Sequence record: OQ992561.1
Reading direction: 5' to 3' (one strand)
Length of the DNA: 64,000 nucleotides
The notes under the pieces are model-generated. The model searched no databases, was not told the origin of the DNA, and saw only the letters and a program-made list of their open reading frames with translations. Positions within the stretch are counted from its first letter, which is position 1. The number at the start of each line of letters is the position of its first letter. Positions 1 through 64,000 of this stretch are shown here, piece after piece. The translations under genes and the position numbers were made by a program.

Positions 1-1881
1 ATGGCTGTTAACGAAAACGAAATCGGCACCGTTCAAACTCAAGCTACCGCTCCGGCTCCGCAACCCACTGCACAGCGTCAAGCTCAACGTCCTACTGGCG
101 CGCCTGGGTCTACTACTGGCATTAACCATCTAATGCGTCGCTCTGGTCGGCTAGATGGCTCTGATGCTCGTTCAGCAGATGCCCTACAAGTATTCACTAA
201 AGTAAAAGAAGAAGCAATCCGCCATCAGGACCTACCTGATGACTTCGATATCCATCGTTTCGATCGTGATGCGCAACAAGTTGGTATGGCTGGTCTACTC
301 ATTGTTAAACTAGCTAAAGATATCAATGGTTCCATGAAGGCATTCGTTCGTACTCTAGTACTCGATAACCTACCTGGTACTCGCATCCGTCCCCGTACCC
401 ACAAAATCAACAATGGTCTAACTGATGACATCATTGAAGAGAAGGTACTACCGCGTGATGTATTCACTGCTCAATACTGGAGCAAGATCGGCGAGTTCCT
501 ACGGAACCGTTACAACATCCCTGGTCTAGAAGTACTATCTGCCGGTCCACGTGCAGTGTATGCTGACTTCGACTTCAAAGATGAACTAGCTGTTAAGAAC
601 CTACTAGTTGAATCCGTTAATATCTGTGAAGATGCTATTGCGCGTCGTAACAATGAGACTCCGTTCTCTATTGCGACCCACATCAAAGCAGAAAACGAAC
701 AGCTTACCTGCAATCTAGACTACAATGGTATTCCGGTTAAAGATAGCTGTGGTAATCCGATCCGTTCTGACCTGGTCATCTCCACTAGCCGTGGTAAGAA
801 AACCAACGTACCTGAGAACGAGTTCTATGATACCGATAGCCAGCTAAACCAAGTTAGTCTATTCGTAGATCTACATTGGACTCCGACCACTGGCCAGCAA
901 CAAGGCATGTTTGGCGTAACTCTACCTGGTGCAGTTCTACCTCCGCAGTTCACTCCTTACATCGTTATTACTGACGTTCGTAAGGCATCCTGGATCCAAG
1001 CATGGACTCTAGAAATGTGGCTGTTCGCGCTTGGTAACGCGTATCGTGCAACTGCATCTCAGGCATGGGCTCGTACTCTAATGCCGAAGATCGCTACTAG
1101 TAAGATGCGTGATATTGGTGCACTTGGTTATTACTCAGAGCTAGGTAAAGCGATTGAAACTCGCACCGAAGCATTCATGGCAGACGACAGCAACTTCGTA
1201 ATGCTAATGAACAAGATGGTTAACCAGAACCCTGCATTCCAGATCGATATCGATCCAATGGGCGACAACTCAGCTATTGAGCAAGTCATCCTAGATGCAG
1301 CTGGTGGCGTAAACCAAGCTCGTGCAGTTAGCCTGATCTTCCAAGCTCTAACTAACCTATACGGCACTGATTTCCGTCAGTTCTATAACCTAGCTGAAGC
1401 TGGTCCGATTATCTTTGACAACCATCATGAAGTAGACCTCGGTCACTACACTGATGAGCATGGCGAACTAAGCGACCGTCGTGATCTTGACGTTCTAGGT
1501 GCCATGAACATGTCTGAAGGTAATGACCAAGAGTGGAAGACCTGGTATGCTACTCAGGTAGGTAATGACCACATTGTGCGTCGTATGAATAACAGTAAAG
1601 GCTTCGACAAGATGTACCTAGGTAACGTTACCTATACTGGTCGTGCTCGTCGTCTAACCTTTAACCCGAAATTCATCACCGCAATGGATGCCGCAGCAGC
1701 AGCCGCTGGTGTAACTGTAACCATGGAAAACCTAATTACCAACTTCGGTCAACAGCGCTTCGCTGGTTACACCGGTATGGGTAACATGGCTGTTTCTGGT
1801 AGTGCACAAGTTGGTATGGCTGGCAGCATGGGTCAAACTTACGGCGCTCCTTCCTATAATGCACCGGGTACCTGGTACTAA
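1..1881 (+). CDS. chmA: Chimallin, major phage-nucleus shell protein (phiKZ gp54 / 201phi2-1 gp105 family)
   Basis: 626 aa. Q/A/P-rich N-tail, then [44 protein letters not shown] and TYTGRARR, matching chimallin as I recall it. Directly upstream of nvRNAP beta'. Confidence 0.93.
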
Positions 1882-1883
1882 TA

Positions 1884-2250
1884 GGAAATACCTCGGTAGA
1901 TAGGGATGTTAAATAAGTAACATCCCGATTCTAATACTGCGACCCTGGTTCACTTCGGTGATAACGGTTAGGAGTAGGTTCCGTGAAGTAATCGACTAGT
2001 GGACTTAGTCTAGGTCGACCTATCACTACACGAGGATGATAGATCACTTAACCGAAAGGAGTTACTCAAAAGGTGACGTGTGATCAAAAACTACAATGGA
2101 TGGTAAATGATACTAGTGCCGGTATGCTACAGAGAAGAGCGGAGGTTAAGCTTTGTAGATGACGCTAGGATCGGGCCAGGCTCCGTTGGTGGTCCATTGT
2201 AAAAACTGATATAGCGGCTCCTTCGGGGGCCGCTTATATCTCCTTTTTTT
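1884..2250 (+). ncRNA. Candidate structured non-coding RNA / 3' UTR element ending in an intrinsic terminator
   Basis: No ORF. At least 9 helices, UUCG and GAAA tetraloops, nested long-range stems and a possible pseudoknot (see findings). Confidence 0.6.
2208..2250 (+). terminator. Rho-independent terminator
   Basis: gatata-gcggctcc TTCG ggggccgc-t-tatatc followed by a T7 run. Confidence 0.85.
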
Positions 2251-2275
2251 GTTAATCGATAAATAGGAGTTTGGT

Positions 2276-3412
2276 ATGGGTCTTTATGCCAAAGTTGTTG
2301 ATCATAATGAAGTTCATGATCAATTTACGGGTAAACGAATTTATGCCAATGATTACAATACGAGTAACTCAGATGAGAAAGAAGAATTTGATAGGCATTT
2401 CTATTCTCATTTCCAAGATTCAGAAGCAATTGAAAGTAGTGTAAGCTGTGATTGTCGAGCAATCGAAGACGCACATAAACTCGGAGTAATCTGTGATATT
2501 TGTAATACTCCAGTTGTCAATACTTCTAGCCGTCCTATCGAACCATCAATGTGGGTTCGTACACCAAAACATGTACGTAGCCTAATTAACCCACGTTTAA
2601 TCATTATGCTAACCGGATATCTAGTAACTAAAGAATTCGATTTCTTAGCATATCTAACTGATACTTCTTATCGATACGATGTAGAATCTATTGGTTCTAA
2701 GGAAACACGCAGGAAAGTAGATAGGCTACTGCATCGAGGATTTGAAAGAGGATTAAATCACTTCATTGATAATTTCAATGAGATCTTCCAATTCCTACTA
2801 GATGCAAATATTATCTCTAATAATAAATCCGAATTCGCTCAATTCGTTGCTCAGAATAAAGATAAGTTATTCCCTAAATATTTACCAGTTCCTTCTAAAC
2901 TCTGTTTCGTAGCAGAATCAACCACATCTGGTACTTACTTAGATAAACCAATTGAAGCAGCAATTGATGCTACCTTAACCTTCGCTAGTATTGATGCATC
3001 ATCTGTACCACTTAGTCCAATTAAAGCTCAGAATAGGACTATGCGAGGACTAAGACTATATGGCCAGTTCTACGAGATCTACGCAAAATCACGAATTGCT
3101 CAAAAGCCTGGTCTTGCTCGGCGTCACATGTTTGGTGCTCGTCTCAACGCTACGGCACGTGCAGTAATCACTTCTATTAGTGACCCGCATGATTATGATG
3201 AACTACATATCCCTTGGGGGGTAGGTTGTCAATTATTAAAGTATCATCTAACCAATAAACTAAAAGCAAAGTTTAACATGACAACTCGTGAAGCATTCTC
3301 ATTTGTATATGAGAATGTACTTCAATATAACCAAATCATTGCAGATCTATTTAAAGAGCTAATTGCAGAAGCAGCCCCTTATAAAGGGATGGGTTGTACT
3401 TTTCACCGAAAT
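2276..3412 (+). CDS. Non-virion RNA polymerase beta' N-terminal subunit (gp55-like), exon 1
   Basis: Zn site (CDC...CDIC) and RRHMFGARLNATARAVI (beta' region C). Frame ends GCTFHRN at a TAA that is the intron start. Predicted spliced product is 379+36+72 = 487 aa. Confidence 0.92.
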
Positions 3413-4656
3413 TAATCTATTAAGTTAAAGCGCTACAGATTCTGGGTGTGGTAACCAGGAATCTCTAATGAGGAATTATGAATGAAGAAATAAGATGGCG
3501 TAAAATACCTGGTTTCAATAATTACGAAGTCAGTGATCATGGTCAAGTTAGGAACCTTAAAGGCGAATTAATCTCACAACACGAGAATAAGACAACTAAA
3601 GGTACTTACCTTACCGTTAACATCCACAATGATGACGGTATTAGAAAGATTCGTTATGTTCATCGTTTTGTGTGCATGGCGTTTCATGGGTTACCTGAAA
3701 ACTTTAATGAGTTGGACGTTAACCACAAAGATACCATTAAGCATAATAATCATTACCTTAACCTAGAGTGGGAAACTCGTAGCGGTAATGTTAAGCATGC
3801 ATTTATAACCGGTGCCAATAAACATGCACTCGCTGTTAAATGTACAAACATTCTGACTGGTGAAGTAAATAACTTCATCTCGATGAAAGAAGTAGCCGAG
3901 TTCCTAGAGCTTGGTCACAATAAAGGGTTACATGTCGTATTGGGTCATTTAGTTAAACCATTCAGAGGTAAATATGTATTCGAAGTAAGTGGGGATTATC
4001 ACCCACAGAAGCGTAAGAATGCAATTGAAGTTTATTGCATAGACTTCAAGACCAACACCTTTGGACGATATGTAAACCTAACGCAGTTACAACTTAGAAC
4101 CGGGTTAATTAAAGGGTCAGTGCAGGACATTTTAAAGAAACCAGATCTAAGATTATTCAACGGTGTTGTTATCTGTAGGGTCGATGATAAGGAACGGCTA
4201 TTCGAATACGTTTCTAACCTAACCCAAGAAATGGTTAACAAATCCATTGATGATTACAATAGATACAAAGCGCGTAGAGAGAAGCTACATACCACCTAAG
4301 CAATTAGTGTAGCGACTTAACTTAATATGGGTTTCCTTGTATCAGAAATGATACTCGACAAAACTTCTTGAATTGCTGGAACAACTCGTTAGGTCAGTTA
4401 GCTACAATAGTTCCGAAAGGTTCTATGAATGCTTAAGAATAACTGAATAGAGTCAATCAGCAGCTAAGATCCTAACCCGAAAGGTATGGATAAAGTTCAA
4501 CGACTAGTGCATTGGCACGTAGGGTCCAAGTGGACTCGAAGTGGGAAGCACCTTACTGGGTAAAGCCAAAGGTGAAGATATAGTCTCAACGTCTAGCGAG
4601 AGCTAGAGCTGCACGTAATGGTGCGGGTTAGCCTAACGAACTAACTGAAGATATTG
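3413..4656 (+). mobile_element. Group I intron 1 (IA2-like) in nvRNAP beta', with homing endonuclease in the P1 extension
   Basis: 5' exon ends in U and the intron ends in G4656. Splicing restores FHRN|PTLQRGS (NRxPTLH-like). Core: P aattgctgga 4371, Q aatcagcagc 4455, R gttcaacgactag 4495, S gaagatatagtct 4574. P1 is gaaaU paired with GUUUC 4331-4335. P7.1/P7.2-type hairpins follow R. Confidence 0.92.
3478..4299 (+). CDS. Intron-encoded NUMOD4-HNH homing endonuclease (I-HmuI-like architecture), apparently intact
   Basis: WRKIPGFNNYEVSDHGQVR (NUMOD4) and YVHRFVCMAFHG...VNHKD..KHNNH..NLEW.TRSGNVKHA (HNH). SD gagga upstream. Confidence 0.9.
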   Translation: MNEEIRWRKIPGFNNYEVSDHGQVRNLKGELISQHENKTTKGTYLTVNIHNDDGIRKIRYVHRFVCMAFHGLPENFNELDVNHKDTIKHNNHYLNLEWETRSGNVKHAFITGANKHALAVKCTNILTGEVNNFISMKEVAEFLELGHNKGLHVVLGHLVKPFRGKYVFEVSGDYHPQKRKNAIEVYCIDFKTNTFGRYVNLTQLQLRTGLIKGSVQDILKKPDLRLFNGVVICRVDDKERLFEYVSNLTQEMVNKSIDDYNRYKARREKLHTT

Positions 4657-4764
4657 CCAACGCTTCAACGTGGATCTACGCAGCAGTTCTTTATTACTAA
4701 AGTAAAAGATGACATTAATGATAATTCTATCAGCATGTCAGTTTTATGCCTTAAAGCGCCTAAT
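4657..4764 (+). CDS. nvRNAP beta' exon 2 (108-nt micro-exon, 36 aa)
   Basis: Translates PTLQRGSTQQFFITKVKDDINDNSISMSVLCLKAPN, in frame between introns 1 and 2. Not in the ORF track. Confidence 0.92.
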
Positions 4765-6153
4765 GGACAATTGAATAACCAAATAAGGTAAAAGACAATG
4801 GAACAAAACGGAGTAGTGTCCGTCTTTGATCCGGCTTCATTTAAAATTGAATGGCGAGATATTCCTGGATACTCAGCTTAAGAGGCTAGTAACTTAGGAA
4901 CGATTCGTCATAAGCGGTTAAATAGAATATGTAATTTCTTCCTTACTAAAACATCAATTGGGACATATCTCAATATAGGTGCAAAAAATGATGAAAAGAC
5001 ATCAAAAAGTAAGGGAGCGCATATTCTAGTTTGTACTGCATTCCATGGTCCATCTCCTGGACCAACATATGAAGTCAATCATAAAGACGGCAACAAACAT
5101 AATAACTTACCATCCAATTTGGAATGGATGACTCGTGGTGAAAACATTGAGCATGCTTACAAAAATGGATTAAGAAAAGAAAATAGACGGGTAATTGCAA
5201 CTGATGTTACCACTGGTGAAAAGACTACTTATTACTCGATGAATGAACTTGCTCGGGTATTAGGAGTTAATAAAAATACGGTTTGGGTTATTATACGTGA
5301 CCATAAGACTAAGCCGTATAGAAATAGATTCACATTTGAATTTATTACCGGTGAGACTAAGATTGCTGATCGTGAAAGTACCAAGACAGTTTATGTTTTA
5401 GACTATAAGACTAAGACATTACATGTGTTTCATAACTTAGCAGAAATGGAACTTGCACTAGGTACTAAACGTAATAAAGCCTATTACCATCTAGTTAGAG
5501 GTAGTAAGGAAATCATGGATGGTCTGGTATTCTCATATACTGCTAATCCTGAAGATTTCCCTAAATATACTCAGAAAGAAATTGAAGCCTCATTTGGAAA
5601 ACCTAGTAATGGAAAAGGCACTCCAATTGAAGTAACTGACACCATCTTGAACACTACCAAAGTGTATCCAAGTATTCCACACTTTGCAAGAGATGTCGGT
5701 ATTAAGCATCCGAATACTATTCGAAGAGCAATCTTTGAAAAGAATGGGGTGCTTGATAAATACCTTATTAAGTTAATCAAGTCTAGTTCCCCCAATGAGT
5801 AATCATTGGGATGAGTTCTCTCTAATTGCTGGGATATCCTGTTAAACTAATCTACCACTGCGAGTCGAAAGACAAAGCCAAGGTTTGAAAAAGATTAGGT
5901 AGGGACAATCAGCAGCCAAGCTCCGTAACATTCCATTTAGGAATAGGAGAAGGTTCAACGACTATTACGGTATCAGGTGCGCCGGTCCTAGAAATAGGAT
6001 GTAGAGTCAAGTGACTCGAAATGGGAGACACCCTACTCCGAAAGGAAGGGTGAAGATATAGTCTGGTCTGCATGGCGACATGCAGCAGGTGGTAATTATC
6101 ATGTGGTAATTATACTACCGGGTATGGATTAACGACCCATACTGAACATAACG
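4765..6153 (+). mobile_element. Group I intron 2 interrupting the catalytic N|ADFDGD motif
   Basis: Exon ends AAU and the intron ends G6153. Core: P 5824, Q 5907, R 5953, S 6052. In the P1 extension, aataaggta 4782-4790 pairs with taccttatt 5761-5769. Confidence 0.92.
4798..5802 (+). pseudogene. NUMOD4-HNH homing endonuclease with premature TAA at codon 28
   Basis: ATG 4798 reads MEQ...WRDIPGYSA*EASNLGTIR...HILVCTAFHG...VNHKDGNKHNN..SNLEWMTRGENIEHA, in frame with track ORF 5119..5802. TAA 4879-4881 sits at the conserved NUMOD4 Tyr. Confidence 0.88.
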
Positions 6154-6372
6154 GCGGATTTTGACGGCGATCAATTGAATTTAACGTTAATGCCTGATGT
6201 GTATTTAACCAAAGCAACTGAACGCATTGCTCCACATACATGGGTTCTATCTATTGATGAACCACATGAAATCTCAGGTAACCTTGAATTACAGGGTCCT
6301 GTTGTAGAAACAATTATTAACTGGGCGCATGAGAAGTATTTACCGCCATTAGAAGAATGGTTGAAGTCGTAA
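6154..6372 (+). CDS. nvRNAP beta' exon 3 (gp56.1-like) carrying the Mg-binding DFDGD
   Basis: GCG GAT TTT GAC GGC GAT = ADFDGD, in frame with track ORF 6175..6372. Confidence 0.92.
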   Translation, partial: ADFDGDQLNLTLMPDVYLTKATERIAPHTWVLSIDEPHEISGNLELQGPVVETIINWAHEKYLPPLEEWLKS

Positions 6373-6383
6373 TAATAAACTTA

Positions 6384-6417
6384 CCCCTACTATTTATGTA
6401 GTAGGGGGCTTTATTTC
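6384..6417 (+). terminator. Terminator after nvRNAP beta'
   Basis: cccctacta...tagtagggg stem followed by ctttatttc. Confidence 0.6.
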
Positions 6418-6474
6418 CTGTTATGGCGGCGACTAACCATGGATGTAAAGTTCCACTGGATTTAATTTCAGATT

Positions 6475-6482
6475 TATATCAC
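6475..6482 (+). promoter_or_regulatory. Early (virion RNAP) promoter-like motif TATATCAC
   Basis: One mismatch to the published phiKZ early consensus TATATTAC. Intergenic, upstream of an SD and ATG. Confidence 0.55.
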
Positions 6483-6513
6483 TAAGATGCAATAGTGATA
6501 AGGGGAATACCCA

Positions 6514-6702
6514 ATGTCTAATATTCGTGAAATTATTCGACGTAACCCGGAATGTTTATCACAAGTCGAATGAGATGAACGTGAAGCCAGATCGGTAGCC
6601 GTATTCACTAAGAGATATATTACTTGCGGGAATGGTGATGTAGTGGTAAACAGAAGGTTTGTCGATGCATATGTCGAAATGATCTCTAAGCTTAATGATT
6701 AA
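6514..6702 (+). pseudogene. Small 62-codon ORF with internal TGA at codon 20
   Basis: SD aagggg and ATG 6514. Reads MSNIREIIRRNPECLSQVE*DEREARSVAVFTKRYITCGNGDVVVNRRFVDAYVEMISKLND. Confidence 0.5.
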
Positions 6703-6712
6703 AAGCAAAATA

Positions 6713-6750
6713 AATTAATAGGGGAGTTTGAATCCCCTATTAATTCTTTG
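6713..6750. terminator. 13-bp inverted repeat, terminator-like
   Basis: aattaatagggga gtttgaa tcccctattaatt. Confidence 0.6.
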
Positions 6751-6761
6751 AGGCTAGTAGT

Positions 6762-7145
6762 ATGCATGATTTAGTTATCTATTGGAAAGCTCATGATGGT
6801 TACTACATACAAGATGAATATGGCGAACATCCTGTAACTTTCCAATTATCAGAAATTAATTGGAATTTCACCGGAGCTTATGAATACGGTGGTTCTGAAT
6901 TGATTGATGGTCATTTAAGATTTGGTATAGATTTCAAAATACGAAATATTAAGTGGTGCATTAGGTTTAACCTAGACGGTAAGTTTACTTTTTACAATAT
7001 GTCAAATAATGATCGGGATGATACCCTTGTAATTCCAGCTACTTCAAAATTTGCACAATTCTTTAAAAAGACAGGTAAACATGTAATTACTAATGAAGTT
7101 ATCACTATTCCAATCAATTGTTCTTTTGATAAACAAATCTATTAA
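6762..7145 (+). CDS. Hypothetical protein (127 aa)
   Basis: ORF with plausible SD (gagg) on the coding strand. Confidence 0.7.
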   Translation: MHDLVIYWKAHDGYYIQDEYGEHPVTFQLSEINWNFTGAYEYGGSELIDGHLRFGIDFKIRNIKWCIRFNLDGKFTFYNMSNNDRDDTLVIPATSKFAQFFKKTGKHVITNEVITIPINCSFDKQIY

Positions 7146-7157
7146 AGGTAAATAAAG

Positions 7158-7583
7158 ATGAATAGTAAATGCAACGAATGTACTAAGCAAATCGATAATT
7201 CCCATGATGTACCAAAAACACTTGGTATCTGCCATAAGCATTATCGATTCAATGTATTTGGGGATAATGGTTTACTTAAAGATTCAGATAAACTAGTTAC
7301 ATTTAAACTTAATAAAGAAACTAATCTATTTGAATGTATTCTAGAAAATACTAAAGGTGAATATACTGGATTCCATCATCCTAAGTTTGGATTCCGTATT
7401 AAACATGATGATCCAATCACTATTGTGGTGACTGCACCTGAATATGATATCCATGTTGAATTAACTGTAACTGTTGAAGGTGTTACAAAAGCTGTCAATT
7501 GGATCGGTCAGGAACTAAATACATTTAACTTACCTATGCAACATCCGTTTAATCTATGCTGGTCATATACGGCCAATAACTGA
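7158..7583 (+). CDS. Hypothetical protein (141 aa)
   Basis: ORF with SD aaggt. CxxC near the N-terminus. Confidence 0.7.
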   Translation: MNSKCNECTKQIDNSHDVPKTLGICHKHYRFNVFGDNGLLKDSDKLVTFKLNKETNLFECILENTKGEYTGFHHPKFGFRIKHDDPITIVVTAPEYDIHVELTVTVEGVTKAVNWIGQELNTFNLPMQHPFNLCWSYTANN

Positions 7584-7591
7584 GGTGTATA

Positions 7592-8203
7592 ATGATTGTA
7601 GATGCACATGGTGTAGACCTCTTGGACATCTGTGCAGGTGGCCATCTTACACAGCAAACAACTCAATGGTTGGGTGAGCGTAGTCAGGCACTTCGTTCAA
7701 CTATGTCAACTGCTGCTGCTAGCTTTTTTAATACTGCTCAAAATATGTACAGTATGATTAGTGAATCAGCTGCTGTTCAAGCACTGCGGAATCTGACCAC
7801 AAAGAAAGATAACTTATGGCAGTCGAACAACATTGTGTATCTTGAGACATTAGCTGAACTACAAACAGCTGGTCCAATTATGCAACGTTGGGTTATGGCG
7901 CATGAGCGTCTAAGAACTATGTATCTTAATAATGAAGTTGATGGATATGGTGGTTCTTATAATAACATCCAAGGTGATGCTGTAGGTGAACGACAGTTTG
8001 ATTATCGCCGCGTGATGGATGGAGTTATGTATACCGATAAGAAAGAATTCGGTTATAAAAACTATCACGAAGATATCAAGAGCGATCGTAAACTTAGTCT
8101 GCACGAGAAAGTTGACATCATCCGTATGTGGAATGCTATTGATGAACATCTGGACGCAGGTGAAGAAGATCCAACTTCAGTCGTAGGTAATCTTCTAGGT
8201 TAA
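7592..8203 (+). CDS. Conserved jumbo-phage protein, positionally phiKZ gp59 (reported import cofactor Imp3)
   Basis: 203 aa, SD gaggt. The gp59 assignment is by gene count from gp54 only. Confidence 0.5.
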   Translation: MIVDAHGVDLLDICAGGHLTQQTTQWLGERSQALRSTMSTAAASFFNTAQNMYSMISESAAVQALRNLTTKKDNLWQSNNIVYLETLAELQTAGPIMQRWVMAHERLRTMYLNNEVDGYGGSYNNIQGDAVGERQFDYRRVMDGVMYTDKKEFGYKNYHEDIKSDRKLSLHEKVDIIRMWNAIDEHLDAGEEDPTSVVGNLLG

Positions 8204-8209
8204 ATAAAT

Positions 8210-8237
8210 GAGAGTCCCTACATGGGGCTCTCTTCTA
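8210..8237 (+). terminator. Terminator-like hairpin
   Basis: gagagtccc...ggggctctc followed by ttct. Confidence 0.55.
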
Positions 8238-8254
8238 TCGTTTAGGAGAGATCT

Positions 8255-8590
8255 ATGTCAATTGATCTACTCGTACCAAATAAACTAAAGATGTTTCAAA
8301 AAAGTCCAGATGGTACGGGATATATGTACTTTAATAGTACAGATGGAATAGAACTTAAATACGATAATCAAACACGACTATTGTATCTTCCCGATAATGA
8401 CTATGTAACTGGTGATTATGTTTCACCTGATACTAAATTTATTTTCACAGTCATTGAAGGTGAAGTGGTCTCTATTAAATTAGATACTGGCGAGGAAATA
8501 CATAGTTATAGTTTTTGTGATGAGAGTCCATTGTGGAACCATCCACATATTGCTTTTTACGTTAAGGAAAATACCGATGCTATTAATTAA
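8255..8590 (+). CDS. Hypothetical protein (111 aa)
   Basis: SD aggag. Confidence 0.75.
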   Translation: MSIDLLVPNKLKMFQKSPDGTGYMYFNSTDGIELKYDNQTRLLYLPDNDYVTGDYVSPDTKFIFTVIEGEVVSIKLDTGEEIHSYSFCDESPLWNHPHIAFYVKENTDAIN

Positions 8591-9041
8591 GAATAATAAC
8601 TCATCAAGGCCACTACACCCTATTCTTAAATTAACTACTGCTGTGGTTGATTCAATTCGTTTTAATTTTGAAGAATATTCTTATCTTAAAGAAGCATTTA
8701 AGAATGGCGCTCTACGTATCTATGTAACTGGATATGACTATGCTTACCCATCTGAAGATGGTCATCTTGTTATTAAAGACGACCATCCTAATGTTTCTAG
8801 CAGGCCACCATTTGTACATGTTGGTAGGGATCCAAATGGGTTAGTTGATGATACCCAGTTATATGTAGCTACAACTCATTTTTCAGGGACAAGTAGTGAA
8901 ATTACTACCAAACCCATTAGTGTACATGCATGTGTTACTGAACACGATATCGTTTTAACAAGCACACTCAAGAAAAAAGAAGGTGCTGTTATCGTATATC
9001 ACATTGAATTAATTGCAAGTAAATATTTATATGCTAGTTAA
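8577..9041 (+). CDS. Hypothetical protein (154 aa from ATG 8577)
   Basis: SD aagga before ATG 8577. Overlaps the previous gene's stop. Confidence 0.7.
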   Translation: MLLIKNNNSSRPLHPILKLTTAVVDSIRFNFEEYSYLKEAFKNGALRIYVTGYDYAYPSEDGHLVIKDDHPNVSSRPPFVHVGRDPNGLVDDTQLYVATTHFSGTSSEITTKPISVHACVTEHDIVLTSTLKKKEGAVIVYHIELIASKYLYAS

Positions 9042-9077
9042 TGTAAGTATTTAACTGTATGTATCAAGCAATATAAA

Positions 9078-9545
<468 letters not shown>

Positions 9546-10103
9546 ATGACTAGTGAAGTTGAGAAAAATGAAAGCGAAGCTATGAACTCCATGCTATTAA
9601 AACGAATTCATATGCTAGAAGTAACAGTTAGGAATCTAACAAAACATGCTAATGTTGTAGATGAGGCTTTCCAACAATTGGTAAAAGCTAAAGCTGAAGA
9701 AACTGCAACATTTAATATTCGCGTTAGTCGAGTTCTTGCAGATATTCTTTGCAATATGGGTGAAAGTATTCGGCATGAAGTTGATGACGCATTGCGAGCT
9801 ATCCATGGTGATACTAAACCAGTATTCTCACTAGCTGAAGTAGATGGGGTTAATCAGAAAGAACATATGGAATCAGTCATTGTTCGTAAGGGCGGTGATA
9901 AAGGTTATATGTTTGCTACTGTTGGAACGCCTAATAAGTTCACTACTGAAAACTGCGATGCGTTGATTGATTACCTAAATAGTAATCCTCAACTAATGGA
10001 AAATAAAGAAGAAGCTCGTTTTAATATCATCACTACTCTGACTAAACAACAGATTGAACAAGTTATGGGTAAAGAAGATGGCAACTCCGGAACCGAACAC
10101 TAG
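9546..10103 (+). CDS. Hypothetical protein with N-terminal coiled coil (185 aa)
   Basis: Abuts the previous stop. Heptad pattern in LLKRIHMLEVTVRNL. Confidence 0.75.
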   Translation: MTSEVEKNESEAMNSMLLKRIHMLEVTVRNLTKHANVVDEAFQQLVKAKAEETATFNIRVSRVLADILCNMGESIRHEVDDALRAIHGDTKPVFSLAEVDGVNQKEHMESVIVRKGGDKGYMFATVGTPNKFTTENCDALIDYLNSNPQLMENKEEARFNIITTLTKQQIEQVMGKEDGNSGTEH

Positions 10104-10686
10104 AGTTACAGATAGCGATAACATGATCATGGATGCAATGCAAGCCATGGTTAGCATTCATCAAAAAGAGATACCTATTGTCCATGAGGACGTTTTTGTA
10201 AAGAATATATTACCGTTACTTGAATGTCCGTGGGCACCTGGTGCGTTAGATGAATATCGTAAATATGTTCATGAGCTATCAAATCCATTACGCGTAGCAA
10301 GTGTTAATACCAAAGAAGCAGTTGTGCTTTTTACAGTTCCAGCACTTTATCCTCGTCCAAGTGTTGCAATCTCATCTGGTGAGAATGTTGCTAGTATTTC
10401 TAATGTAATGGATTATTATAATAAAGAACATAATCGCAATCCACGTGGTGGATTTGCTAAAGAAGCAGCTCAATTCTTAGAGCGGTGTATTTATAATGAA
10501 CCATTGGAAAAACAACTTCTACAAGTGTTAATCCAAATCTTAGCAGCATATGGTCGGGTATTAAAAAATACTGATGGTACTCCGTTATATGAGTTACCGG
10601 ATGCATCTTCATCTAAATCTGGTGGTGTGCAAGTAGATACACCTGAGAATGATGAATGTGTTTACGGTGACGAATATGAAGACTGA
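10078..10686 (+). CDS. Conserved hypothetical protein (gp64-like position), acidic C-terminus
   Basis: ORF in operon, likely start ATG 10078. Confidence 0.7.
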   Translation: MATPEPNTRVTDSDNMIMDAMQAMVSIHQKEIPIVHEDVFVKNILPLLECPWAPGALDEYRKYVHELSNPLRVASVNTKEAVVLFTVPALYPRPSVAISSGENVASISNVMDYYNKEHNRNPRGGFAKEAAQFLERCIYNEPLEKQLLQVLIQILAAYGRVLKNTDGTPLYELPDASSSKSGGVQVDTPENDECVYGDEYED

Positions 10687-11815
10687 TAAAACAAAGAAAC
10701 CCGGCATATTTCGATATTTAACAGTAGGCGATGTCCACATGGGGCATCGCCAAACCCCTACTGAACTAATCATCAGTAACTTTTGGAAAACTGTCCCTGA
10801 TACAATTTTAAAAGATATTGATATGTTGATTATTACAGGGGACTTATTTGATCGCCAATTAAACAATGGTGATCCAGCTGCATACGCAATTGATAGATTT
10901 ATTACAATACTTCTCTACAAATGTGAAATGTATAATGTAATGATCCGTATTGTTGAAGGTACCCCATCACATGACCGTGGGCAAATGCAGTTTTTCGTAG
11001 AACAAAAGAATAATGCTAATATTAAAGTTGATTTGCATTATTCAAAGATTCTCGATATCGAGTATATTGAGAAACTAGATGCATATTTCCTTTATGTCCC
11101 TGATAAATGGAATCCATCCACATCAGAGACTTTAAATCAAGTAAAAGATCTAATGCATAAGAAAGGTATATCTCAAGTTGACTTTACTATTTTACATGGT
11201 GCATTTAAACACCAGCTACCAAGTATTGTTGAAGAGCCAACACATGATCCAGATGAATATTTAGCATTAACTAAATATATGATCAATGGTGGACATGTTC
11301 ATGAGATGTCTATCTATGAACGCATTTTAGCTGCCGGTGGATTTGATCGATTAAGTCACAACGATGAAATTCCAAAAGGATTATTTGATGTTGTGGTAAA
11401 AGAAAATGGCGAATGGACTGCTACATTCCTTGAGAATAAGGGTGCGCGTAGATACGATACTTTGAATGTCCATGGAATGGATACTAAGCAACTTAATTAC
11501 ACTGTTAAAGAACATATCAAGACACTACCAACTAACTCTGCAATTAGGTTAAGATGTAATCCAGGTGATGTAGCTACTGGTGATCTCGATACATTTCAAA
11601 ATGAATATCCTAATTTTTCATGGAGTATCTTAATTGAAAAAGTTACTACAAAGAAAAATACTGTGTCAGATAGCCTAAAGAATTTTGATTTATCAGAATT
11701 TTTGGATATAACTCCAGAAAGTATTTCTGATTTAATTATTCCAGATATTGAAAAATTTACAGCGGACGCTGCTCAGATCCAACGGGTATTGGGATTATTG
11801 ACAGAGTTCAAATAA
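10676..11815 (+). CDS. SbcD/Mre11-like metallophosphoesterase nuclease (gp65-like)
   Basis: All five motifs present: GDVHMGH, GDLFD, EGTPSHD, ILHG, GHVH. Confidence 0.9.
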   Translation: MKTDKTKKPGIFRYLTVGDVHMGHRQTPTELIISNFWKTVPDTILKDIDMLIITGDLFDRQLNNGDPAAYAIDRFITILLYKCEMYNVMIRIVEGTPSHDRGQMQFFVEQKNNANIKVDLHYSKILDIEYIEKLDAYFLYVPDKWNPSTSETLNQVKDLMHKKGISQVDFTILHGAFKHQLPSIVEEPTHDPDEYLALTKYMINGGHVHEMSIYERILAAGGFDRLSHNDEIPKGLFDVVVKENGEWTATFLENKGARRYDTLNVHGMDTKQLNYTVKEHIKTLPTNSAIRLRCNPGDVATGDLDTFQNEYPNFSWSILIEKVTTKKNTVSDSLKNFDLSEFLDITPESISDLIIPDIEKFTADAAQIQRVLGLLTEFK

Positions 11816-11827
11816 AAGGCAATAATA

Positions 11828-12658
11828 ATGGATATTATCGAGAGAGATGTAGGTGCTAATATTCCAATTAGCATTGGAACTTCTTTTGCTCTCGAAGGGC
11901 TTATAGGAACACATCCACAAAAGCCTAGACAACCAACTGATGTTAAGTCTATTAAAGAAATATGGATTAATGTCCGTACTCTTGCAAGAAATATGTGGCA
12001 GGCTATGAAGTCTGAACAACAAACTAATATTAACTTGGTTGCAGCAGTCGATGTTTTATTTCAAGAAGCACAAACAATCCCGGTTGCTTTACGGCAATCG
12101 GGGATAAAAGCAACTGTAAAATATTACATTACTGGTCGAGATGCAGTGAAGTGGTTATTCCCTAAAGCTACATTTAAAGTATCACGAACACCGCAACAAT
12201 TAGCTTATGATGTTTATGAACGATTTGTATCAATTGAACTATACCAGAAGTTAAAAGATACAGATTTAACTACAATGGAAATATCTAATAAACCTCCAAA
12301 GGTTGAAGGTACTGTTTTACTATTAACCCATTTCCCACATGAACTATTATGGAAACCCCATTTTAATAGACTTCTTTTATTGGAATCCCATACGGGTAAA
12401 ATAAAGACATACAACATGTGGTATACTAAACTAAATGGTTTAAAAGAAGATACTCCATTTCCTTTTACATCATTTGCTATACAGATATTTGGCGATAAAC
12501 AATTACTTGAACCACAAGACAAAGCTATTCGTGCGCAATTAAAACAATTGGCACAATCTAGAAAATGGACAGGATTAACAACACCAGATAAAGTTCATCA
12601 TGACATTACTGCTTATGGTTCTAAAGAGTTAAAAGAAGCATACAAGAAATTCAAATAG
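11828..12658 (+). CDS. Conserved hypothetical protein (gp66-like), possibly a degenerate FEN/PIN fold
   Basis: 276 aa. IWINVRTLARN and LLLTHFPHELL weakly resemble FEN-family strands. Confidence 0.6.
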   Translation: MDIIERDVGANIPISIGTSFALEGLIGTHPQKPRQPTDVKSIKEIWINVRTLARNMWQAMKSEQQTNINLVAAVDVLFQEAQTIPVALRQSGIKATVKYYITGRDAVKWLFPKATFKVSRTPQQLAYDVYERFVSIELYQKLKDTDLTTMEISNKPPKVEGTVLLLTHFPHELLWKPHFNRLLLLESHTGKIKTYNMWYTKLNGLKEDTPFPFTSFAIQIFGDKQLLEPQDKAIRAQLKQLAQSRKWTGLTTPDKVHHDITAYGSKELKEAYKKFK

Positions 12659-12744
12659 AAGAAATACTTGTTGCGATAATATTACGTAGAAATCATTTCC
12701 CATCTAGTTAAAAGAATCTAGTTTTAATTTGGAGTTATCACATC

Positions 12745-13485
12745 ATGTCACAACAGCAGCCTAATGCACCCGTAGTTAACCCTTTTAACGTAATGAATAC
12801 TTGGCTACATGCCAAACCATGTGAGGGTTCTCAAAAACGACCGACGCTACGATTTGGTCTGTTTAAAAACCAACCACGGGTTACTGTTCGTACTAATGTA
12901 CCTGGTGATAAAGACCATGGTAAAATTGAGTTCAATACTGACCTAGCAACCTTTGCATGTTTCATTAAGTTTGCAATGGACTTAATTGAAGGTAAAACTG
13001 AAGATACTGAACGCGTCTTTGTTTACCGCAATAACTTCGTAGCTGGTAAAAAGCGTGATAATTTTATTGAGCTTTCTAAGCTACATGTTGGCCGTGCACA
13101 AGATGGTCGAATTTACATCGCAGTGCTGAGCACTCAACCTGATCGTCCAAAGATCAAATTCTTCTTTGGCCCGTCCCAATTCCATGATATCCGCAAAGCA
13201 GATGGTAGTCAGCTATCACCTAAGGAAATGTCTGATGCTTATGCATACGGTTTCCTAGACCCCGCATATAAACTAGTAATGCATCTTCTAGTAACTGAAT
13301 TCGATCCAGATGCTAAAGGTGTATCTAACCCTGCTAATTTCAATCAGGGTAATGGTAATAGCGGTGGTTACAATAACGGTGGTCAGCGCAATAACTATAA
13401 CAACGGTGGCAATAATAGTTATGCTAAGCCGGCTAATAATAGTTATAATGACTCAGCTTTTGATGAGGATATGCCTTCCTTCTAA
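12745..13485 (+). CDS. gp67-like protein (reported Imp6) with G/N-rich linker and SSB-like acidic tip
   Basis: 246 aa ending NDSAFDEDMPSF. Directly upstream of gp68. Confidence 0.65.
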   Translation: MSQQQPNAPVVNPFNVMNTWLHAKPCEGSQKRPTLRFGLFKNQPRVTVRTNVPGDKDHGKIEFNTDLATFACFIKFAMDLIEGKTEDTERVFVYRNNFVAGKKRDNFIELSKLHVGRAQDGRIYIAVLSTQPDRPKIKFFFGPSQFHDIRKADGSQLSPKEMSDAYAYGFLDPAYKLVMHLLVTEFDPDAKGVSNPANFNQGNGNSGGYNNGGQRNNYNNGGNNSYAKPANNSYNDSAFDEDMPSF

Positions 13486-13569
13486 AACATATTTCGGTGC
13501 TTACTCTCGAAGTAGGCACCGATATGCCCTCAGCACTAAATACCGTTATACTAAAAAAAATTTGAGATC

Positions 13570-13577
13570 TATATTAC
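13570..13577 (+). promoter_or_regulatory. Early promoter TATATTAC upstream of the nvRNAP specificity subunit
   Basis: Exact match to the phiKZ early consensus, 33 nt before the ATG. Confidence 0.7.
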
Positions 13578-13610
13578 TAACATGTATCTACATTGGTAAA
13601 AGAGGTTAAA

Positions 13611-15176
13611 ATGCAAATCATCGTTACAGGAGTTCAAGGTACTGGTTTTACTGAAGTGGCTACAGAACACAATGGTAAACGTTTAACTTGGACAACTACG
13701 GCTTATAGTAAAATCCGTGTACAAGATCAACAACGCGTATTCCAAGAAATCAATGATTATTGGAGTGGCCTAAGTGCTGAGACACAACAACATATCTGGA
13801 ATTGTTATGTAGAAATTCGTAAGATCATGGATATGGCTATGGATCCGATGAGGATTGCAATGAGTCTATCCTATTACATCAAAGAGATGTATAAAGCCAT
13901 GCCGATGAACAGTTTTCGGCGATGGCTACTAACTATTGGTAAACTTTATATTCCAGTAGATATTGAAGAAGTTATCACTGATGATTCACGATATAATCGA
14001 CCAGATCAAACATATCTGAAACATGACTATATTAACCTTGCATCTGTATCACTAGCTCTTCGTCCTTTAGTACCTATTTGGGGCGAGTTTATTGATCAGG
14101 GCACTTCTCAGGAAATGCATAAAGAGTGTGAAGTAATTAGTCTCATCTCGGATTGTGAGGTTAACCATTGGCCTGTTGATGAAATATCAATTGATGGAAC
14201 TCCAGTAGAAACAGCTTATGATAAGCTAAGTGCATATGTTAAGTTTTGTGTAGAAGATGAAGCACCCACCTTAGCCAACCTTTATAGAGGTATGAGTTCA
14301 GCTGAAGTGCCGGATATCTTACAGGCTAAAGTTATGGTTAGGCGATTAACCATCCTACCATTAAACGATGCCACCTCACATTCCATCGTTTCAAATATGT
14401 TTAGATATGTTAAGTCAAATCTAAACCCTGCTGAACGATCAACTGCTGACCGGGTTAATGATAAACGGCCAGATAAAGGTGGTATTGATGATGATGATAA
14501 AACATCATTTATCGAATCGCATAAAACTAAACAGCGAGTTACTCCTGGTGATATCGTAGCTTATAACTTAGATGCTCTTGATGTAGTTAAACTGGTTCAC
14601 AAAATCGATGACACTGTCCCAGTAGAGTTAATTCAGGAATGTCTAGATTGCGTTGCAGTTACAGCTACTAAAGATATCTATCCACACCAGATATTACTTG
14701 CACAATGGGTGATGCATAAAGCTTTTCCTGCAAGAGCATTCAGCCACATTAATAAGAATGCAGTTAACCATTTGTTGGCAGCAACTCAGTCACTAATGTG
14801 GCATTGGGGTTTCCAACAAGTTGCTGTATTTATGCAAGTAGAGTTGTATTATAGTGGTGAACATGCAATGTCCATTCAACCACGTAATAGTACACGTATT
14901 CAAATTAAATATAAGGACGTAATGGATGAACTTTATCCACATCAGCGACAACAACGAGCTATTAACGGTGTTCCAGTAGCACCTGTAAATATTGCGGGCA
15001 TTGCTGTGCAATCTGCACATGCATCCATTAGATCTAGTAACTGGATCTATCATGGACCCGATCGTTTATTCAAAGAAGCAGAACAGGTAACTCAGAATAA
15101 AGTCCTTGTTGTACCGGCCACAATTAAGTCGGTGATCACCGAACTGGTAATTCATCTGGGTAAACTTAATCAGTAA
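13611..15176 (+). CDS. Non-virion RNAP promoter-specificity (sigma-like) subunit, gp68
   Basis: 521 aa from ATG 13611 (SD gaggt). Sequence and position match phiKZ gp68 as recalled. Confidence 0.85.
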   Translation: MQIIVTGVQGTGFTEVATEHNGKRLTWTTTAYSKIRVQDQQRVFQEINDYWSGLSAETQQHIWNCYVEIRKIMDMAMDPMRIAMSLSYYIKEMYKAMPMNSFRRWLLTIGKLYIPVDIEEVITDDSRYNRPDQTYLKHDYINLASVSLALRPLVPIWGEFIDQGTSQEMHKECEVISLISDCEVNHWPVDEISIDGTPVETAYDKLSAYVKFCVEDEAPTLANLYRGMSSAEVPDILQAKVMVRRLTILPLNDATSHSIVSNMFRYVKSNLNPAERSTADRVNDKRPDKGGIDDDDKTSFIESHKTKQRVTPGDIVAYNLDALDVVKLVHKIDDTVPVELIQECLDCVAVTATKDIYPHQILLAQWVMHKAFPARAFSHINKNAVNHLLAATQSLMWHWGFQQVAVFMQVELYYSGEHAMSIQPRNSTRIQIKYKDVMDELYPHQRQQRAINGVPVAPVNIAGIAVQSAHASIRSSNWIYHGPDRLFKEAEQVTQNKVLVVPATIKSVITELVIHLGKLNQ

Positions 15177-15192
15177 TAATTGAGGTAGTTCT

Positions 15193-16866
15193 ATGTTAGG
15201 TTTTAATAATTCAGCAATGGGCGGTAATACTGAAGTACAGATTGAATCATTCATTCTAGTACAAACTGGTACTTATCAACCTGAACATGTTCGACCATTT
15301 ACTGTAGAGGTCACTGAGAACTCTATTGAACGTTTAAAAGAAGCAACTAATGATGGTCGTAATCTAGGTGTTGCAGCTGTACAGCAAATTGCAGCTGATG
15401 TGATCGCACCACGTGCTCAAACTCAAGGCGAAGTCCCTATCGTCAATGGTTGGGGTGAACGCCGGTTTAGGTTCATGATGAAAGTATGGGAGAATAACCG
15501 TTTCTTTGGTAATACCCGTACTTGCCGGATTCTATTTGGTTGCTCTGACCATTGCTCTATTAGTCCGCTTAGCAATAGTCTAGATCCTAACATGCGTATC
15601 TATTTTAATAGTGAAACTGTTATTGTAGAGCGTCAACGACCAACTGAGTTTGGTGTGGTTAAACAAGCACATATCCTAGGTTCTAACCAGATCCTTGCAC
15701 CCGTCGATATCATGAGTGATATTACTATCCCTCAGAACGGGTTTAGCATGTATACTGGAACTTCATCATATCTCCAACGGCCAGAAGATGTTTTCCAGAT
15801 TCAGCAAACGATGCAAGTAGCTAAACGCATTGAATCAACTGGACTACATCAAGGTGTATTTGACCGGATCATTGATCAACGTTCCAGTGTTGGTGAAGCA
15901 GGTACTTTCCAATATTCAAATCGCCGTGATACTTCTCCTACTCGTTATCTATCTAGTACTCTTAATGCATGGCAGCATTCTGTTAAAGAAGCTGAGATGG
16001 CTAATAATGATAACGATAATATCTTTGGAGGTGTCTCTGATGAAGTGATGCTAGGTGATGCATCAGCTGTACTTCGAAATCAAGATATCCATTCCAATAT
16101 GTTCATGCGCATTCTAAAAGAACGCTGCAATTACATGGAACGTGGCTTTGTTACACTGGCTGACCTACAACGAGTATTCCCTGAACTACTGGTTGATGGT
16201 GTAGTTAAAGCTGGTATGGATAATGGTAATTCTCAACGCTTCGTTAACCGAGCAGAGCATTCCATGCATTGGGGTGGTGCAGATCATCACACTGTTGCAG
16301 CATCTCTACTTGCACAAGTAGTTCCAGCAATCATGATGGATAACTATTTCCGGGTAACCTCCTTTGCAATTACAAATGGACATGGAGCGAATAACTATCT
16401 ATTCGAAATGCATCCAAATGGTACCAGGAGTATCATGGATGGAATTGATATGACTCCACAGATTAATGACTTTGAACGTCGTCTTATTACCGATGCGATT
16501 AACAGTATCTCTTATGGTAACCAGATTCCGTTTAAAATTTCCATGCACTCTGACTTAGCTGGTGATACTGTTATTGATATCAGTCTAAATCATGAATCGG
16601 TAGAACGATTCATCGCACCGACCTTCATTGATAGTCTGTTTAGTCCAGTCATTACTCGGGATGCATCTGCACCGGCTATGATCTCTAATGACCTTACCTA
16701 TCTTGTTAAGAATGTTATCCCAACTAAGACTCAACAAAACATTCTAAACAGTAGTGGTCAGCCGGTTAACATGCAACCGTATCAACATCCTGTAGCTCAA
16801 CCTGCTCAAATCAATCCTAAATTTGGTGATAACAATGCCTACGATTTCTCTTTCCAAGTTCTATAG
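15193..16866 (+). CDS. picA: Phage-nucleus protein import factor PicA/Imp1 (gp69)
   Basis: 557 aa, immediately downstream of gp68 in the conserved core block. Q/P-rich tail. Confidence 0.75.
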   Translation: MLGFNNSAMGGNTEVQIESFILVQTGTYQPEHVRPFTVEVTENSIERLKEATNDGRNLGVAAVQQIAADVIAPRAQTQGEVPIVNGWGERRFRFMMKVWENNRFFGNTRTCRILFGCSDHCSISPLSNSLDPNMRIYFNSETVIVERQRPTEFGVVKQAHILGSNQILAPVDIMSDITIPQNGFSMYTGTSSYLQRPEDVFQIQQTMQVAKRIESTGLHQGVFDRIIDQRSSVGEAGTFQYSNRRDTSPTRYLSSTLNAWQHSVKEAEMANNDNDNIFGGVSDEVMLGDASAVLRNQDIHSNMFMRILKERCNYMERGFVTLADLQRVFPELLVDGVVKAGMDNGNSQRFVNRAEHSMHWGGADHHTVAASLLAQVVPAIMMDNYFRVTSFAITNGHGANNYLFEMHPNGTRSIMDGIDMTPQINDFERRLITDAINSISYGNQIPFKISMHSDLAGDTVIDISLNHESVERFIAPTFIDSLFSPVITRDASAPAMISNDLTYLVKNVIPTKTQQNILNSSGQPVNMQPYQHPVAQPAQINPKFGDNNAYDFSFQVL

Positions 16867-18214
16867 TGATCAAGTATTACCTGCTTTCCGATACAAAGTA
16901 GGTGAAGAGGATATGATCAGTATTCTCGATCCACTTGGTCGACCTGCACCTGCAAAGGTAGATGGTAAGCGACTAGTGGTACCTACTAAAGATTGGCTTC
17001 GTAAAGGGCTAGGCGATGATTACATCGCCTTCCACCCGCTATCTGAAAAGATCTCTCGGCTAGGTACTTCTCAAGTACTACAGCATATGCAGCGTCAAGT
17101 TAAGGCTAATCTAATGTTTACTGTGAAGTATCTTACTTCACGTATTTTAGAAGTAGCTGCCGACTCCACTCTGCATAAAGACATTCCACCAGAATGTTCA
17201 GACTTCCTAAAGAAACTATCCGGTGCTAAGCCAGATACCATTGAGTGGTTTAATAAGGTTGTCAAAGCTGCTGAAAAACGTTCACGTTTTGTAAGCGTGT
17301 ATCTAAAAGCAAATGGTAAATTTGATGGGAAGACAGTTAACCGTATCTGCGTTATTCGGTTCCCTATCGTAGAGGATCTTTATTCTAAAGATGATATCCT
17401 TGGAGTAAATGTACCTAAGAAACAGCGGCCAGTTCTAATCGAACTATTTAAACTAGTTGTACCATTTGGTGATTCACCAACTGAATATTCAGCAGGAACA
17501 GTTGAGCGGGTAGCACCTTATTTTGTATGTCTTATCCAGGCATTTAACAAAATCACTACTCAACTAAATAGTGTTATTGATAAGTATCGCCTGATCTTCG
17601 ATGATGCTATTCAACCTTATTCAAAAGTTGATGAGAAGGTGATTGCTGATTTTGCAAAGATGCAACGTGAGATCCCCTCTCTTGATGGTAATGAAGGAGT
17701 CAGCAATGAAGTAGAAGAAGAAGCTTCTGAAACTGTAAACCCAGTTGCCCAAATTCCTGTCCAGAAAAAGGATAGTGTAGTTAAAGTGGGTAATACTGCT
17801 AAAGAACAAACTACTTCTACACGTGTACCAGTAGGCACAACTGTGAATGTTAATCCATCTATGAGTCAAGCTGTAGCAATGACTCAGGCACCTCAACGTC
17901 CCGCACAACAAGTTCAAACTAGCAATAAAGCATCTATCCAAGATCTTCTAAACGCTGGGCAGAAAAACCAATTTGCTCAACCCGGAATGATGCAACAACC
18001 TGTTATGATGAACAATAACTTTGCAATGCCTGGGATGATGCAGCCACAGCAACCAATGATGGCTAATATGCATCCGCAAATGATGCAACTCATGGGCAAT
18101 CAAATGCCGATGGGTGGTGGATTTGCACAAGCACTAAACCCCGCTCTAGCTGGTAATGGTAACACCGCGATGATGAATCTAGGTGGAAACCAAATGATGG
18201 GTCGTCTACTGTAA
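16835..18214 (+). CDS. Conserved gp70-like protein with a Q/M/N/G low-complexity C-terminus
   Basis: 459 aa from ATG 16835. Last ~110 aa are low complexity. Confidence 0.75.
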   Translation: MPTISLSKFYSDQVLPAFRYKVGEEDMISILDPLGRPAPAKVDGKRLVVPTKDWLRKGLGDDYIAFHPLSEKISRLGTSQVLQHMQRQVKANLMFTVKYLTSRILEVAADSTLHKDIPPECSDFLKKLSGAKPDTIEWFNKVVKAAEKRSRFVSVYLKANGKFDGKTVNRICVIRFPIVEDLYSKDDILGVNVPKKQRPVLIELFKLVVPFGDSPTEYSAGTVERVAPYFVCLIQAFNKITTQLNSVIDKYRLIFDDAIQPYSKVDEKVIADFAKMQREIPSLDGNEGVSNEVEEEASETVNPVAQIPVQKKDSVVKVGNTAKEQTTSTRVPVGTTVNVNPSMSQAVAMTQAPQRPAQQVQTSNKASIQDLLNAGQKNQFAQPGMMQQPVMMNNNFAMPGMMQPQQPMMANMHPQMMQLMGNQMPMGGGFAQALNPALAGNGNTAMMNLGGNQMMGRLL

Positions 18215-18225
18215 CACGGCATAAA

Positions 18226-18249
18226 CCAGGGGGCCTAAGGGTCCCCTGG
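18226..18249. terminator. Bidirectional terminator between convergent genes
   Basis: ccaggggg...cccctgg stem. Confidence 0.65.
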
Positions 18250-18255
18250 CTTGCT

Positions 18256-18618
18256 TTAAAACTTTTTAGTTTGATATAAGCTAACGAGGTGTTGAATCAT
18301 GTCGTTATTCGGTATGATTAAATAGCTGGTGTAATCATTAGCTGAAGGATCCCTTAGAACTTTACCAAAATCATAAGGGCTAACTAAACCATTAACACGC
18401 ATTTGAATCCACCACATATCAGGATTGACACGGCGTTCTGCCATGTATCCATAAAAGTTTCCTTCGAACTGGTAATACAGTTCAGGTGGAATCTGAATAC
18501 GTGTGGATCTGACATTACGTAAGATATTCAAATGAGTCTCAATAATTAATCTGAACCCTGGTTCATAATAAACAGATTCACCTGAATCTGGCTGATTAGC
18601 TAACAGTGTGAATGCCAT
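18256..18618 (-). CDS. Conserved antisense-oriented protein, possibly LysM/T4 gp53-like baseplate wedge
   Basis: 120 aa from ATG 18618. NPDMWWIQMRVNGLVSPYDF resembles the gp53-type P.LYW.I...N.I.DP motif (recalled). Confidence 0.55.
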   Translation of the reverse strand: MAFTLLANQPDSGESVYYEPGFRLIIETHLNILRNVRSTRIQIPPELYYQFEGNFYGYMAERRVNPDMWWIQMRVNGLVSPYDFGKVLRDPSANDYTSYLIIPNNDMIQHLVSLYQTKKF

Positions 18619-18648
18619 AATAAATTCCAATAAATTTTATTTAAGATC

Positions 18649-18656
18649 TATATCAT
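18649..18656 (+). promoter_or_regulatory. Early promoter-like TATATCAT
   Basis: agatctatatcat shares context with agatctatattac at 13565-13577. Confidence 0.45.
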
Positions 18657-18682
18657 TGATTTGTAATTAGTAAACAGGAGGT

Positions 18683-18802
18683 ATGAGATTGGTGATACCA
18701 GACATTGAAGTCTTACAAAAGGCTATATCTAAAAACAGCGCAAATAAGAAATATAGTAGTACTGCATCTTGTCTAATTAATGGTGATAAACAAAATGGCT
18801 GA
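18683..18802 (+). CDS. 39-aa small ORF coupled to nvRNAP beta
   Basis: SD AGGAGG. Reads MRLVIPDIEVLQKAISKNSANKKYSSTASCLINGDKQNG. Its TGA overlaps the beta start (ATGGCTGA). Confidence 0.55.
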   Translation: MRLVIPDIEVLQKAISKNSANKKYSSTASCLINGDKQNG

Positions 18803-19973
18803 ACTAGGTAAACGTGAAATTGATCTAACCCTATTAGGGCATACTGGTTTAGATCCTTGGTATGGCACTACCTCATCTGCACGGGGTGCTATGTTTGTAA
18901 CACATATTGGCCAGGCACCAGAAGTAAATGGAAATGAATCGCGTTATTTCCTAACGGGTGCTGAATTAGAGTATGCCAAGTATACACATGATGTTCGTTT
19001 TCCTGAGGATTGTCGTGTACTACATGTTCTTAGAAAATATCCAACGGGTATTGGTAAAGACAGTATTAGATCTAACCCGGTAACAACTATTATCTACGAA
19101 AACTATTTTGACAAATATAAAACCATTGGTGTCTTACATGTTCCCGAGTACATGAGTCATCACCAAGACTTTGGTTATGAACTTGTAAAGAATCGAGAAG
19201 TGTGGGAAACCATTGCCCCAAATGAAATGTTCTCTAAAGACACAGTGATTGCACAGTCTGGTGCAGTTAAGAAAGACGGTACTTTAGGGATGGGTGTTAA
19301 TGCTAATGTTGTATTCCTATCTGCCGCTGGTACCATTGAAGATGGATTCGTAGCTAATAAGAATTTCCTTAAAAGGATGATGCCAACTAGTTATAGCACG
19401 GCTGTAGCTAATGCTGGTAGGAAAGCTTTCTTCTTAAACATGTATGGCGATGATAAGGTCTATAAACCATTCCCAGACATTGGCGATGTTATCCGACCAG
19501 ATGGTGTAATCTTCGCCATCCGTGACCATGATGATGATCTAGCTCCTGCCGAGATGACTCCTAGGGCACTTCGTACACTAGATAGAACTTTCGATAGAGC
19601 TGTTATTGGCACACCTGGTGCGAAGGTTATTGATATTGATATTTGGCGTGATGAGCGTGTAAATCCATCCCCTACTCCAACAGGAATGGATGCACAACTA
19701 GTTAAATATCATACTCATCTTAGCAGTTATTATCGAGAACTATTAAAGATCTATCGTGGTCTATTAGCACGTCGTAAAGATGATCTACATATCACTGAGG
19801 AATTTGAACGTCTTATTGTAACTGCACAGATGTTCCTACCTCAACCTGATAATGTCCGTAAACTATCTCGATTCTATCGACTAGACCCACTAGATGAATG
19901 GCGAGTCGAAGTAACTTACAAAGCCCAAAAGATGCCTGCTGGTGCTTTCAAGATGACTGATTTTCATGGTGGT
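18795..19973 (+). CDS. Non-virion RNAP beta C-terminal subunit (gp71-like), exon 1
   Basis: SSARGAMFVTHIGQA (beta RxxMxxxMxRQA region), IEDG, and end KMTDFHGG (KxxGRHGNKG motif). Likely start ATG 18795. Confidence 0.9.
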
Positions 19974-20280
19974 AATTAATATCCATCCATCTCTCAGGAA
20001 TGGATATTGTCAAATTGCCTGCTTGATCTCGAAAGAGTCAAGTAAATCCTCTCTAATTGCTGGGACATCTCAATGAGACAATCAGCAGCGAAGCTTTCCA
20101 GAAATGGATTGAACGTTCAACGACTATCCGGTTACGCGGAGTACACTCAAGCGAGTGGAAATGGGAGGGACCTGACCACCTAGGGTGAAGGTTAAGATAT
20201 AGTCTGGTCTGCATGGTGACATGCAGCTGCCTGCAATACGAGAGGCGGGGTAAGCGTAGCGAACTTACCTGAACATAACG
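19974..20280 (+). mobile_element. ORF-less group I intron 3 (307 nt) in nvRNAP beta
   Basis: Splicing restores HGG|KGVICKV. P1 is ggU|aatt paired with aattGcc. Core: P 20055, Q 20080, R 20115, S 20194. Terminal G20280. Confidence 0.93.
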
Positions 20281-21204
20281 AAGGGCGTCATCTGTAAGGT
20301 AATGGAAGATGAAGATATGCCTATTGACGAAAATGGTAATAGGGCAGATCTAATTATCTTTGGTGGTTCAACCATGCGTCGTTCAAATTATGGTCGAATT
20401 TATGAACATGGTTTTGGCGCAGCTGCACGAGATCTAGCTCAACGCCTACGCGTTGAAGCTGGACTAGATCGACATGCCAAACCAACCCAGCAACAACTAA
20501 ATAGTGTAATGGGTAATACGCAATGGGTTGATTATGCATTTAAAGAACTATTAGGTTTCTATGAGATCATTGCTCCAACAATGCATAGTAAAATGATGGA
20601 ACACCCAAATCCAGCAGAACATGTTAAAACAGTACTAATGGATGGATTCCCATATATCTACGCACCAGTTGATGATCCAGTGGATCTAATGGCAGCAGTC
20701 AACAAATTAATTAATAGCGATAAGTATCGACCACACTATGGGAAGGTATCTTATCGAGATCAAGCTGGTAAGTGGGTAACAACTAAAGACAATGTCTTAA
20801 TGGGTCCACTTTACATGATGCTACTAGAAAAGATTGGTGAAGACTGGTCAGCAGCAGCATCTGTAAAAACACAACCATTTGGTCTACCTTCTAAGTTAAA
20901 CAACGCTGATAGGGCTAGTACTCCTGGTCGAGAAACAGCTATTCGATCATTCGGTGAATCTGAAACTCGGTCATATAACTGTACAGTTGGTCCAGGTCCG
21001 ACTGCTGAAATCTTAGACCAAACTAATAACCCATTGGCGCATGCTGCGGTTATCGAGTCTTGGCTAACAGCAGAAAAACCTTCATCTGTACCAGTTGCAG
21101 TTGATCGTGAAAAGATTCCATTTGGTGGATCTCGCCCAGTAGCTATGTTTGATCACCTGCTTGAATGTAGTGGTATTGCATTAGAATATGCCCCTGATCA
21201 TTGA
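20281..21204 (+). CDS. Non-virion RNAP beta subunit, exon 2 (gp73-like)
   Basis: KGVICKVMEDEDMPIDENGNRADLII, RSNYGRIYE, GPLYMMLLEK and RSFGESE, all beta conserved regions. Spliced product about 700 aa. Confidence 0.92.
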   Translation, partial: KGVICKVMEDEDMPIDENGNRADLIIFGGSTMRRSNYGRIYEHGFGAAARDLAQRLRVEAGLDRHAKPTQQQLNSVMGNTQWVDYAFKELLGFYEIIAPTMHSKMMEHPNPAEHVKTVLMDGFPYIYAPVDDPVDLMAAVNKLINSDKYRPHYGKVSYRDQAGKWVTTKDNVLMGPLYMMLLEKIGEDWSAAASVKTQPFGLPSKLNNADRASTPGRETAIRSFGESETRSYNCTVGPGPTAEILDQTNNPLAHAAVIESWLTAEKPSSVPVAVDREKIPFGGSRPVAMFDHLLECSGIALEYAPDH

Positions 21205-21234
21205 TCAGGGGTTTAATAATACAAGAGGTAAATA

Positions 21235-23268
21235 ATGAATCTTAATCGTTATAAAGCGCGTGATCTTCTAAATCTAAGTTATGATGATTTATGGTCACTC
21301 CCTTCAGAATGGCATCTAATCGAATTTGATGATGGTAAAACGGTTGTGTCAGTTGACCGTATTACCAAATTATCCGTTCTGTGTTGGTATCCTCTTAAAC
21401 ATTATAAAGATTGCCCAATTCCATCTGATCACCATATCGATTTCAATCGCATCTTAACTGATAACCCTAAAGATTATCTAAATGTTGAAGGTGGCCGAGT
21501 AACATCTAAGGCCATGGTTAAGCATTTAAATAAGGCTATTTGGAACATCTATGATTGGTCAGGTGAAACAGTAGATCCTGAAGTACTATCTAAACTGGCT
21601 ATTGAAGGTAAGAACTGGCTGTATAATCAGACCACTGTGAAACTGTCTGAATATCTAGCAACCTTGTCGATGTTTGATATTGCTGAAGTATATAATCATC
21701 CCAAGGTACGTGAGGCTAACCATAATATCGAACCAACTACTTATGGTATCGAAAAAATTAGTTATGGTAAAGTCAAAGAAGTATTTAATGATCCTACCCA
21801 ATTCATTGGTAACAGCATCATTGAAGGTCTTCGTTCTGGTACTCAGAAAACTGAACAGCTTCTACAAGCATTTGCTTGGCGGGGCTTTCCAACTGACATT
21901 AACTCAGATATCTTTAAATATCCGGTAACAACTGGTTATATTGATGGTATTTGGAATCTGTATGAGAATATGATTGAATCTCGTTCAGGTACTAAAGCAC
22001 TACTATATAACAAAGAACTACTGCGAGTAACTGAATACTTTAACCGGAAATCTCAGCTTATTGCACAATATGTCCAAAGGCTACATCCTGGTGATTGTAA
22101 GACCACAATCTTAGCTGAGTATCCTGTAACTAAGTTAACTTTAAAAGCATTCAAAGGAAAATATTATCAAAAAGAAGATGGTAAACTAGACTGGATCCGT
22201 GGAAATGAAACACACCTAATTGGAACTAAACAGAAATTCAGGTCTGTATTTGGATGTAATCATCCAGATAGTCAGGGTATCTGTATGACTTGTTATGGCC
22301 GACTAGGTATCAATATTCCAAAAGGAACTAATATCGGTCAGGTTGCTGCCGTATCGATGGGTGACAAAATTACTTCAGCAGTATTGTCTACTAAACACAC
22401 CGATGCGTCTTCTGCTGTAGAACAATATAAACTTGGCAAAATTGAAAGTAATTATTTAAGAACAGGTGAAATCCCAGAGACACTATATCTAAAGAAAGAA
22501 CTTACTCAGAAGGATTATCGTTTAGTAATCGCACGGTCAGAGGCAGAAAACCTTGCTGACATTTTAATGATTGATGACCTTACTGCATATCCAGCTACTT
22601 CAGCTACTGAACTAACCAGCCTGGCCCTAGTCTATGATGATGAGGTGAATGGTGAATGTGGTGATGTTCTGACTGTGTCGCTGTATAACCGTAGGGCTAG
22701 TCTATCTATTGAAATGCTAAAGCATATTAAGATGGTCCGTTGGGAACTAGATCAGCGAGACAATATCGTCATTAGTCTTCGTGGTTTTGATTTTAACCTA
22801 CCATTCTTAACGCTACCAAATAAGCACGTAAACATGTATGAAGTAATGAAACGATTCCAAAGTTTCTTACATTCCGGTAGTGACTCAGCCGAGGCAGGTA
22901 AACTAAGCACTGAGAAAGTTGGATATACGTCTAAAACGTATCTTAAAAACTACAAGTCACCAATTGAAGCACTACCTGTATTTGCAACAATGGCTAATGA
23001 AAAGATTAGCCTTAATATTTCCCATTGTGAGATCTTGATATACGCTATGATGATCCGTTCAGCTCAATATCGAGACTATCGCTTACCTAAACCCGGTATT
23101 AATGGCCAATTTGAAAAATATAATAGGCTAATGCAATGTCGTAGTTTAGGTGGTGCGATGGCTTTCGAAAAGCAGCATGAGCCACTAAATAACCCAGGCA
23201 GTTTCCTTAACAAGATGAGGAATGACCATCCATATGACTTACTAGTTAAAGGTGGTAAACTGCGATAG
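21235..23268 (+). CDS. Non-virion RNAP beta' C-terminal subunit (gp74)
   Basis: SRSGTKAL bridge helix, Zn site ICMTCYG, trigger loop GQVAAVSMGDKITSAVLSTKH. Confidence 0.9.
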   Translation: MNLNRYKARDLLNLSYDDLWSLPSEWHLIEFDDGKTVVSVDRITKLSVLCWYPLKHYKDCPIPSDHHIDFNRILTDNPKDYLNVEGGRVTSKAMVKHLNKAIWNIYDWSGETVDPEVLSKLAIEGKNWLYNQTTVKLSEYLATLSMFDIAEVYNHPKVREANHNIEPTTYGIEKISYGKVKEVFNDPTQFIGNSIIEGLRSGTQKTEQLLQAFAWRGFPTDINSDIFKYPVTTGYIDGIWNLYENMIESRSGTKALLYNKELLRVTEYFNRKSQLIAQYVQRLHPGDCKTTILAEYPVTKLTLKAFKGKYYQKEDGKLDWIRGNETHLIGTKQKFRSVFGCNHPDSQGICMTCYGRLGINIPKGTNIGQVAAVSMGDKITSAVLSTKHTDASSAVEQYKLGKIESNYLRTGEIPETLYLKKELTQKDYRLVIARSEAENLADILMIDDLTAYPATSATELTSLALVYDDEVNGECGDVLTVSLYNRRASLSIEMLKHIKMVRWELDQRDNIVISLRGFDFNLPFLTLPNKHVNMYEVMKRFQSFLHSGSDSAEAGKLSTEKVGYTSKTYLKNYKSPIEALPVFATMANEKISLNISHCEILIYAMMIRSAQYRDYRLPKPGINGQFEKYNRLMQCRSLGGAMAFEKQHEPLNNPGSFLNKMRNDHPYDLLVKGGKLR

Positions 23269-23326
23269 ACGTGGAGGACGTGAGGTTTGGGGAGCACTGC
23301 TCCCCTTACCGATCGTTGATTTTTTT

Positions 23327-24865
23327 ATGAAACCGATTCTTACAGCAGAACGATACACCCATGGTGTTCGTTTATCCGGTTACGATCGGGAAACATACTT
23401 AAAGATGACTGGATATCTTAATAAACTGGTTTTAAAAGAACCTAAGAAGATACCTGGTCAACGCACCATAATGGAAATAAAGAAAAAATATTATGGTGAA
23501 ACAGAAGATGGTAAATCTGTATTCATCCATCGTGAATGTCTTCAAGAACTTATTAATTATCTAGCCGATAAGAATATACCATCTACTAGAATTGAAATTG
23601 TAGATATTCCTGTACCAACAGCTGTTAAAGTAGACTATACTTTATTTGAACATTATGTTCTAAGGGATTATCAGGAAACCATCCGCGAAGATATTCTAAG
23701 ACCACATTTACATTCAGCACGTGTTGATTTACAGACTGGTAAAGGTAAAACCTTAACTAGTTTAGCTTCAGTTGCAGTAATGAAAGAACGTGGTGTTGTT
23801 ATGATTCCACCTAAATATTTCGGTATTTGGGAGAAAGCATTAAAAGAAACATTTGTTGGTTATGAAGATCAGCTAGGTATAAAATATTTAAAAGTATCTG
23901 GATCTGCTGAGTTACAGAATCTAATTAATCGCGGACTAGAGAATGATTTAGAGGGTGTTGAAATTATTCTCATTAGTTCTACAACATACCGTGCATATAT
24001 CGATACTTTTGAACGATTAGGTGAAAAAATCGATGTAGTTGGATTTAATGTACCACCACCTAGATTCCATGAGGTTATTGGAGCAGGTTGGCAGATCAAT
24101 GATGAGATTCAAGAAGATCCAGGATTAGTATTTCGTACTGATCTATATACCAATGTCAATAAACAAATCTATTTATCAGCTACTCCATACACTGGTAATC
24201 AGTTTGTTACTAAAATGATTGATGTCATGCTACCTGCCACTACAAAGTGTAGGTTACCTGCATATGACTCATACATCAATGTTATTGGCTTGTTATATAG
24301 TGAACCAACTATTAAACCTAAGGACTATTTAACTCCATTTAAAAATACATATAACCATGCTCGTTATGAAACAGTAATGATGAAGAATCCTAGGCGACTA
24401 GACTTCTATTTAAAGATGGTTAAACGTATTGTAGATGGCGTTTATATAAAGGATCGTATTGAAGGTCAGAAATGTTTGCTATTATGCGCGACTGTAAACT
24501 TTATCGATGTACTGACAGCTTATCTTAAGAAACAATATCCAGATCTTCAGATTAATAGACATGTTTCGGGTAGTCCGTATGATAGATTAATGACTAATGA
24601 TATCACTGTATCAACTATTAAATCATCTGGTACTGGTGTTGATATTAGGAATTTAAGGGAAGTTATTCTATTACAAGCAACTGACTCTAAAAAGGACAGC
24701 ATCCAAATTCTTGGACGACTAAGACCATTGAAGAACTGGCCTGATGTAATACCAAGGTTAACATTCATGGTTTGTAATAACATACCTCATCATTGCAGAT
24801 ACGCTAGAAATAAAGAAAATCATTTCATGGGTAAAACTAAAAGTATGCGCATGATGCGTTTATAG
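23327..24865 (+). CDS. SF2 (UvsW/RAD2-like) helicase (gp75)
   Basis: LRDYQ, Walker A QTGKGKT, DEIQ, LSATP, motif VI QILGRLR. Confidence 0.9.
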   Translation: MKPILTAERYTHGVRLSGYDRETYLKMTGYLNKLVLKEPKKIPGQRTIMEIKKKYYGETEDGKSVFIHRECLQELINYLADKNIPSTRIEIVDIPVPTAVKVDYTLFEHYVLRDYQETIREDILRPHLHSARVDLQTGKGKTLTSLASVAVMKERGVVMIPPKYFGIWEKALKETFVGYEDQLGIKYLKVSGSAELQNLINRGLENDLEGVEIILISSTTYRAYIDTFERLGEKIDVVGFNVPPPRFHEVIGAGWQINDEIQEDPGLVFRTDLYTNVNKQIYLSATPYTGNQFVTKMIDVMLPATTKCRLPAYDSYINVIGLLYSEPTIKPKDYLTPFKNTYNHARYETVMMKNPRRLDFYLKMVKRIVDGVYIKDRIEGQKCLLLCATVNFIDVLTAYLKKQYPDLQINRHVSGSPYDRLMTNDITVSTIKSSGTGVDIRNLREVILLQATDSKKDSIQILGRLRPLKNWPDVIPRLTFMVCNNIPHHCRYARNKENHFMGKTKSMRMMRL

Positions 24866-24880
24866 TAAATGGCATAAATG

Positions 24881-24919
24881 ATCCCTCCCTTAGTTGGGAG
24901 GGATTATGCTTTTTTTTTT
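24881..24919 (+). terminator. Rho-independent terminator
   Basis: atccctccc ttagtt gggagggat followed by a long T run. Confidence 0.85.
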
Positions 24920-24932
24920 ATTTTTTGTATTT

Positions 24933-24966
24933 AAAGCATTTTAAACAGTATATCACAAATGTGATA
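24933..24966 (+). promoter_or_regulatory. Early promoter with dyad TATCAC-N4-GTGATA
   Basis: 31/34 nt identical to 62658-62691. Contains TATATCAC. Confidence 0.7.
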
Positions 24967-24985
24967 AAACTATAGGGTATTTACA

Positions 24986-25051
24986 ATGAAGAAAAAATTG
25001 ATTATGATTACAATTGTAGTTATAGCTTATAAACTATGGGAGTGGAAATAA
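24986..25051 (+). CDS. 21-aa hydrophobic peptide
   Basis: MKKKLIMITIVVIAYKLWEWK. TAATG overlap with the next gene. Confidence 0.5.
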   Translation: MKKKLIMITIVVIAYKLWEWK

Positions 25052-25308
25052 TGTATACAGTTGATCAGATCTTTGGTGCAACATGGCTTCTAGTCAGTAC
25101 TTTGATCTTAGTTGATATTCTTCTAACATGCATGCTGATATTTATTATTAAAACATATCTTGAGTTTAAAGATATCTTTAATAAAAGTGCATGCCAGTAC
25201 GCTATGCTTTTTCTCTCCGTAAGCATTGTATTAGTTACCATATGGGTAAGTACTATTGTTAGTTGCTGGACTAACTATTCACTGACATGTACAACTTATC
25301 TATTTTGA
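25051..25308 (+). CDS. Small membrane protein (85 aa, two TM helices)
   Basis: Two hydrophobic stretches. Coupled start at 25051. Confidence 0.65.
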   Translation: MYTVDQIFGATWLLVSTLILVDILLTCMLIFIIKTYLEFKDIFNKSACQYAMLFLSVSIVLVTIWVSTIVSCWTNYSLTCTTYLF

Positions 25309-25320
25309 TGAGGTGTCTAT

Positions 25321-25512
25321 ATGGCTCGGGTATTGTTATTTTTAGTACCACTATTAATTGCATTTAGTGGATTAATAACTTCAATTATATTTCTTGCTGC
25401 TGCTAAAACAATCAAACAAAAAGCAATGATTGTAAGTGGCTTGATTTGCAGTATGTTTACCCTTATGTTAGGGTTGTGGTTATTTAATATGATAATCATG
25501 CATATTAAATAG
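25321..25512 (+). CDS. Small membrane protein (63 aa, two TM helices)
   Basis: SD gaggt. Hydrophobic-KTIKQK-hydrophobic pattern. Confidence 0.7.
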   Translation: MARVLLFLVPLLIAFSGLITSIIFLAAAKTIKQKAMIVSGLICSMFTLMLGLWLFNMIIMHIK

Positions 25513-25567
25513 ACATGCTATGTAAGAACAATTGATCATTGTTCTCTAATAATAAGAGCATCCCACT

Positions 25568-25762
25568 ATGGTCTTTTTGTGTCAACTTATAGTAATAGCC
25601 CTTGTGGCTAGTATGGGATATAAAAGTTATCAGATTTATCTTTATGTCAAGTTTGACTTAGATAAAGATAGTATTAAATCCCGGTATGTTCGCCAAAAGA
25701 CACTGCTTGTTGTTTTATATGGCTTCTTTGCTTTATTTCCATTAGGATATCTGATGGTTTAA
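25568..25762 (+). CDS. Small membrane protein (64 aa, two TM helices)
   Basis: Hydrophobic ends around a basic loop. Confidence 0.6.
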   Translation: MVFLCQLIVIALVASMGYKSYQIYLYVKFDLDKDSIKSRYVRQKTLLVVLYGFFALFPLGYLMV

Positions 25763-25857
25763 TAAATATTACCCCGCCTTTTATTGGTGGGGTAATATGC
25801 CATCTTTATATCAAAAGACTTTTGAATATCATATCCCATCCTGACAAGGAGTAGACC

Positions 25858-26001
25858 ATGCAAGTACGAATTGAGGTAATCAATAGTGAGGGTAATCTGG
25901 ATATCGAAGAACGGGTTGATATCCACCCAATAAAAGGGTTAACGGCCTGGATGGTCGTTCTAGCTATCAAAGGTCTTGTAGCTAGCTTTGCACGTAAGTA
26001 A
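25858..26001 (+). CDS. 47-aa protein with hydrophobic C-terminus
   Basis: SD aggag. Reads MQVRIEVINSEGNLDIEERVDIHPIKGLTAWMVVLAIKGLVASFARK. Confidence 0.6.
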   Translation: MQVRIEVINSEGNLDIEERVDIHPIKGLTAWMVVLAIKGLVASFARK

Positions 26002-26029
26002 GACGACATAAACCCCTCTCCATGTGGAG

Positions 26030-26052
26030 AGGGGCCTGTCTTTATTTTTTTT
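26030..26052. terminator. Bidirectional terminator between convergent genes
   Basis: cccctctcca tg tggagagggg with T-rich tail. Confidence 0.7.
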
Positions 26053-26548
26053 ATTTAGTTAACGGCTTGTTTAATTCATTTAACTGGTTATTGTTATTAA
26101 CAGCTTCATTATGGGTAATATTTCTACATAATTCAATTATGTATTCTACCTCAGAATAAGCTAATTCAAAGAATTCAGTTAATGACATATTAGATAAGCT
26201 ACCTACTTTATACTTGAAGAAATCTCTAGTCAGTCTCCTTCTCAACCCACCTTCGATAAAGTCCTCTTTAGGATTTACCTTATTTAACCACATGGGTCCG
26301 TTTTCTGGTGAACCGATATCGTAATCAAGTAGATATGCTTCTCTTGTTAAACGTGCTGCTGTAGACGGTCTTACTGCCCCTACTGTCGATAATAGTCTAT
26401 CTAAGTGTGTATCATCTTCAGTTAACTTATCATAACCAAAGTTTGGATGTAGGATGTGACCACTATCTTCCTTGAAAGTGGCCTCAAGACGACTATATCT
26501 CAGATCATTAACTACACCATCCGGTTTGACTTCGAGGCCGCCAAAGTA
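26051..26548 (-). CDS. -1 frame extension (165 aa) of the upstream gene, putative gpT-like half of a G/GT tail chaperone
   Basis: Frame is open from the slippery T7 run to TAA 26051, with no ATG/GTG/TTG for 85 codons. The track shows only 26051..26293. Confidence 0.65.
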   Translation of the reverse strand, partial: YFGGLEVKPDGVVNDLRYSRLEATFKEDSGHILHPNFGYDKLTEDDTHLDRLLSTVGAVRPSTAARLTREAYLLDYDIGSPENGPMWLNKVNPKEDFIEGGLRRRLTRDFFKYKVGSLSNMSLTEFFELAYSEVEYIIELCRNITHNEAVNNNNQLNELNKPLTK

Positions 26549-28113
26549 AAAAAAGTTGACAGCATGTCAATAGGGATTAAGTGTGGGAAACGTTCTTTAA
26601 ATTTAGTAGCAGCAGGTGACTCACATACTGGACAATTCCAACTTGTAATTGCAATCATTCCAATTAGTTGTGAATCAATGAAGTTACTCACCGCATTAAT
26701 AAAGCGGTCATTATATTCCGGTGTGGATAGAATATTAGTTAAGAACTTTTCAATAGTTTCACGATTAGTGGTTGCAGTACGAATATTGTCTTCAGAACTT
26801 TCACCATCGTCATCTTCACGTACTTTAATTTCTTTAACAAAATGTGAGAACTGACGGGCAATAGAGATCTTTTGTAAACGTGCAATATACTGAGAACGTT
26901 GCGGACCATCGACTGGTTCATTAAAACTACCTTGAGTCATATCGATAATTGAGTTAATCCAACTATCACCAGACTCTCGGCGATCAGCAATTGTACACAT
27001 CTCAAGAACAACACCAACGTCACCAAACATTTCAGTTACTTGAGTTTCAATACGGAATCCTTCTTTATAAGTCTTAAGATCAGATTCAGTACATGCATTA
27101 AACTTACGTGCAATATATTTCTTTTGTTCTTCTGAGAATGCCAGTAGATCATATTGAACAAGCGTTGACATATTAAGTTTCGCTGTTTCAATATGGTTAC
27201 ATGTATTGGCATCTGCAATGCATGGATAACTATAATTAAATCCATCTGGATACATAGTCGCCGCTAGTGCGTGATGCAAGAACGGCTCATCAGCTACTGA
27301 GATAACATGCTCTAGATCAGTTGGGGTGTTGAACTTATAGTTGGATTGAATAACACATGCAAGTGCTAAACTACTAACCATGTTAAGTAACACAGCTGCC
27401 ATGTTTGAGAACAGCATACCTTTTGATTCAGCGCCTAGCCGGATCTTTAATTGTGCTAGACGTGCTTGTAGGGCAGCTACTTCAGTACCAGTAGGTGCAC
27501 GTAGTTTTACCCAAATACCTGAATGAGGTAGGAAAGTATCATATGGCGTACCGATGTTAGCTTTACGTGTTAGGAAAACTAGAGTTTCATCATCGGTCAT
27601 TTTACGACCATTGGTATTAAATACAGGTCGGCCAGGTCGAATGATCTTTTCACCATAAGGAATTTCACTAGACCATTCAGAACCTTCTCGGGCAGTTGCA
27701 CCGATTGGTGCATCTTCAACAATAGAGTGAGCTAAGCCTTCCAGAATAGCAGCTGTCCACTTTACACCGTCACTAGTGTCATCTACTTTATTATCAGCAA
27801 ATGCTTTAAATAGTTCTTTATTGTGATCCAGGAAATTATAAACAGTCTGGGGATTCTCACGTAGTAAAGTAAGAATGCTAGCACTATCTTTAATAGCCGG
27901 TTCAGAAGCATCCCGGATATTTCCAGTTTTAGCATTACGTGGAATACGTAGTTTAATTTCTTTTTGATCAGGAACGAAAGGTGGAGTTTCCACCTCGTCA
28001 TTATTTTCAATACTAGAGTCAGGATCGTGTTGCGCATTGATCTCATCAATTTGATCTAGTAAATTCTCTTCTGGAGTATCATCGTACTCATTATCGAAGT
28101 CAGCAGTAGCCAT
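26512..28113 (-). CDS. gp77-like protein, putative tail/baseplate-hub assembly chaperone (T4 gp26-like features)
   Basis: 533 aa. WVKLRAPT, YPC...TCNH and terminal CPVC...STFF pattern resembles gp26-type chaperones (recalled, not searched). Confidence 0.55.
   Translation of the reverse strand: MATADFDNEYDDTPEENLLDQIDEINAQHDPDSSIENNDEVETPPFVPDQKEIKLRIPRNAKTGNIRDASEPAIKDSASILTLLRENPQTVYNFLDHNKELFKAFADNKVDDTSDGVKWTAAILEGLAHSIVEDAPIGATAREGSEWSSEIPYGEKIIRPGRPVFNTNGRKMTDDETLVFLTRKANIGTPYDTFLPHSGIWVKLRAPTGTEVAALQARLAQLKIRLGAESKGMLFSNMAAVLLNMVSSLALACVIQSNYKFNTPTDLEHVISVADEPFLHHALAATMYPDGFNYSYPCIADANTCNHIETAKLNMSTLVQYDLLAFSEEQKKYIARKFNACTESDLKTYKEGFRIETQVTEMFGDVGVVLEMCTIADRRESGDSWINSIIDMTQGSFNEPVDGPQRSQYIARLQKISIARQFSHFVKEIKVREDDDGESSEDNIRTATTNRETIEKFLTNILSTPEYNDRFINAVSNFIDSQLIGMIAITSWNCPVCESPAATKFKERFPHLIPIDMLSTFFTLAASKSNRMV
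26548..26554 (-). promoter_or_regulatory. Slippery heptamer T TTT TTT (predicted -1 programmed frameshift)
   Basis: Correct X XXY YYZ phasing at codons 520-522 of ORF 26512..28113. Confidence 0.65.
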
Positions 28114-28124
28114 TTAAAACTCCA

Positions 28125-28619
28125 TTATTGTTGAATTAGTTTTTCGTCCCAACCAGCTTCTCGAAGAGTGCCGATCATCGCTAGGATTACACCATCAATA
28201 CCGCGTTCAATAGCACCTTCAATACCAGTGTATTTAGTAACAAGTTCACTGATGAGTTTTAGTTCATCTTCATTATTTGCTGGACCAGCCTTACCTTGAT
28301 GTTGTGCATATAGGACACTGATAATTTTAGTTAGTCGATTAAGGTCAGCAATAACTGTTTGTAGGTTCTTTTGGAATCCAGTAGGATCAGATAACGTCGG
28401 AATGATTTCATTGATCTTATTGATAACTGGATTAATGAATACTTCAGTTTGTAGAATACGTTTACCTACGGAACCTGCTAGTACATTGACAACATCCCAA
28501 CCATCACGGTTAAGAATATGATCAGCTGCGGCAGCTGATGCTCCAACTGCACGTTCAAATAGACGTAGAGTCTTTTCCTGTTCTTTAGTTAGAGTTGGTT
28601 CTTTAGCTTTATTTGACAT
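28125..28619 (-). CDS. Hypothetical protein (164 aa, helical)
   Basis: ORF with SD ggag. Confidence 0.75.
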   Translation of the reverse strand: MSNKAKEPTLTKEQEKTLRLFERAVGASAAAADHILNRDGWDVVNVLAGSVGKRILQTEVFINPVINKINEIIPTLSDPTGFQKNLQTVIADLNRLTKIISVLYAQHQGKAGPANNEDELKLISELVTKYTGIEGAIERGIDGVILAMIGTLREAGWDEKLIQQ

Positions 28620-28790
28620 CTTGTTATACTCCGATAGAGGCTTAATTTAATATTTGCCAATATAAATTGACAAATGAAAAAAATGATTAGTTCAACATAT
28701 ATTTAACACATTTGGTAATTTTACACTATATTAAAGAATAACTATCTGTCCAACCCTATGTTAATAATTCCGTATAAAAAGGATATCGTC

Positions 28791-29648
28791 ATGAAAGATT
28801 TCATTGATAGTTATCTTACGCCTCTTATACATGAAGAGCGTAAAGAAGTTATCCTAGACTGTGTAGCATCTTTTGAAAAGATCAATTATGTTGCAGCTCT
28901 AGATGAACTAAATACAGTATGTCAGATTCAATCAGGTATCTCAGATAATGCAATGCTTCTTTCTCGCATTGATGATATCATTCGCATTGCACAAGATGAA
29001 ATTCTAAATGAACATCTTATTAAAATTAGTGATGAAGCAACTCAGGCTGAACGGCAAGCTGTTGTTAATACACTCCTTAGTTTAGAAGATTACATTATTC
29101 CAGATGAAGTGAATGATATTCTGTTAGCCGAATATTCACCCGAAGAGACGTTAGCACATCTGGTAGAACTTATCGATACAAGTGTAGATTTCTTAAATAT
29201 CATTGACTTAATTGAAAGTGTATCACCAACACTTATTAGTAATATTACATCATTTATTCAGTCAGTACTTACTACCCGTGGTCAAGCATATGGCAATGTA
29301 AGTAATGTCGAACGGATTAATTTAATTAATCGCCTTATTCGTATTCATACGCGGGCATCATTTAAGTTAGCTATGGAACTAGTTAATGCAGGATTACGTG
29401 TTGGTAAAAGGAATATTGATGACCTATTACAAATTTCATTTGGCCCATTAGATGCTATGACGCCTATTGAAGTTGCTAAAGAAATTGTCGGATTGGTATT
29501 AATTTCAAATACTGAACAGAATGAAATTAGTAGAACCGTAATGAGTATTATAGATGATTTCACATCTAACAATATTGAACGATCTATTATGGAAAATGAA
29601 GCTAAAAAGATTTTAAATAGCATAGGTGATACTAATGAAATTACGTGA
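28791..29648 (+). CDS. Conserved hypothetical protein (gp79-like position)
   Basis: SD aagga before ATG 28791. Confidence 0.7.
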   Translation: MKDFIDSYLTPLIHEERKEVILDCVASFEKINYVAALDELNTVCQIQSGISDNAMLLSRIDDIIRIAQDEILNEHLIKISDEATQAERQAVVNTLLSLEDYIIPDEVNDILLAEYSPEETLAHLVELIDTSVDFLNIIDLIESVSPTLISNITSFIQSVLTTRGQAYGNVSNVERINLINRLIRIHTRASFKLAMELVNAGLRVGKRNIDDLLQISFGPLDAMTPIEVAKEIVGLVLISNTEQNEISRTVMSIIDDFTSNNIERSIMENEAKKILNSIGDTNEIT

Positions 29649-30984
29649 TTATTTTCTAATGGGTATCAATGCTGGATTAGATAAGAAACGAGCATGGGTT
29701 AACGTTTTATTTAATATCGTTTATAACCCAAATGATGGTGGTGAATATCTATACAAGCCATATTTCAAAGATGGTAAAATGTTCTTCTATAAAGAAGGCG
29801 ATTCTAATGATGAAGTTGTTTATATCGACGATTATATTGAAGGTAAACAACCATTAGCATTTCGAGATGAATTCATTTTACAACCTGGTGAAATTGAAAA
29901 CTATAAAGGACCAGGTGCATTAAGAACAACTTATGGTAACGTTTTTGTTAACCATTTAGTATTATGTTTACCTTTTGGTGATCTGTTCCCATTCCAATCT
30001 GGTTATTTCGATATTGGTAAAGTTGAGAAAGAAATTCTTAACCGCATGATCGATGATCCAATTGATGATGATAATCCACCGCGTGCAACTGATGGTAAGT
30101 TATATGTATGGCAATATCGGATGTTTGCAGATCATTGTTTAGCATTGCCAGCATATGCCAGTACCTTGGTAACATCCATTACTGAGAAATCAATGACCTC
30201 TGCACCAGACAGAGATAAGTTACGTAAAGAACTAGAAGAGAAATATAAAGATCGGTTAGATGATCCGGCTGTTATTGCAGAAATGGGTAATGCATTAATC
30301 AAGCTAGATGAGGACTATCTAAAAGACGATCCTTCTTATGAGTTCTATGACACTAAACATAGTAAATTATTTGGTGGCGTGCGTAAGAAAGTATTTGGTA
30401 TGTTTGGTGGGGAAGCGCCATTCCAAGATGGTACATCAGTTGAATATATCGGTAAATCATTGGAAGAAGGCATTGACACTGACCATATGCCAGTAATGAA
30501 TAACTCATTACGTTATGGTTCATATAACCGTGGTGCACAAACAGCCCTAGGCGGTGAGTCAACTAAAACGATTTATCGAATGGTTGGTACAGTCAGGATT
30601 ATTATGGAAGACTGCAATACATGGATAGGTATTCCAACTACTGTTCACCAATTTAATAAGAAAGATTTCATTGGCTTGTCTTATGTTAAGAATGGGAAAT
30701 CTATCCTTATTGAAGAAACTAATATTGATGAACTAGTTGGCACTGAGATTGAACTACGTGGTCCAATGACATGTAAGGCCGGTGGTGATCCAGCTAATGG
30801 TGTAATAGGTAGAGGTAAGAACGTATGTGCTGTCTGTATGGGTAAACAAATGTCAGAGAACCCCAATGGCATTCCGGCAGCAGCAGCAGGTGTTGGTGGT
30901 CGATTCCTATCCATCTTCATGTCTAAAATGCACAGTGCTGTTCTTAAGACTGTTAAATGGTCTTATCGCGATCGCATCAGTTAA
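29635..30984 (+). CDS. Virion RNA polymerase beta'-like subunit (gp80)
   Basis: RTTYGNVFVN, RGAQTALGGESTK bridge helix, EDC, RGPMTC...VCAVCMG Zn site, GGRFLSIFMSKMH trigger loop. Confidence 0.85.
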   Translation: MKLRDYFLMGINAGLDKKRAWVNVLFNIVYNPNDGGEYLYKPYFKDGKMFFYKEGDSNDEVVYIDDYIEGKQPLAFRDEFILQPGEIENYKGPGALRTTYGNVFVNHLVLCLPFGDLFPFQSGYFDIGKVEKEILNRMIDDPIDDDNPPRATDGKLYVWQYRMFADHCLALPAYASTLVTSITEKSMTSAPDRDKLRKELEEKYKDRLDDPAVIAEMGNALIKLDEDYLKDDPSYEFYDTKHSKLFGGVRKKVFGMFGGEAPFQDGTSVEYIGKSLEEGIDTDHMPVMNNSLRYGSYNRGAQTALGGESTKTIYRMVGTVRIIMEDCNTWIGIPTTVHQFNKKDFIGLSYVKNGKSILIEETNIDELVGTEIELRGPMTCKAGGDPANGVIGRGKNVCAVCMGKQMSENPNGIPAAAAGVGGRFLSIFMSKMHSAVLKTVKWSYRDRIS

Positions 30985-31046
30985 AATAGATGGAGAAGTT
31001 ACTCAGCTTCTCCATTATTTAGATTATAACCCGAAAGGAACTAGTA

Positions 31047-32468
31047 ATGTCTAAAAAGAATCAACGATTTGGAAAGTTTCCTCAACTCAATCGTTTACCT
31101 GAAAAACCTATTGTCAAAGACGAAGTTTTATCAGAAGTAACTGAAGATAAGCCAACTTCTGAAATTGGTCGAGGATTAACAAATATTGAATTAGTATCTC
31201 CTGAGGAAGTATATGCTACAGCAGATGATATTAATTCTTCAGTTAATACAGTTAACGATACCTCAGAATTAGCTAAAGTTAATGTAAATGCACTGCGTAC
31301 TGACCATGATATTCCTGAAACATGGACAGATGAAAACGTCATTGAATGGTTTACCAATGATGGCATTGCTAAAGGTAAAACTGAACTCGGTAGCTTTGTA
31401 TTTGACCCAACCCGTAAATATCGTCCTTATGATGAATGGTCAGATGATGAACTAATCGATGCTGCTAACCATCGTCTAACTGGTGTAGTTAATGATATTG
31501 CCGATATTGCTGATGATATTTTAACTAAAAGGGCTAAAGAGAATGAGACTACTGAGGAAGTAATTGTACCGGTAGTTAATGAAGATACTCTGAAACAAGA
31601 TATTCGCAATACTGAAGACAGTATCAAGCTTGAAGAATTAGTCAAGCAACTGCGTATTCACACTAGTGATATTCCACTAGATTGGTCTACCCAAGAAGTG
31701 GTTGATTTTGTTAAACAAGGTATTACTCCACCAAAAACACTACGTGGTAGTTGGGTTAATAGTGTTATTCGTGATAATGCTCCACCTACCGATTGGACGA
31801 CAGCAGAGCTTGAAGACTGGGCTGAAGGACTTATTAAAAATAGTAATCTGATAAAAGATTTTAAAATTGCTATTGAGTTACGCGATCGTTTATTCTTACC
31901 TACCACTAGTCAAGATATTGAAACTATTGTTGAACAATGGAAAGTATTCTCTGGTAAAGATGATATTAAACCAACCGGGGAAGTTAAAATCTTGAATAGT
32001 GAATCAACATCTAATGAACCTGTACTTCGTAAAGGTATGACCAAAATGAACCAAGTATTTATCGAATCTCGTCTAGAGCAGTTTGCCACTGGTGCTAAAC
32101 CTGGTGACTATATCACTATCGAACGTGGTGGTGATGCACAAAAGAAACTAGATGATGTATTCAACTACGTAATGACAATCGAAGATATTGAAGGCTTTAA
32201 ATCAGGCATGGATATTATCTTTGATTTCGTTAAGAAAAATCGTAATACTCTATTTAGTGAATCTAACGCACTTCGCTTTGTTGCTACTCTACCTACTCAG
32301 AATAACCGTCAAGAAGCACACATTAATCTTCTTACTCTATTCTGCCTATTTACTAGTGATGTATCAGATGCGCTTTATCAGGTAGATATTAACTATCTTG
32401 CACGTTTCATCCCTGAAGGTAAGCGGCAACTCGTTCTACACTTCTTCCGGCAGAAAGCTGGTATGTAA
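31047..32468 (+). CDS. gp81-like hypothetical protein with an internal ~53-aa duplication
   Basis: 473 aa. Repeats at aa 88-140 and 208-259. Confidence 0.75.
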   Translation: MSKKNQRFGKFPQLNRLPEKPIVKDEVLSEVTEDKPTSEIGRGLTNIELVSPEEVYATADDINSSVNTVNDTSELAKVNVNALRTDHDIPETWTDENVIEWFTNDGIAKGKTELGSFVFDPTRKYRPYDEWSDDELIDAANHRLTGVVNDIADIADDILTKRAKENETTEEVIVPVVNEDTLKQDIRNTEDSIKLEELVKQLRIHTSDIPLDWSTQEVVDFVKQGITPPKTLRGSWVNSVIRDNAPPTDWTTAELEDWAEGLIKNSNLIKDFKIAIELRDRLFLPTTSQDIETIVEQWKVFSGKDDIKPTGEVKILNSESTSNEPVLRKGMTKMNQVFIESRLEQFATGAKPGDYITIERGGDAQKKLDDVFNYVMTIEDIEGFKSGMDIIFDFVKKNRNTLFSESNALRFVATLPTQNNRQEAHINLLTLFCLFTSDVSDALYQVDINYLARFIPEGKRQLVLHFFRQKAGM

Positions 32469-32569
32469 ACATATTGCCTCCCCTAGGGGAGGCTTTATGC
32501 TGATTATTACTTTTACTAGGCACTAATATAGTACGTAGATAAATATCAATATGTGCTGAGGTTATAGCA

Positions 32570-34486
32570 ATGTCTAATGAACAACAGGTTACAAATAAGA
32601 AAAAGATTAAGGGCATTGAAGCCAAACATATTACTTATTGTACTGATCAATTTGGTAAGTTTACAGATGCACATTTCGTTAAAGAACGAATTCATTTTGA
32701 AGATGGTACAACTGCAAATAATTTAAGGATGTGGGAAAACTACCAGCGTCCTTTTTGGATTACCGCAAAAGGAATGCGTAACCATAAAGAAAAGAAAGAT
32801 TACGAATATGAGCGTAACTTAGTTAAATACATGTCAACTCAAATTGACATGAAACGTAAGATTAGTAAAATCCTAGGTGACTATTCGGCTAGATCTCTTC
32901 GTCAACTAGCGCGTAGTCCTTACCTATATGGCAGTGATGTTAGTTCAACCTGTTATCTGAAGCATGATTATCAAGAACGTTATCCTGGTCTAATCTCTCT
33001 AAACACTGTTGCTGGCGGTGACATCGAAACCAACGTTTATGAAGCTGAGAACGATGGCCAGATTATCTGTATGTCAGTTACACATAAGAACAAAGCTTTC
33101 CTAGCCTATTTAAAACGATGGGTTAGTGATATTGAAGATCCAGTGAAAGAGACATTAGAACAAGCACAAAAAGAAGAGGTATTATCACATCTAATTAAAG
33201 AACGTGGTCTAGATATTGAAGTAATGGTTGTTGAAACACCAGTAGATATTATTATTGAATGTTTTAAACGACTACATACCTGGAAACCAGATTTCTTCGC
33301 ATTCTGGAATATTAGCTTCGACATTGGTAGAATCTTAAAAACATTAGAACACTATGGTGTTAATCCAGCTGATGTTTTTTCTGATCCATCGGTACCTAAG
33401 AATTATAGGTATTTCCATTTTAAGATTGATGAACCTATGACCACCACTGCATCTGGGGTCACTAAATCTAAAGGACCGGAGGATCAATGGCATTGGATTA
33501 CAGCACCCTCTAGTTTTCAATGTATCGATTCTATGTCAACTTATCGAGTAACTCGATTAGCTAAAGGACGTGATCCTAACTATCGGTTAGAGTCTATTCT
33601 TAGAAAAGAACTAAACATCGATAAATCCACGACCATTAAAAATGATAAGGACTTAGAAGATTTTATTGAAGGTTTTAATAAACAACTAGTTGACCGACCA
33701 GGCGGCGTTATTACTAAATATATTAAAAATGTAGGTAGTAATGAATGGGTACCGGTGGATGATTTTATATTAAATGATAACTTTACCTATGGTGATTCTA
33801 TTAGATATGTAATGGAATTTGGTAAGTTAACCTTTAAAGAAACTGCACATCTTGGTGGTATCGATTGGCACCGTGAGATGCAGACTAAGCATAAAATCAA
33901 ATATGGTCTTTATAACATCATCGACTCCATTCGACTAGAACAACTTGATGAACAAGTAAATGACCTTGGTCGCTCTATAAGTCTATTCTCTAAGGCATCT
34001 GACTATAAGAACTTTAGTTCTAACCCAAAACGACTATGTGACGATATGCACTTCTGGTATTTGAATAGACCAGAGCCATGTGTCATTGGTTCAAGTTCAG
34101 ATCAGATGGTGCATGAACTTGATCAATATGTTATTGGCCATAATGATTGGATTGTTACACTACCATCATACATGGCAGGTCCAAATGGATTGCAGTGTGT
34201 TAAAGATTTACCGAATTATAAAACCTTAATCTTCTGTCATATCGCCGACCTTGACATCGTGTCGACATATCCTAACGTTAGTCAGATTCTAAATATTGCA
34301 CGTGAAACATGTGTGATGGAATTCTCAATGATGGAAGGAATTAGTGAACACCATCGCCGTGAAGTTGGCGTAAACTTAACAGGTGGTAGGGTTAATGCTA
34401 TTGAAATCACACAGAAGATCATGGGTGCTCCTAAAATGGACACCCTGCTAGAGAAGTTTATTAATACCTATAAGAACCCAAAGTAA
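32570..34486 (+). CDS. Split family-B DNA polymerase, 3'-5' exonuclease and motif A fragment (gp82)
   Basis: ExoI DIET, ExoII WNISFD, ExoIII YNIIDS, motif A DLDIVSTYP. Motifs B and C are absent. Confidence 0.85.
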   Translation: MSNEQQVTNKKKIKGIEAKHITYCTDQFGKFTDAHFVKERIHFEDGTTANNLRMWENYQRPFWITAKGMRNHKEKKDYEYERNLVKYMSTQIDMKRKISKILGDYSARSLRQLARSPYLYGSDVSSTCYLKHDYQERYPGLISLNTVAGGDIETNVYEAENDGQIICMSVTHKNKAFLAYLKRWVSDIEDPVKETLEQAQKEEVLSHLIKERGLDIEVMVVETPVDIIIECFKRLHTWKPDFFAFWNISFDIGRILKTLEHYGVNPADVFSDPSVPKNYRYFHFKIDEPMTTTASGVTKSKGPEDQWHWITAPSSFQCIDSMSTYRVTRLAKGRDPNYRLESILRKELNIDKSTTIKNDKDLEDFIEGFNKQLVDRPGGVITKYIKNVGSNEWVPVDDFILNDNFTYGDSIRYVMEFGKLTFKETAHLGGIDWHREMQTKHKIKYGLYNIIDSIRLEQLDEQVNDLGRSISLFSKASDYKNFSSNPKRLCDDMHFWYLNRPEPCVIGSSSDQMVHELDQYVIGHNDWIVTLPSYMAGPNGLQCVKDLPNYKTLIFCHIADLDIVSTYPNVSQILNIARETCVMEFSMMEGISEHHRREVGVNLTGGRVNAIEITQKIMGAPKMDTLLEKFINTYKNPK

Positions 34487-34854
34487 TATATCAGTGGAAG
34501 CGCCGAGGAGGATATGAATGTTCATCTGTTGGTGACAAAAGATTCTCGGCTCTTTACGCAAGGCTTCCTGATGGCAGAACAATTGAGGAAGCTTGGCAGT
34601 TAGATTGTAAAGGATATCGCATATACTCCAACCATTGGAAAGCTGGTAAAGGAAAACCACCACTAGACGGGTATAATCCCAAATATGATGATTATAAAAA
34701 TCTGTGGAAAGTATGGGCGGTATCTAATAAACATCTAATGGATGAATTGCGTCAGAATGCAAAAGAACATGATAACTATCTTTCTGATGTTTTTGCTTCT
34801 ACTGATATTTCACAGGCACGTGCTCTAGCAGAACTACTTAATGAAGGATATTAA
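34486..34854 (+). CDS. Unannotated 122-aa NADAR-like protein starting at ATA (or start-loss pseudogene)
   Basis: Open frame (I/M)YQWKRRGGYECSSVGDKRFSALYARLPDGRTIEEAWQLDCKGY...LSDVFASTDISQARALAELLNEGY. ATA overlaps the polymerase TAA. Confidence 0.6.
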   Translation: MYQWKRRGGYECSSVGDKRFSALYARLPDGRTIEEAWQLDCKGYRIYSNHWKAGKGKPPLDGYNPKYDDYKNLWKVWAVSNKHLMDELRQNAKEHDNYLSDVFASTDISQARALAELLNEGY

Positions 34855-34927
34855 AAAATGGAAGGTATTCCTAATTAAATATTATCAATTGATCATTACT
34901 GCTAACATAAACTTCGACACATCATAA

Positions 34928-34950
34928 AACCCTCCCATTACGGGAGGGTT
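34928..34950. terminator. Bidirectional terminator
   Basis: aaaccctccc attac gggagggttt. Confidence 0.7.
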
Positions 34951-34957
34951 TATTTCG

Positions 34958-36472
34958 TTAACTAATTTGGTATTTTAAATTCTGATTACCGTTTAGAACA
35001 TAAATCTTACCGTCATTATTAAACGTATTGGCAAAACCTGCATCCACTAAACCAGTTTCTAAATTACCTAAATTTATCCATCGTGCTAATCGTGGTTCAT
35101 AATACTTAATTGGTGCGTTATTTTGATTTTCACCAGCGATTACATAAAGTTCACCAGATGGGCGTATATTAATAGCTGCACCAAGAGGTATACCTGTAGT
35201 TATTGGTTTGGACCAATTATTGTTGGTTTGATTGTACGATATGATTCCAGTGTTAACACCAGCACCAACCGTACCACCAATAACGCATACGCTATTATTA
35301 TAAATACTCACTGAATAATCTTGGGTATATTCCCCAGTATCATTAAATGCTGCACCACTGGTATATGTATCTGTAGTTGGATTGTACATTAATGTAAATC
35401 CACGATTATTTGTCGCAGTTGTATCAGCTGCACCTAATATGTAGATTAACCCATTAAGACTAGTTCCACGTGCATACCGGCAAGCTATCGTGCCTGGTGA
35501 TTTTATTTCCCATGTATTAGTTGCAGGATCATAACACTGCATATCTTTAGTAAGTACACCATCTGTGGCACTTTCACCACCATAGAAATATACTTTACCA
35601 TTAAATGCAACAGCCGAGCATTGTTTAACTGCTATAGGCGTACCAGTTGGTTGTAATGTTGTTAACTTACCCGTGACTAAATTCAGTGTACGTAGAGCAG
35701 TATTAGCATTATTCTTACCACCGTAATAATAGACTAAGTTACCTATTTGGGCACCTGCTGCCATTTCGTTATCAGTTTCAAAATCAGTAAGTTTAATAAC
35801 ATTATCTTTAACGAATGGATATGTACCACTAGCATAAACCACTGGACGCCAACCTTGGGTTGCAGCACCCGTTTCACTACTTGACGAGCTAGTTATATCA
35901 ATCGCATAGTAGCCACGATAGAGCTGGTCATTAACTGGATCACTACCTGGGTCTCTTCCCCAGTTAGTAGTACCATCAGTGCTAATACCACCAGCGACCG
36001 CTTGGTTAATACCTAAGTCATTATCTGTAAATTTATAAGGCCAGTTAGCACCATTTAAATTAGATACGTGAACATTATAAAGTAACCTTTGCCATTCTGA
36101 TGTGGCACCAGCCATTGTTAATAAACCAAATTTATAAATGTTCCCCATAAATCTAACTTCATAGTCACCATTACGGAGTCCGGCATTATTAAGCCGTGAT
36201 TTTTGTATTGATTTACGAGCTGGTTTCTTTGGTATGTAACAAGTAACATTTTTATTAGAGAACTTTAACCATGGTTGTCCATCATTGATTACTGTTCCAA
36301 ATGTCATATTAACTAATTTAGCTGCATCATCATAACCAAATAATTCTGAAGATGTTGTTTCACCATACAAACCTAATTCCCTTGTCCCAGCTATCAGTGT
36401 TTTAGGACCTGGATAAGGATCGGAATATATAGGCGTATTTGTTAGTCCAGAAGACAACAATAACTCAAACAT
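34958..36472 (-). CDS. Virion protein with phiKZ paralog-type N-domain and Kelch beta-propeller (gp83-like)
   Basis: N-terminal GPKTLIAGT..LGLYGE. Repeated YYYGG, YFYGG, YILGA and CVIGG with YDP.TNTW Kelch signatures. Confidence 0.75.
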   Translation of the reverse strand: MFELLLSSGLTNTPIYSDPYPGPKTLIAGTRELGLYGETTSSELFGYDDAAKLVNMTFGTVINDGQPWLKFSNKNVTCYIPKKPARKSIQKSRLNNAGLRNGDYEVRFMGNIYKFGLLTMAGATSEWQRLLYNVHVSNLNGANWPYKFTDNDLGINQAVAGGISTDGTTNWGRDPGSDPVNDQLYRGYYAIDITSSSSSETGAATQGWRPVVYASGTYPFVKDNVIKLTDFETDNEMAAGAQIGNLVYYYGGKNNANTALRTLNLVTGKLTTLQPTGTPIAVKQCSAVAFNGKVYFYGGESATDGVLTKDMQCYDPATNTWEIKSPGTIACRYARGTSLNGLIYILGAADTTATNNRGFTLMYNPTTDTYTSGAAFNDTGEYTQDYSVSIYNNSVCVIGGTVGAGVNTGIISYNQTNNNWSKPITTGIPLGAAINIRPSGELYVIAGENQNNAPIKYYEPRLARWINLGNLETGLVDAGFANTFNNDGKIYVLNGNQNLKYQIS

Positions 36473-36573
36473 TTTGTGTGCGCCTCTTTTATAATACGTA
36501 GTGCATAAGATTGAATTCTATACAACGCAGCCTTATCTTTATGATTATAAATTAATACTGGTAGAGATATAAA

Positions 36574-37815
36574 ATGCTACATACGATAGAAATCTCTAAT
36601 GAAGTGTTAGATGTGAATGTTAAGCGTGACTTAGGTCCATTGATCGAAGAACATCTAACCAAGATTCGTGATAAATTAGATAATCAACAGAGAATAGATA
36701 TTAATGATTTTAGGTCACTGAGTGATGATGTTTCTAAGATCCTCAATATGAATATAGAGTTTACACACCTGGATGATCAGGGTATAATGGGTGGTGCATA
36801 CACATCCTTTACAGTTGGACATACTGGTAGTAAATTTGACAATATTAATCGAGTTACTTTAGCAACTGAGCAAGGTGTCAATACATTCATTAATATTGAT
36901 TTAACAAATTTAAAAGTTACGGGTGAGGCTGTTTCAACTTTTAAATACAAGGTCGGTTTATCTATTGGTTTATTATCGGCTATTAACCGTGTTAGTATAG
37001 CAGAAGCTACTGCCATTACATTACATGAAATTGGGCATTGTTGGGAAACACTGGCTACAATGGGTGACTACGTCTATCTTAACTATGCACTTACTGAAGG
37101 CATACTTATCTTACAGGGTAGGAAAGCTAATAAGTATAAGATTCAATTATTGGATGAAACATGGTTAAAGAAAAACGTTGATCCAGCCGATTATGAGAAG
37201 TTTGCTAATGATAGGACTGAAGGAAATATTCGTAAAGTCATTCTATCATCATTTAAGAAAGCGCAACGTCCGCATTTAACTGGTGATGTTCAATCACGTA
37301 AACGCGATGAACAATTAGCTGATTTATTCGCCACTCGATTAGGTTATGGAAGGCCACTGGCAACGGCATTAACTAAATCAGGTCGGTATTATAATGACCG
37401 TGAATATAAATCTGTTTCTAGCCATATTACTGCTGAGGTATTCAAAGGTCTATTTATGATCATTGGTTTACCTGTTACACTAGGTATCATTGCCGGTAAT
37501 TTAAAAGTTGGATATGATCCAATTAGTTCACGTTATGACAAACAACGACAACGTTTAATGAAAATTAAACAAGATCTAGTAGCACAACTTAAATGGGTAA
37601 AGGACTCATCACTAAAACCAGGAATTGATGATGACATTAAAGTAATTGATTCATTGATAAATGATTTAGCTAATGAGTGGACCATTTTTGATAAAATTTT
37701 AGATTTCCTTAGTCCCCAGCGTCGTAAAGATAAACGGGCTACTGAATTAGAAGATACTTTAGAAAGTCTATTAAATAATGACTTATTTGTAAGAGCCTAC
37801 CGCTTAACTAAATAG
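36574..37815 (+). CDS. Virion protein (gp84-like) with zincin HExxH...ExxAD motif
   Basis: LHEIGH and DEQLADLFATRLGYG...LATAL.K. Confidence 0.65.
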   Translation: MLHTIEISNEVLDVNVKRDLGPLIEEHLTKIRDKLDNQQRIDINDFRSLSDDVSKILNMNIEFTHLDDQGIMGGAYTSFTVGHTGSKFDNINRVTLATEQGVNTFINIDLTNLKVTGEAVSTFKYKVGLSIGLLSAINRVSIAEATAITLHEIGHCWETLATMGDYVYLNYALTEGILILQGRKANKYKIQLLDETWLKKNVDPADYEKFANDRTEGNIRKVILSSFKKAQRPHLTGDVQSRKRDEQLADLFATRLGYGRPLATALTKSGRYYNDREYKSVSSHITAEVFKGLFMIIGLPVTLGIIAGNLKVGYDPISSRYDKQRQRLMKIKQDLVAQLKWVKDSSLKPGIDDDIKVIDSLINDLANEWTIFDKILDFLSPQRRKDKRATELEDTLESLLNNDLFVRAYRLTK

Positions 37816-37826
37816 AGAGAAAAATC

Positions 37827-38276
37827 ATGCAACAATTAGGTTTTGAACTTTCCCGTATTCTAAAGCAACTGCCTAACTTAGGTGGTTCTGATCGTAAAAC
37901 CCGCGCAATGCTCCTAGCTAATGCGGTGGCATTACAGATTCCATTTGAGATTTTACTTGATTTCAATGAACAACAGGATAAAGCTGTTGCTAAATTTAAG
38001 AAAATCTTAAGTAAAGTTAATGAGAATATTGCAGTTGATACTAAACTAGCCGTAACATATTTTAACAATATTCTTCGCATTCGCCAAAGTCTTATCAACG
38101 GTATTACTGATCCATGTCTTGTCAAAGCTGTACTGACATCTGATACCGCTAATGATTATCTAACTGTCGATGATATCAATATTGTCTCTGCCGTTGTTAA
38201 TGGCCCAGATTATAACCGTATCCAAGCAGACATGGGTAATGCATTAAATCAATTAATCGGTAGTATTGATGAGTGA
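37827..38276 (+). CDS. Virion protein (gp85-like, 149 aa)
   Basis: ORF in the structural operon. Function inferred from position. Confidence 0.65.
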   Translation: MQQLGFELSRILKQLPNLGGSDRKTRAMLLANAVALQIPFEILLDFNEQQDKAVAKFKKILSKVNENIAVDTKLAVTYFNNILRIRQSLINGITDPCLVKAVLTSDTANDYLTVDDINIVSAVVNGPDYNRIQADMGNALNQLIGSIDE

Positions 38277-39555
38277 GGTTAAACCCATGTCTCATGTTAA
38301 AGAAGTAGATGTCGAAGAGGAAAAACTTTTCTTTGATGAGAACCAACCAGAGATGGTTGAAGGCGAAGAAGAGACTGTTTCAAGTGCCTCGGCTCCTGAA
38401 ATTTTAGCTAAGATGTGTGTAGCTGTCGAAGCGATTCATCAGCTATCTGATATTTATGCAATCACTAAACTTGAAGGCGTATCAAAACCAGATGTTGATG
38501 GTATTCGAGCATTAGTTAAGCGCATGAGCACTGAAGGGTTTGAAGCTCCTAAGAAAGCAGTAGCTTCACTTGAGCAATATGCTTCTATGTTTACACCAAC
38601 CCGTAGTACTCTTAATGTGACTATTTCTCAAGAGGCAGTGATGGCTACCATCATTAATACTCTTAAGACTTGGTTTGAGAAACTAATGGAACTATTTGCT
38701 AAGCTGATGCGTTGGATTAGTGATTTTAAGAAGCGCGATGTTGTTGTAGCAACTCGTTATGGAAAGATTGTCCGGGCAGTTGATCAAGCACGTACTCTCT
38801 TTCAAGAGTTACTAGTTAAAAATCGATTAGGTAATCGAAAGGATGCGCTACTAGAAAAGTTTGATGCAATTGCACAATCAATCATTGATGATCCTAAAAT
38901 CCTAGCTAGTCGTGTATATGCTGCTGCATTTGGTAGTGTATACTACCAGAAAGAAATCATTAATATTAATAATGAAGCACGTACTGAACTAGGTACAATG
39001 GAAAAGCTAGTTGGCACTATCATTGAATATGTTAATTACAATGGTGATGATTATCGTGCACTTATGCCTATCGCTAATATCCGTGAGATTGGTAAACTAG
39101 CTACCCGGTGCAATGAACTATCTACAGTGTATCCTGATCGTTCAAGCATTCCAGATTTCCCTGATAAGAATTTCTGGAAAAACTCACATCTGTTAAAAGA
39201 TCGTTTTGTCGCACCACTTGATGATTTGTTAAAAGCATATCGCGATAGCAGTGATACTCTACGTAAGTTAAAGCAACTATCACGTAATTATAGTCAAGAA
39301 ACTATTGATGCTATTGGTGAGTCTGTTCAATTAATCAACACTTCCCTTGAAGGTATGCGTCGTATTACTGATACGATGTTTGAATATTCTCAAGCACAAT
39401 ATCTAGCAGCTAGTTGCGTACTTAACTATTATGGTAAGTGTGCACAAGTAGTTAGTGAAGATTATAAGATCCATGGCTTCAATGATGCTATTCGCGAATG
39501 GCAGCGTCGATTTGATAAAGTCATCGATGACTTTAAACGTGGTTATGCAATGTAA
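38269..39555 (+). CDS. Head protein (gp86-like) with acidic propeptide and S-x-E sites
   Basis: STE, ASLEQY and ISQEAV follow an acidic N-terminus. Confidence 0.7.
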   Translation: MSEVKPMSHVKEVDVEEEKLFFDENQPEMVEGEEETVSSASAPEILAKMCVAVEAIHQLSDIYAITKLEGVSKPDVDGIRALVKRMSTEGFEAPKKAVASLEQYASMFTPTRSTLNVTISQEAVMATIINTLKTWFEKLMELFAKLMRWISDFKKRDVVVATRYGKIVRAVDQARTLFQELLVKNRLGNRKDALLEKFDAIAQSIIDDPKILASRVYAAAFGSVYYQKEIININNEARTELGTMEKLVGTIIEYVNYNGDDYRALMPIANIREIGKLATRCNELSTVYPDRSSIPDFPDKNFWKNSHLLKDRFVAPLDDLLKAYRDSSDTLRKLKQLSRNYSQETIDAIGESVQLINTSLEGMRRITDTMFEYSQAQYLAASCVLNYYGKCAQVVSEDYKIHGFNDAIREWQRRFDKVIDDFKRGYAM

Positions 39556-39596
39556 AATACAACATAATGCCCTCCCCTAGGGGAGGGCTTATGACC

Positions 39597-43568
<3,972 letters not shown>

Positions 43569-43604
43569 TTATAACTCTCTGCAAACCCATATAGGAAGAG
43601 AAAA

Positions 43605-44768
43605 ATGCCATTACCTGTAATCGCCGGAGCAGTAAGTTCTGCTCTGATGACTGTTGCTGCTGATCAAGGTGTACGTGGTCTAATGCAGACTGTCCTACAA
43701 GCCACTAAAAATGGTGTAGAGATTTCTTCTCTAACCGATCTAGCACGTCCAACTCGTGTTGAACCATTGGTCATCGTAGACCAAACCTTAGTTGATCAAC
43801 CTTACATGAAAGACGTTATGAAATTTGTTTCATCGTCTTTTACTGGTTATTATCTACAAGCTGTTAATATGCTTCTAGGTGTGGATAAGATTGATACTTT
43901 AAAAGTATTCGATACTATTAATCCTAACCGTACAGGTGTAACTCGCACTAGTGTATTCTCTGCCGAAGAGTATTCTGATGGTCTTCCTTCATTAGAGTCT
44001 TTTGAGAAGCCTGTGCATTTACCAAATATCGTCGCTGAACACTCACATGAGCGTTGGGTAGCTTCAATGGAAGCGAATGACGAAAGTACAAGTGCACAAA
44101 GTATTTCTAGTGGTGATACACAAAAGATTTATGAAGTTGAAAACCTTGCCGTTGGTAAGCTGGTTAACGTTGATGTTAAATCAGGAAAGCAGAAAGCTAA
44201 AATTCCTGTTATGATCCGTTTAATTCCAGCCGCTGTTAGTCCTCAGATTATTGCGCACATCTTTAGTGCTGGTGGACGAGATACTTGGCTACATCGCCTA
44301 TTTCTAGTAAAAACTGGTCAAATTAAATTCTGGCGTGACTTCGTTCTAGGTCAAGATATGATCGATGAACATTATCGCATTCTAATGAATGATAAATCAG
44401 GTGTTTATAAACAAATCACCGATCGCCGCCGTAACAACTGGAAACAATCAGTTCGCAGTGGTACGGTTTCATTAGCAGATGCATCAAATATCGCGATTGT
44501 ATCAACTTCAACTCTTAAAGCTGCTTCTAATTCTCTTTATGGTCGTATTGATGATTTCGCCACTCGGCAAAAGATCTTTGACAATAGCTATCTAATGATG
44601 CTTGTTGTTATTGATGACCGTTATGAGCGAGTAACTATTTATCATCGTGGGGTTGATCTATCTACATCTCACCGACTTGATGAAATTAAAATGGCTGAAA
44701 AGAATAAAGGTCCGGATATCACTGAGATCTTTAAAATGATGAATAAAACCATGTCTACCAATATTTAA
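43605..44768 (+). CDS. Inner-head protein (gp89-like, 387 aa)
   Basis: Position and size. SAE, SLE and SME sites at aa ~120-157. Confidence 0.7.
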   Translation: MPLPVIAGAVSSALMTVAADQGVRGLMQTVLQATKNGVEISSLTDLARPTRVEPLVIVDQTLVDQPYMKDVMKFVSSSFTGYYLQAVNMLLGVDKIDTLKVFDTINPNRTGVTRTSVFSAEEYSDGLPSLESFEKPVHLPNIVAEHSHERWVASMEANDESTSAQSISSGDTQKIYEVENLAVGKLVNVDVKSGKQKAKIPVMIRLIPAAVSPQIIAHIFSAGGRDTWLHRLFLVKTGQIKFWRDFVLGQDMIDEHYRILMNDKSGVYKQITDRRRNNWKQSVRSGTVSLADASNIAIVSTSTLKAASNSLYGRIDDFATRQKIFDNSYLMMLVVIDDRYERVTIYHRGVDLSTSHRLDEIKMAEKNKGPDITEIFKMMNKTMSTNI

Positions 44769-44775
44769 GGACTGA

Positions 44776-45708
44776 GTGATGAGAATTATTGATTATGTAC
44801 GTGAACTCGCACCAGTTACTGAACGTCGTGAACTATTAAATCAAATCCGTTCATTACGTGAAGAATATGATGCAACTCTCGCACCAATTATTGACGATGT
44901 AGGTGAAGTATTTGGTAATATGCAACTTAAATCAGATTTAGGTATGCGGTTATCTACTGAACTACGGCGAGCGATTAGTTTTAATACTGAACCGATTAAA
45001 CTAGTACTGGATACTCTTTCAAATATTCGTGGTAGCTTTGATATGATCGAAAGCGAAATCCGGCGTTTATTTGCTATTCAGTTTACTAACTCTAATCTAA
45101 CCTTTGACCGTGCAAACATGTTACGTTTTGTTGATGGTCTTAGTTTCTATATTCGTTATGGCCGTAAACTACTACTAAATCTAATTGCACAAGAAGCAAT
45201 GAAATTAGGTAAGGCTACAGAATTAAAATCATCTCGTGCTGAGAAAGAATGGCTATACACTAATATGGCGCAATTCATTACTCTGTATCCAGCAATGAGT
45301 CTTAAGACTAATGAACTGAAACAACGCTTAAGTCGTGCATCTAGTGCTGAAGTCAATGAAGGTACTTATGATGTAGCTGTGAGTGCTCTCTCTATAGCTC
45401 AACGTGATCCACTTAACATGGATGGCTTCTCACCTCGTCAGAACCCGTTCGTGCTATTTGGCAAGTTCTTAGCTGAGTATCAGGTTGAACGTTTTAAAGA
45501 AGCTGAGCAAGAATTCCTTGCACTTCAGCTACGTTTACAAGAAATGCGGGAAATGCAAAGTAATGGTAAAGTGGATGCACGCCTACAGAAGCTTATTAAA
45601 GAGTATGAAATTCGTATCTCTGATTATAACTATCGCCTAGGTATGATCCAAGATCGCGCATCTGAGTTCTTTGCTAACCATCGTGATCTACTATCTCTTG
45701 GTCACTAA
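44776..45708 (+). CDS. Head protein (gp90-like, 310 aa)
   Basis: Position and size. Helical. Confidence 0.65.
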   Translation: MMRIIDYVRELAPVTERRELLNQIRSLREEYDATLAPIIDDVGEVFGNMQLKSDLGMRLSTELRRAISFNTEPIKLVLDTLSNIRGSFDMIESEIRRLFAIQFTNSNLTFDRANMLRFVDGLSFYIRYGRKLLLNLIAQEAMKLGKATELKSSRAEKEWLYTNMAQFITLYPAMSLKTNELKQRLSRASSAEVNEGTYDVAVSALSIAQRDPLNMDGFSPRQNPFVLFGKFLAEYQVERFKEAEQEFLALQLRLQEMREMQSNGKVDARLQKLIKEYEIRISDYNYRLGMIQDRASEFFANHRDLLSLGH

Positions 45709-46253
45709 TGGAGGGCATTGATATGCCAGCAACTAATGCTGTACGCCCATTTGGTCGTAATTACTCAGGTGGTCAACAACAGGCCATTTCACGGTTCACT
45801 GCTCGTCCCGGTGATCCTCAAGTTGAAGAACTATATCTTATCTTTACCAACTTTCCTGCACAAACTGCATATTGGGAATTCCATAAGAAAGTTCTAGCTT
45901 GTGCTATTCGTCTTTTTAGCGGAAACTATAATTGGTTTATTCTACAGGACAATAATAGTAATATTGATAGTTATAATTATCAATTCCTATTAGATACTGT
46001 TCGATACATTGCTACGGGTCATCGACGTATTTCAATTACCCAATGGCCAATGTTACTAGCTACTGAACCAGATGCTGGTGCACAACTCATTGAACCGCGC
46101 GCTGAAATTGCTACTCTCTTTAATGAGTTAAAATTAGATCTAGATACTGTTTCAATGATCCAGAATTGGGTTAAACACAAAAACGGTATGAATGATCTAA
46201 TGTATACCCTACATCTACTATTTGGATCTGTAGAAGTAATAGATAAGGACTGA
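45708..46253 (+). CDS. Conserved hypothetical protein (gp91-like)
   Basis: TAATG-coupled ORF. Confidence 0.7.
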   Translation: MEGIDMPATNAVRPFGRNYSGGQQQAISRFTARPGDPQVEELYLIFTNFPAQTAYWEFHKKVLACAIRLFSGNYNWFILQDNNSNIDSYNYQFLLDTVRYIATGHRRISITQWPMLLATEPDAGAQLIEPRAEIATLFNELKLDLDTVSMIQNWVKHKNGMNDLMYTLHLLFGSVEVIDKD

Positions 46254-46262
46254 GGACTATCT

Positions 46263-47585
46263 ATGACTAATAATTCACTTAGTCATTCGGTCTTACTTGA
46301 ATCAATCGACGGGGACAGCCCCGTCGATATGATCGCTACATGCGATGGATATCTAAAAGAATTATTGCCATCAATTGAAGATATTCAAAGTAGATTAGAA
46401 TGCACTGAAAAAGACATTTTAGTTAAAACCTATACCGATGGCTTATTTCAAAAATATGCAGATAACCAAGATGTTGTTAGTGAACACATTCTAAAAACTG
46501 AGAATGTGTCATTAGAAGACCTATCTAAGACAGCACGAAATACCTGGGATGAAATGAAAAAATCCCAAGCAAAGCATCGAGATGAGTTAAAAGAGTATGC
46601 ACGTGTTATTACACAAGGTAATCAACGTACTCTTGAACGAATAAACATGCTTTTAGAAAGAGCTGAAAATATTAAGCATGAGCCATTTAAGCAAGAATTA
46701 AAATTTAAAAATACTAAACGATTTAGTATTGATGGTAAATTCGAACCGACTACAGTTGATCCGATACTCATGCAAGTTAACAACTTGATAGCTTTCTATG
46801 ATAAATCCCTACTCTTGTATATCCAATCTGTAGCGGATATCCTTAGGAAATTATCATTTGATGAAAAATGGACTGATAGAGCTGCACAAGACTTTAGTAA
46901 GTTTAATGTTAAGAACTGGATGAAGGGTGCAGTACCTATTAAGAAAGATGATAGATTTAGAGTAAGTTCTACAGTTTATCGTAGTATGCCAGTTCAAGGT
47001 AATAAGACTTTATTTGGCGCAGGGCCAACTGAAACACAGACTGAAGAGATCAGGGATTGGGATTTTTTAGTAAATACTGTCCGTGATTTTGCCTTTAAGT
47101 TTTATACTATTCCTACTATGAAGGATGCACCTGAAGGTAACAATACCTTTAAGGTTAATGATACGAGTTCAATTGGAAGACGGTTAGTATTATTAAGCGA
47201 AATGGCTAAACGTATAGATGCTAGAAAAGATTATGCAACTAAACTAGATTTTGAATTTGGTAGGTTAATGCAGTTAGCCGAGACTAATCGTCAACAAGCT
47301 GGTAGGATTCGGGCACAACAATCTAATATGCGAAATCGTCAAGCAAAAGTTCAAGATCCTGATGCACCTGATGGCATCCCTGCTATCTCAAATATCATTA
47401 ATTCAATTACATTAATGATCAATAATGTAAGTCGCGTTGTAACAGATTTTAGTAATGCTCTTGCTGGTTTAGTCAGAGTAATGGGTCGACTAGTATTCGT
47501 GACCGAGTTAGAATTAAAAGCTTACCAGCGTCCAATTCAAAGACCTACGCAAGAACAAGTAAATAATCCCTCCCAGGTAAGGTAA
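46263..47585 (+). CDS. Head protein (gp92-like)
   Basis: 440 aa. NVSLEDL maturation-type site. Confidence 0.65.
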   Translation: MTNNSLSHSVLLESIDGDSPVDMIATCDGYLKELLPSIEDIQSRLECTEKDILVKTYTDGLFQKYADNQDVVSEHILKTENVSLEDLSKTARNTWDEMKKSQAKHRDELKEYARVITQGNQRTLERINMLLERAENIKHEPFKQELKFKNTKRFSIDGKFEPTTVDPILMQVNNLIAFYDKSLLLYIQSVADILRKLSFDEKWTDRAAQDFSKFNVKNWMKGAVPIKKDDRFRVSSTVYRSMPVQGNKTLFGAGPTETQTEEIRDWDFLVNTVRDFAFKFYTIPTMKDAPEGNNTFKVNDTSSIGRRLVLLSEMAKRIDARKDYATKLDFEFGRLMQLAETNRQQAGRIRAQQSNMRNRQAKVQDPDAPDGIPAISNIINSITLMINNVSRVVTDFSNALAGLVRVMGRLVFVTELELKAYQRPIQRPTQEQVNNPSQVR

Positions 47586-47590
47586 TTAAC

Positions 47591-48898
47591 ATGTCTCTAC
47601 TTAAAATGCTAGACAAACTATCACTTGAATCAATTGAAGATCAAGGCACTACGATTCATGGTGATGTTGAATTAGTCGTTGAAAATAAAACTTCTGCTGA
47701 TGTATCATCCGTTTTAGCAGAAGTAGATCAGATTGAAAATAATCCCGTAGAAGAAGTTCTTGATGCAGATGATGCTATTCAACCAACTGCATTAGATACT
47801 GAAGTAACTATTGTTCAAGCTGAAGATGAATTAGGGCTAATTGAAGATGCTAAAGAAGCACTTGAAAAGTTCCAAGGTCTTTTACTTCAAGCTGGTGAAG
47901 ATGGTATCTCTCGACAAGCAGCTGCCTTCATGCATGTTGGCATGGAATCAATCGATCGTATCCTAGGTATTGAAAAATCTGGACTCACTGCCGCGCTTGA
48001 GAATTACGATGCTTCTCCACGCAGCGCTATTCAGAAAGCAGCTGTTATCTCTCTTGAGGATCTCAAAGAGAAACTAAAAGAAGCAGGTAAGAAAGCTTTA
48101 GAGATTATCAAGAAAATTGTTGCAATGATAAAGCAGAAGATTAAAGATTTTAATCCTAAGCTGATTGCACTCGATATGCGTATTACTAAAACTATTGATG
48201 CTATTAAATCACTCAAAGCCGGTGATCTAAAGAAAGAAGAGATTAAGTTCACTCCTTCTGAGTATATGGTATCTAGTAGTGGCTTTATTGCAAATAATCC
48301 GAAGACTATTGCAGACTTCATGACTGTATTCTCAACTCAGTATGTATCTGCTCTTAGGAAATATGGCGAACTTGGAGTACGTTATCTCAAAGGTGACAAG
48401 TCTATTGATATTGATCAAGTCACCAGTGATTTACAAGCTAAGATAGCTGAAGATATTAATAAAGCCGTTGAGAAAGCTCCTGGTAATGTTAAGTTAGAAG
48501 TTACTTCTTCTAAGTCAGGTGTGAATAAGTGGGAAGTTGTTGAGGGTGATGGGGAAACGGATCTACATGAAGTTGAAGTTGATGTCCGTGCACCGAGTAA
48601 AATCTTAGCACATCTTAATATTCTTAAAGGTCTTGTTATTAAACTACAGGACTTTAATAAGATTGATTACAAGATTGCTGAGAATCTTGAAAAGGCCCTA
48701 GCTGATTGGAATCCTGACGAAGCAGGCATGTCAAAAGAAACAGCGCGTGATGCACTGAATATTGGTGGTATTGATAATAGTGCACTAGTTAACTATATTG
48801 CTAAATGCATCGCTGCGCAGTATACATTTATTGTTAAACATGAATTAGCTGCGTACGGCAAAGAAACTTCTAAAGCACCTGAGAATGATGAGAAGTAA
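47591..48898 (+). CDS. Inner-body/ejection paralog (gp93-like)
   Basis: SLE, ALE and ISLEDLKE. GISRQAAAFMH module shared with the next two genes. Confidence 0.75.
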   Translation: MSLLKMLDKLSLESIEDQGTTIHGDVELVVENKTSADVSSVLAEVDQIENNPVEEVLDADDAIQPTALDTEVTIVQAEDELGLIEDAKEALEKFQGLLLQAGEDGISRQAAAFMHVGMESIDRILGIEKSGLTAALENYDASPRSAIQKAAVISLEDLKEKLKEAGKKALEIIKKIVAMIKQKIKDFNPKLIALDMRITKTIDAIKSLKAGDLKKEEIKFTPSEYMVSSSGFIANNPKTIADFMTVFSTQYVSALRKYGELGVRYLKGDKSIDIDQVTSDLQAKIAEDINKAVEKAPGNVKLEVTSSKSGVNKWEVVEGDGETDLHEVEVDVRAPSKILAHLNILKGLVIKLQDFNKIDYKIAENLEKALADWNPDEAGMSKETARDALNIGGIDNSALVNYIAKCIAAQYTFIVKHELAAYGKETSKAPENDEK

Positions 48899-48967
48899 CA
48901 AACATAATGAGGAACCCTTCGGGGTTCCTCTTATGCTATGTAATTAAGTATTCTTGAGGAATTGTAA

Positions 48968-50485
48968 ATGAACTTAAATAAGTTACTTGATAGTTTAGAA
49001 GGTTATGGTGTTGTCGAAGTAAAAGAAAAAGTCGCGAAAGCCAAACTAAAGCACGCTGCTACAGACGACAAGCAAATATCTAAAGAACCAGAAGAAGCTG
49101 CCAAATTAATTGATGAATTACCAAATGATGTAAAAGCAACTAATAATGGGTTAGATGTTGAAGAAGCACATAAACCTAATATCCATTGGAAATCAGATCG
49201 TGGTTTAGTTACTGAAGTTGATTCATTTGGTAAAACATACGTCGCATCAGAAGAATATCCAGCATCACCCCATGATACCCGAGAAAGTCCTGATAATAGA
49301 CCTACACCAGTGGATGGTAAAGATTTAGATAGTGATGATGATCATTTAAATATCTTTGCGTATGATACACCTCCATCTCAAAACATGACATATCAGCTAA
49401 ATCAATTACTGCATGCGCGTACTAGTTTAGAATGTTTTATAGATTTATTAAATACCGCTGGTGATAGAGGTATTACTAAACAATCAGCTGCTTTTATGCA
49501 CGTTACATTAGAATCAATTGATAAGCTTATCGGCTTTGAAAAGATTAGTATTGAAGATTTTAATGCAACCCCTAGCAGCGCTATGCGTTTTGTAAATATT
49601 TCTCAAGAAGAAATAAAAGAACGTATTGAAAGTATAGGTAAAAAGATACTTGCTTTAATAGTCCATGTTATTGAACAAGCTAAAGTAGCGGCACAGCGTG
49701 TACTAACTGGAATCAAATCAGTTGAAGATAAAACTGATGAGTTAATTGAAAAAGCGAAAAGTTTAATCAATAAGCCAACTGTATCAAATGAAAGGGTAAC
49801 ACCTGATTTTGATATGTCAATTAAAATTGACAATCCTAAAATGTTATTCATTGGTGATGAATTTGTTTTAGACGATTTAACTAATGAAACAAAAGTTAGT
49901 CAATTTCTAGCTAAAGAATGGCCAAATATAGCTAGATCAAACATTGATAAAGTAGTTAAATTAATTAAAGACTACGACTTAGAAGATAATGAACTAGATA
50001 AGTTTAAAGAGGCTTTTGAATTTATTGGTGAAGCTAATCAGTTAGATAAAGTAAAAGATACTTCTCTACCTGGTAATAGTAAACTTATATTCCAGAAAGA
50101 TAAATATGCTCCACGACTTGGTGAAGATAAACATGGTGATGGTCCAGATACAATCACGATCGAGCCAAGGCCGCCTGTTGAAGTGCGTAAAACATTAGAA
50201 GTTAATAAAGAAGCTATTCGTCGTTTAGGTGATCTATTTAAAGCTGAAAAAGATGTCCTTGAACAACTGAAGAAGGTTGCACAGGGCATTGAGGACATGG
50301 AGCTACGTAGGTCTAAAGCTATTTGGAAAGGTGCTCGTGATGATGCAAATGAGATTATATCTTTAGTTAATGGCTTTATTACCGATATGTCACCAGAATA
50401 CGCAACACTAATTAGTTACCTATTACGTATTGCAAAGCAACGAAATGCTGTTTGTAATATGGAATTAGAAAGATATGGCCAATAA
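48968..50485 (+). CDS. Inner-body paralog (gp94-like)
   Basis: DSLEGY, TSLE, GITKQSAAFMH, ISQEEIKE. Confidence 0.75.
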   Translation: MNLNKLLDSLEGYGVVEVKEKVAKAKLKHAATDDKQISKEPEEAAKLIDELPNDVKATNNGLDVEEAHKPNIHWKSDRGLVTEVDSFGKTYVASEEYPASPHDTRESPDNRPTPVDGKDLDSDDDHLNIFAYDTPPSQNMTYQLNQLLHARTSLECFIDLLNTAGDRGITKQSAAFMHVTLESIDKLIGFEKISIEDFNATPSSAMRFVNISQEEIKERIESIGKKILALIVHVIEQAKVAAQRVLTGIKSVEDKTDELIEKAKSLINKPTVSNERVTPDFDMSIKIDNPKMLFIGDEFVLDDLTNETKVSQFLAKEWPNIARSNIDKVVKLIKDYDLEDNELDKFKEAFEFIGEANQLDKVKDTSLPGNSKLIFQKDKYAPRLGEDKHGDGPDTITIEPRPPVEVRKTLEVNKEAIRRLGDLFKAEKDVLEQLKKVAQGIEDMELRRSKAIWKGARDDANEIISLVNGFITDMSPEYATLISYLLRIAKQRNAVCNMELERYGQ

Positions 50486-50572
50486 ATATATCTAAGTGTT
50501 CATTTTTATCTAAGTACCTAATTCTATGGTTTATTGTTAAACGCGCGCAAAGAAATTCCTTGAGGAAATAAC

Positions 50573-52216
50573 ATGACATTTAAACTCAATGAGTATCTAG
50601 ATAGTCTAGAAGACTATACTGAGGTACCTATTCCTGAAACAGCAGTTGATAAAGTAGCAGCCATGACTAGTGGCGATTGTATTTCTGAAGACGCTGTACC
50701 TGAAAATACTATTCAAGATGTGACTGACAATAATGTTGGTGTAACACCAACTGCACCAGTGGATGCAGATACCACTATTGTTAATACTCCTAATAATGGC
50801 GTTATTGTTGAGACTCCAGCTGCTACTCTAGTTGAACAACCAGCTGTACCAGTTACCGTAGTTGAAACAGATGTAGTAACAGAAGTACCCCCTATTCCTG
50901 AACAACCTAATATTGCTGTTGAAACAGTTATTCCAGCAGGTGCCGAAGGAGAGGAACCACAAGGTGGTGAAACAGTAACTCAGCAAATCGCTGATCAGGC
51001 TGCCAAAGATAGTTCTATTCCACTAGCGCATAATGGCGTGGTGCCACAGATCGCTGTTGCAGTGGATATGGATAAACCTACTGATTTCATGGACATTGGT
51101 AATGCACAAGTAGTTACTACAGCAGTGCAAGATATTAATCAAGGTCTAAATACCGCATATGCCCTAGAGTCGATTAAAGCTCTTGTTCGACAAGCTGGTA
51201 TTAATGGTATCAGTCAAAGTACAGCTGCATTTATTCATTCTGCACTCTTACCACATCGTCATGTACTTGGTGATAATACTTTAACTAGCTCATTAGAAAA
51301 CTATACGACTGGTGGTAAAAGTCATTTATATCCAGTTAAGATTTCAACTGAGGATATTAAAGAGTTAAGTCGTAAGGCGCTTGCTTATATCAAGAAAGCT
51401 ATTGCTAAACTACGTGAAATTATTAGCCACGTATGGGATAGTCTTAAGAATAGTGTACCGCGTGTGAGCGTAAAAGTTGATGAACTAATTTTAGCTATCC
51501 AAAATGCTAAGTTTGAAAATATACCCAGTGAATTAACGGTTCCTGTTAAAAATGGTGGACCCGTATTTGCTAATGGTAAATTCATTCAGCCTTCAGCTAA
51601 CGTTGGATATGGCCCTATTGTTAAATGGATGACATCTGTATATGCAAAAGACTATGCTACCTACCTAACGAATATTGGCACTGTGCTTAAAGCTTGGGAT
51701 CCAGAGCGTAATGATGCTAGCGAACTAGTTGAGAAGATGGACAAACTTCAAGATGGGCCTCTCAAACACTACGCTAGTACATCTAACACTTTACCGGGTA
51801 ATAAGCTTGTAACTACGACTGCTACTCAAGTATATCTAACGGATGATGAGACAGCCGCAGAACCTGGCGCTGAAGTGACTTTAAAGAACTTTGATAAGAG
51901 TCAAGCTAAGAAAGAAGCGGTAGCTCTACGTAATCTGGTTGATGATGCAGCTGATGTTATCACTGGCGGTCGGAATATTGTTAAAGCCATTAAGCAACTT
52001 GAAGATGATGTTGATCAACTTTCACGGAAACTAGAGAGTGATAAAATCGACGATGTTTCTAAAGAACAGATCGAAGAAGTATCACGTAAGGTAGCATCTA
52101 TTATTACAGATAGTGCACCTAAACATGACTCCATTATTCGTGAAGCAATGCGTTACGCAAATACTGCAACTGGACTTTATAATAGTGTAATTAACACTAA
52201 ATTCCAAGCAGAATAA
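50573..52216 (+). CDS. Inner-body paralog (gp95-like)
   Basis: DSLEDY, YALES, GISQSTAAFIH, SSLENY, ISTEDIKE. Confidence 0.75.
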   Translation: MTFKLNEYLDSLEDYTEVPIPETAVDKVAAMTSGDCISEDAVPENTIQDVTDNNVGVTPTAPVDADTTIVNTPNNGVIVETPAATLVEQPAVPVTVVETDVVTEVPPIPEQPNIAVETVIPAGAEGEEPQGGETVTQQIADQAAKDSSIPLAHNGVVPQIAVAVDMDKPTDFMDIGNAQVVTTAVQDINQGLNTAYALESIKALVRQAGINGISQSTAAFIHSALLPHRHVLGDNTLTSSLENYTTGGKSHLYPVKISTEDIKELSRKALAYIKKAIAKLREIISHVWDSLKNSVPRVSVKVDELILAIQNAKFENIPSELTVPVKNGGPVFANGKFIQPSANVGYGPIVKWMTSVYAKDYATYLTNIGTVLKAWDPERNDASELVEKMDKLQDGPLKHYASTSNTLPGNKLVTTTATQVYLTDDETAAEPGAEVTLKNFDKSQAKKEAVALRNLVDDAADVITGGRNIVKAIKQLEDDVDQLSRKLESDKIDDVSKEQIEEVSRKVASIITDSAPKHDSIIREAMRYANTATGLYNSVINTKFQAE

Positions 52217-52277
52217 TGATAAGTGACGACATATCGACGGGGCTCGGAAGAGTCCCGTCTTATGTTAGGAGTTAGCA

Positions 52278-53393
52278 ATGGAATTAATTGATATTTATAA
52301 AGATACTCCAGATGAAATGATTATTGATCTTGATGAACCTAAAAGACTTGCAGATTTATTATCAGGCGATGAAGCGTTAGCTAGGCGAGTGATGGATCTA
52401 TTAGGCGGTATGGAAGATTATAATCAGATCCAAGGGGTTATCAAAGAATTAGAGGATGTTGTATCTACTGAAGATATTAGTGATACTATTAAACATGTTA
52501 TTGATCGAGTTATAAAACTATTTGTTACCACTATTGAGAAACTGATGGATAGTGGAGTAGTGCTAGCAGCTACTGCTGAATATGTTGCAATTCGAGCAGA
52601 AAACTTACGAGTTAACAGTCGTGCTAGAACTCGTAAAAATAAGAATCCTACATTTCTAATTACAACTCGTATTCAGAACTTAAGTGTTAGATATAAACCT
52701 ATTACCAATAGTGCTAATTTGTTATCTCACTTACGCGTATTGGAGACAGTAGTTGATGGGTATATCAATGGATTAGACAATGTGATTCTAAGGCCAGCTA
52801 ATATCATACCTTCGTATATGAATCCAAATGCTAGTCCAGATGCTTTAGCAGAACTACTATTAAATAGTGCCCCAACTAAAATAACCACACCATCTGTTTA
52901 TCGCGATCAAGGTAATCGATTTGTATCATTGCATTTGCTAGGTAATCATCAAATTGTAATTAACTATAATCCCGATAAGAATGCAAGTGCTTATGATCAG
53001 TGTAGGGATATTTCTTCACGGTTAGTTCCATCTGAAGAAACCCCTAGACCACTACCAGTCGAAATAGAATTTGAACATTTCAACCATCAAGTTACTGAAA
53101 GTATTATTGATCGAGTTGTTAAGGTAGTTGATAAGATCAATCGTGCAAATGCTGCATCAATGCGTACTCGTCGAAATGAACGGTTAAGGACTCTTAAAGG
53201 TGCATTAATCAGGTTTAGAGATGAACTAACACGTGCTCGTAATGAAGGGCGACCTGATAGAGAAATACAAGAACTTGTTTCATTGGTAGAAACATATGTT
53301 GATTGGTTGGCTATTCCTTATCACGACCTATTTAAATTAACATGTCGTAATTTGACTGCCATACTCAATGTATGCGATGAAAATCTAAAGTAA
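52278..53393 (+). CDS. Head protein (gp96-like)
   Basis: 371 aa. GMEDY and VSTEDI sites. Confidence 0.65.
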   Translation: MELIDIYKDTPDEMIIDLDEPKRLADLLSGDEALARRVMDLLGGMEDYNQIQGVIKELEDVVSTEDISDTIKHVIDRVIKLFVTTIEKLMDSGVVLAATAEYVAIRAENLRVNSRARTRKNKNPTFLITTRIQNLSVRYKPITNSANLLSHLRVLETVVDGYINGLDNVILRPANIIPSYMNPNASPDALAELLLNSAPTKITTPSVYRDQGNRFVSLHLLGNHQIVINYNPDKNASAYDQCRDISSRLVPSEETPRPLPVEIEFEHFNHQVTESIIDRVVKVVDKINRANAASMRTRRNERLRTLKGALIRFRDELTRARNEGRPDREIQELVSLVETYVDWLAIPYHDLFKLTCRNLTAILNVCDENLK

Positions 53394-53492
53394 GATTCCA
53401 GCGCAATATTTTGAATGTTAACGTTCGTCGCTTGGAGTTATGACTAAGACGAATAGCATAACTCATAAACTCTGTACAGAAGGTATATTAAC

Positions 53493-55943
53493 ATGATGGT
53501 AAATATTCACAAATATGTAGCCAGCCTTGAGAACCAAGATGGTACGGCTGTGGAACAGGATGTATCCAAAGTCGAGACATCTGTTAAAGATGATCATGAA
53601 CTAGTTCAAGATTTAAAGAAAGATAATGATGCATCTGCAACTATTGAGAATGAAACTGTTAAAACAGATACTGATATTATCTCTGCTGAAGAACATGAAG
53701 AAACAGCACATGCTGCTGATAAGTCAGCAGTAATTGTTGAAGAAGTTGTACCAGAAGAAACTGTTGTTGAGGAAAGTATTCCTGAACCGCTAGCTACCAC
53801 TAGTGTCGAAGAAGGCGAAGAAGCAGTTAAAGTTGCTGAAGCTGAAATCGCTGAAGAAATCGGTACAATTTCTGAAGGTGGTAAAGAGGTTTTAGATTCA
53901 ACCACTGAAATTATTGAAGCTGCACAAGATGCGGCTGATGATACTGAACTAGTGCCTGTTGCAGAAGCACCTGGTGAAACAGCAGTGGAATTAACTCCCA
54001 CTGAAGAAACCCCACTTGGTGACGAAACTCCGCCTCCTGCACCACTGTCTGAAGAACTTCCAGCTAGTGATGAACCCGTGTCATCTACTATGGATACACT
54101 ACCGGATGAAGTATTAGATGCTGGTGAAGTTGTAAGCGAAGCAGTTCCTGGTATCGATGATGATGTGACACCGGAAGAAGCCGGTGCTGAACAGACAACT
54201 GCTGATGAAAGTTCCAATGATGAACCTGATGTAGAGATTACTGAAACTGAAGAAGTCGATGTTACTGAACCAGCTGTAGCTGATGCTGAAACAGAAGTTG
54301 TTGAAACCGTGGAAGACACGCCGGATACAACTGATAGTGAAGTAGCTGAAGTAGTAGAGACGGAATCTGAAAGTATCCCTGCTGAAGCTGAACCGGATGA
54401 AATCGTAGCAGTTGATGAAGAAGTAGCTGTAACTGATCCAATTGTAGAAGAAGCCGCCGAAACAGCAGAAGTAGCTGAAGACGGCTTAAGCGAATTGGAA
54501 GAAGTTCGGGATGAAGCTGAAGAAGAATTAACTAATGATGACAGTGATTCTACTGATGTATTAATTAATGAAGCTGAAACTGAAGAAACAGTTGCTGAAA
54601 CTGAAACAGCATCTACTATTGCTGAACCAACAATTGAAGAAGGTGCAGTTGAAGATGATAGTGAAACAATTGTCGCTGAAGCTGATGATGATGTTTCAGA
54701 AGATGACATCGAAGAAAAGTTAGCTGAAGGTGAAATTGATATTCCAGATGTCGATGTAGAAGTAACTGAAGATGATGTTGAAGAAGCAGATGAAGCTGCT
54801 GATGAGGCAGTTGCTGAAGCTGATGATCTTGAAGATGAAGTTGAGGACAGTAAGAAGACCATTGGTCAATTACTTGAAGAACAAGCATCAAATGAAGCTA
54901 TGATCGAGATTCTGCGTTATGGACTAGAGCATAAGCAATATAGTCCTCAGTTCCTTGTACATGCTAATAACTGTCTAGAACGTCTACACAGTGCTTTCGA
55001 TGCTTACTCACCTGGTATTCCAGCAATGGAGAATTATGGTGATGGTAATCTAGAAGATTACTACAAAGCAATGGTCGCATCACTAGAATCATTTAACAGC
55101 ACTATTGGTAAGTTTGTTCGAAATATTATCGACAACATTGCTGAAGGTGCAAATGCATCCATCCATGTTAAAGCTAACCAAAAAGAACTAGCGGCAGCCA
55201 ATACTAAAGCTGACCAACTTCTAGTTAAGCTTAAAGACACTGATAATTTTGAAAGTAAAGAAATCAAAATTAATGGTATTCTAAAAGGTGATGATAATCT
55301 AGTGCGTGGTGTTGCTGGAGAGGTTCGTCGTATTAGCGATATTATTAACAAATGCTTTAAAATCGATGGTGAATACATCGAACGTTTAGTTGGTCATCTA
55401 GCAACTGCTATTGAAGCTGATAGTGAAGAAGCTATTGATAAGGCTCTAGAAGAAGCAACTAAATTAGAAGTACCTGTTAAGAAATATCCTGAAAGCGCAT
55501 TCATTAGTGGAAAACTAGATGGTAGTTTTACCTTCGAGAAGTCTGGACGTGATGTAACTGGTCGCACTAGTAAAGATATTGAACGATTAGCTGCTATTGC
55601 ACTTCCAACTGGTGAATGGGGTGCTACTGGTACTGGTACTGCTAAAGTTAGCCGTAAAGACGTTACTGAACTAATGAAACTTTCTAAAGTTCTAATTGGT
55701 CTTGGTAATGCCTCTCTAAAAGTTAGTGGTAACCGTGGTGTACGTCGTCTTGACCAAGCTAACCGTGATATCTCTAAAGTGGCTAGCATGGATAGTAAAG
55801 CCGGTAAAAAGAAAGTCCGGCAACTAGCTGGCGCAGTATGGGAAGTTGTTGGCCAATCGGCTGAAAACCACACCATTCTAGTTGATTACATTGTAGCTCT
55901 TACCAATGCAATTAACACTGCTGTGAATCGTGCCATTAAGTAA
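53493..55943 (+). CDS. Inner-body protein (gp97-like) with a very long acidic propeptide
   Basis: 816 aa. About 460 aa E/D/A/V/T-rich, then AMENY and ASLESF. Confidence 0.75.
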   Translation: MMVNIHKYVASLENQDGTAVEQDVSKVETSVKDDHELVQDLKKDNDASATIENETVKTDTDIISAEEHEETAHAADKSAVIVEEVVPEETVVEESIPEPLATTSVEEGEEAVKVAEAEIAEEIGTISEGGKEVLDSTTEIIEAAQDAADDTELVPVAEAPGETAVELTPTEETPLGDETPPPAPLSEELPASDEPVSSTMDTLPDEVLDAGEVVSEAVPGIDDDVTPEEAGAEQTTADESSNDEPDVEITETEEVDVTEPAVADAETEVVETVEDTPDTTDSEVAEVVETESESIPAEAEPDEIVAVDEEVAVTDPIVEEAAETAEVAEDGLSELEEVRDEAEEELTNDDSDSTDVLINEAETEETVAETETASTIAEPTIEEGAVEDDSETIVAEADDDVSEDDIEEKLAEGEIDIPDVDVEVTEDDVEEADEAADEAVAEADDLEDEVEDSKKTIGQLLEEQASNEAMIEILRYGLEHKQYSPQFLVHANNCLERLHSAFDAYSPGIPAMENYGDGNLEDYYKAMVASLESFNSTIGKFVRNIIDNIAEGANASIHVKANQKELAAANTKADQLLVKLKDTDNFESKEIKINGILKGDDNLVRGVAGEVRRISDIINKCFKIDGEYIERLVGHLATAIEADSEEAIDKALEEATKLEVPVKKYPESAFISGKLDGSFTFEKSGRDVTGRTSKDIERLAAIALPTGEWGATGTGTAKVSRKDVTELMKLSKVLIGLGNASLKVSGNRGVRRLDQANRDISKVASMDSKAGKKKVRQLAGAVWEVVGQSAENHTILVDYIVALTNAINTAVNRAIK

Positions 55944-56008
55944 CAAACATAACGGGGAGCCTTCATGGCTCCCTTTTATGCTGTTAGACCATGATCTTAT
56001 GATCTTAA

Positions 56009-59064
<3,056 letters not shown>

Positions 59065-59068
59065 TACC

Positions 59069-61034
<1,966 letters not shown>

Positions 61035-61058
61035 GTGGAGGGTTTATTTAGGTGTATT

Positions 61059-61481
61059 ATGGAACAACTATTTATACGAGTTGATGTGAGGTGGTCACAA
61101 CAATTCTTTTCTGAATTAAAACAATACTTTAATTATACCGCAAAAGATGAAGATGATCTTAACTACTTGATCATTCTTTATATTAAAGAACGACATAATT
61201 TCTTTTGGACATGTGTTCCAGATAGATACAATGATGTAATGTGTAGTTTCTATAAATCAATTTGTGGTTATCCAATAAATCCTAATATCATTGCAAATAG
61301 ATTTGATCAACTCTATCGTGAGATTATGAATAGCTTATTACAAATAAAAGGTATTATCAAAGATATAGTTGCTGTTAAAACAAAAGAAGGGGATATCGAG
61401 GGATTCATTATACATTCTGAATCACTACCTAGGTCCTATCCAAGACCTACTAATTGGAAAGGTGTATTTGAAAGATCTTAA
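61059..61481 (+). CDS. Hypothetical protein (140 aa from ATG 61059)
   Basis: SD aggt before ATG 61059. Confidence 0.65.
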   Translation: MEQLFIRVDVRWSQQFFSELKQYFNYTAKDEDDLNYLIILYIKERHNFFWTCVPDRYNDVMCSFYKSICGYPINPNIIANRFDQLYREIMNSLLQIKGIIKDIVAVKTKEGDIEGFIIHSESLPRSYPRPTNWKGVFERS

Positions 61482-61485
61482 ACAG

Positions 61486-61493
61486 TATATTAC
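61486..61493 (+). promoter_or_regulatory. Early promoter TATATTAC
   Basis: Exact consensus in the ttaaacagTATATTACa context shared with 24941 and 62666. Confidence 0.7.
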
Positions 61494-61520
61494 ACATATG
61501 AACTAATGTGGAGTATATAC

Positions 61521-61646
61521 ATGGAAAACATCCCTTTAAATAAACCTAAACAACCGGTAGTACCTGAAACATGGATAAAACTTCATCATGTAGTCGTATT
61601 ATTCATTCTCTCACTAATAGGAACTTTAATCTTCAATGGTATTTAG
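61521..61646 (+). CDS. 41-aa peptide with C-terminal TM helix
   Basis: SD ggag. Reads MENIPLNKPKQPVVPETWIKLHHVVVLFILSLIGTLIFNGI. Confidence 0.6.
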   Translation: MENIPLNKPKQPVVPETWIKLHHVVVLFILSLIGTLIFNGI

Positions 61647-61654
61647 GAGGACAT

Positions 61655-62047
61655 ATGTCATTTATAATTGCTATATGTCTAGCAGTAATGGTAATAGGTA
61701 TTTTTACTATTGGATCTAAAGTTAGAGCTTTATGGTATCTTATAAATGGTAAAACTTTAAATGAGCATAGGAAATGGCGCGCAGACTTCAATGAAGTAAT
61801 TCAATGGCTTCATGAAGGTGCTTTCTTTACTAAATCAGGTTTATTTAAAGATCAAGCTATCTCGATTAGATTGTGTGAGCTATCGCGCAGTAAGAAATTA
61901 TTCCCAATGCTACGGCGTTCTAAGTTCGAAGTTATAACTGCTAAGGTATTTAGGGAAATAACTGGTGAGCCTTCAGAGTATAATTATTACTTGAAATTTA
62001 ATAAGGCTTATATTGGCTTCTACAATGCTAATCCAGAAATCCAATAA
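61655..62047 (+). CDS. N-terminally anchored membrane protein (130 aa)
   Basis: SD AGGAGG before ATG 61655. Begins MSFIIAICLAVMVIGIFTIG. Confidence 0.7.
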   Translation: MSFIIAICLAVMVIGIFTIGSKVRALWYLINGKTLNEHRKWRADFNEVIQWLHEGAFFTKSGLFKDQAISIRLCELSRSKKLFPMLRRSKFEVITAKVFREITGEPSEYNYYLKFNKAYIGFYNANPEIQ

Positions 62048-62127
62048 GCCTGGAAATGCACCCAATCTAATGAGAAGGTCTATATTCTGATCTTCTCATT
62101 AGTACTCTTGTAGAAGGAGCCATTATC

Positions 62128-62616
62128 ATGGCTGAATTTATTATAGGTAAAGATATATTCAATGTACCTGGTGATCTTTATCTAATCACTGTTAATGTTG
62201 TTGGCGTCATGGGCGCTGGTTTAGCTAAATCGTTTAAAGAAAAGTATCCTGAACTTTTTGAAAGATACAAACACGATTGCAAAAAGAGAATTATTACTAT
62301 TGGTAATCCGGTTATTTACAAAGCATCCGATGGCAAACGTTTTATGATGTTTCCCACTAAGGATAATTGGCGGAACCCATCTCAAATTAGTTTCATTGAA
62401 CGTGGACTAGAGTGGATGATGGAGAACGTATCGGATTCTGCGGAAAATGAAGAAGACTGTATTCATCCAGATTGGAAAATTATCATACCACCTTTAGGAT
62501 GTGCTAATGGCGGACTAGATTTTTCTGATGTTAGAACTATCATTGAAGACTGGTCTAATCACATGCCTAACCAAATTGTGGTTGTTTATCCGCCGTGGAT
62601 GGATTCATCGGTTTAA
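62128..62616 (+). CDS. DarG/TARG1-type macrodomain (ADP-ribosyl glycohydrolase-like), gp104-like
   Basis: VNVVGVMGAGLAKSFKEKYP, FPTKDNWR, ERGL, PPLGCANGGLDF. Confidence 0.85.
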   Translation: MAEFIIGKDIFNVPGDLYLITVNVVGVMGAGLAKSFKEKYPELFERYKHDCKKRIITIGNPVIYKASDGKRFMMFPTKDNWRNPSQISFIERGLEWMMENVSDSAENEEDCIHPDWKIIIPPLGCANGGLDFSDVRTIIEDWSNHMPNQIVVVYPPWMDSSV

Positions 62617-62657
62617 CATTAGCCTTCCCATTAGGGAAGGCTTTATGCCGTGTATTC

Positions 62658-62691
62658 AAAGCATTTTAAACAGTATATTACATTTGTGATA
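62658..62691 (+). promoter_or_regulatory. Early promoter TATATTAC with dyad
   Basis: 31/34 identical to 24933-24966. Confidence 0.75.
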
Positions 62692-62739
62692 TTACTGTAA
62701 ACCATATCATACAACTTAATGTAAATAGGGGCTTTTATA

Positions 62740-63078
62740 ATGAAATTCAATACGATTGCAAAAGGTGTATCTTTTCTTCTGGCCACTGCATCACTGGCTG
62801 GAACTGGGTATGTTATCTACAAGAAGGCTAAGGAAACTAAAGCTAACTTTGACAAACTCATGGGTTTCAGGGATCAGTTTAAAAGTATTTCAAAAGAGTA
62901 TGGCGAATCAGATGAGTTCATGATGTTCGTCAATACTGCAATGACCGAGACAACGGACAGTGCTGTTGCTGAGAGCAATATTGAAAAACATCGACTGGAT
63001 GTAATTCGTAATAAACTGTCGATCATTTATGGTGATGGCTATACGAATCAAGTATTCGATACAGTTCGTAAGATGTAA
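62740..63078 (+). CDS. Early protein with N-terminal hydrophobic anchor (112 aa)
   Basis: GVSFLLATASLAGTGYVIYKKAKE. Confidence 0.75.
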   Translation: MKFNTIAKGVSFLLATASLAGTGYVIYKKAKETKANFDKLMGFRDQFKSISKEYGESDEFMMFVNTAMTETTDSAVAESNIEKHRLDVIRNKLSIIYGDGYTNQVFDTVRKM

Positions 63079-63187
63079 AAATGGATAGGGCCTCACTGAG
63101 GCCCCATTCAAATATGATTACGATAATAAAATTATATTTGAATGAGTTTGTTAAACCTTTAATTAATGTAAAAAAGGAAAATACAAA

Positions 63188-63349
63188 ATGAATATTGATA
63201 AAGTTAAACTTCAAAAACTTATCGCGGATGTGCCCGAGGCACCTAAACATAAGAAGATTAAAAACGTCATCACCAAATATGCGGAGATAGCACTAGGAGT
63301 ATATGTTGGTATTATAATAGCTAAACGTGTTCTAAATATCAAGTTTTAA
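63188..63349 (+). CDS. 53-aa protein with C-terminal hydrophobic helix
   Basis: SD aagga. Ends IALGVYVGIIIAKRVLNIKF. Not in the track. Confidence 0.6.
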   Translation: MNIDKVKLQKLIADVPEAPKHKKIKNVITKYAEIALGVYVGIIIAKRVLNIKF

Positions 63350-63394
63350 TATAATCAAAATAAATCTACATTCATTAACTAATAGGATATTATC

Positions 63395-63712
63395 ATGCTT
63401 TCCATTATCGGTAATGTTGTAAAAACTGGTCTCATGCTGGCTGGTACCATCTATGTGTTCGAAGTCAGTGTGACTGTTTATAATGAGATTAAATTAGAAA
63501 AGAATATCCGTGAAAAAGTAAAGGACTATTCCGATTATATCAAATCTAATTCAAATAATACCACCGTGGAAGTAATGACGGACTTTATTGAAGTAGAGCT
63601 TATATACGTTATTAATGATGGATTGGATATGTTTAACACCATCAGTGATAAACATCGAATTAAATCAAAAATCCGTAACTGGATTAAGGATGCAATTAAC
63701 AATGAACTCTAA
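63395..63712 (+). CDS. Early protein with N-terminal hydrophobic segment (105 aa)
   Basis: SD agga. TGLMLAGTIYVF. Confidence 0.7.
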   Translation: MLSIIGNVVKTGLMLAGTIYVFEVSVTVYNEIKLEKNIREKVKDYSDYIKSNSNNTTVEVMTDFIEVELIYVINDGLDMFNTISDKHRIKSKIRNWIKDAINNEL

Positions 63713-64000
63713 GCTATCTCTTACATTAGGGATGGTAAGTGGAGCCGTACTCGGTAAGCTTGCTTGGGATTCTAGAGAAAAACTCTATGAATTCTATTAT
63801 GGACGAATTATTATCCATAAACTGAAAGCTTATCAAAAGACCATGGATGTCGATAAACTACCGTTCCATCCAGCAACAGCAATGGCCCATTATCTTAAGG
63901 CTAGCATTAATGCATCCAAGGAGACACTTGTGTCACTGGATCTTCTTGAGAGCATTAATGAAGTAGGGCTTAAATATATTGAATCAGTGCGATGCCGTTA
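63702..64000 (+). CDS. Early protein with N-terminal hydrophobic segment, truncated by the window end
   Basis: SD aagga. MNSKLSLTLGMVSGAVLGKLAWDSREK..., no stop before 64000. Confidence 0.65.
   Translation, partial: MNSKLSLTLGMVSGAVLGKLAWDSREKLYEFYYGRIIIHKLKAYQKTMDVDKLPFHPATAMAHYLKASINASKETLVSLDLLESINEVGLKYIESVRCR

Follow-up and report, generated by a model that had tools for sequence, protein, structure and literature searches.

Conserved multi-domain structured RNA predicted in the 3' untranslated region of the chimallin gene of phiKZ-like jumbo phages

A 64,000-nucleotide stretch of DNA from sequence record OQ992561.1 (hereafter the window) contains, at positions 1884-2250, a region that is predicted to encode a conserved, multi-domain folded non-coding RNA on the + strand that has no match in Rfam. 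A multi-domain RNA behind the chimallin stop codon had been proposed in an initial annotation of this DNA, and both the gap in question (from the end of chmA at 1881 to the start of gp55 at 2276) and the conservation of its fold bear this out. The element adds a new family to the orphan structured RNAs of phage untranslated regions (UTRs), a family better described as a set of at least three kinds of module.

The window belongs to a jumbo phage of Pseudomonas aeruginosa that is of the phiKZ type. Across bases 1600-2500, it matches KTN4, ANB1, and OMKO1 at 100% identity and phiKZ at 99.3%; the phiKZ coordinate in AF399011 equals the window coordinate plus 45,647. Research on nucleus-forming phages uses phiKZ as its model, and the key early gene of phiKZ is chmA. 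The ChmA protein of the window is 100% identical to that of KTN4 and 99.7% identical to phiKZ gp54, and its TAA stop codon (1879-1881) is followed by TAG. The element sits inside the 394-nt gap between chmA and gp55 (Table 1), and the ribosome binding site of gp55 is the AGGAG at 2265-2269. Transcription of chmA proceeds from early and middle start sites, with the gene forming part of a multi-gene operon (PMC8244752), and PHIKZ054 is present in many transcription units detected by ONT-cappable-seq (PMC10914365).

Table 1. Coordinates of the predicted RNA modules and neighboring features in the window
Feature	Position	Strand	Basis
chmA (chimallin, phiKZ gp54) CDS	1-1881	+	ORF list; homology; Pfam PF25677 on homologues
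5' domain, four-way junction	1891-2035	+	MFE, pair counts, covariance model R3
Arm A	1897-1900/1930-33 and 1903-11/1918-26	+	MFE, pair counts
Arm B	1935-38/1973-76, 1940/1971, 1941-44/1966-69, UUCG hairpin 1950-53/1958-61	+	MFE, pair counts
Arm C	1983-88/2020-26 (A2022 bulged), 1992-97/2013-18, 2000-04/2008-12	+	MFE, pair counts
Module C, three-way junction	2042-2085	+	Pair counts, covariance model R2
Module C parts	Stem 2042-47/2080-85; junction UUAA; mini-hairpin CC-GAAA-GG 2052-59; hairpin 2061-66/2072-77	+	
Module D, 110-nt rod	2092-2201	+	Covariance model R1, pair counts
Module D stems	P1 2092-2100/2193-2201; P2 2109-18/2163-72; P3 2127-34/2151-58	+	
Terminator-like hairpin	2208-21/2226-40 (UUCG loop, U2235 bulged), UCC, U7 2244-50	+	Fold, pair counts
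gp55 first exon (non-virion RNA polymerase beta' N-terminal gene)	2276-3415	+	ORF list; tblastn with PA1C homologue; annotations of relatives
Group I introns (RF00028)	4313-4608, 5765-6085, 19998-20226		Rfam 84-87 bits

Folding energies set this region apart from sequences of like composition. The + strand RNA of 1884-2250 has an MFE of -121.5 kcal/mol, compared with -102 +/- 4.9 kcal/mol for dinucleotide shuffles (z = -3.96), and none of 100 shuffles folds as well. In an independent shuffle set, the + and - strands have z values of -3.7 and -2.8, respectively, and same-size coding control windows (n = 5) range from -0.1 to -2.1. About nine conserved G-U pairs are workable solely in + strand RNA. 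Because of these pairs and the weaker minus-strand fold, the structure is assigned to the + strand. The dense folding of the gap that was evident on first reading is thus corroborated, both by a + strand z of about -4 relative to shuffles and by covariation across relatives. The same reading had called the gap GC-richer, which is correct relative to the window (0.452 versus 0.374) but not relative to chmA (0.476).

Secondary structure was set from MFE folding and alignments, and pairs were counted on 15 full-length sequences (14 distinct), which correspond to a small number of effectively independent lineages, about three to four. Standard pairs occupy 98.8% of the 1529 pair cells in these sequences. 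Changes on both sides of a pair are found in eight pairs, each in a different helix, compared with zero or one in slid controls whose partners were shifted by 1-3 columns, and the observed covariation score was matched by none of 500 shuffles. When the window is compared with PA1C, 33 of 152 unpaired positions (22%) and 24 of 220 paired positions (11%) differ, and pairing survives at 18 of the 24 altered paired positions. The compensatory changes revealed by aligning relatives therefore back the fold and show that selection acts on this + strand RNA structure.

The element consists of four parts, which are a four-way junction, a three-way junction, the module D rod, and a terminator. A-rich linkers divide the modules, each of which folds identically alone and within the full sequence. 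Pair counts confirm the conservation of many helices that had been picked out from the window itself, including 1903-11/1918-26, the core of the UUCG hairpin (1950-53/1958-61), 1992-97/2013-18, 2042-47/2080-85 with its CC-GAAA-GG mini-hairpin, 2092-2100/2193-2201, and 2127-34/2151-58. A further helix described as 2113-18/2163-68 is conserved as well, but its length was underestimated, since it actually comprises 10 bp (2109-18/2163-72). Two other proposals did not hold. The supposed enclosing helix (1884-93/1976-82) does not survive in the Pawinskivirus group, and hairpin 2020-25/2037-42 is partly broken in the same group, is also poor in the inspected alignment of PhiPA3, and competes with the better-supported helix 1983-88/2020-26. 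Helices 1884-87/1979-82 and 2020-25/2037-42 were rejected as weaker and disrupted in relatives.

The 5' domain is in fact closed by helix 1891-95/2031-35. Compensatory changes are present in this helix, in both helices of arm A, and in both helix groups of arm C (helices 6 and 7). Helix 1983-88/2020-26 covaries (U-A to C-G) and becomes a perfect 7-bp helix in PhiPA3. Matches to the R3 model are limited to P. aeruginosa phages, namely the phiKZ-likes, the Pawinskivirus group, and PhiPA3, whose 5' domain (E = 8.5e-11) carries a 157-nt insertion in arm C.

In module C, the ACCGAAAGGA mini-hairpin is invariant, and its two pairs and GAAA loop are set in the invariant context ACUUAACCGAAAGGAG. The R2 model matches PhiPA3 (E = 4.5e-12) and two Logan contigs of a Phabio-like lineage, L072 and L073 (E = 1.4e-6). 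Weak matches are obtained for Phabio, in the same gap (E = 0.14), and for contig L060 (E = 1.9), which encodes a ChmA that is 56% identical and contains ACCGAAAGGA along with the hairpin after it.

Module D provides the most detailed picture of how one of these RNAs has changed. All three of its stems have been rewritten between lineages while its unpaired blocks, UGGUAAA (2101-07), AAGAGCGGAGG (2135-45), and CCAGGCUCCGUUGGUGG (2176-92), stay unchanged. Compensatory changes occur in 16 of its 27 nested pairs, and 98.9% of cells are paired, in an alignment of 11 sequences from three lineages that was fitted to the R1 model and is thereby biased toward structure. This covariance model was built on phiKZ and Pawinskivirus sequences and matches only the phiKZ-likes, the Pawinskivirus group, phiHQ, and the IMG/VR contigs L026 and L036 (E = 1e-18 to 1e-38). 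The latter two are jumbo-phage contigs whose ChmA is 43% identical (E = 1e-18 to 1e-22), and the gap in L026 contains module D alone. Searches of the 64-kb window with nhmmer and blastn-short yielded no second copy of the element, and a weak R1 match at 62028-62140 on the minus strand (E = 0.26) was dismissed as an unrelated hairpin in a + strand gap. An exact-pattern scan of IMG/VR for the module D motif recovered three known contigs only. The corresponding scan of JGI metagenomes and 185,579 genomes gave GC-rich matches only, which are taken as chance because the remainder of the motif is absent from them.

Pairing between 2138-44 and 2181-87 is possible and would create a pseudoknot in module D. 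All seven of these candidate pairs are invariant in the 11 sequences, and thus covariation is uninformative either way. An alternative hairpin, 2174-78/2190-94, would convert the pseudoknot to a kissing loop, but its positions are paired in 86.8% of cells with covariation absent, and so it is unsupported. Module D has a conserved core of the aptamer type with invariant junction nucleotides. The combination of rewritten stems and invariant unpaired blocks fits catalysis or the specific recognition of a protein or small ligand, and not a generic stabilizer.

Conservation of the gap extends well beyond that of its surroundings. Identity is 96-100% in about 50 phiKZ-like records and ~84% in the Pawinskivirus group (PA1C, PS119XW, HPP-Temi, HHBS36_1, and BRkr), and parts of the element are present in phiHQ and PhiPA3. 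Comparison of the window with PA1C in 100-nt steps gives identities of 0.52-0.67 in chmA, 0.58-0.69 in most of gp55, and 0.82-0.90 at 1901-2200. The two ChmA proteins are 48% identical. Because identity is 0.82-0.90 in the gap versus 0.52-0.69 in the flanking genes, this non-coding segment is evidently a conservation island between genes that are near saturation. Horizontal transfer of recent date, rather than constraint, may explain part of the high identity. In phiHQ, both flanking genes are ~100% identical to those of PA1C, and the 5' domain has been swapped for a Psa21-type module. This replacement of ~300 nt aligns at 65% to the Psa21 gap with conserved blocks, and the two share compensated stems (for example, CCCAGU/ACUGGG versus CUCGAU/AUCGAG). 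Similarly, the phiKZ-likes SL2, PA7, T2P, and W10-2 carry a module D haplotype that is nearer to Pawinskivirus than to phiKZ. Thus, modules have been swapped or recombined between Pseudomonas jumbo phages.

The 3' end of the element follows a different rule. Directly after the modules, hairpin 2208-2240 and the U7 run form the kind of 3' end looked for in a 3'-UTR-derived small RNA, and the segment 2208-2250 folds with z = -5.3. A simple terminator scan overlooked this hairpin because the U-run begins 3 nt past the stem. A hairpin and U-run close every chmA-RNAP gap examined. The initial annotation was therefore right that a terminator is present, and this terminator is conserved, but it does not belong to the element as such, since relatives that lack the element have it too. 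The order of chmA, terminator, about 25 nt, and polymerase gene is constant, and the content of the gap varies. Gaps of 76-96 nt with essentially only the terminator are found in D6, Noxifer, five IMG/VR contigs, and nine Logan/ENA/NCBI lineages, further relatives have gaps of 128-270 nt, and the longest (394-536 nt) belong to the phiKZ-likes, the Pawinskivirus group, phiHQ, PhiPA3, and Psa21. Given that the terminator persists while the remaining content varies, the terminator is the constant part, and the modules are optional cargo lodged ahead of it, behind the stop codon of chmA. Wherever module D is present it comes last, with a 6-nt linker to the terminator in all three lineages. Most ChmA lineages are without the element, and therefore a module is not required in general for expression of the shell or the RNAP. 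The same absence from most relatives makes it less likely that the element has a core role in the nucleus of these phages.

Known RNA families do not account for the region. A covariance-model search of 1780-2330 against Rfam 15, as had been proposed for this DNA, matched no relevant family at the gathering thresholds or even at E<=10, whether riboswitch, T-box, ribozyme, RNase P, tmRNA, 6S, GOLLD, ROOL, or HEARO. The best matches reach 12-18 bits compared with gathering thresholds of 42-55, and these are driven by the terminator. Nine related loci gave no Rfam family at E<=1, and the Psa21 gap gave nothing relevant. ARAGORN found no tRNA or tmRNA genes in 1800-2300. Apparent likenesses to group I cores, T-boxes, CRISPR repeats, and the 16S 3' end were confirmed by no tool. 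The main texts of several studies leave the element unmentioned: the phiKZ dRNA-seq (PMC8244752) and ONT-cappable-seq (PMC10914365) reports, the phiKZ Grad-seq paper, an ASO-knockdown preprint, the 201phi2-1 transcriptome paper, and a 2026 jumbo-phage review. Among the RNAs that these sources do describe are two other ncRNAs (the Grad-seq paper), 17 5'-UTR candidates (PMC10914365), and a conserved sRNA upstream of gp182 homologues (the 201phi2-1 paper). The earlier suggestion of an undescribed structured ncRNA or 3'-UTR device is supported by these results, which include covariation, the lack of Rfam, tRNA, or ORF matches, and the silence of the main texts.

What might such an RNA do? Because stems have been rewritten around invariant unpaired blocks and the modules have a cassette-like distribution, we tentatively favor the possibility that the modules are partner-binding RNAs that either remain part of the chmA 3' UTR or are released from it by processing. 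The element most likely would be transcribed as a 3' extension of the very abundant chmA mRNA, ending at the hairpin and U7 run, and by riding on chmA the modules would be made early and in large amounts. Each module could serve as a protein-binding site or an aptamer-like core for its putative partner. Action would then be post-transcriptional, either while attached to chmA mRNA or as stable 3' fragments that presumably arise by processing and are guarded by the terminator, and the modules might recruit a factor of the host or the phage, or else sequester it. Exchange of modules probably takes place between co-infecting Pseudomonas jumbo phages.

The modules are optional and distributed like cassettes, and the four-way junction is confined to phages that infect P. 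aeruginosa, which suggests an accessory role tied to the host or to competition. It is conceivable, albeit on the doubtful side, that the chmA 3' UTR of nucleus-forming Pseudomonas phages is an expression slot for exchangeable RNA cassettes, which might be aptamer-like or decoy RNAs that hijack or neutralize a host-specific factor, or might control production of the phage RNAP in response to a metabolite. Candidate host-specific targets for such cassettes, which would be produced in quantity during the first minutes of infection, include a defense or RNA-metabolism protein or a small-molecule signal. The cassettes would then amount to accessory genes made of RNA alone, passed among jumbo phages that infect the same cell.

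Rather unlikely is the proposal that module D, with or without the others, tunes read-through at the terminator and thereby sets the ChmA:nvRNAP ratio. The RNA might do so as a ligand-sensing attenuator resembling a riboswitch, or as a put-like RNA that renders the polymerase resistant to terminators. A cis role would be equally explanatory for the fixed position of module D, always last and 6 nt ahead of the terminator in three lineages, and the invariant core of this module is aptamer-like. Furthermore, gp55 starts 25 nt past the U-run, which leaves no space for a promoter of its own, and a scan of the element gave no sigma70-like promoter on the + strand and one chance site on the minus strand. 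Likewise, the promoter of the 201phi2-1 RNAP homologue was not found (PMC11512511). Riboswitches of the attenuating type nevertheless need a means of coupling the core to the terminator. Here, P1 and the terminator do not overlap, being separated by the 6-nt linker, and inspection of module D against the terminator strands for antiterminator pairing uncovered only a shared GGCUCC hexamer, or at most 4-6 bp. No expression platform is visible, since pairing does not go beyond this. Relatives with a terminator-only gap share the same gene order, and riboswitch and T-box families are unmatched at the permissive threshold given above.

Passive stabilization in cis is unlikely. Structures at the 3' end of chmA mRNA could shield it from host 3' exonucleases and RNase E and so yield more early ChmA, a protein whose synthesis must be very high, and the 3'-UTR position, dense structure, and strong terminal hairpin all agree with such a role. 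Even so, the terminator suffices alone in most relatives, and neither invariant unpaired blocks nor cross-genus conservation above that of the coding flanks is to be expected of a mere shield.

Some features of module D also invite comparison with ribozymes. Small ribozymes are frequent in phage genomes, and a candidate-pseudoknot core with invariant unpaired nucleotides could belong to an RNA that processes the chmA-gp55 transcript by self-cleavage or some other catalytic activity. This is very unlikely given that no ribozyme family is matched at E<=10. The only near candidate, the Hovlinc ribozyme, was rejected because it lies on the minus strand with 16 bits (E = 1.1) and a core that is almost unaligned.

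Selfish elements must be considered as well, since group I introns with homing endonucleases abound in the genome, two of them interrupt the adjacent gp55, and the modules move between phages. That the element is a degenerate or ORF-less group I intron, or some other selfish mobile RNA or DNA element, is nonetheless highly improbable. The absence of a group I core, asserted previously from the sequence, is upheld by the Intron_gpI model, which is unmatched at E<=10 in the element but reaches 84-87 bits for the three true introns of the same window. The helix order differs from P3-P7-P8. Furthermore, ChmA ends at a C-terminal tyrosine that is invariant in nine relatives, and its stop codon precedes the element, which leaves no exon for splicing to join. 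Identity to PA1C is only ~60-70% in the gp55 exon that separates the gap from the nearest intron, and hence there is no co-conversion tract.

Finally, a small protein gene or a DNA-level signal (an origin or packaging site) in place of an RNA is scarcely credible: short ORFs exist at 2107-2202 (+) and 1931-2047 (-) and some relatives annotate small hypothetical proteins, but ORF starts and frames differ among five relatives, the ATG at 2107 is gone in SL2, PA7, and the Pawinskivirus group, substitutions keep base pairs rather than codons, the G-U pairs are workable in the + strand only, and no conserved ORF, which had been named beforehand as a competing explanation, accounts for the region.

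If modules of this kind bind a factor as we favor, or if they tune polymerase read-through, they would bring a layer of RNA into jumbo-phage infection at its earliest stage, when it is most vulnerable. Across genera, neither the shell gene nor the polymerase gene is as well conserved as the element, which is traded as modules. There are also practical consequences, in that engineered insertions or tags at the 3' end of chmA would disrupt the element. The three modules are well-defined targets for probing, pull-downs, and deletion by Cas13-selected engineering.

Several known systems share some characteristics with this element. The phiKZ RNA 3'UTR_PHIKZ298 and the PAK_P3 RNAs ncRNA1 and ncRNA2 are likewise structured ncRNAs behind a stop codon that end with the terminator of the gene, and they too are conserved within a genus. 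Those RNAs, however, span ~100-210 nt, contain one or two stem-loops, and came to light through their expression, whereas the element is ~320 nt plus the terminator, has three covarying domains, and is conserved across genera above its coding flanks. Attenuating riboswitches offer another parallel, with a core of ~110 nt that may be pseudoknotted, invariant junction nucleotides, and a terminator and gene downstream. In the present case inspection shows no competing antiterminator pairing, the terminator occurs with or without the core, and Rfam has no match. The put RNA of phage HK022, which is about 70 nt with two stem-loops, mediates cis-acting antitermination on host RNA polymerase. It resembles the element in being a structured phage RNA located just before a terminator that is to be read through, but any contact of the element with the phiKZ polymerases is hypothetical. 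The group I introns of the same genome (RF00028) are neighboring large structured RNAs that are also mobile between co-infecting jumbo phages, but the element is without a covariance match to them or exons, and its topology differs. GOLLD and ROOL, which phages often carry, are likewise multi-domain, covarying orphan RNAs; they are included in Rfam and reside near tRNA genes. The element has no Rfam match, differs from these RNAs in size and fold, and takes as its setting the 3' UTR of an mRNA.

The structured RNA between chmA and the gene for the non-virion RNA polymerase has evidently been exchanged and rewritten in parts. In the part of module D that corresponds to 2108-2160 of the window, the phiKZ-like phages SL2, PA7, T2P and W10-2 (L008-L011) carry a Pawinskivirus-type haplotype in the variable parts of this module, the rod with invariant unpaired blocks. 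This distribution implies that recombination between genera has taken place within the element itself. PhiPA3 (L002 2497-2778) retains the four-way junction, but arm C is enlarged there by an insertion of 157 nt and arm B has been rewritten; where module D would lie, it has an unrelated 3' module.

A second, distinct family of structured RNAs is present in the same gap of phiHQ (L003 2194-2500) and Psa21 (L013 4256-4690). These two RNAs share 65% identity over ~300 common nt, their stems are compensated, and the order of their helices crosses in the manner of a pseudoknot (CCCAGU..UACGGU..ACUGGG..ACCGUA). No match to this family was found in Rfam. In phiHQ it stands in place of the four-way junction, even though the genes on either side show ~100% identity to their counterparts in PA1C, a member of the Pawinskivirus group.

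Seven additional loci (L014, L016, L021, L024, L025, L028 and L030) carry further types of gap behind chmA, with lengths of 140-280 nt that are overestimates for L021, L024 and L025, as they are for L026 and L036, because in these five loci the counterpart of the polymerase gene start opens with TTG (TTGGGACTACA...; the window has ATGGGTCT) and the first ATG taken by the ORF finder lies further downstream. On inspection by eye, the seven gaps appear to have hairpins and closing helices of their own, and example helices differ (AUCAUGG/CCAUGAU in L024 versus CCGGUGGU/ACCACC..CCGG in L021). The chmA 3' UTR appears to be a site where structured sequences are inserted frequently and quite generally.

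Small genes annotated within the element in HPP-Temi and HHBS36_1 look spurious because their ORFs are not conserved; they overlap chmA, the terminator and the beginning of the polymerase gene. Elsewhere in the window, the covariance model of module D weakly matched 62028-62140 on the minus strand (E 0.26), with a weak nhmmer match at the identical place. This site is a 12-bp hairpin in an 80-nt gap separating two plus-strand ORFs; the invariant blocks that mark module D are missing from it, and the match is probably due to chance.

Group I introns and annotated small genes
Feature	Coordinates	Sequence	Source or score
gp55 homologue	2276-6363	window	
gp55 homologue exons	2276-~3424, ~4657-4776, ~6151-6363	window	
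gp55 intron ORFs (one per intron)	3478-4299, 5119-5802	window	
gp55 intron group I cores (one per intron)	4313-4608, 5765-6085	window	Rfam
Third group I intron core	19998-20226	window	84 bits
Small 'hypothetical protein' genes inside element	274-381, 527-715	HPP-Temi (L004); same in HHBS36_1 (L006)	

Splicing of predicted phiKZ introns was not seen under the conditions of an ONT-cappable-seq study (PMC10914365). Two group I introns divide the gp55 homologue of the window into three exons, and its counterpart in PA1C and PhiPA3 is continuous.

Follow-up and report, generated by a model that had tools for sequence, protein, structure and literature searches.

In Pseudomonas phage ANB1 (Phikzvirus; OQ992561.1), a core gene of the nucleus-forming jumbo phages is likely decoded in two ways, giving a short isoform of 533 aa and, through a programmed −1 slip, a long isoform of ~687 aa. 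We posit that most ribosomes would follow frame 0 to its stop, making a 533-aa protein with a short conserved helix at its end, and that a minority would slip back by one base on a U-rich heptamer of the T_TTT_TTY type (N-Phe-Phe) and read on for 165 codons in the −1 frame. The long isoform would have the first 522 residues in common with the short one, lose the terminal helix, and gain a flexible linker followed by a helical domain of ~120 residues (PHROG 12109). The ratio of the isoforms would be set by the slip rate, and both are probably needed; the complexes that they form would require a fixed minor share of subunits with the extra domain. An initial annotation of the window, the 64,000-nt stretch of DNA analyzed here, had proposed that a −1 frameshift extends the 533-aa protein at its C-terminus by a start-less stretch; the comparative evidence below strongly supports this proposal. 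From the same evidence we infer that the slip takes place, that the ribosome probably carries it out, and that both products are functional. We found no published account of this frameshift, including in the 2025 Annual Review on nucleus-forming phages, and the available text of a 2016 recoding review does not mention a frameshift of this gene; our coverage of the literature is incomplete, and this is absence of evidence only.

The elements of the putative recoding site all lie on the minus strand. The frame-0 ORF of the short isoform (26512..28113; 533 codons plus stop; PHROG 4585 match, E = 7e-196) has a GGAG 8 nt 5′ of its ATG and is preceded by a co-directional PHIKZ078 homolog (28125..28619, minus strand; 164 codons; PHROG 14050 match), which also carries GGAG before its ATG. 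The −1 stretch (26051..26566, minus strand; 171 codons plus stop, 165 of them past the T run; PHROG 12109 match) begins at 26566, behind a −1-frame TGA four codons 5′ of the Phe-Phe codons, and closes with a TAA that ends at 26051. Both frames are open across 26512..26566 (minus strand), where frame 0 encodes the conserved end of the C-terminal helix and frame −1 a poorly conserved linker. Inside this zone lies a T7 run (26554-26548), the last six bases of which are two Phe codons of frame 0; it forms a slippery heptamer, T_TTT_TTT, in phase with the upstream frame. The initial annotation had read these features from the ANB1 letters, and a recount bears it out on the phase of the run, the TGA, the 165 open codons, the lack of any ATG, GTG or TTG in the first 85 codons of the −1 frame, and the sum of 522+165=687 aa for the fusion. 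The first canonical start is an ATG at 26293 (codon 86), where the 80-codon ORF of gene callers begins (26051..26293, minus strand; PHIKZ076.4 in phiKZ). This ORF is merely the 3′ half of the conserved −1 stretch, and no GGAG-type motif lies upstream of its ATG. No terminator-like site interrupts the −1 stretch 3′ of the frame-0 stop; a G+C-rich terminator-like hairpin (26013..26034, both strands scored) stands directly 3′ of the −1-stretch stop.

The 533-codon ORF has homologs in phiKZ (PHIKZ077), PhiPA3 (074), 201phi2-1 (gp136) and Goslar (gp81); its product is 99-100% identical to PHIKZ077 homologs, and homologs of the upstream part at large measure 485-633 aa. The gp077 protein is listed as Chimalliviridae core gene cg18 (Table S3, PMC10299810), and homology to PhiKZ gp077, Goslar gp081 and RAY gp267 (PHROG 4585 / 8054) places the ANB1 gene in cg18. 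A PHIKZ078 homolog precedes the frameshifted gene in phiKZ, PS119XW, PhiPA3, 201phi2-1, Goslar and PCH45. The wider neighborhood holds a non-virion RNA polymerase subunit, a helicase, small ORFs, the gp78 homolog, the gp79 head protein and virion RNA polymerase genes, joined in 201phi2-1 by gp137-138. cg18 is essential in phiKZ by Tn-seq: in the phiKZ TraDIS tables both PHIKZ077 and PHIKZ076.4 have 0 insertions after trimming, and the neighboring 076.2 and 076.3 have 1527 and 5481 reads. A PDB sequence search found neither the 533-aa piece nor the −1 piece among the solved phiKZ virion chains, and the Churi homolog of the 533-aa protein is on a list of early-expressed proteins. We infer that the 533-aa protein, with its four conserved Cys residues, serves nucleus-forming jumbo phages as an essential zinc-binding factor that is no part of the virion.

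The arrangement is a property of the family. We compared 54 dereplicated lineages, which make up 14 clusters at 40% identity, and found an in-phase N_TTT_TTY in every one and the canonical T_TTT_TTY in 43; where the first base of the heptamer is G or A (11/54), T_TTY is kept. The T run counts eight in 18/54 lineages, nine in 2/54 and only five or six in 16/54, three of the 54 having only five. Heptamers that start with G or A, or that have only five T, would allow only imperfect P-site re-pairing. From the run to beyond the frame-0 stop, which lies 8-44 codons past the motif, the −1 frame is open in all 54 lineages, as against 22 for the +1 frame, and it stays open for 147-184 codons past the run, compared with a median of 9.5 for +1. 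The same pattern is present in Goslar and PCH45, and in JN03, CR5, JM-2012, Yong MS32, RSL2 and RP12, a set that takes in an SPN3US-like, a Vibrio and a Halocynthia phage, and it is retained in lineages down to 22-25% protein identity. The check that the initial annotation had suggested, namely whether relatives conserve the run, its phase and the start-less −1 frame, comes out in its favor throughout the 54 lineages and in the further named phages, an SPN3US-like one among them, with the motif in the form N_TTT_TTY. In RVTF4, an apparent exception, both the run and the −1 opening are preserved, and a single additional frame break lies deeper in the downstream part.

Selection on the slip motif can be separated in part from selection on the protein. 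Since Phe-Phe never varies in the protein, the amino acids account for part of the run. The first of the two codons, though invariably Phe, is TTT in 54/54 lineages (joint log10 P −31.6, which is overstated since the lineages are related), and elsewhere in many of these genes TTC dominates, with, for example, 0 TTT versus 14-19 TTC. The residue preceding Phe-Phe is of nine kinds across lineages, and the third base of its codon is T in 43/54 versus 29.5% expected (P ~4e-14, again overstated by relatedness). The site is conserved beyond the amino-acid requirement, and the codon choice indicates selection at the nucleotide level. An invariant Leu follows the run in frame 0, which implies that the short product is also under selection. 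In E. coli, the sequences most prone to −1 slippage include H_HH.U_UU.Y heptamers and the tetramers U_UU.C and U_UU.U, and the U_UU.U_UU.C heptamer is employed by IS elements (PMC4066793).

No stimulatory element was found, either as a 3′ hairpin or pseudoknot or as a 5′ SD-like sequence, and RNA structure predictions gave no conserved fold 3′ of the run. The local fold at the ANB1 run is not significant (z = −0.13), the overlap zone has no Rfam match, and z falls below −2 in just 7/54 lineages. Hairpins 3′ of the run are confined to some clades; RNAalifold gave no consensus structure 3′ of the run in two clades, and pair counts for the most obvious clade-specific hairpin gave no covariation support. 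Such an element is not obligatory for programmed −1 frameshift sites. The missing stimulator would also fit transcriptional slippage, in which the phage RNA polymerase stutters on the run and produces a share of transcripts in which the run is altered in length, from which ordinary translation would make the same long isoform. Slippage by the ribosome and by RNA polymerase yields the same protein and is indistinguishable from sequence alone, and we consider the polymerase unlikely, if by no means negligible, as the agent. These phages are transcribed by unusual multisubunit polymerases, and U7 runs are depleted from genes whatever the frame, which may reflect transcriptional slippage (PMC4066793). 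The runs, moreover, often exceed what a ribosome needs, as in the lineages with eight and nine T. Yet the surplus T's often fall in codons for hydrophobic residues, and protein-level selection can explain them. Bacterial polymerase slippage typically occurs at runs of about nine, and the runs of five to six T seen in 16 lineages are short for known cases. In every lineage the run finishes in phase at its 3′ side, which a ribosomal slip would require, although this observation is confounded by Phe-Phe conservation. The slip is probably ribosomal.

The −1 stretch is conserved as a protein: it is 32-40% identical in PS119XW, PhiPA3, Psa21, D6, Phabio, Noxifer, Viktualia and 201phi2-1, and the Goslar counterpart matches a −1-stretch profile with 98% probability. 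It could conceivably be the product of a separate gene, translated alone from a non-canonical start or by termination-reinitiation close to the frame-0 stop, with the T run merely encoding Phe-Phe. Some annotations accord with this arrangement, in that 201phi2-1 gp135 is annotated from a TTG overlapping the gp136 stop and ORF254 of RP12 begins on the final base of the stop codon of ORF255, the frame-0 ORF. Between the run and the frame-0 stop, furthermore, what the −1 frame encodes is poorly conserved, so that the N-terminus cannot be placed by protein conservation alone, and the invariance of Phe-Phe as protein would by itself maintain part of the motif. Separate translation nonetheless seems improbable. 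The first ATG, GTG or TTG of the −1 frame is scattered from 8 to 151 codons past the T run among the 54 lineages, one of which lacks a canonical start for 151 of the 154 codons of the stretch; in 34-42 of the 54, conserved columns of the −1 stretch lie 5′ of every possible start. SD-like tetramers lie upstream of the first −1 start in 3/54 lineages versus a background of 11%, and the N-termini that gene callers gave to 39 relatives vary widely. The contention that the −1 part has no normal start is upheld across the family, in which no start codon is conserved, and the overlapping −1 ORF appears long, conserved as protein, and devoid of an initiation signal of its own. Two separate genes would also leave unexplained the constant −1 relation of the two frames, the absence of −1 stops between the run and the frame-0 stop in all 54 lineages, and the constant choice of TTT over TTC, so often after a wobble T. 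Natural in-frame fusions, sought as a Rosetta-stone test, were absent: no long protein with the downstream domain occurs among 1.84 billion representatives, and none of the upstream-part homologs is fused in frame.

As regards function, the initial annotation saw a lambda G/GT-style tail-chaperone fusion; the recoding logic of this proposal is strongly supported by the comparative evidence, whereas the chaperone identity is not supported. In lambda G/GT and P2 E/E+E′, as would be the case in cg18, a minor long isoform results from −1 slippage late in the ORF, and in G/GT, too, the N-terminal part is common to both products and the extra domain comes from a start-less overlapping frame. In G/GT (PMC5009743), as in cg18, sequence drift has left the arrangement in place and has not led to fusion of the two frames. 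This likeness, the labels “baseplate protein,” “baseplate hub” and “baseplate hub assembly protein” on some distant homologs, for which the depositors give no evidence, and the absence from solved phiKZ virion chains, as expected of a chaperone, could suggest a tail or baseplate assembly chaperone pair of the lambda G/GT or T4 gp26/gp51 type. We regard such a pair as very improbable. The neighbors are RNA polymerase, helicase and head genes; the 533-aa protein is about four times the size of gpG, and the shared part is 522 aa in cg18 versus ~140 in G/GT. Unlike G/GT, cg18 lies outside the tail tube-tape measure interval, uses a T run as its heptamer and has a homolog detected early in infection, in Churi. 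The main text of the Goslar virion paper does not mention gp81 or gp82. Neither piece belongs to a tail-assembly-chaperone sequence family: searches with single proteins and alignments matched neither piece nor its relatives to Pfam, NCBIfam or named PHROG families, PDB sequences gave no match for either piece or its profile, and a PDB fold search with a confident predicted model of the 533-aa protein returned nothing (best E = 2.1). With no sequence or profile relation to G/GT, nor a fold relation for the 533-aa model, cg18 would resemble it in logic and not in ancestry. The proposed similarity to T4 gp26, gp51 or gpT fails in the same searches, which gave no such named match in Pfam, NCBIfam, PHROGs or PDB sequences and, for the 533-aa model, none among PDB folds; the cg18 products have no demonstrable likeness to T4 gp26/gp51.

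That the run reflects a homopolymer sequencing error, or the whole a decayed gene, has a negligible chance of being right, since T7 runs are error-prone on some sequencing platforms but here 47/47 independently sequenced Phikzvirus genomes can be aligned without any length change over a 121-nt segment around the run, the arrangement persists in the most divergent lineages, six of the seven substitutions that separate ANB1 from phiKZ or PA7 in the −1 stretch are third-position and synonymous, a purifying pattern, and Tn-seq insertions are absent from both parts. The single continuous ORF that such an error would have left in relatives, as the initial annotation had cautioned, was not found, and on the constancy of run length in all 47 records the error is rejected.

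Outside tail assembly, programmed slippage offers two further points of reference. In E. coli dnaX, −1 slippage on a homopolymeric heptamer yields tau and gamma, two isoforms of a protein that is essential and non-structural, at a fixed ratio. The dnaX slip truncates the protein, whereas that of cg18 would extend it, and the stimulators of dnaX, one SD-like and upstream, the other a hairpin downstream, have no counterpart that we could find in cg18. The orfA-orfB transposases of the IS3 and IS1 families, as cg18 would, involve a start-less overlapping −1 ORF expressed as a fusion; the cg18 locus, in contrast, is no mobile element and has no transposase domains, and no counterpart of the pseudoknot stimulator of the IS3 site was found in it.

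If cg18 is recognized as recoded, deeply conserved −1 recoding would extend beyond tail chaperones, dnaX and IS elements. A family that keeps the site down to 22-25% identity would be a natural data set on what a bacterial −1 site needs without an obvious RNA stimulator, and, should the non-canonical RNA polymerase of the phage slip after all, cg18 would exemplify programmed transcriptional slippage by that class of enzyme. One may go further and imagine the slip as a family-defining device of nucleus-forming jumbo phages, possibly performed by their own non-canonical RNA polymerase, with the helical domain of the long isoform tethering the core shared by both forms to another partner in a family-specific process, such as nucleus-linked or assembly machinery; we offer this as speculation, more likely wrong than right by a good measure. 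The practical consequences are nearer at hand: phiKZ, PhiPA3, 201phi2-1, Goslar, PCH45 and SPN3US-type phages are models of the phage nucleus, and several are therapy candidates. Recognition of the long isoform would alter the search targets for proteomics, localization and structural maps, and would account for the insertion-free state of both annotated pieces. As it stands, cg18, one of ~70 core genes, appears to be annotated wrongly in every genome examined, its downstream half being either entered as a small ORF whose start is arbitrary or displaced by spurious ORFs on the opposite strand.

The 533-codon ORF of the window (26512..28113, minus strand), a homolog of PHIKZ077, ends as the initial annotation described, and the sequence bears out the rest of that reading of the locus: a run of seven T in the claimed phase, a -1-frame TGA located four codons ahead of the Phe pair and, past the run, 165 open -1 codons leading to a TAA at 26051, the first 85 of which lack ATG, GTG or TTG. 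The fusion length given there, 522+165=687 residues, is correct. No terminator-like hairpin lies between the frame-0 stop and the -1 stop. The region matches Pseudomonas phage ANB1 (OQ992561.1, Phikzvirus) with 100% identity at unchanged coordinates and is 99-99.7% identical to PA7, KTN4, phiKZ and about 45 other phages, and PHIKZ076.4 of the phiKZ RefSeq record is covered by the downstream part of the locus. On comparative sequence evidence, the -1 stretch is probably expressed by programmed -1 recoding, a known class of event. What sets this case apart is the depth of its conservation and its place in a core gene that is essential to intensively studied phages, where the putative frameshift was missed by every annotation inspected. 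No description of it was found in the literature searched, whose coverage was incomplete.

The arrangement is kept far beyond the close relatives of phiKZ. Searched alone by tblastn, the 165-residue stretch is 32-40% identical in PS119XW, PA1C, PhiPA3, Psa21, D6, Phabio, Noxifer, Viktualia and 201phi2-1, with the match in most starting at the first of the 165 residues and overlapping the end of the upstream gene; in each of these loci, 8-12 codons separate the in-phase run (5-7 T) from the end of the frame-0 gene, and an open -1 frame extends from a point 5' of the run through the whole downstream ORF. Conservation of the run and its -1 frame, proposed as a check, was found in phiKZ, PhiPA3, 201phi2-1 and the SPN3US-like phage JN03, the run being 5-7 T among the tblastn relatives. 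Six further named phages besides JN03 share the arrangement: CR5, Halocynthia phage JM-2012, Vibrio phage Yong MS32, RSL2, RP12 and PCH45. In E. coli phage Goslar (24.5% identity), eight T stand in phase before a 173-codon -1 stretch that contains gp82 and matches the downstream profile with a probability of 98%, starting 35 residues before the annotated ATG. Pseudomonas phage RVTF4 retains the T run and the -1 opening and has one extra frame break inside the downstream part, which may reflect either genuine decay or a mistake in the sequence.

For a family-wide survey, we used an alignment of nine upstream proteins to retrieve 76 IMG/VR loci, 74 of them analysable; dereplication at 90% identity and addition of PCH45 gave 54 lineages, which form 14 clusters at 40% identity. 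All 54 carry frame-0 TTT TTY at the 3' end of a run of 5-9 T, within the heptamer T_TTT_TTY in 43 and preceded by G or A (G or A_TTT_TTY) in 11, and all 54 have a -1 frame that runs 147-184 codons past the run (median 162). The frame-0 stop comes 8-44 codons past the run (median 13); only 22 lineages have a +1 frame that stays open beyond that stop, the median +1 length being 9.5 codons. Part of the T run is accounted for by the protein, in which Phe-Phe never varies. The first Phe codon, however, is TTT in 54/54 lineages (joint log10 P -31.6), whereas TTC predominates elsewhere in many of these genes, and the codon just before, although it specifies any of nine residues across the lineages, has T as its third base in 43/54, against 29.5% T at third positions within these genes (P about 4e-14, binomial); both P values assume independent lineages, and the 54 are related. 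The direction of the effect stands with 14 deep clusters, and neither the TTT choice nor the wobble T is accounted for by Phe-Phe.

Heptamers of the form H_HH.U_UU.Y, together with the tetramers U_UU.C and U_UU.U, rank with the motifs most prone to -1 slippage in E. coli; IS elements make use of U_UU.U_UU.C (PMC4066793). Single folds, z-scores, RNAalifold, covariation and Rfam found no conserved stimulatory RNA structure near the run: the 95-nt fold in the window is no better than shuffles (z = -0.13), a local fold with z < -2 occurs in only 7/54 lineages, RNAalifold gives no consensus in two clades, and Rfam gives no match. A clean 6-11 bp hairpin lies 6-10 nt 3' of the run in some distant lineages, IMG/VR loci L055, L058, L060, L061, L066, L068, L070, L071 and L080, its 3' arm covering or adjoining the frame-0 stop; it is not clade-wide and has no covariation support. 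Slippage of the phage RNA polymerase on the run is a less likely alternative that would yield the same protein; runs of just 5-6 T in 16/54 lineages favor ribosomal slippage as the mechanism shared across lineages.

Independent initiation of the downstream part fits the data poorly. Across the 54 lineages, the first canonical -1 start lies 8 to 151 codons past the run, with one lineage lacking any for 151 of its 154 codons. When the 54 -1 stretches are aligned, the first conserved block falls ahead of every possible start in 34-42 lineages. An SD-like tetramer precedes the first -1 start in 3/54 lineages versus an 11% background; in the window, GGAG precedes the ATG of the gp77 and gp78 homologs and is absent before that of the annotated small ORF, whose annotated start varies between phages (in 201phi2-1, a TTG overlapping the upstream stop). 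A full HMMER scan of the 165-residue piece against 1.84 billion representatives returned 39 proteins of 45-175 aa, all starting at uneven N-termini, and the downstream domain was found in no long protein; homologs of the upstream part are 485-633 aa. Modeled separately, as the two pieces were handled throughout, the 533-residue part (AlphaFold pLDDT 78.1, pTM 0.80) ends in a helix at 517-532, and frame 0 past Phe-Phe has a Leu that never changes, within a helix that is conserved in part. Read in the -1 frame, these bases show poor conservation, and the downstream model starts with about 45 residues at pLDDT 55-58, followed by a helical domain with a long terminal helix (131-164, pLDDT above 90). 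Because the frame-0 end is conserved while its -1 counterpart is poorly conserved and modeled with low confidence, we take the overlap to encode a conserved helix when read in frame 0 and a linker tolerant of change when read in frame -1, both proposed isoforms being under selection.

A sequencing error at the run is rejected, since the surrounding 121 nt align to 121 nt in 47/47 Phikzvirus records (30 identical, 16 with one substitution, 1 with two), placing the one- and two-base length differences over the 2.9-kb query outside this region. Seven sites within the -1 stretch separate ANB1 from phiKZ or PA7; at six of these the change falls on a third position and is synonymous when read in the -1 frame.

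The initial annotation had proposed a tail-chaperone fusion in the style of lambda G/GT. The recoding proposed here follows the logic of that system, a minor long isoform sharing the N-terminal part, with frames that are never fused (PMC5009743); chaperone identity fails because sequence family, gene neighborhood and protein size all disagree. The suggested resemblance to T4 gp26, gp51 or gpT found no named match in any library searched, and "baseplate hub"-type labels on a few distant homologs are given without stated evidence.

Table S3 of PMC10299810 places the frame-0 gene among the Chimalliviridae core genes, as cg18, a hypothetical protein. No PDB chain, phiKZ virion entries included, matches either piece or its profile, and the 533-residue model has no PDB fold match. 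The 201phi2-1 record marks virion mass spectrometry on neighboring gp138 and not on gp135 or gp136; the Churi homolog, gp256, is listed as early-expressed from proteomics (PMC11849849). In phiKZ TraDIS data, PHIKZ077 and PHIKZ076.4 have 0 insertions trimmed and 18 and 2 reads untrimmed, as against 1527 and 2146 reads for neighboring PHIKZ076.2 and 5481 and 6244 for PHIKZ076.3 (PMC12676376). Cys 298, 305, 494 and 497 are kept in 53/54 lineages and are four of just 25 positions with conservation of at least 90%; they are a probable zinc-binding site, assembled from two widely separated segments of the protein.

A gp78 homolog (164 aa, PHROG 14050; 28125-28619, minus strand) lies upstream of the frameshifted gene and precedes it on the same strand in phiKZ, PS119XW, PhiPA3, 201phi2-1, Goslar and PCH45; the group may be one functional unit. 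Directly 3' of the -1 stop, a G+C-rich terminator-like hairpin (26013-26034), scored on both strands, separates the convergent minus-strand operon (gp78-gp77 homologs, -1 stretch) from plus-strand small genes. Inside the conserved -1 stretch, the ANB1 record has two short CDS on the opposite strand (26022-26159 and 26214-26324, plus strand), and phiKZ, PA7 and Churi instead have a small ORF on the same strand that begins at an ATG further downstream; both versions look like substitutes that gene callers supplied for a coding stretch they did not recognize. ARAGORN found no tRNA or tmRNA genes in the window (1-64000). The longest ORF of the helicase homolog (phiKZ gp75; 23252-24865, plus strand) starts at GTG 23252, the record annotating 23327; if the GTG were the true start, the ORF and the RNA polymerase subunit gene (21235-23268) would overlap at the end of the latter.

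What the first reader, a model, noticed from the sequence alone, without database searches (positions are those of the whole stretch)
34486..34854. Hidden NADAR-like gene behind the DNA polymerase, starting at ATA
The 370-nt gap after the polymerase is one open frame of 122 codons with phage-like codon use. Its only plausible start is ATA overlapping the polymerase stop (TAATA, where TAATG coupling is seen at 25051, 45708 and 57655). The sequence DKRFSALYA...TIEEAWQLDCKG...LWKVWA..N..LMDELR...LSDVF...QARALAELL follows the NADAR/YbiA order (FSNFY...EHYYQA.K...N.LG.LL) as I recall it. Established: NADAR enzymes (DarG1-type) remove ADP-ribose from guanine in DNA. Inference: this is either an AUA-initiated, low-expression anti-DarT1 gene or a recent start-loss pseudogene.
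Basis: partly seen in the sequence, partly recalled or inferred. Interest (0 to 1): 0.65.

Follow-up and report, generated by a model that had tools for sequence, protein, structure and literature searches.

The report
Frameshifted NADAR-like tail on phage polymerase
The "gap" behind the phiKZ-type DNA polymerase gene encodes a real, conserved NADAR-fold domain with no usable start codon. It is most likely made as an extra tail on some polymerase molecules when the ribosome slips back one base just before the stop codon, which current annotations and the phiKZ polymerase papers I read do not mention.

Summary
Window 34486-34854 is an open 122-codon frame with no ATG, GTG or TTG before codon 85, and ATA overlaps the polymerase stop (TAATA).

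It is a real gene. Against phiKZ there are 9 synonymous changes to 1 non-synonymous. Against PhiPA3, dN/dS is 0.03. The family exceeds 500 proteins (phrog_9995, no Pfam).

The NADAR idea holds at the fold level only. The model has pLDDT 96.9. Its three best PDB matches are the three NADAR structures (Z 8.8, 7.1, 6.9; the next is 3.5). Pfam NADAR and a profile comparison with YbiA find nothing.

ATA is probably not the start.
- In all 14 related jumbo-phage lineages where the domain lies in the polymerase's -1 frame, a slippery heptamer sits in the polymerase frame exactly where the domain's frame opens.
- The heptamers are C_CCA_AAG, G_GGA_AAG or A_AAA_AAG, the three most shift-prone in E. coli.
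- 11 of the 14 lineages have no canonical start. The "start" codon there is ATA, GTA, ACA, ACT, GTT or absent.
- One phiKZ-like metagenomic phage encodes polymerase and domain as a single uninterrupted ORF.

Best reading: a -1 frameshift makes a gp82 (DNAP-N)-NADAR-like fusion. A role in removing ADP-ribose from DNA is inferred, not shown. A pseudogene is rejected.

The parts
32570..34486 (+). Zero-frame ORF of DNA polymerase subunit DNAP-N (phiKZ gp82 homologue, 638 aa), ending in TAA at 34484-86
   Evidence: ORF list. phrog_3011 DNA polymerase, E 1e-241. 98-100% identical to PHIKZ082. gp82 is DNAP-N of the split B-family polymerase (bioRxiv 10.64898/2026.09.30.755723).
34477..34483 (+). Slippery heptamer C_CCA_AAG in the polymerase frame (codons CCA AAG preceded by C), directly followed by the zero-frame stop
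   Evidence: Sequence. It is the only in-frame V_VVA_AAG among 18,724 codons of the window, against 6.5 expected from codon shuffles. It is conserved or replaced by G_GGA_AAG or A_AAA_AAG in all 14 lineages with the domain in the -1 frame. These are the three most efficient -1 motifs in E. coli (PMC4066793).
34483..34854 (+). -1 frame extension: GTA (Val), ATA (Ile), then the 121 further codons of the NADAR-like domain, stop TAA 34852-54. Predicted fusion is about 761 aa.
   Evidence: Translation. Family alignment A1. AlphaFold model pLDDT 96.9. Fold hits to NADAR. dN/dS 0.03.
34486..34488 (+). More likely an ordinary Ile codon of the extension.
   Evidence: The homologous codon is ATG, GTG, GTA, ACA, ACT or GTT in relatives. 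There is no SD upstream.
34514..34603 (+). 29-codon ORF in another frame, annotated as 'hypothetical protein' in several GenBank records. Probably spurious.
   Evidence: Annotations of ANB1 and KEN19. Its ATG follows GGAGGA, which is simply the Gly-Gly codons of the conserved domain.
34738..34854 (+). PHIKZ082.1-type annotation: the last 38 codons of the domain, from the first in-frame ATG. It is a truncated call of the real domain.
   Evidence: phiKZ record. phrog_33573 is just this fragment.
34927..34951 (+). Intrinsic-terminator-like hairpin with a T tract that closes the polymerase-domain transcription unit, lying between convergent genes
   Evidence: Terminator scan. Contigs from RNA libraries run through the polymerase-domain junction and end at 34916-34953.

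Best explanation
Window 34486-34851 encodes a compact (about 120 aa) NADAR-fold domain, called X here. It has no start codon of its own in phiKZ-type phages.

Proposed mechanism: ribosomes translating the DNA polymerase subunit DNAP-N (gp82) reach C_CCA_AAG at 34477-83, with the TAA stop next in the A site. A fraction slip back one base, with tRNA-Pro moving CCA to CCC and tRNA-Lys moving AAG to AAA. They then read GTA ATA TAT ... to 34854 and make a gp82-X fusion of about 761 aa. The rest terminate and give the 638-aa gp82.

What is shown:
- the heptamer, its phase, and the open, conserved -1 frame;
- co-variation of the heptamer with frame arrangement across lineages;
- a natural uninterrupted DNAP-N-X fusion;
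- the NADAR-like fold.

What is inferred:
- that slipping actually occurs, and how often;
- that X is an N-glycosidase removing ADP-ribose (DarT1-type or similar base adducts) from DNA;
- that tethering it to the polymerase carries it into the phage nucleus and to the replication fork.

My odds: -1 frameshift fusion 0.8; true NADAR-superfamily fold 0.8; DNA de-ADP-ribosylation as the function about 0.45.
For: 1. Comparative anatomy (loci).
- In all 14 distinct lineages where X lies in the polymerase's -1 frame, a V_VVA_AAG heptamer lies in the polymerase frame inside the short stretch where the X frame is already open.
- C_CCA_AAG occurs in phiKZ, PhiPA3, 201phi2-1, PS119XW/HHBS36_1, Phabio, L012 and L014. 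G_GGA_AAG occurs in L015. A_AAA_AAG occurs in Noxifer, L019, L020, L022, L037 and L055.
- By chance 0.13 heptamers are expected over the 375 eligible codon positions; 14 are observed.
- L015 changed C_CC to G_GG, three coordinated bases, and stays slippery.
- The wobble base of the preceding codon (Asn, Pro, Ser, Ala, Val or Leu) always fits the heptamer, although synonymous sites are otherwise saturated.

2. Eleven of the 14 lineages have no ATG, GTG or TTG near the domain's N-terminus. Yet the first 24 codons show pN 0.04-0.28 against pS 0.64-0.9.

3. Contrast groups.
- Roughly 45 of 65 loci where X is not behind this polymerase have a canonical start, nearly always ATG, within a few codons of the N-terminus. 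Most of the rest are embedded in long ORFs.
- The one lineage with X in the +1 frame (Psa21, RVTF4) has TTG or GTG at that codon and no heptamer.

4. Rosetta-stone fusions.
- P0354 (698 aa) is a gp82 homologue (30% identity, E 1e-36) with X at residues 558-678 (49% identity to the window's X, E 1e-34). It is one uninterrupted ORF on a contig that also carries a phiKZ-type capsid gene.
- P0249 is a divergent B-family polymerase with X at its C-terminus.
- X is also fused to A-family polymerases, SF1/PIF1 helicases and RNase H.

5. Controls in the window. The other four in-frame X_XXA_AAG sites open -1 frames of only 2, 2, 2 and 13 codons; this one opens 123.

6. The three heptamers are the three most efficient in E. 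coli, reaching 54% with a stimulator (PMC4066793).

7. Fold and context.
- pLDDT 96.9; the three NADAR structures rank 1-3; Foldseek's top hit is 8bat.
- X is fused to DUF4326 and SLOG domains, the partners reported for viral NADAR domains (PMC9503650 and PMC7824862).

8. Contigs from RNA libraries span the junction with no insertion or deletion.
Against: - No protein, ribosome-profiling or reporter data exist. I found no phiKZ ribosome-profiling study.
- No conserved stimulatory RNA structure was found. Individual folds 9-10 nt downstream are only modestly better than shuffles (phiKZ z -2.6, Phabio z -5.3, several near 0). Without a stimulator these heptamers shift at only about 0.3% in E. 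coli, so the fusion may be rare.
- PhiPA3 (ATG), 201phi2-1 (GTG) and PS119XW (GTG at -3) could also start X independently. Psa21 and RVTF4 must do so, which shows that X can work unfused.
- The C-terminal Pro-Lys of the polymerase could in principle be conserved for its own sake.
- NADAR kinship rests on fold (Z 8.8 is moderate) and motif order. Pfam NADAR and hhalign against a YbiA-type profile are negative. X also lacks the Gly-rich loop of YbiA.
- No link to DarT was tested.
Confidence: 0.7

Rival explanations
1. AUA-initiated or reinitiated standalone gene. Ribosomes that terminate at TAA restart at the overlapping ATA and make a free 122-aa protein at a low level.
For: - TAATA mimics the TAATG coupling junctions found elsewhere in the window.
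- PhiPA3 has TAATG at the homologous place.
- Standalone homologues begin at exactly this position (phrog_9995 profile 2-123 aligns from residue 6 of P0001).
- The Psa21 lineage shows that the protein can be made on its own.
Against: - Relatives carry GTA, ACA, ACT or GTT at this codon, or no candidate at all, while the N-terminus stays under purifying selection.
- No SD precedes ATA.
- AUA is a very poor initiator (general knowledge).
- This reading does not explain why a top-three slippery heptamer is kept in phase in all 14 -1-frame lineages.
- It could still coexist with frameshifting in phiKZ.
Confidence: 0.13
2. The frameshift fusion is real, but X is not a DNA ADP-ribose hydrolase. It may be a NADAR-shaped module with another substrate (soluble ADP-ribose derivatives, another base adduct) or a non-catalytic DNA- or protein-binding accessory of replication enzymes.
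For: - Sequence methods do not link X to NADAR.
- X lacks the Gly-rich pyrophosphate loop of YbiA (my comparison of consensus A1 with A2).
- Aravind and co-workers argue that many phage NADARs target soluble ADPr derivatives (PMC9503650).
- The VIA-align note says Z around 8 can reflect a common arrangement.
Against: - Invariant E34, Q38, K42 and D101 sit in the order of the NADAR catalytic Glu, Lys and Asp/Glu.
- Repeated fusion to polymerases, helicases and RNase H points to a DNA-borne substrate.
- All solved NADARs tested hydrolyse ADPr-guanine (PMC11543638).
Confidence: 0.25
3. Recent start-loss pseudogene, or only the 38-aa PHIKZ082.1 fragment from ATG 34738 is expressed.
For: No canonical start before codon 85. 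GenBank records annotate only fragments.
Against: - 9 synonymous to 1 non-synonymous differences between the window and phiKZ; dN/dS 0.03 against PhiPA3.
- The frame is intact across lineages whose synonymous sites are saturated.
- A 38-aa fragment would lack every invariant N-terminal residue of a domain that folds as one unit.
Confidence: 0.02

Closest known systems
E. coli dnaX tau/gamma (-1 frameshift at A_AAA_AAG in a replicase subunit gene)
   Same: A V_VVA_AAG heptamer inside a DNA-replication gene yields two products from one mRNA. The A_AAA_AAG lineages here (Noxifer, L019 and others) use the identical heptamer (PMC5009743).
   Different: In dnaX the shift truncates the protein (gamma) and is driven by an upstream SD and a downstream hairpin. 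Here the shift extends the protein with a whole enzyme-like domain, the zero-frame stop follows the heptamer directly in the phiKZ group, and no conserved stimulator was found.
Phage lambda G/GT tail-assembly chaperone (-1 frameshift at G_GGA_AAG)
   Same: A C-terminal extension made on a minority of molecules by a slip near the end of the upstream ORF. L015 uses the same heptamer.
   Different: A different protein class (morphogenesis rather than replication). The downstream part here is an autonomous domain that occurs as a free protein in hundreds of other phages.
T4 AdfN (gp30.3), a phage NADAR that removes DarT1-made ADP-ribose from DNA
   Same: A small phage-encoded NADAR-fold protein. 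Its catalytic Glu and Lys lie on one helix (E36/K43 in AdfN; E34/K42 invariant in X) (PMC11825919).
   Different: AdfN is described in its paper as a NADAR family protein and is a free protein. X is missed by Pfam NADAR, is shorter, and is tethered to the polymerase. Activity of X is untested.
DarG1 / BC4488-type NADAR antitoxins (G. lovleyi 8bat, E. coli C7)
   Same: Best structural match (Z 8.8, 113 of 122 residues). If my motif alignment is right, X has Asp (D101) where DarG1-type NADARs have the catalytic Asp (D171), not the Glu of YbiA or the His of other phage NADARs (PMC11543638).
   Different: No DarT partner. X lacks the N-terminal DNA-binding extension of DarG1 (target 219 aa against 122). 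Residue equivalence was not verified by superposition.
AdfM, the nuclear macrodomain anti-DarTG2 factor of chimalliviruses
   Same: A chimallivirus enzyme that reverses DNA ADP-ribosylation and must act inside the phage nucleus (PMC13309987).
   Different: Macro fold, free protein, thymine adducts. In that paper NADAR appears only in the introduction (as DarG1 and T4 AdfN), and 'frameshift' does not occur in it.

Membership tests
NADAR superfamily (Pfam PF08719 / YbiA-like) | Significant sequence match to the family model | tested here: not met
   hmmscan of Pfam at E<=10 gives no NADAR hit. PF08719 finds nothing in the nearest whole phage record. hhalign of A1 against a YbiA-type alignment gives probability 0.1%. 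NCBIfam gives nothing.
NADAR superfamily (Pfam PF08719 / YbiA-like) | NADAR fold: alpha-helical core flanked by two small beta sheets | tested here: met
   Model pLDDT 96.9. VIA-align against 48,161 chains ranks 8bat Z 8.8 (113 aa, 2.9 A), 2b3w Z 7.1 and 8bau Z 6.9 as 1-3, with the next at Z 3.5. Foldseek's top hit is 8bat, probability 0.77. Viral NADAR proteins appear among weak BFVD hits.
NADAR superfamily (Pfam PF08719 / YbiA-like) | Catalytic Glu and Lys on the core helix (E88/K95 in E. coli C7, E43/K50 in P. nicotianae, E36/K43 in T4 AdfN) | tested here: inconclusive
   E34, Q38 and K42 are invariant in 111 sequences and follow the F-S-x-hydrophobic motif in the same order as F29-S30-N31-F32 ... 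E48 ... Q52 ... K55 of YbiA. The Glu-Lys spacing is 8 rather than 7. No residue-level superposition was available.
NADAR superfamily (Pfam PF08719 / YbiA-like) | Second acidic catalytic residue after the late beta strand (D171 in DarG1 type, E125 in YbiA type, His in some phage NADARs) | tested here: inconclusive
   D101 is invariant in the L-S-D motif directly after strand 98-100. Equivalence is inferred from order only (PMC11543638).
NADAR superfamily (Pfam PF08719 / YbiA-like) | N-glycosidase / ADP-ribosyl-guanine hydrolase activity | not testable with these tools
   Needs biochemistry.
Programmed -1 ribosomal frameshift (X_XXY_YYZ type) | Slippery heptamer in the zero-frame phase | tested here: met
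   C_CCA_AAG at 34477-83 in the polymerase frame. It is the only in-frame V_VVA_AAG in 18,724 codons.
Programmed -1 ribosomal frameshift (X_XXY_YYZ type) | Long, conserved, protein-coding -1 frame that opens at the site and lacks its own start | tested here: met
   123 codons are open after the slip, against a median of 4. dN/dS 0.03. No canonical start in 11 of 14 lineages.
Programmed -1 ribosomal frameshift (X_XXY_YYZ type) | Conservation or co-variation of the shift site across relatives beyond what the amino acids require | tested here: met
   14 of 14 -1-frame lineages keep a V_VVA_AAG heptamer, and 0 of 4 lineages with X in the +1 or 0 frame do. C_CC changes to G_GG in L015. 0.13 are expected and 14 observed.
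Programmed -1 ribosomal frameshift (X_XXY_YYZ type) | Stimulatory element (downstream structure, upstream SD, or adjacent stop) | tested here: inconclusive
   The zero-frame stop is adjacent in the C_CCA_AAG and G_GGA_AAG groups (3 nt further on in 201phi2-1). No structure is conserved across lineages; z-scores range from -5.3 to +0.75.
Programmed -1 ribosomal frameshift (X_XXY_YYZ type) | Trans-frame protein product observed | not testable with these tools
   Only contigs from RNA libraries were available. No phiKZ ribosome profiling was found.
Translationally coupled gene with a non-canonical (AUA) start | Start codon or near-cognate conserved at the junction, with a ribosome-binding site | tested here: not met
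   The codon is ATA, ATG, GTG, GTA, ACA, ACT, GTT or absent in relatives. No SD lies within 15 nt upstream.

The most novel reading that the evidence does not exclude
A sub-population of the replicative polymerase of phiKZ-type nucleus-forming phages carries a built-in DNA de-ADP-ribosylase, appended to DNAP-N by a programmed -1 frameshift. The fusion takes the enzyme through the selective nuclear import route and places it at the fork, where it erases DarT1-type base adducts that would stall replication. This would be a polymerase-tethered counter-defence, reinvented elsewhere as direct fusions to A- and B-family polymerases, helicases and RNase H.
Probability: 0.35. Interest if true: 0.88.

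Novelty: new variant of a known kind. Interest (0 to 1): 0.8.

Why it matters
phiKZ is the model nucleus-forming jumbo phage, and its polymerase was reconstituted and solved by cryo-EM in 2026 as gp82 plus gp50 (with the accessory protein Rhc, gp155). Neither of the two 2026 polymerase preprints I read contains the words 'frameshift' or 'NADAR'.

If the fusion exists:
- the native polymerase has a fourth, enzyme-like module that recombinant work has left out;
- annotations of about 50 Phikzvirus genomes carry two meaningless fragments in place of one domain;
- a family of more than 500 "hypothetical" phage proteins (phrog_9995), plus its many fusions to replication enzymes, gains a testable function.

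It would also add a counterpart for guanine adducts to the recently described nuclear macrodomain AdfM. It would be a clear bacterial-virus example of frameshifting used to attach an accessory enzyme to a replicase. The prediction can be tested with one tagged construct or one targeted mass-spectrometry run.

Tried and rejected
1. Sequence kinship to NADAR. Pfam, NCBIfam and hhalign against a YbiA-type profile were all negative. A profile search of PDB sequences gave only chance-level uL3 hits.

2. ESM Atlas. It was busy for the window's sequence, and 201phi2-1 gp143 gave no usable named cluster.

3. A conserved frameshift-stimulating RNA.
- A GGAGGA/UCCUCC hairpin is shared by PhiPA3, HHBS36_1, L012 and L014. 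It starts 17 nt or more after the stop, derives from Gly-Gly and Ser-Ser codons, and is absent in phiKZ.
- The A_AAA_AAG loci show no consistent structure.

4. The idea that X is the "other protein" proposed to partner the little-finger (LF) insertion of gp82.
- The named LF-bearing Pseudomonas phages in my hit lists do have X.
- But 5 of 16 polymerase-X lineages (L015, L022, L037, L067, L084) lack the LF segment. The link is therefore not obligatory.

5. Amber-suppressor explanation for the in-frame TAG between polymerase and X in L067, L068 and L084. No tRNA was found in those partial contigs, which are 37-51% complete, so it is unresolved. I read L084 with TAG=Q only as a device to obtain a long query. 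That is not a claim about its genetic code.

There is no result.

7. Transcriptional slippage. C_CCA_AAG has no homopolymer run, and RNA contigs show no insertion or deletion at the junction. Contigs cannot exclude rare variants.

8. The SD-like GGAGGA plus ATG at 34514 and 34518. These give only 29-aa and 5-aa ORFs in other frames and were rejected as real starts.

9. The X protein tree is too short to resolve how many times the polymerase linkage arose.
Full report
WHAT IS THERE

The window is a Phikzvirus genome segment. The 801 nt around the finding are 100% identical to PA7, SL2, ANB1 and more than 30 other isolates, and 99.9% identical to KTN4. The window's coordinates coincide with those of the ANB1 record.

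The ORF 32570-34486 (638 aa) is the homologue of phiKZ gp82. Two 2026 preprints show that gp82 is DNAP-N, the exonuclease and part-palm subunit of a split B-family polymerase completed by gp50 and the accessory protein Rhc.

- ATA lies at 34486-88 and overlaps the stop.
- 122 codons run to TAA at 34852-54.
- The first in-frame ATG is codon 85.
- GenBank records annotate only two scraps here: 34514-34603 in another frame, and 34738-34854, which is PHIKZ082.1.
- An intrinsic-terminator-like hairpin at 34927-51 closes the unit.
- Contigs from RNA libraries of four studies run through the junction without any insertion or deletion and end at 34916-34953.

IT IS A REAL GENE

- tblastn finds the frame in 102 phage records: PhiPA3 88%, 201phi2-1 68%, PS119XW 67%, Phabio, Psa21, Noxifer, N4-like Achromobacter phages, Delftia phage RG-2014 and Sphingomonas phage PAU.
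- A protein search finds more than 500 clusters of about 120-130 aa with no Pfam domain. PHROGs files the family as phrog_9995, function unknown.
- Window against phiKZ: 9 synonymous and 1 non-synonymous differences. Window against PhiPA3: dN/dS 0.03. At greater distance synonymous sites are saturated while dN is 0.26-0.41.
- The first 24 codons alone give pS 0.64-0.9 against pN 0.04-0.28, including in lineages that lack any start codon.
- A pseudogene is therefore excluded.

WHAT THE DOMAIN IS

An AlphaFold model built on 111 family members has pLDDT 96.9.
- An exhaustive structural comparison with 48,161 PDB representatives ranks the three NADAR structures first, second and third: G. lovleyi DarG1-type NADAR 8bat (Z 8.8, 113 of 122 residues, 2.9 A), E. 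coli YbiA 2b3w (Z 7.1) and P. nicotianae NADAR 8bau (Z 6.9). The next hit is Z 3.5.
- Foldseek also puts 8bat first (probability 0.77).
- By sequence nothing links it to NADAR. Pfam PF08719 gives no hit and hhalign against a YbiA-type profile gives 0.1%.

The invariant residues follow the NADAR order: F20-S21-A22, then E34..Q38..K42 on the first long helix, then D101 after the late strand, then the Q110-A-R-A-L helix. The corresponding NADAR features are FSNF, the E..Q..K helix, the catalytic Asp/Glu, and the final N-x-L-G helix. This mapping is by order and spacing, not by superposition.

Domain architectures agree with the NADAR reading. The domain is fused to DUF4326 and to SLOG (YAcAr, cpYpsA) domains. 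These are the partners that Aravind and colleagues report for viral NADAR domains.

I rate true NADAR-superfamily kinship at about 0.8. Membership by the Pfam definition fails.

HOW IT IS EXPRESSED

The last seven bases of the polymerase frame, 34477-83, are C_CCA_AAG, a canonical -1 slippery heptamer. The frame it leads into is the X frame, which opens at 34474.

I extracted every locus in which a gp82-type polymerase precedes X, from GenBank phages and IMG/VR contigs, and analysed the junctions by script.

In all 14 distinct lineages with X in the -1 frame, a heptamer of the V_VVA_AAG class lies in the polymerase phase inside the stretch where the X frame is already open:
- C_CCA_AAG in phiKZ, PhiPA3, 201phi2-1, PS119XW/HHBS36_1, Phabio, L012 and L014;
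- G_GGA_AAG in L015;
- A_AAA_AAG in Noxifer, L019, L020, L022, L037 and L055.

These are the three heptamers that Sharma et al. found most efficient in E. coli (PMC4066793).

The codon homologous to ATA is ATG in PhiPA3, GTG in 201phi2-1, GTA in Phabio, ACA in L012, ACT in L014 and GTT in L015. The A_AAA_AAG group has no candidate at all. It behaves as an ordinary, weakly constrained sense codon.

Eleven of the 14 lineages have no canonical start near the N-terminus.

The heptamer is kept at synonymous positions.
- Pro is always CCA and Lys always AAG.
- The wobble base of the preceding Asn, Pro, Ser, Ala or Val codon is always C.
- In L015 all three X positions changed together to G.

Statistics:
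- From the window's codon usage, an in-frame V_VVA_AAG is expected 3.5e-4 times per codon.
- Over the 375 eligible positions of the 14 lineages, 0.13 are expected and 14 are seen.
- Even if these are only three independent origins, chance is remote.
- Within the window the motif is avoided elsewhere: 1 observed against 6.5 expected.
- The four other in-frame X_XXA_AAG (all T_TTA_AAG) sites open -1 frames of 2, 2, 2 and 13 codons, against 123 here.

Contrast groups behave as the model predicts.
- Where X is not behind this polymerase, roughly 45 of 65 loci have a canonical start, nearly always ATG, at the N-terminus. Most of the others are embedded in very long ORFs.
- In the one lineage with X in the +1 frame (Psa21, RVTF4), the homologous codon is TTG or GTG and the heptamer is gone.
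- In two lineages (L067/L068 and L084) X follows the polymerase in the same frame after a single TAG. Whether that is readthrough, suppression or reinitiation is unresolved.
- One phiKZ-like metagenomic phage, whose contig carries a PhiKZ_MCP capsid gene, encodes a gp82 homologue and X as one uninterrupted 698-aa ORF. This is P0354, found on two contigs.
- A different divergent B-family polymerase carries X at its C-terminus (P0249).
- X is also fused to A-family polymerases, SF1/PIF1 helicases, RNase H and DprA-like domains, and it sits inside giant proteins of 2,000-6,000 aa.

The polymerase-X polypeptide is therefore a recurrent, selected arrangement.

WHAT IS NOT SHOWN

- No trans-frame protein has been observed.
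- I found no conserved stimulatory structure. Bare V_VVA_AAG motifs shift at only about 0.3% in E. coli.
- The adjacent stop may help (a stop close to the shift site matters in one plant-virus case reviewed in PMC5009743). Even so, the fusion may be a minor species.
- ATA reinitiation could coexist in phiKZ.
- The Psa21 lineage proves that X can function unfused.
- The function is inferred from three things: fold, invariant residues, and the company the domain keeps. Known facts that make it plausible are that NADARs remove ADP-ribose from guanine in DNA (PMC11543638), that T4 AdfN does so as an anti-DarT1 factor (PMC11825919), and that chimalliviruses already deploy a nuclear macrodomain against DarTG2 (PMC13309987).
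- The idea that fusion serves nuclear import and fork targeting is my inference.

LITERATURE

Full-text searches for phiKZ with frameshift, gp82/PHIKZ082, NADAR or ribosome profiling found no description of this extension. Neither of the two 2026 polymerase preprints contains 'frameshift' or 'NADAR', and one describes DNAP-N as 638 residues. Only the held library was searched.

I did not test it, and it is not evidence here.

VERDICT

- The NADAR-like reading is supported at fold level.
- ATA-start is probably wrong, and the pseudogene reading is wrong.
- The best explanation is a programmed -1 frameshift that appends a NADAR-fold domain to the polymerase subunit DNAP-N.
- This is a new variant of known kinds (frameshift extension; phage NADAR counter-defence).
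- Interest is 0.8.

Noticed in passing
L004:920-1225 (PhiPA3, NC_028999.1); also L067 about 2305-2673: The PhiPA3 DNAP-N gene is interrupted by a group I intron (Rfam RF00028, 71.7 bits, E 5e-17), between polymerase residues 562 and 563, right after the motif-A catalytic Asp codon. The GenBank 'DNA polymerase' CDS therefore stops at 932. L067 and L068 have a gap of about 370 nt at a similar place, but Rfam did not match there.
   Followed up: partly
L084:2980-2982; L067 and L068:2995-2997: In two metagenomic lineages the NADAR-like domain follows the polymerase in the same frame after a single TAG (TAG CTG / TAG CTA), with no start codon. This points to readthrough, suppression or reinitiation. 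No tRNA was found in these partial contigs.
   Followed up: partly
proteins P0265, P0289, P0291, P0292, P0358 and others; loci L030, L040, L044, L047, L048, L052, L066, L073: The same domain sits inside giant proteins of 2,000-6,000 aa that have almost no Pfam matches (occasionally cpYpsA SLOG or DUF7831 nearby). They may be polyvalent anti-defence proteins of phages or plasmids.
   Followed up: partly
window 4131, 24409, 51880, 53612 (+ strand): Four in-frame T_TTA_AAG heptamers lie in other long ORFs. Their -1 frames close after 13, 2, 2 and 2 codons, so they would only truncate. V_VVA_AAG heptamers are otherwise absent in frame (1 observed against 6.5 expected), which suggests avoidance.
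   Followed up: partly
gp82 residues 350-415 (window about 33617-33814) against loci L015, L022, L037, L067, L084: The 'little finger' insertion of DNAP-N, reported as restricted to Pseudomonas chimalliviruses, is missing from 5 of 16 polymerase lineages that still carry the downstream domain. The two features are not strictly linked.
   Followed up: yes
window 34853: The strain behind the RNA-library contigs (phiKZ-like, 43 substitutions in 1.1 kb) has one A fewer in the A-run that begins in the stop codon of the domain. The stop itself is kept.
   Followed up: no
window 34506-34520: A perfect SD-like GGAGGA followed by ATG at 34514 and 34518 misleads gene callers into a 29-codon ORF in the wrong frame. 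The purine run is simply the conserved Gly-Gly codons of the domain.
   Followed up: yes
Achromobacter phages phiAxp-3, Axy04, Axy12, Axy24 (records about 1.2-2.2 kb from the left end): In these 73-75 kb Achromobacter phages the free-standing homologue lies within the first 2.2 kb of the genome record. If that is the early region, it would fit an anti-defence role.
   Followed up: no
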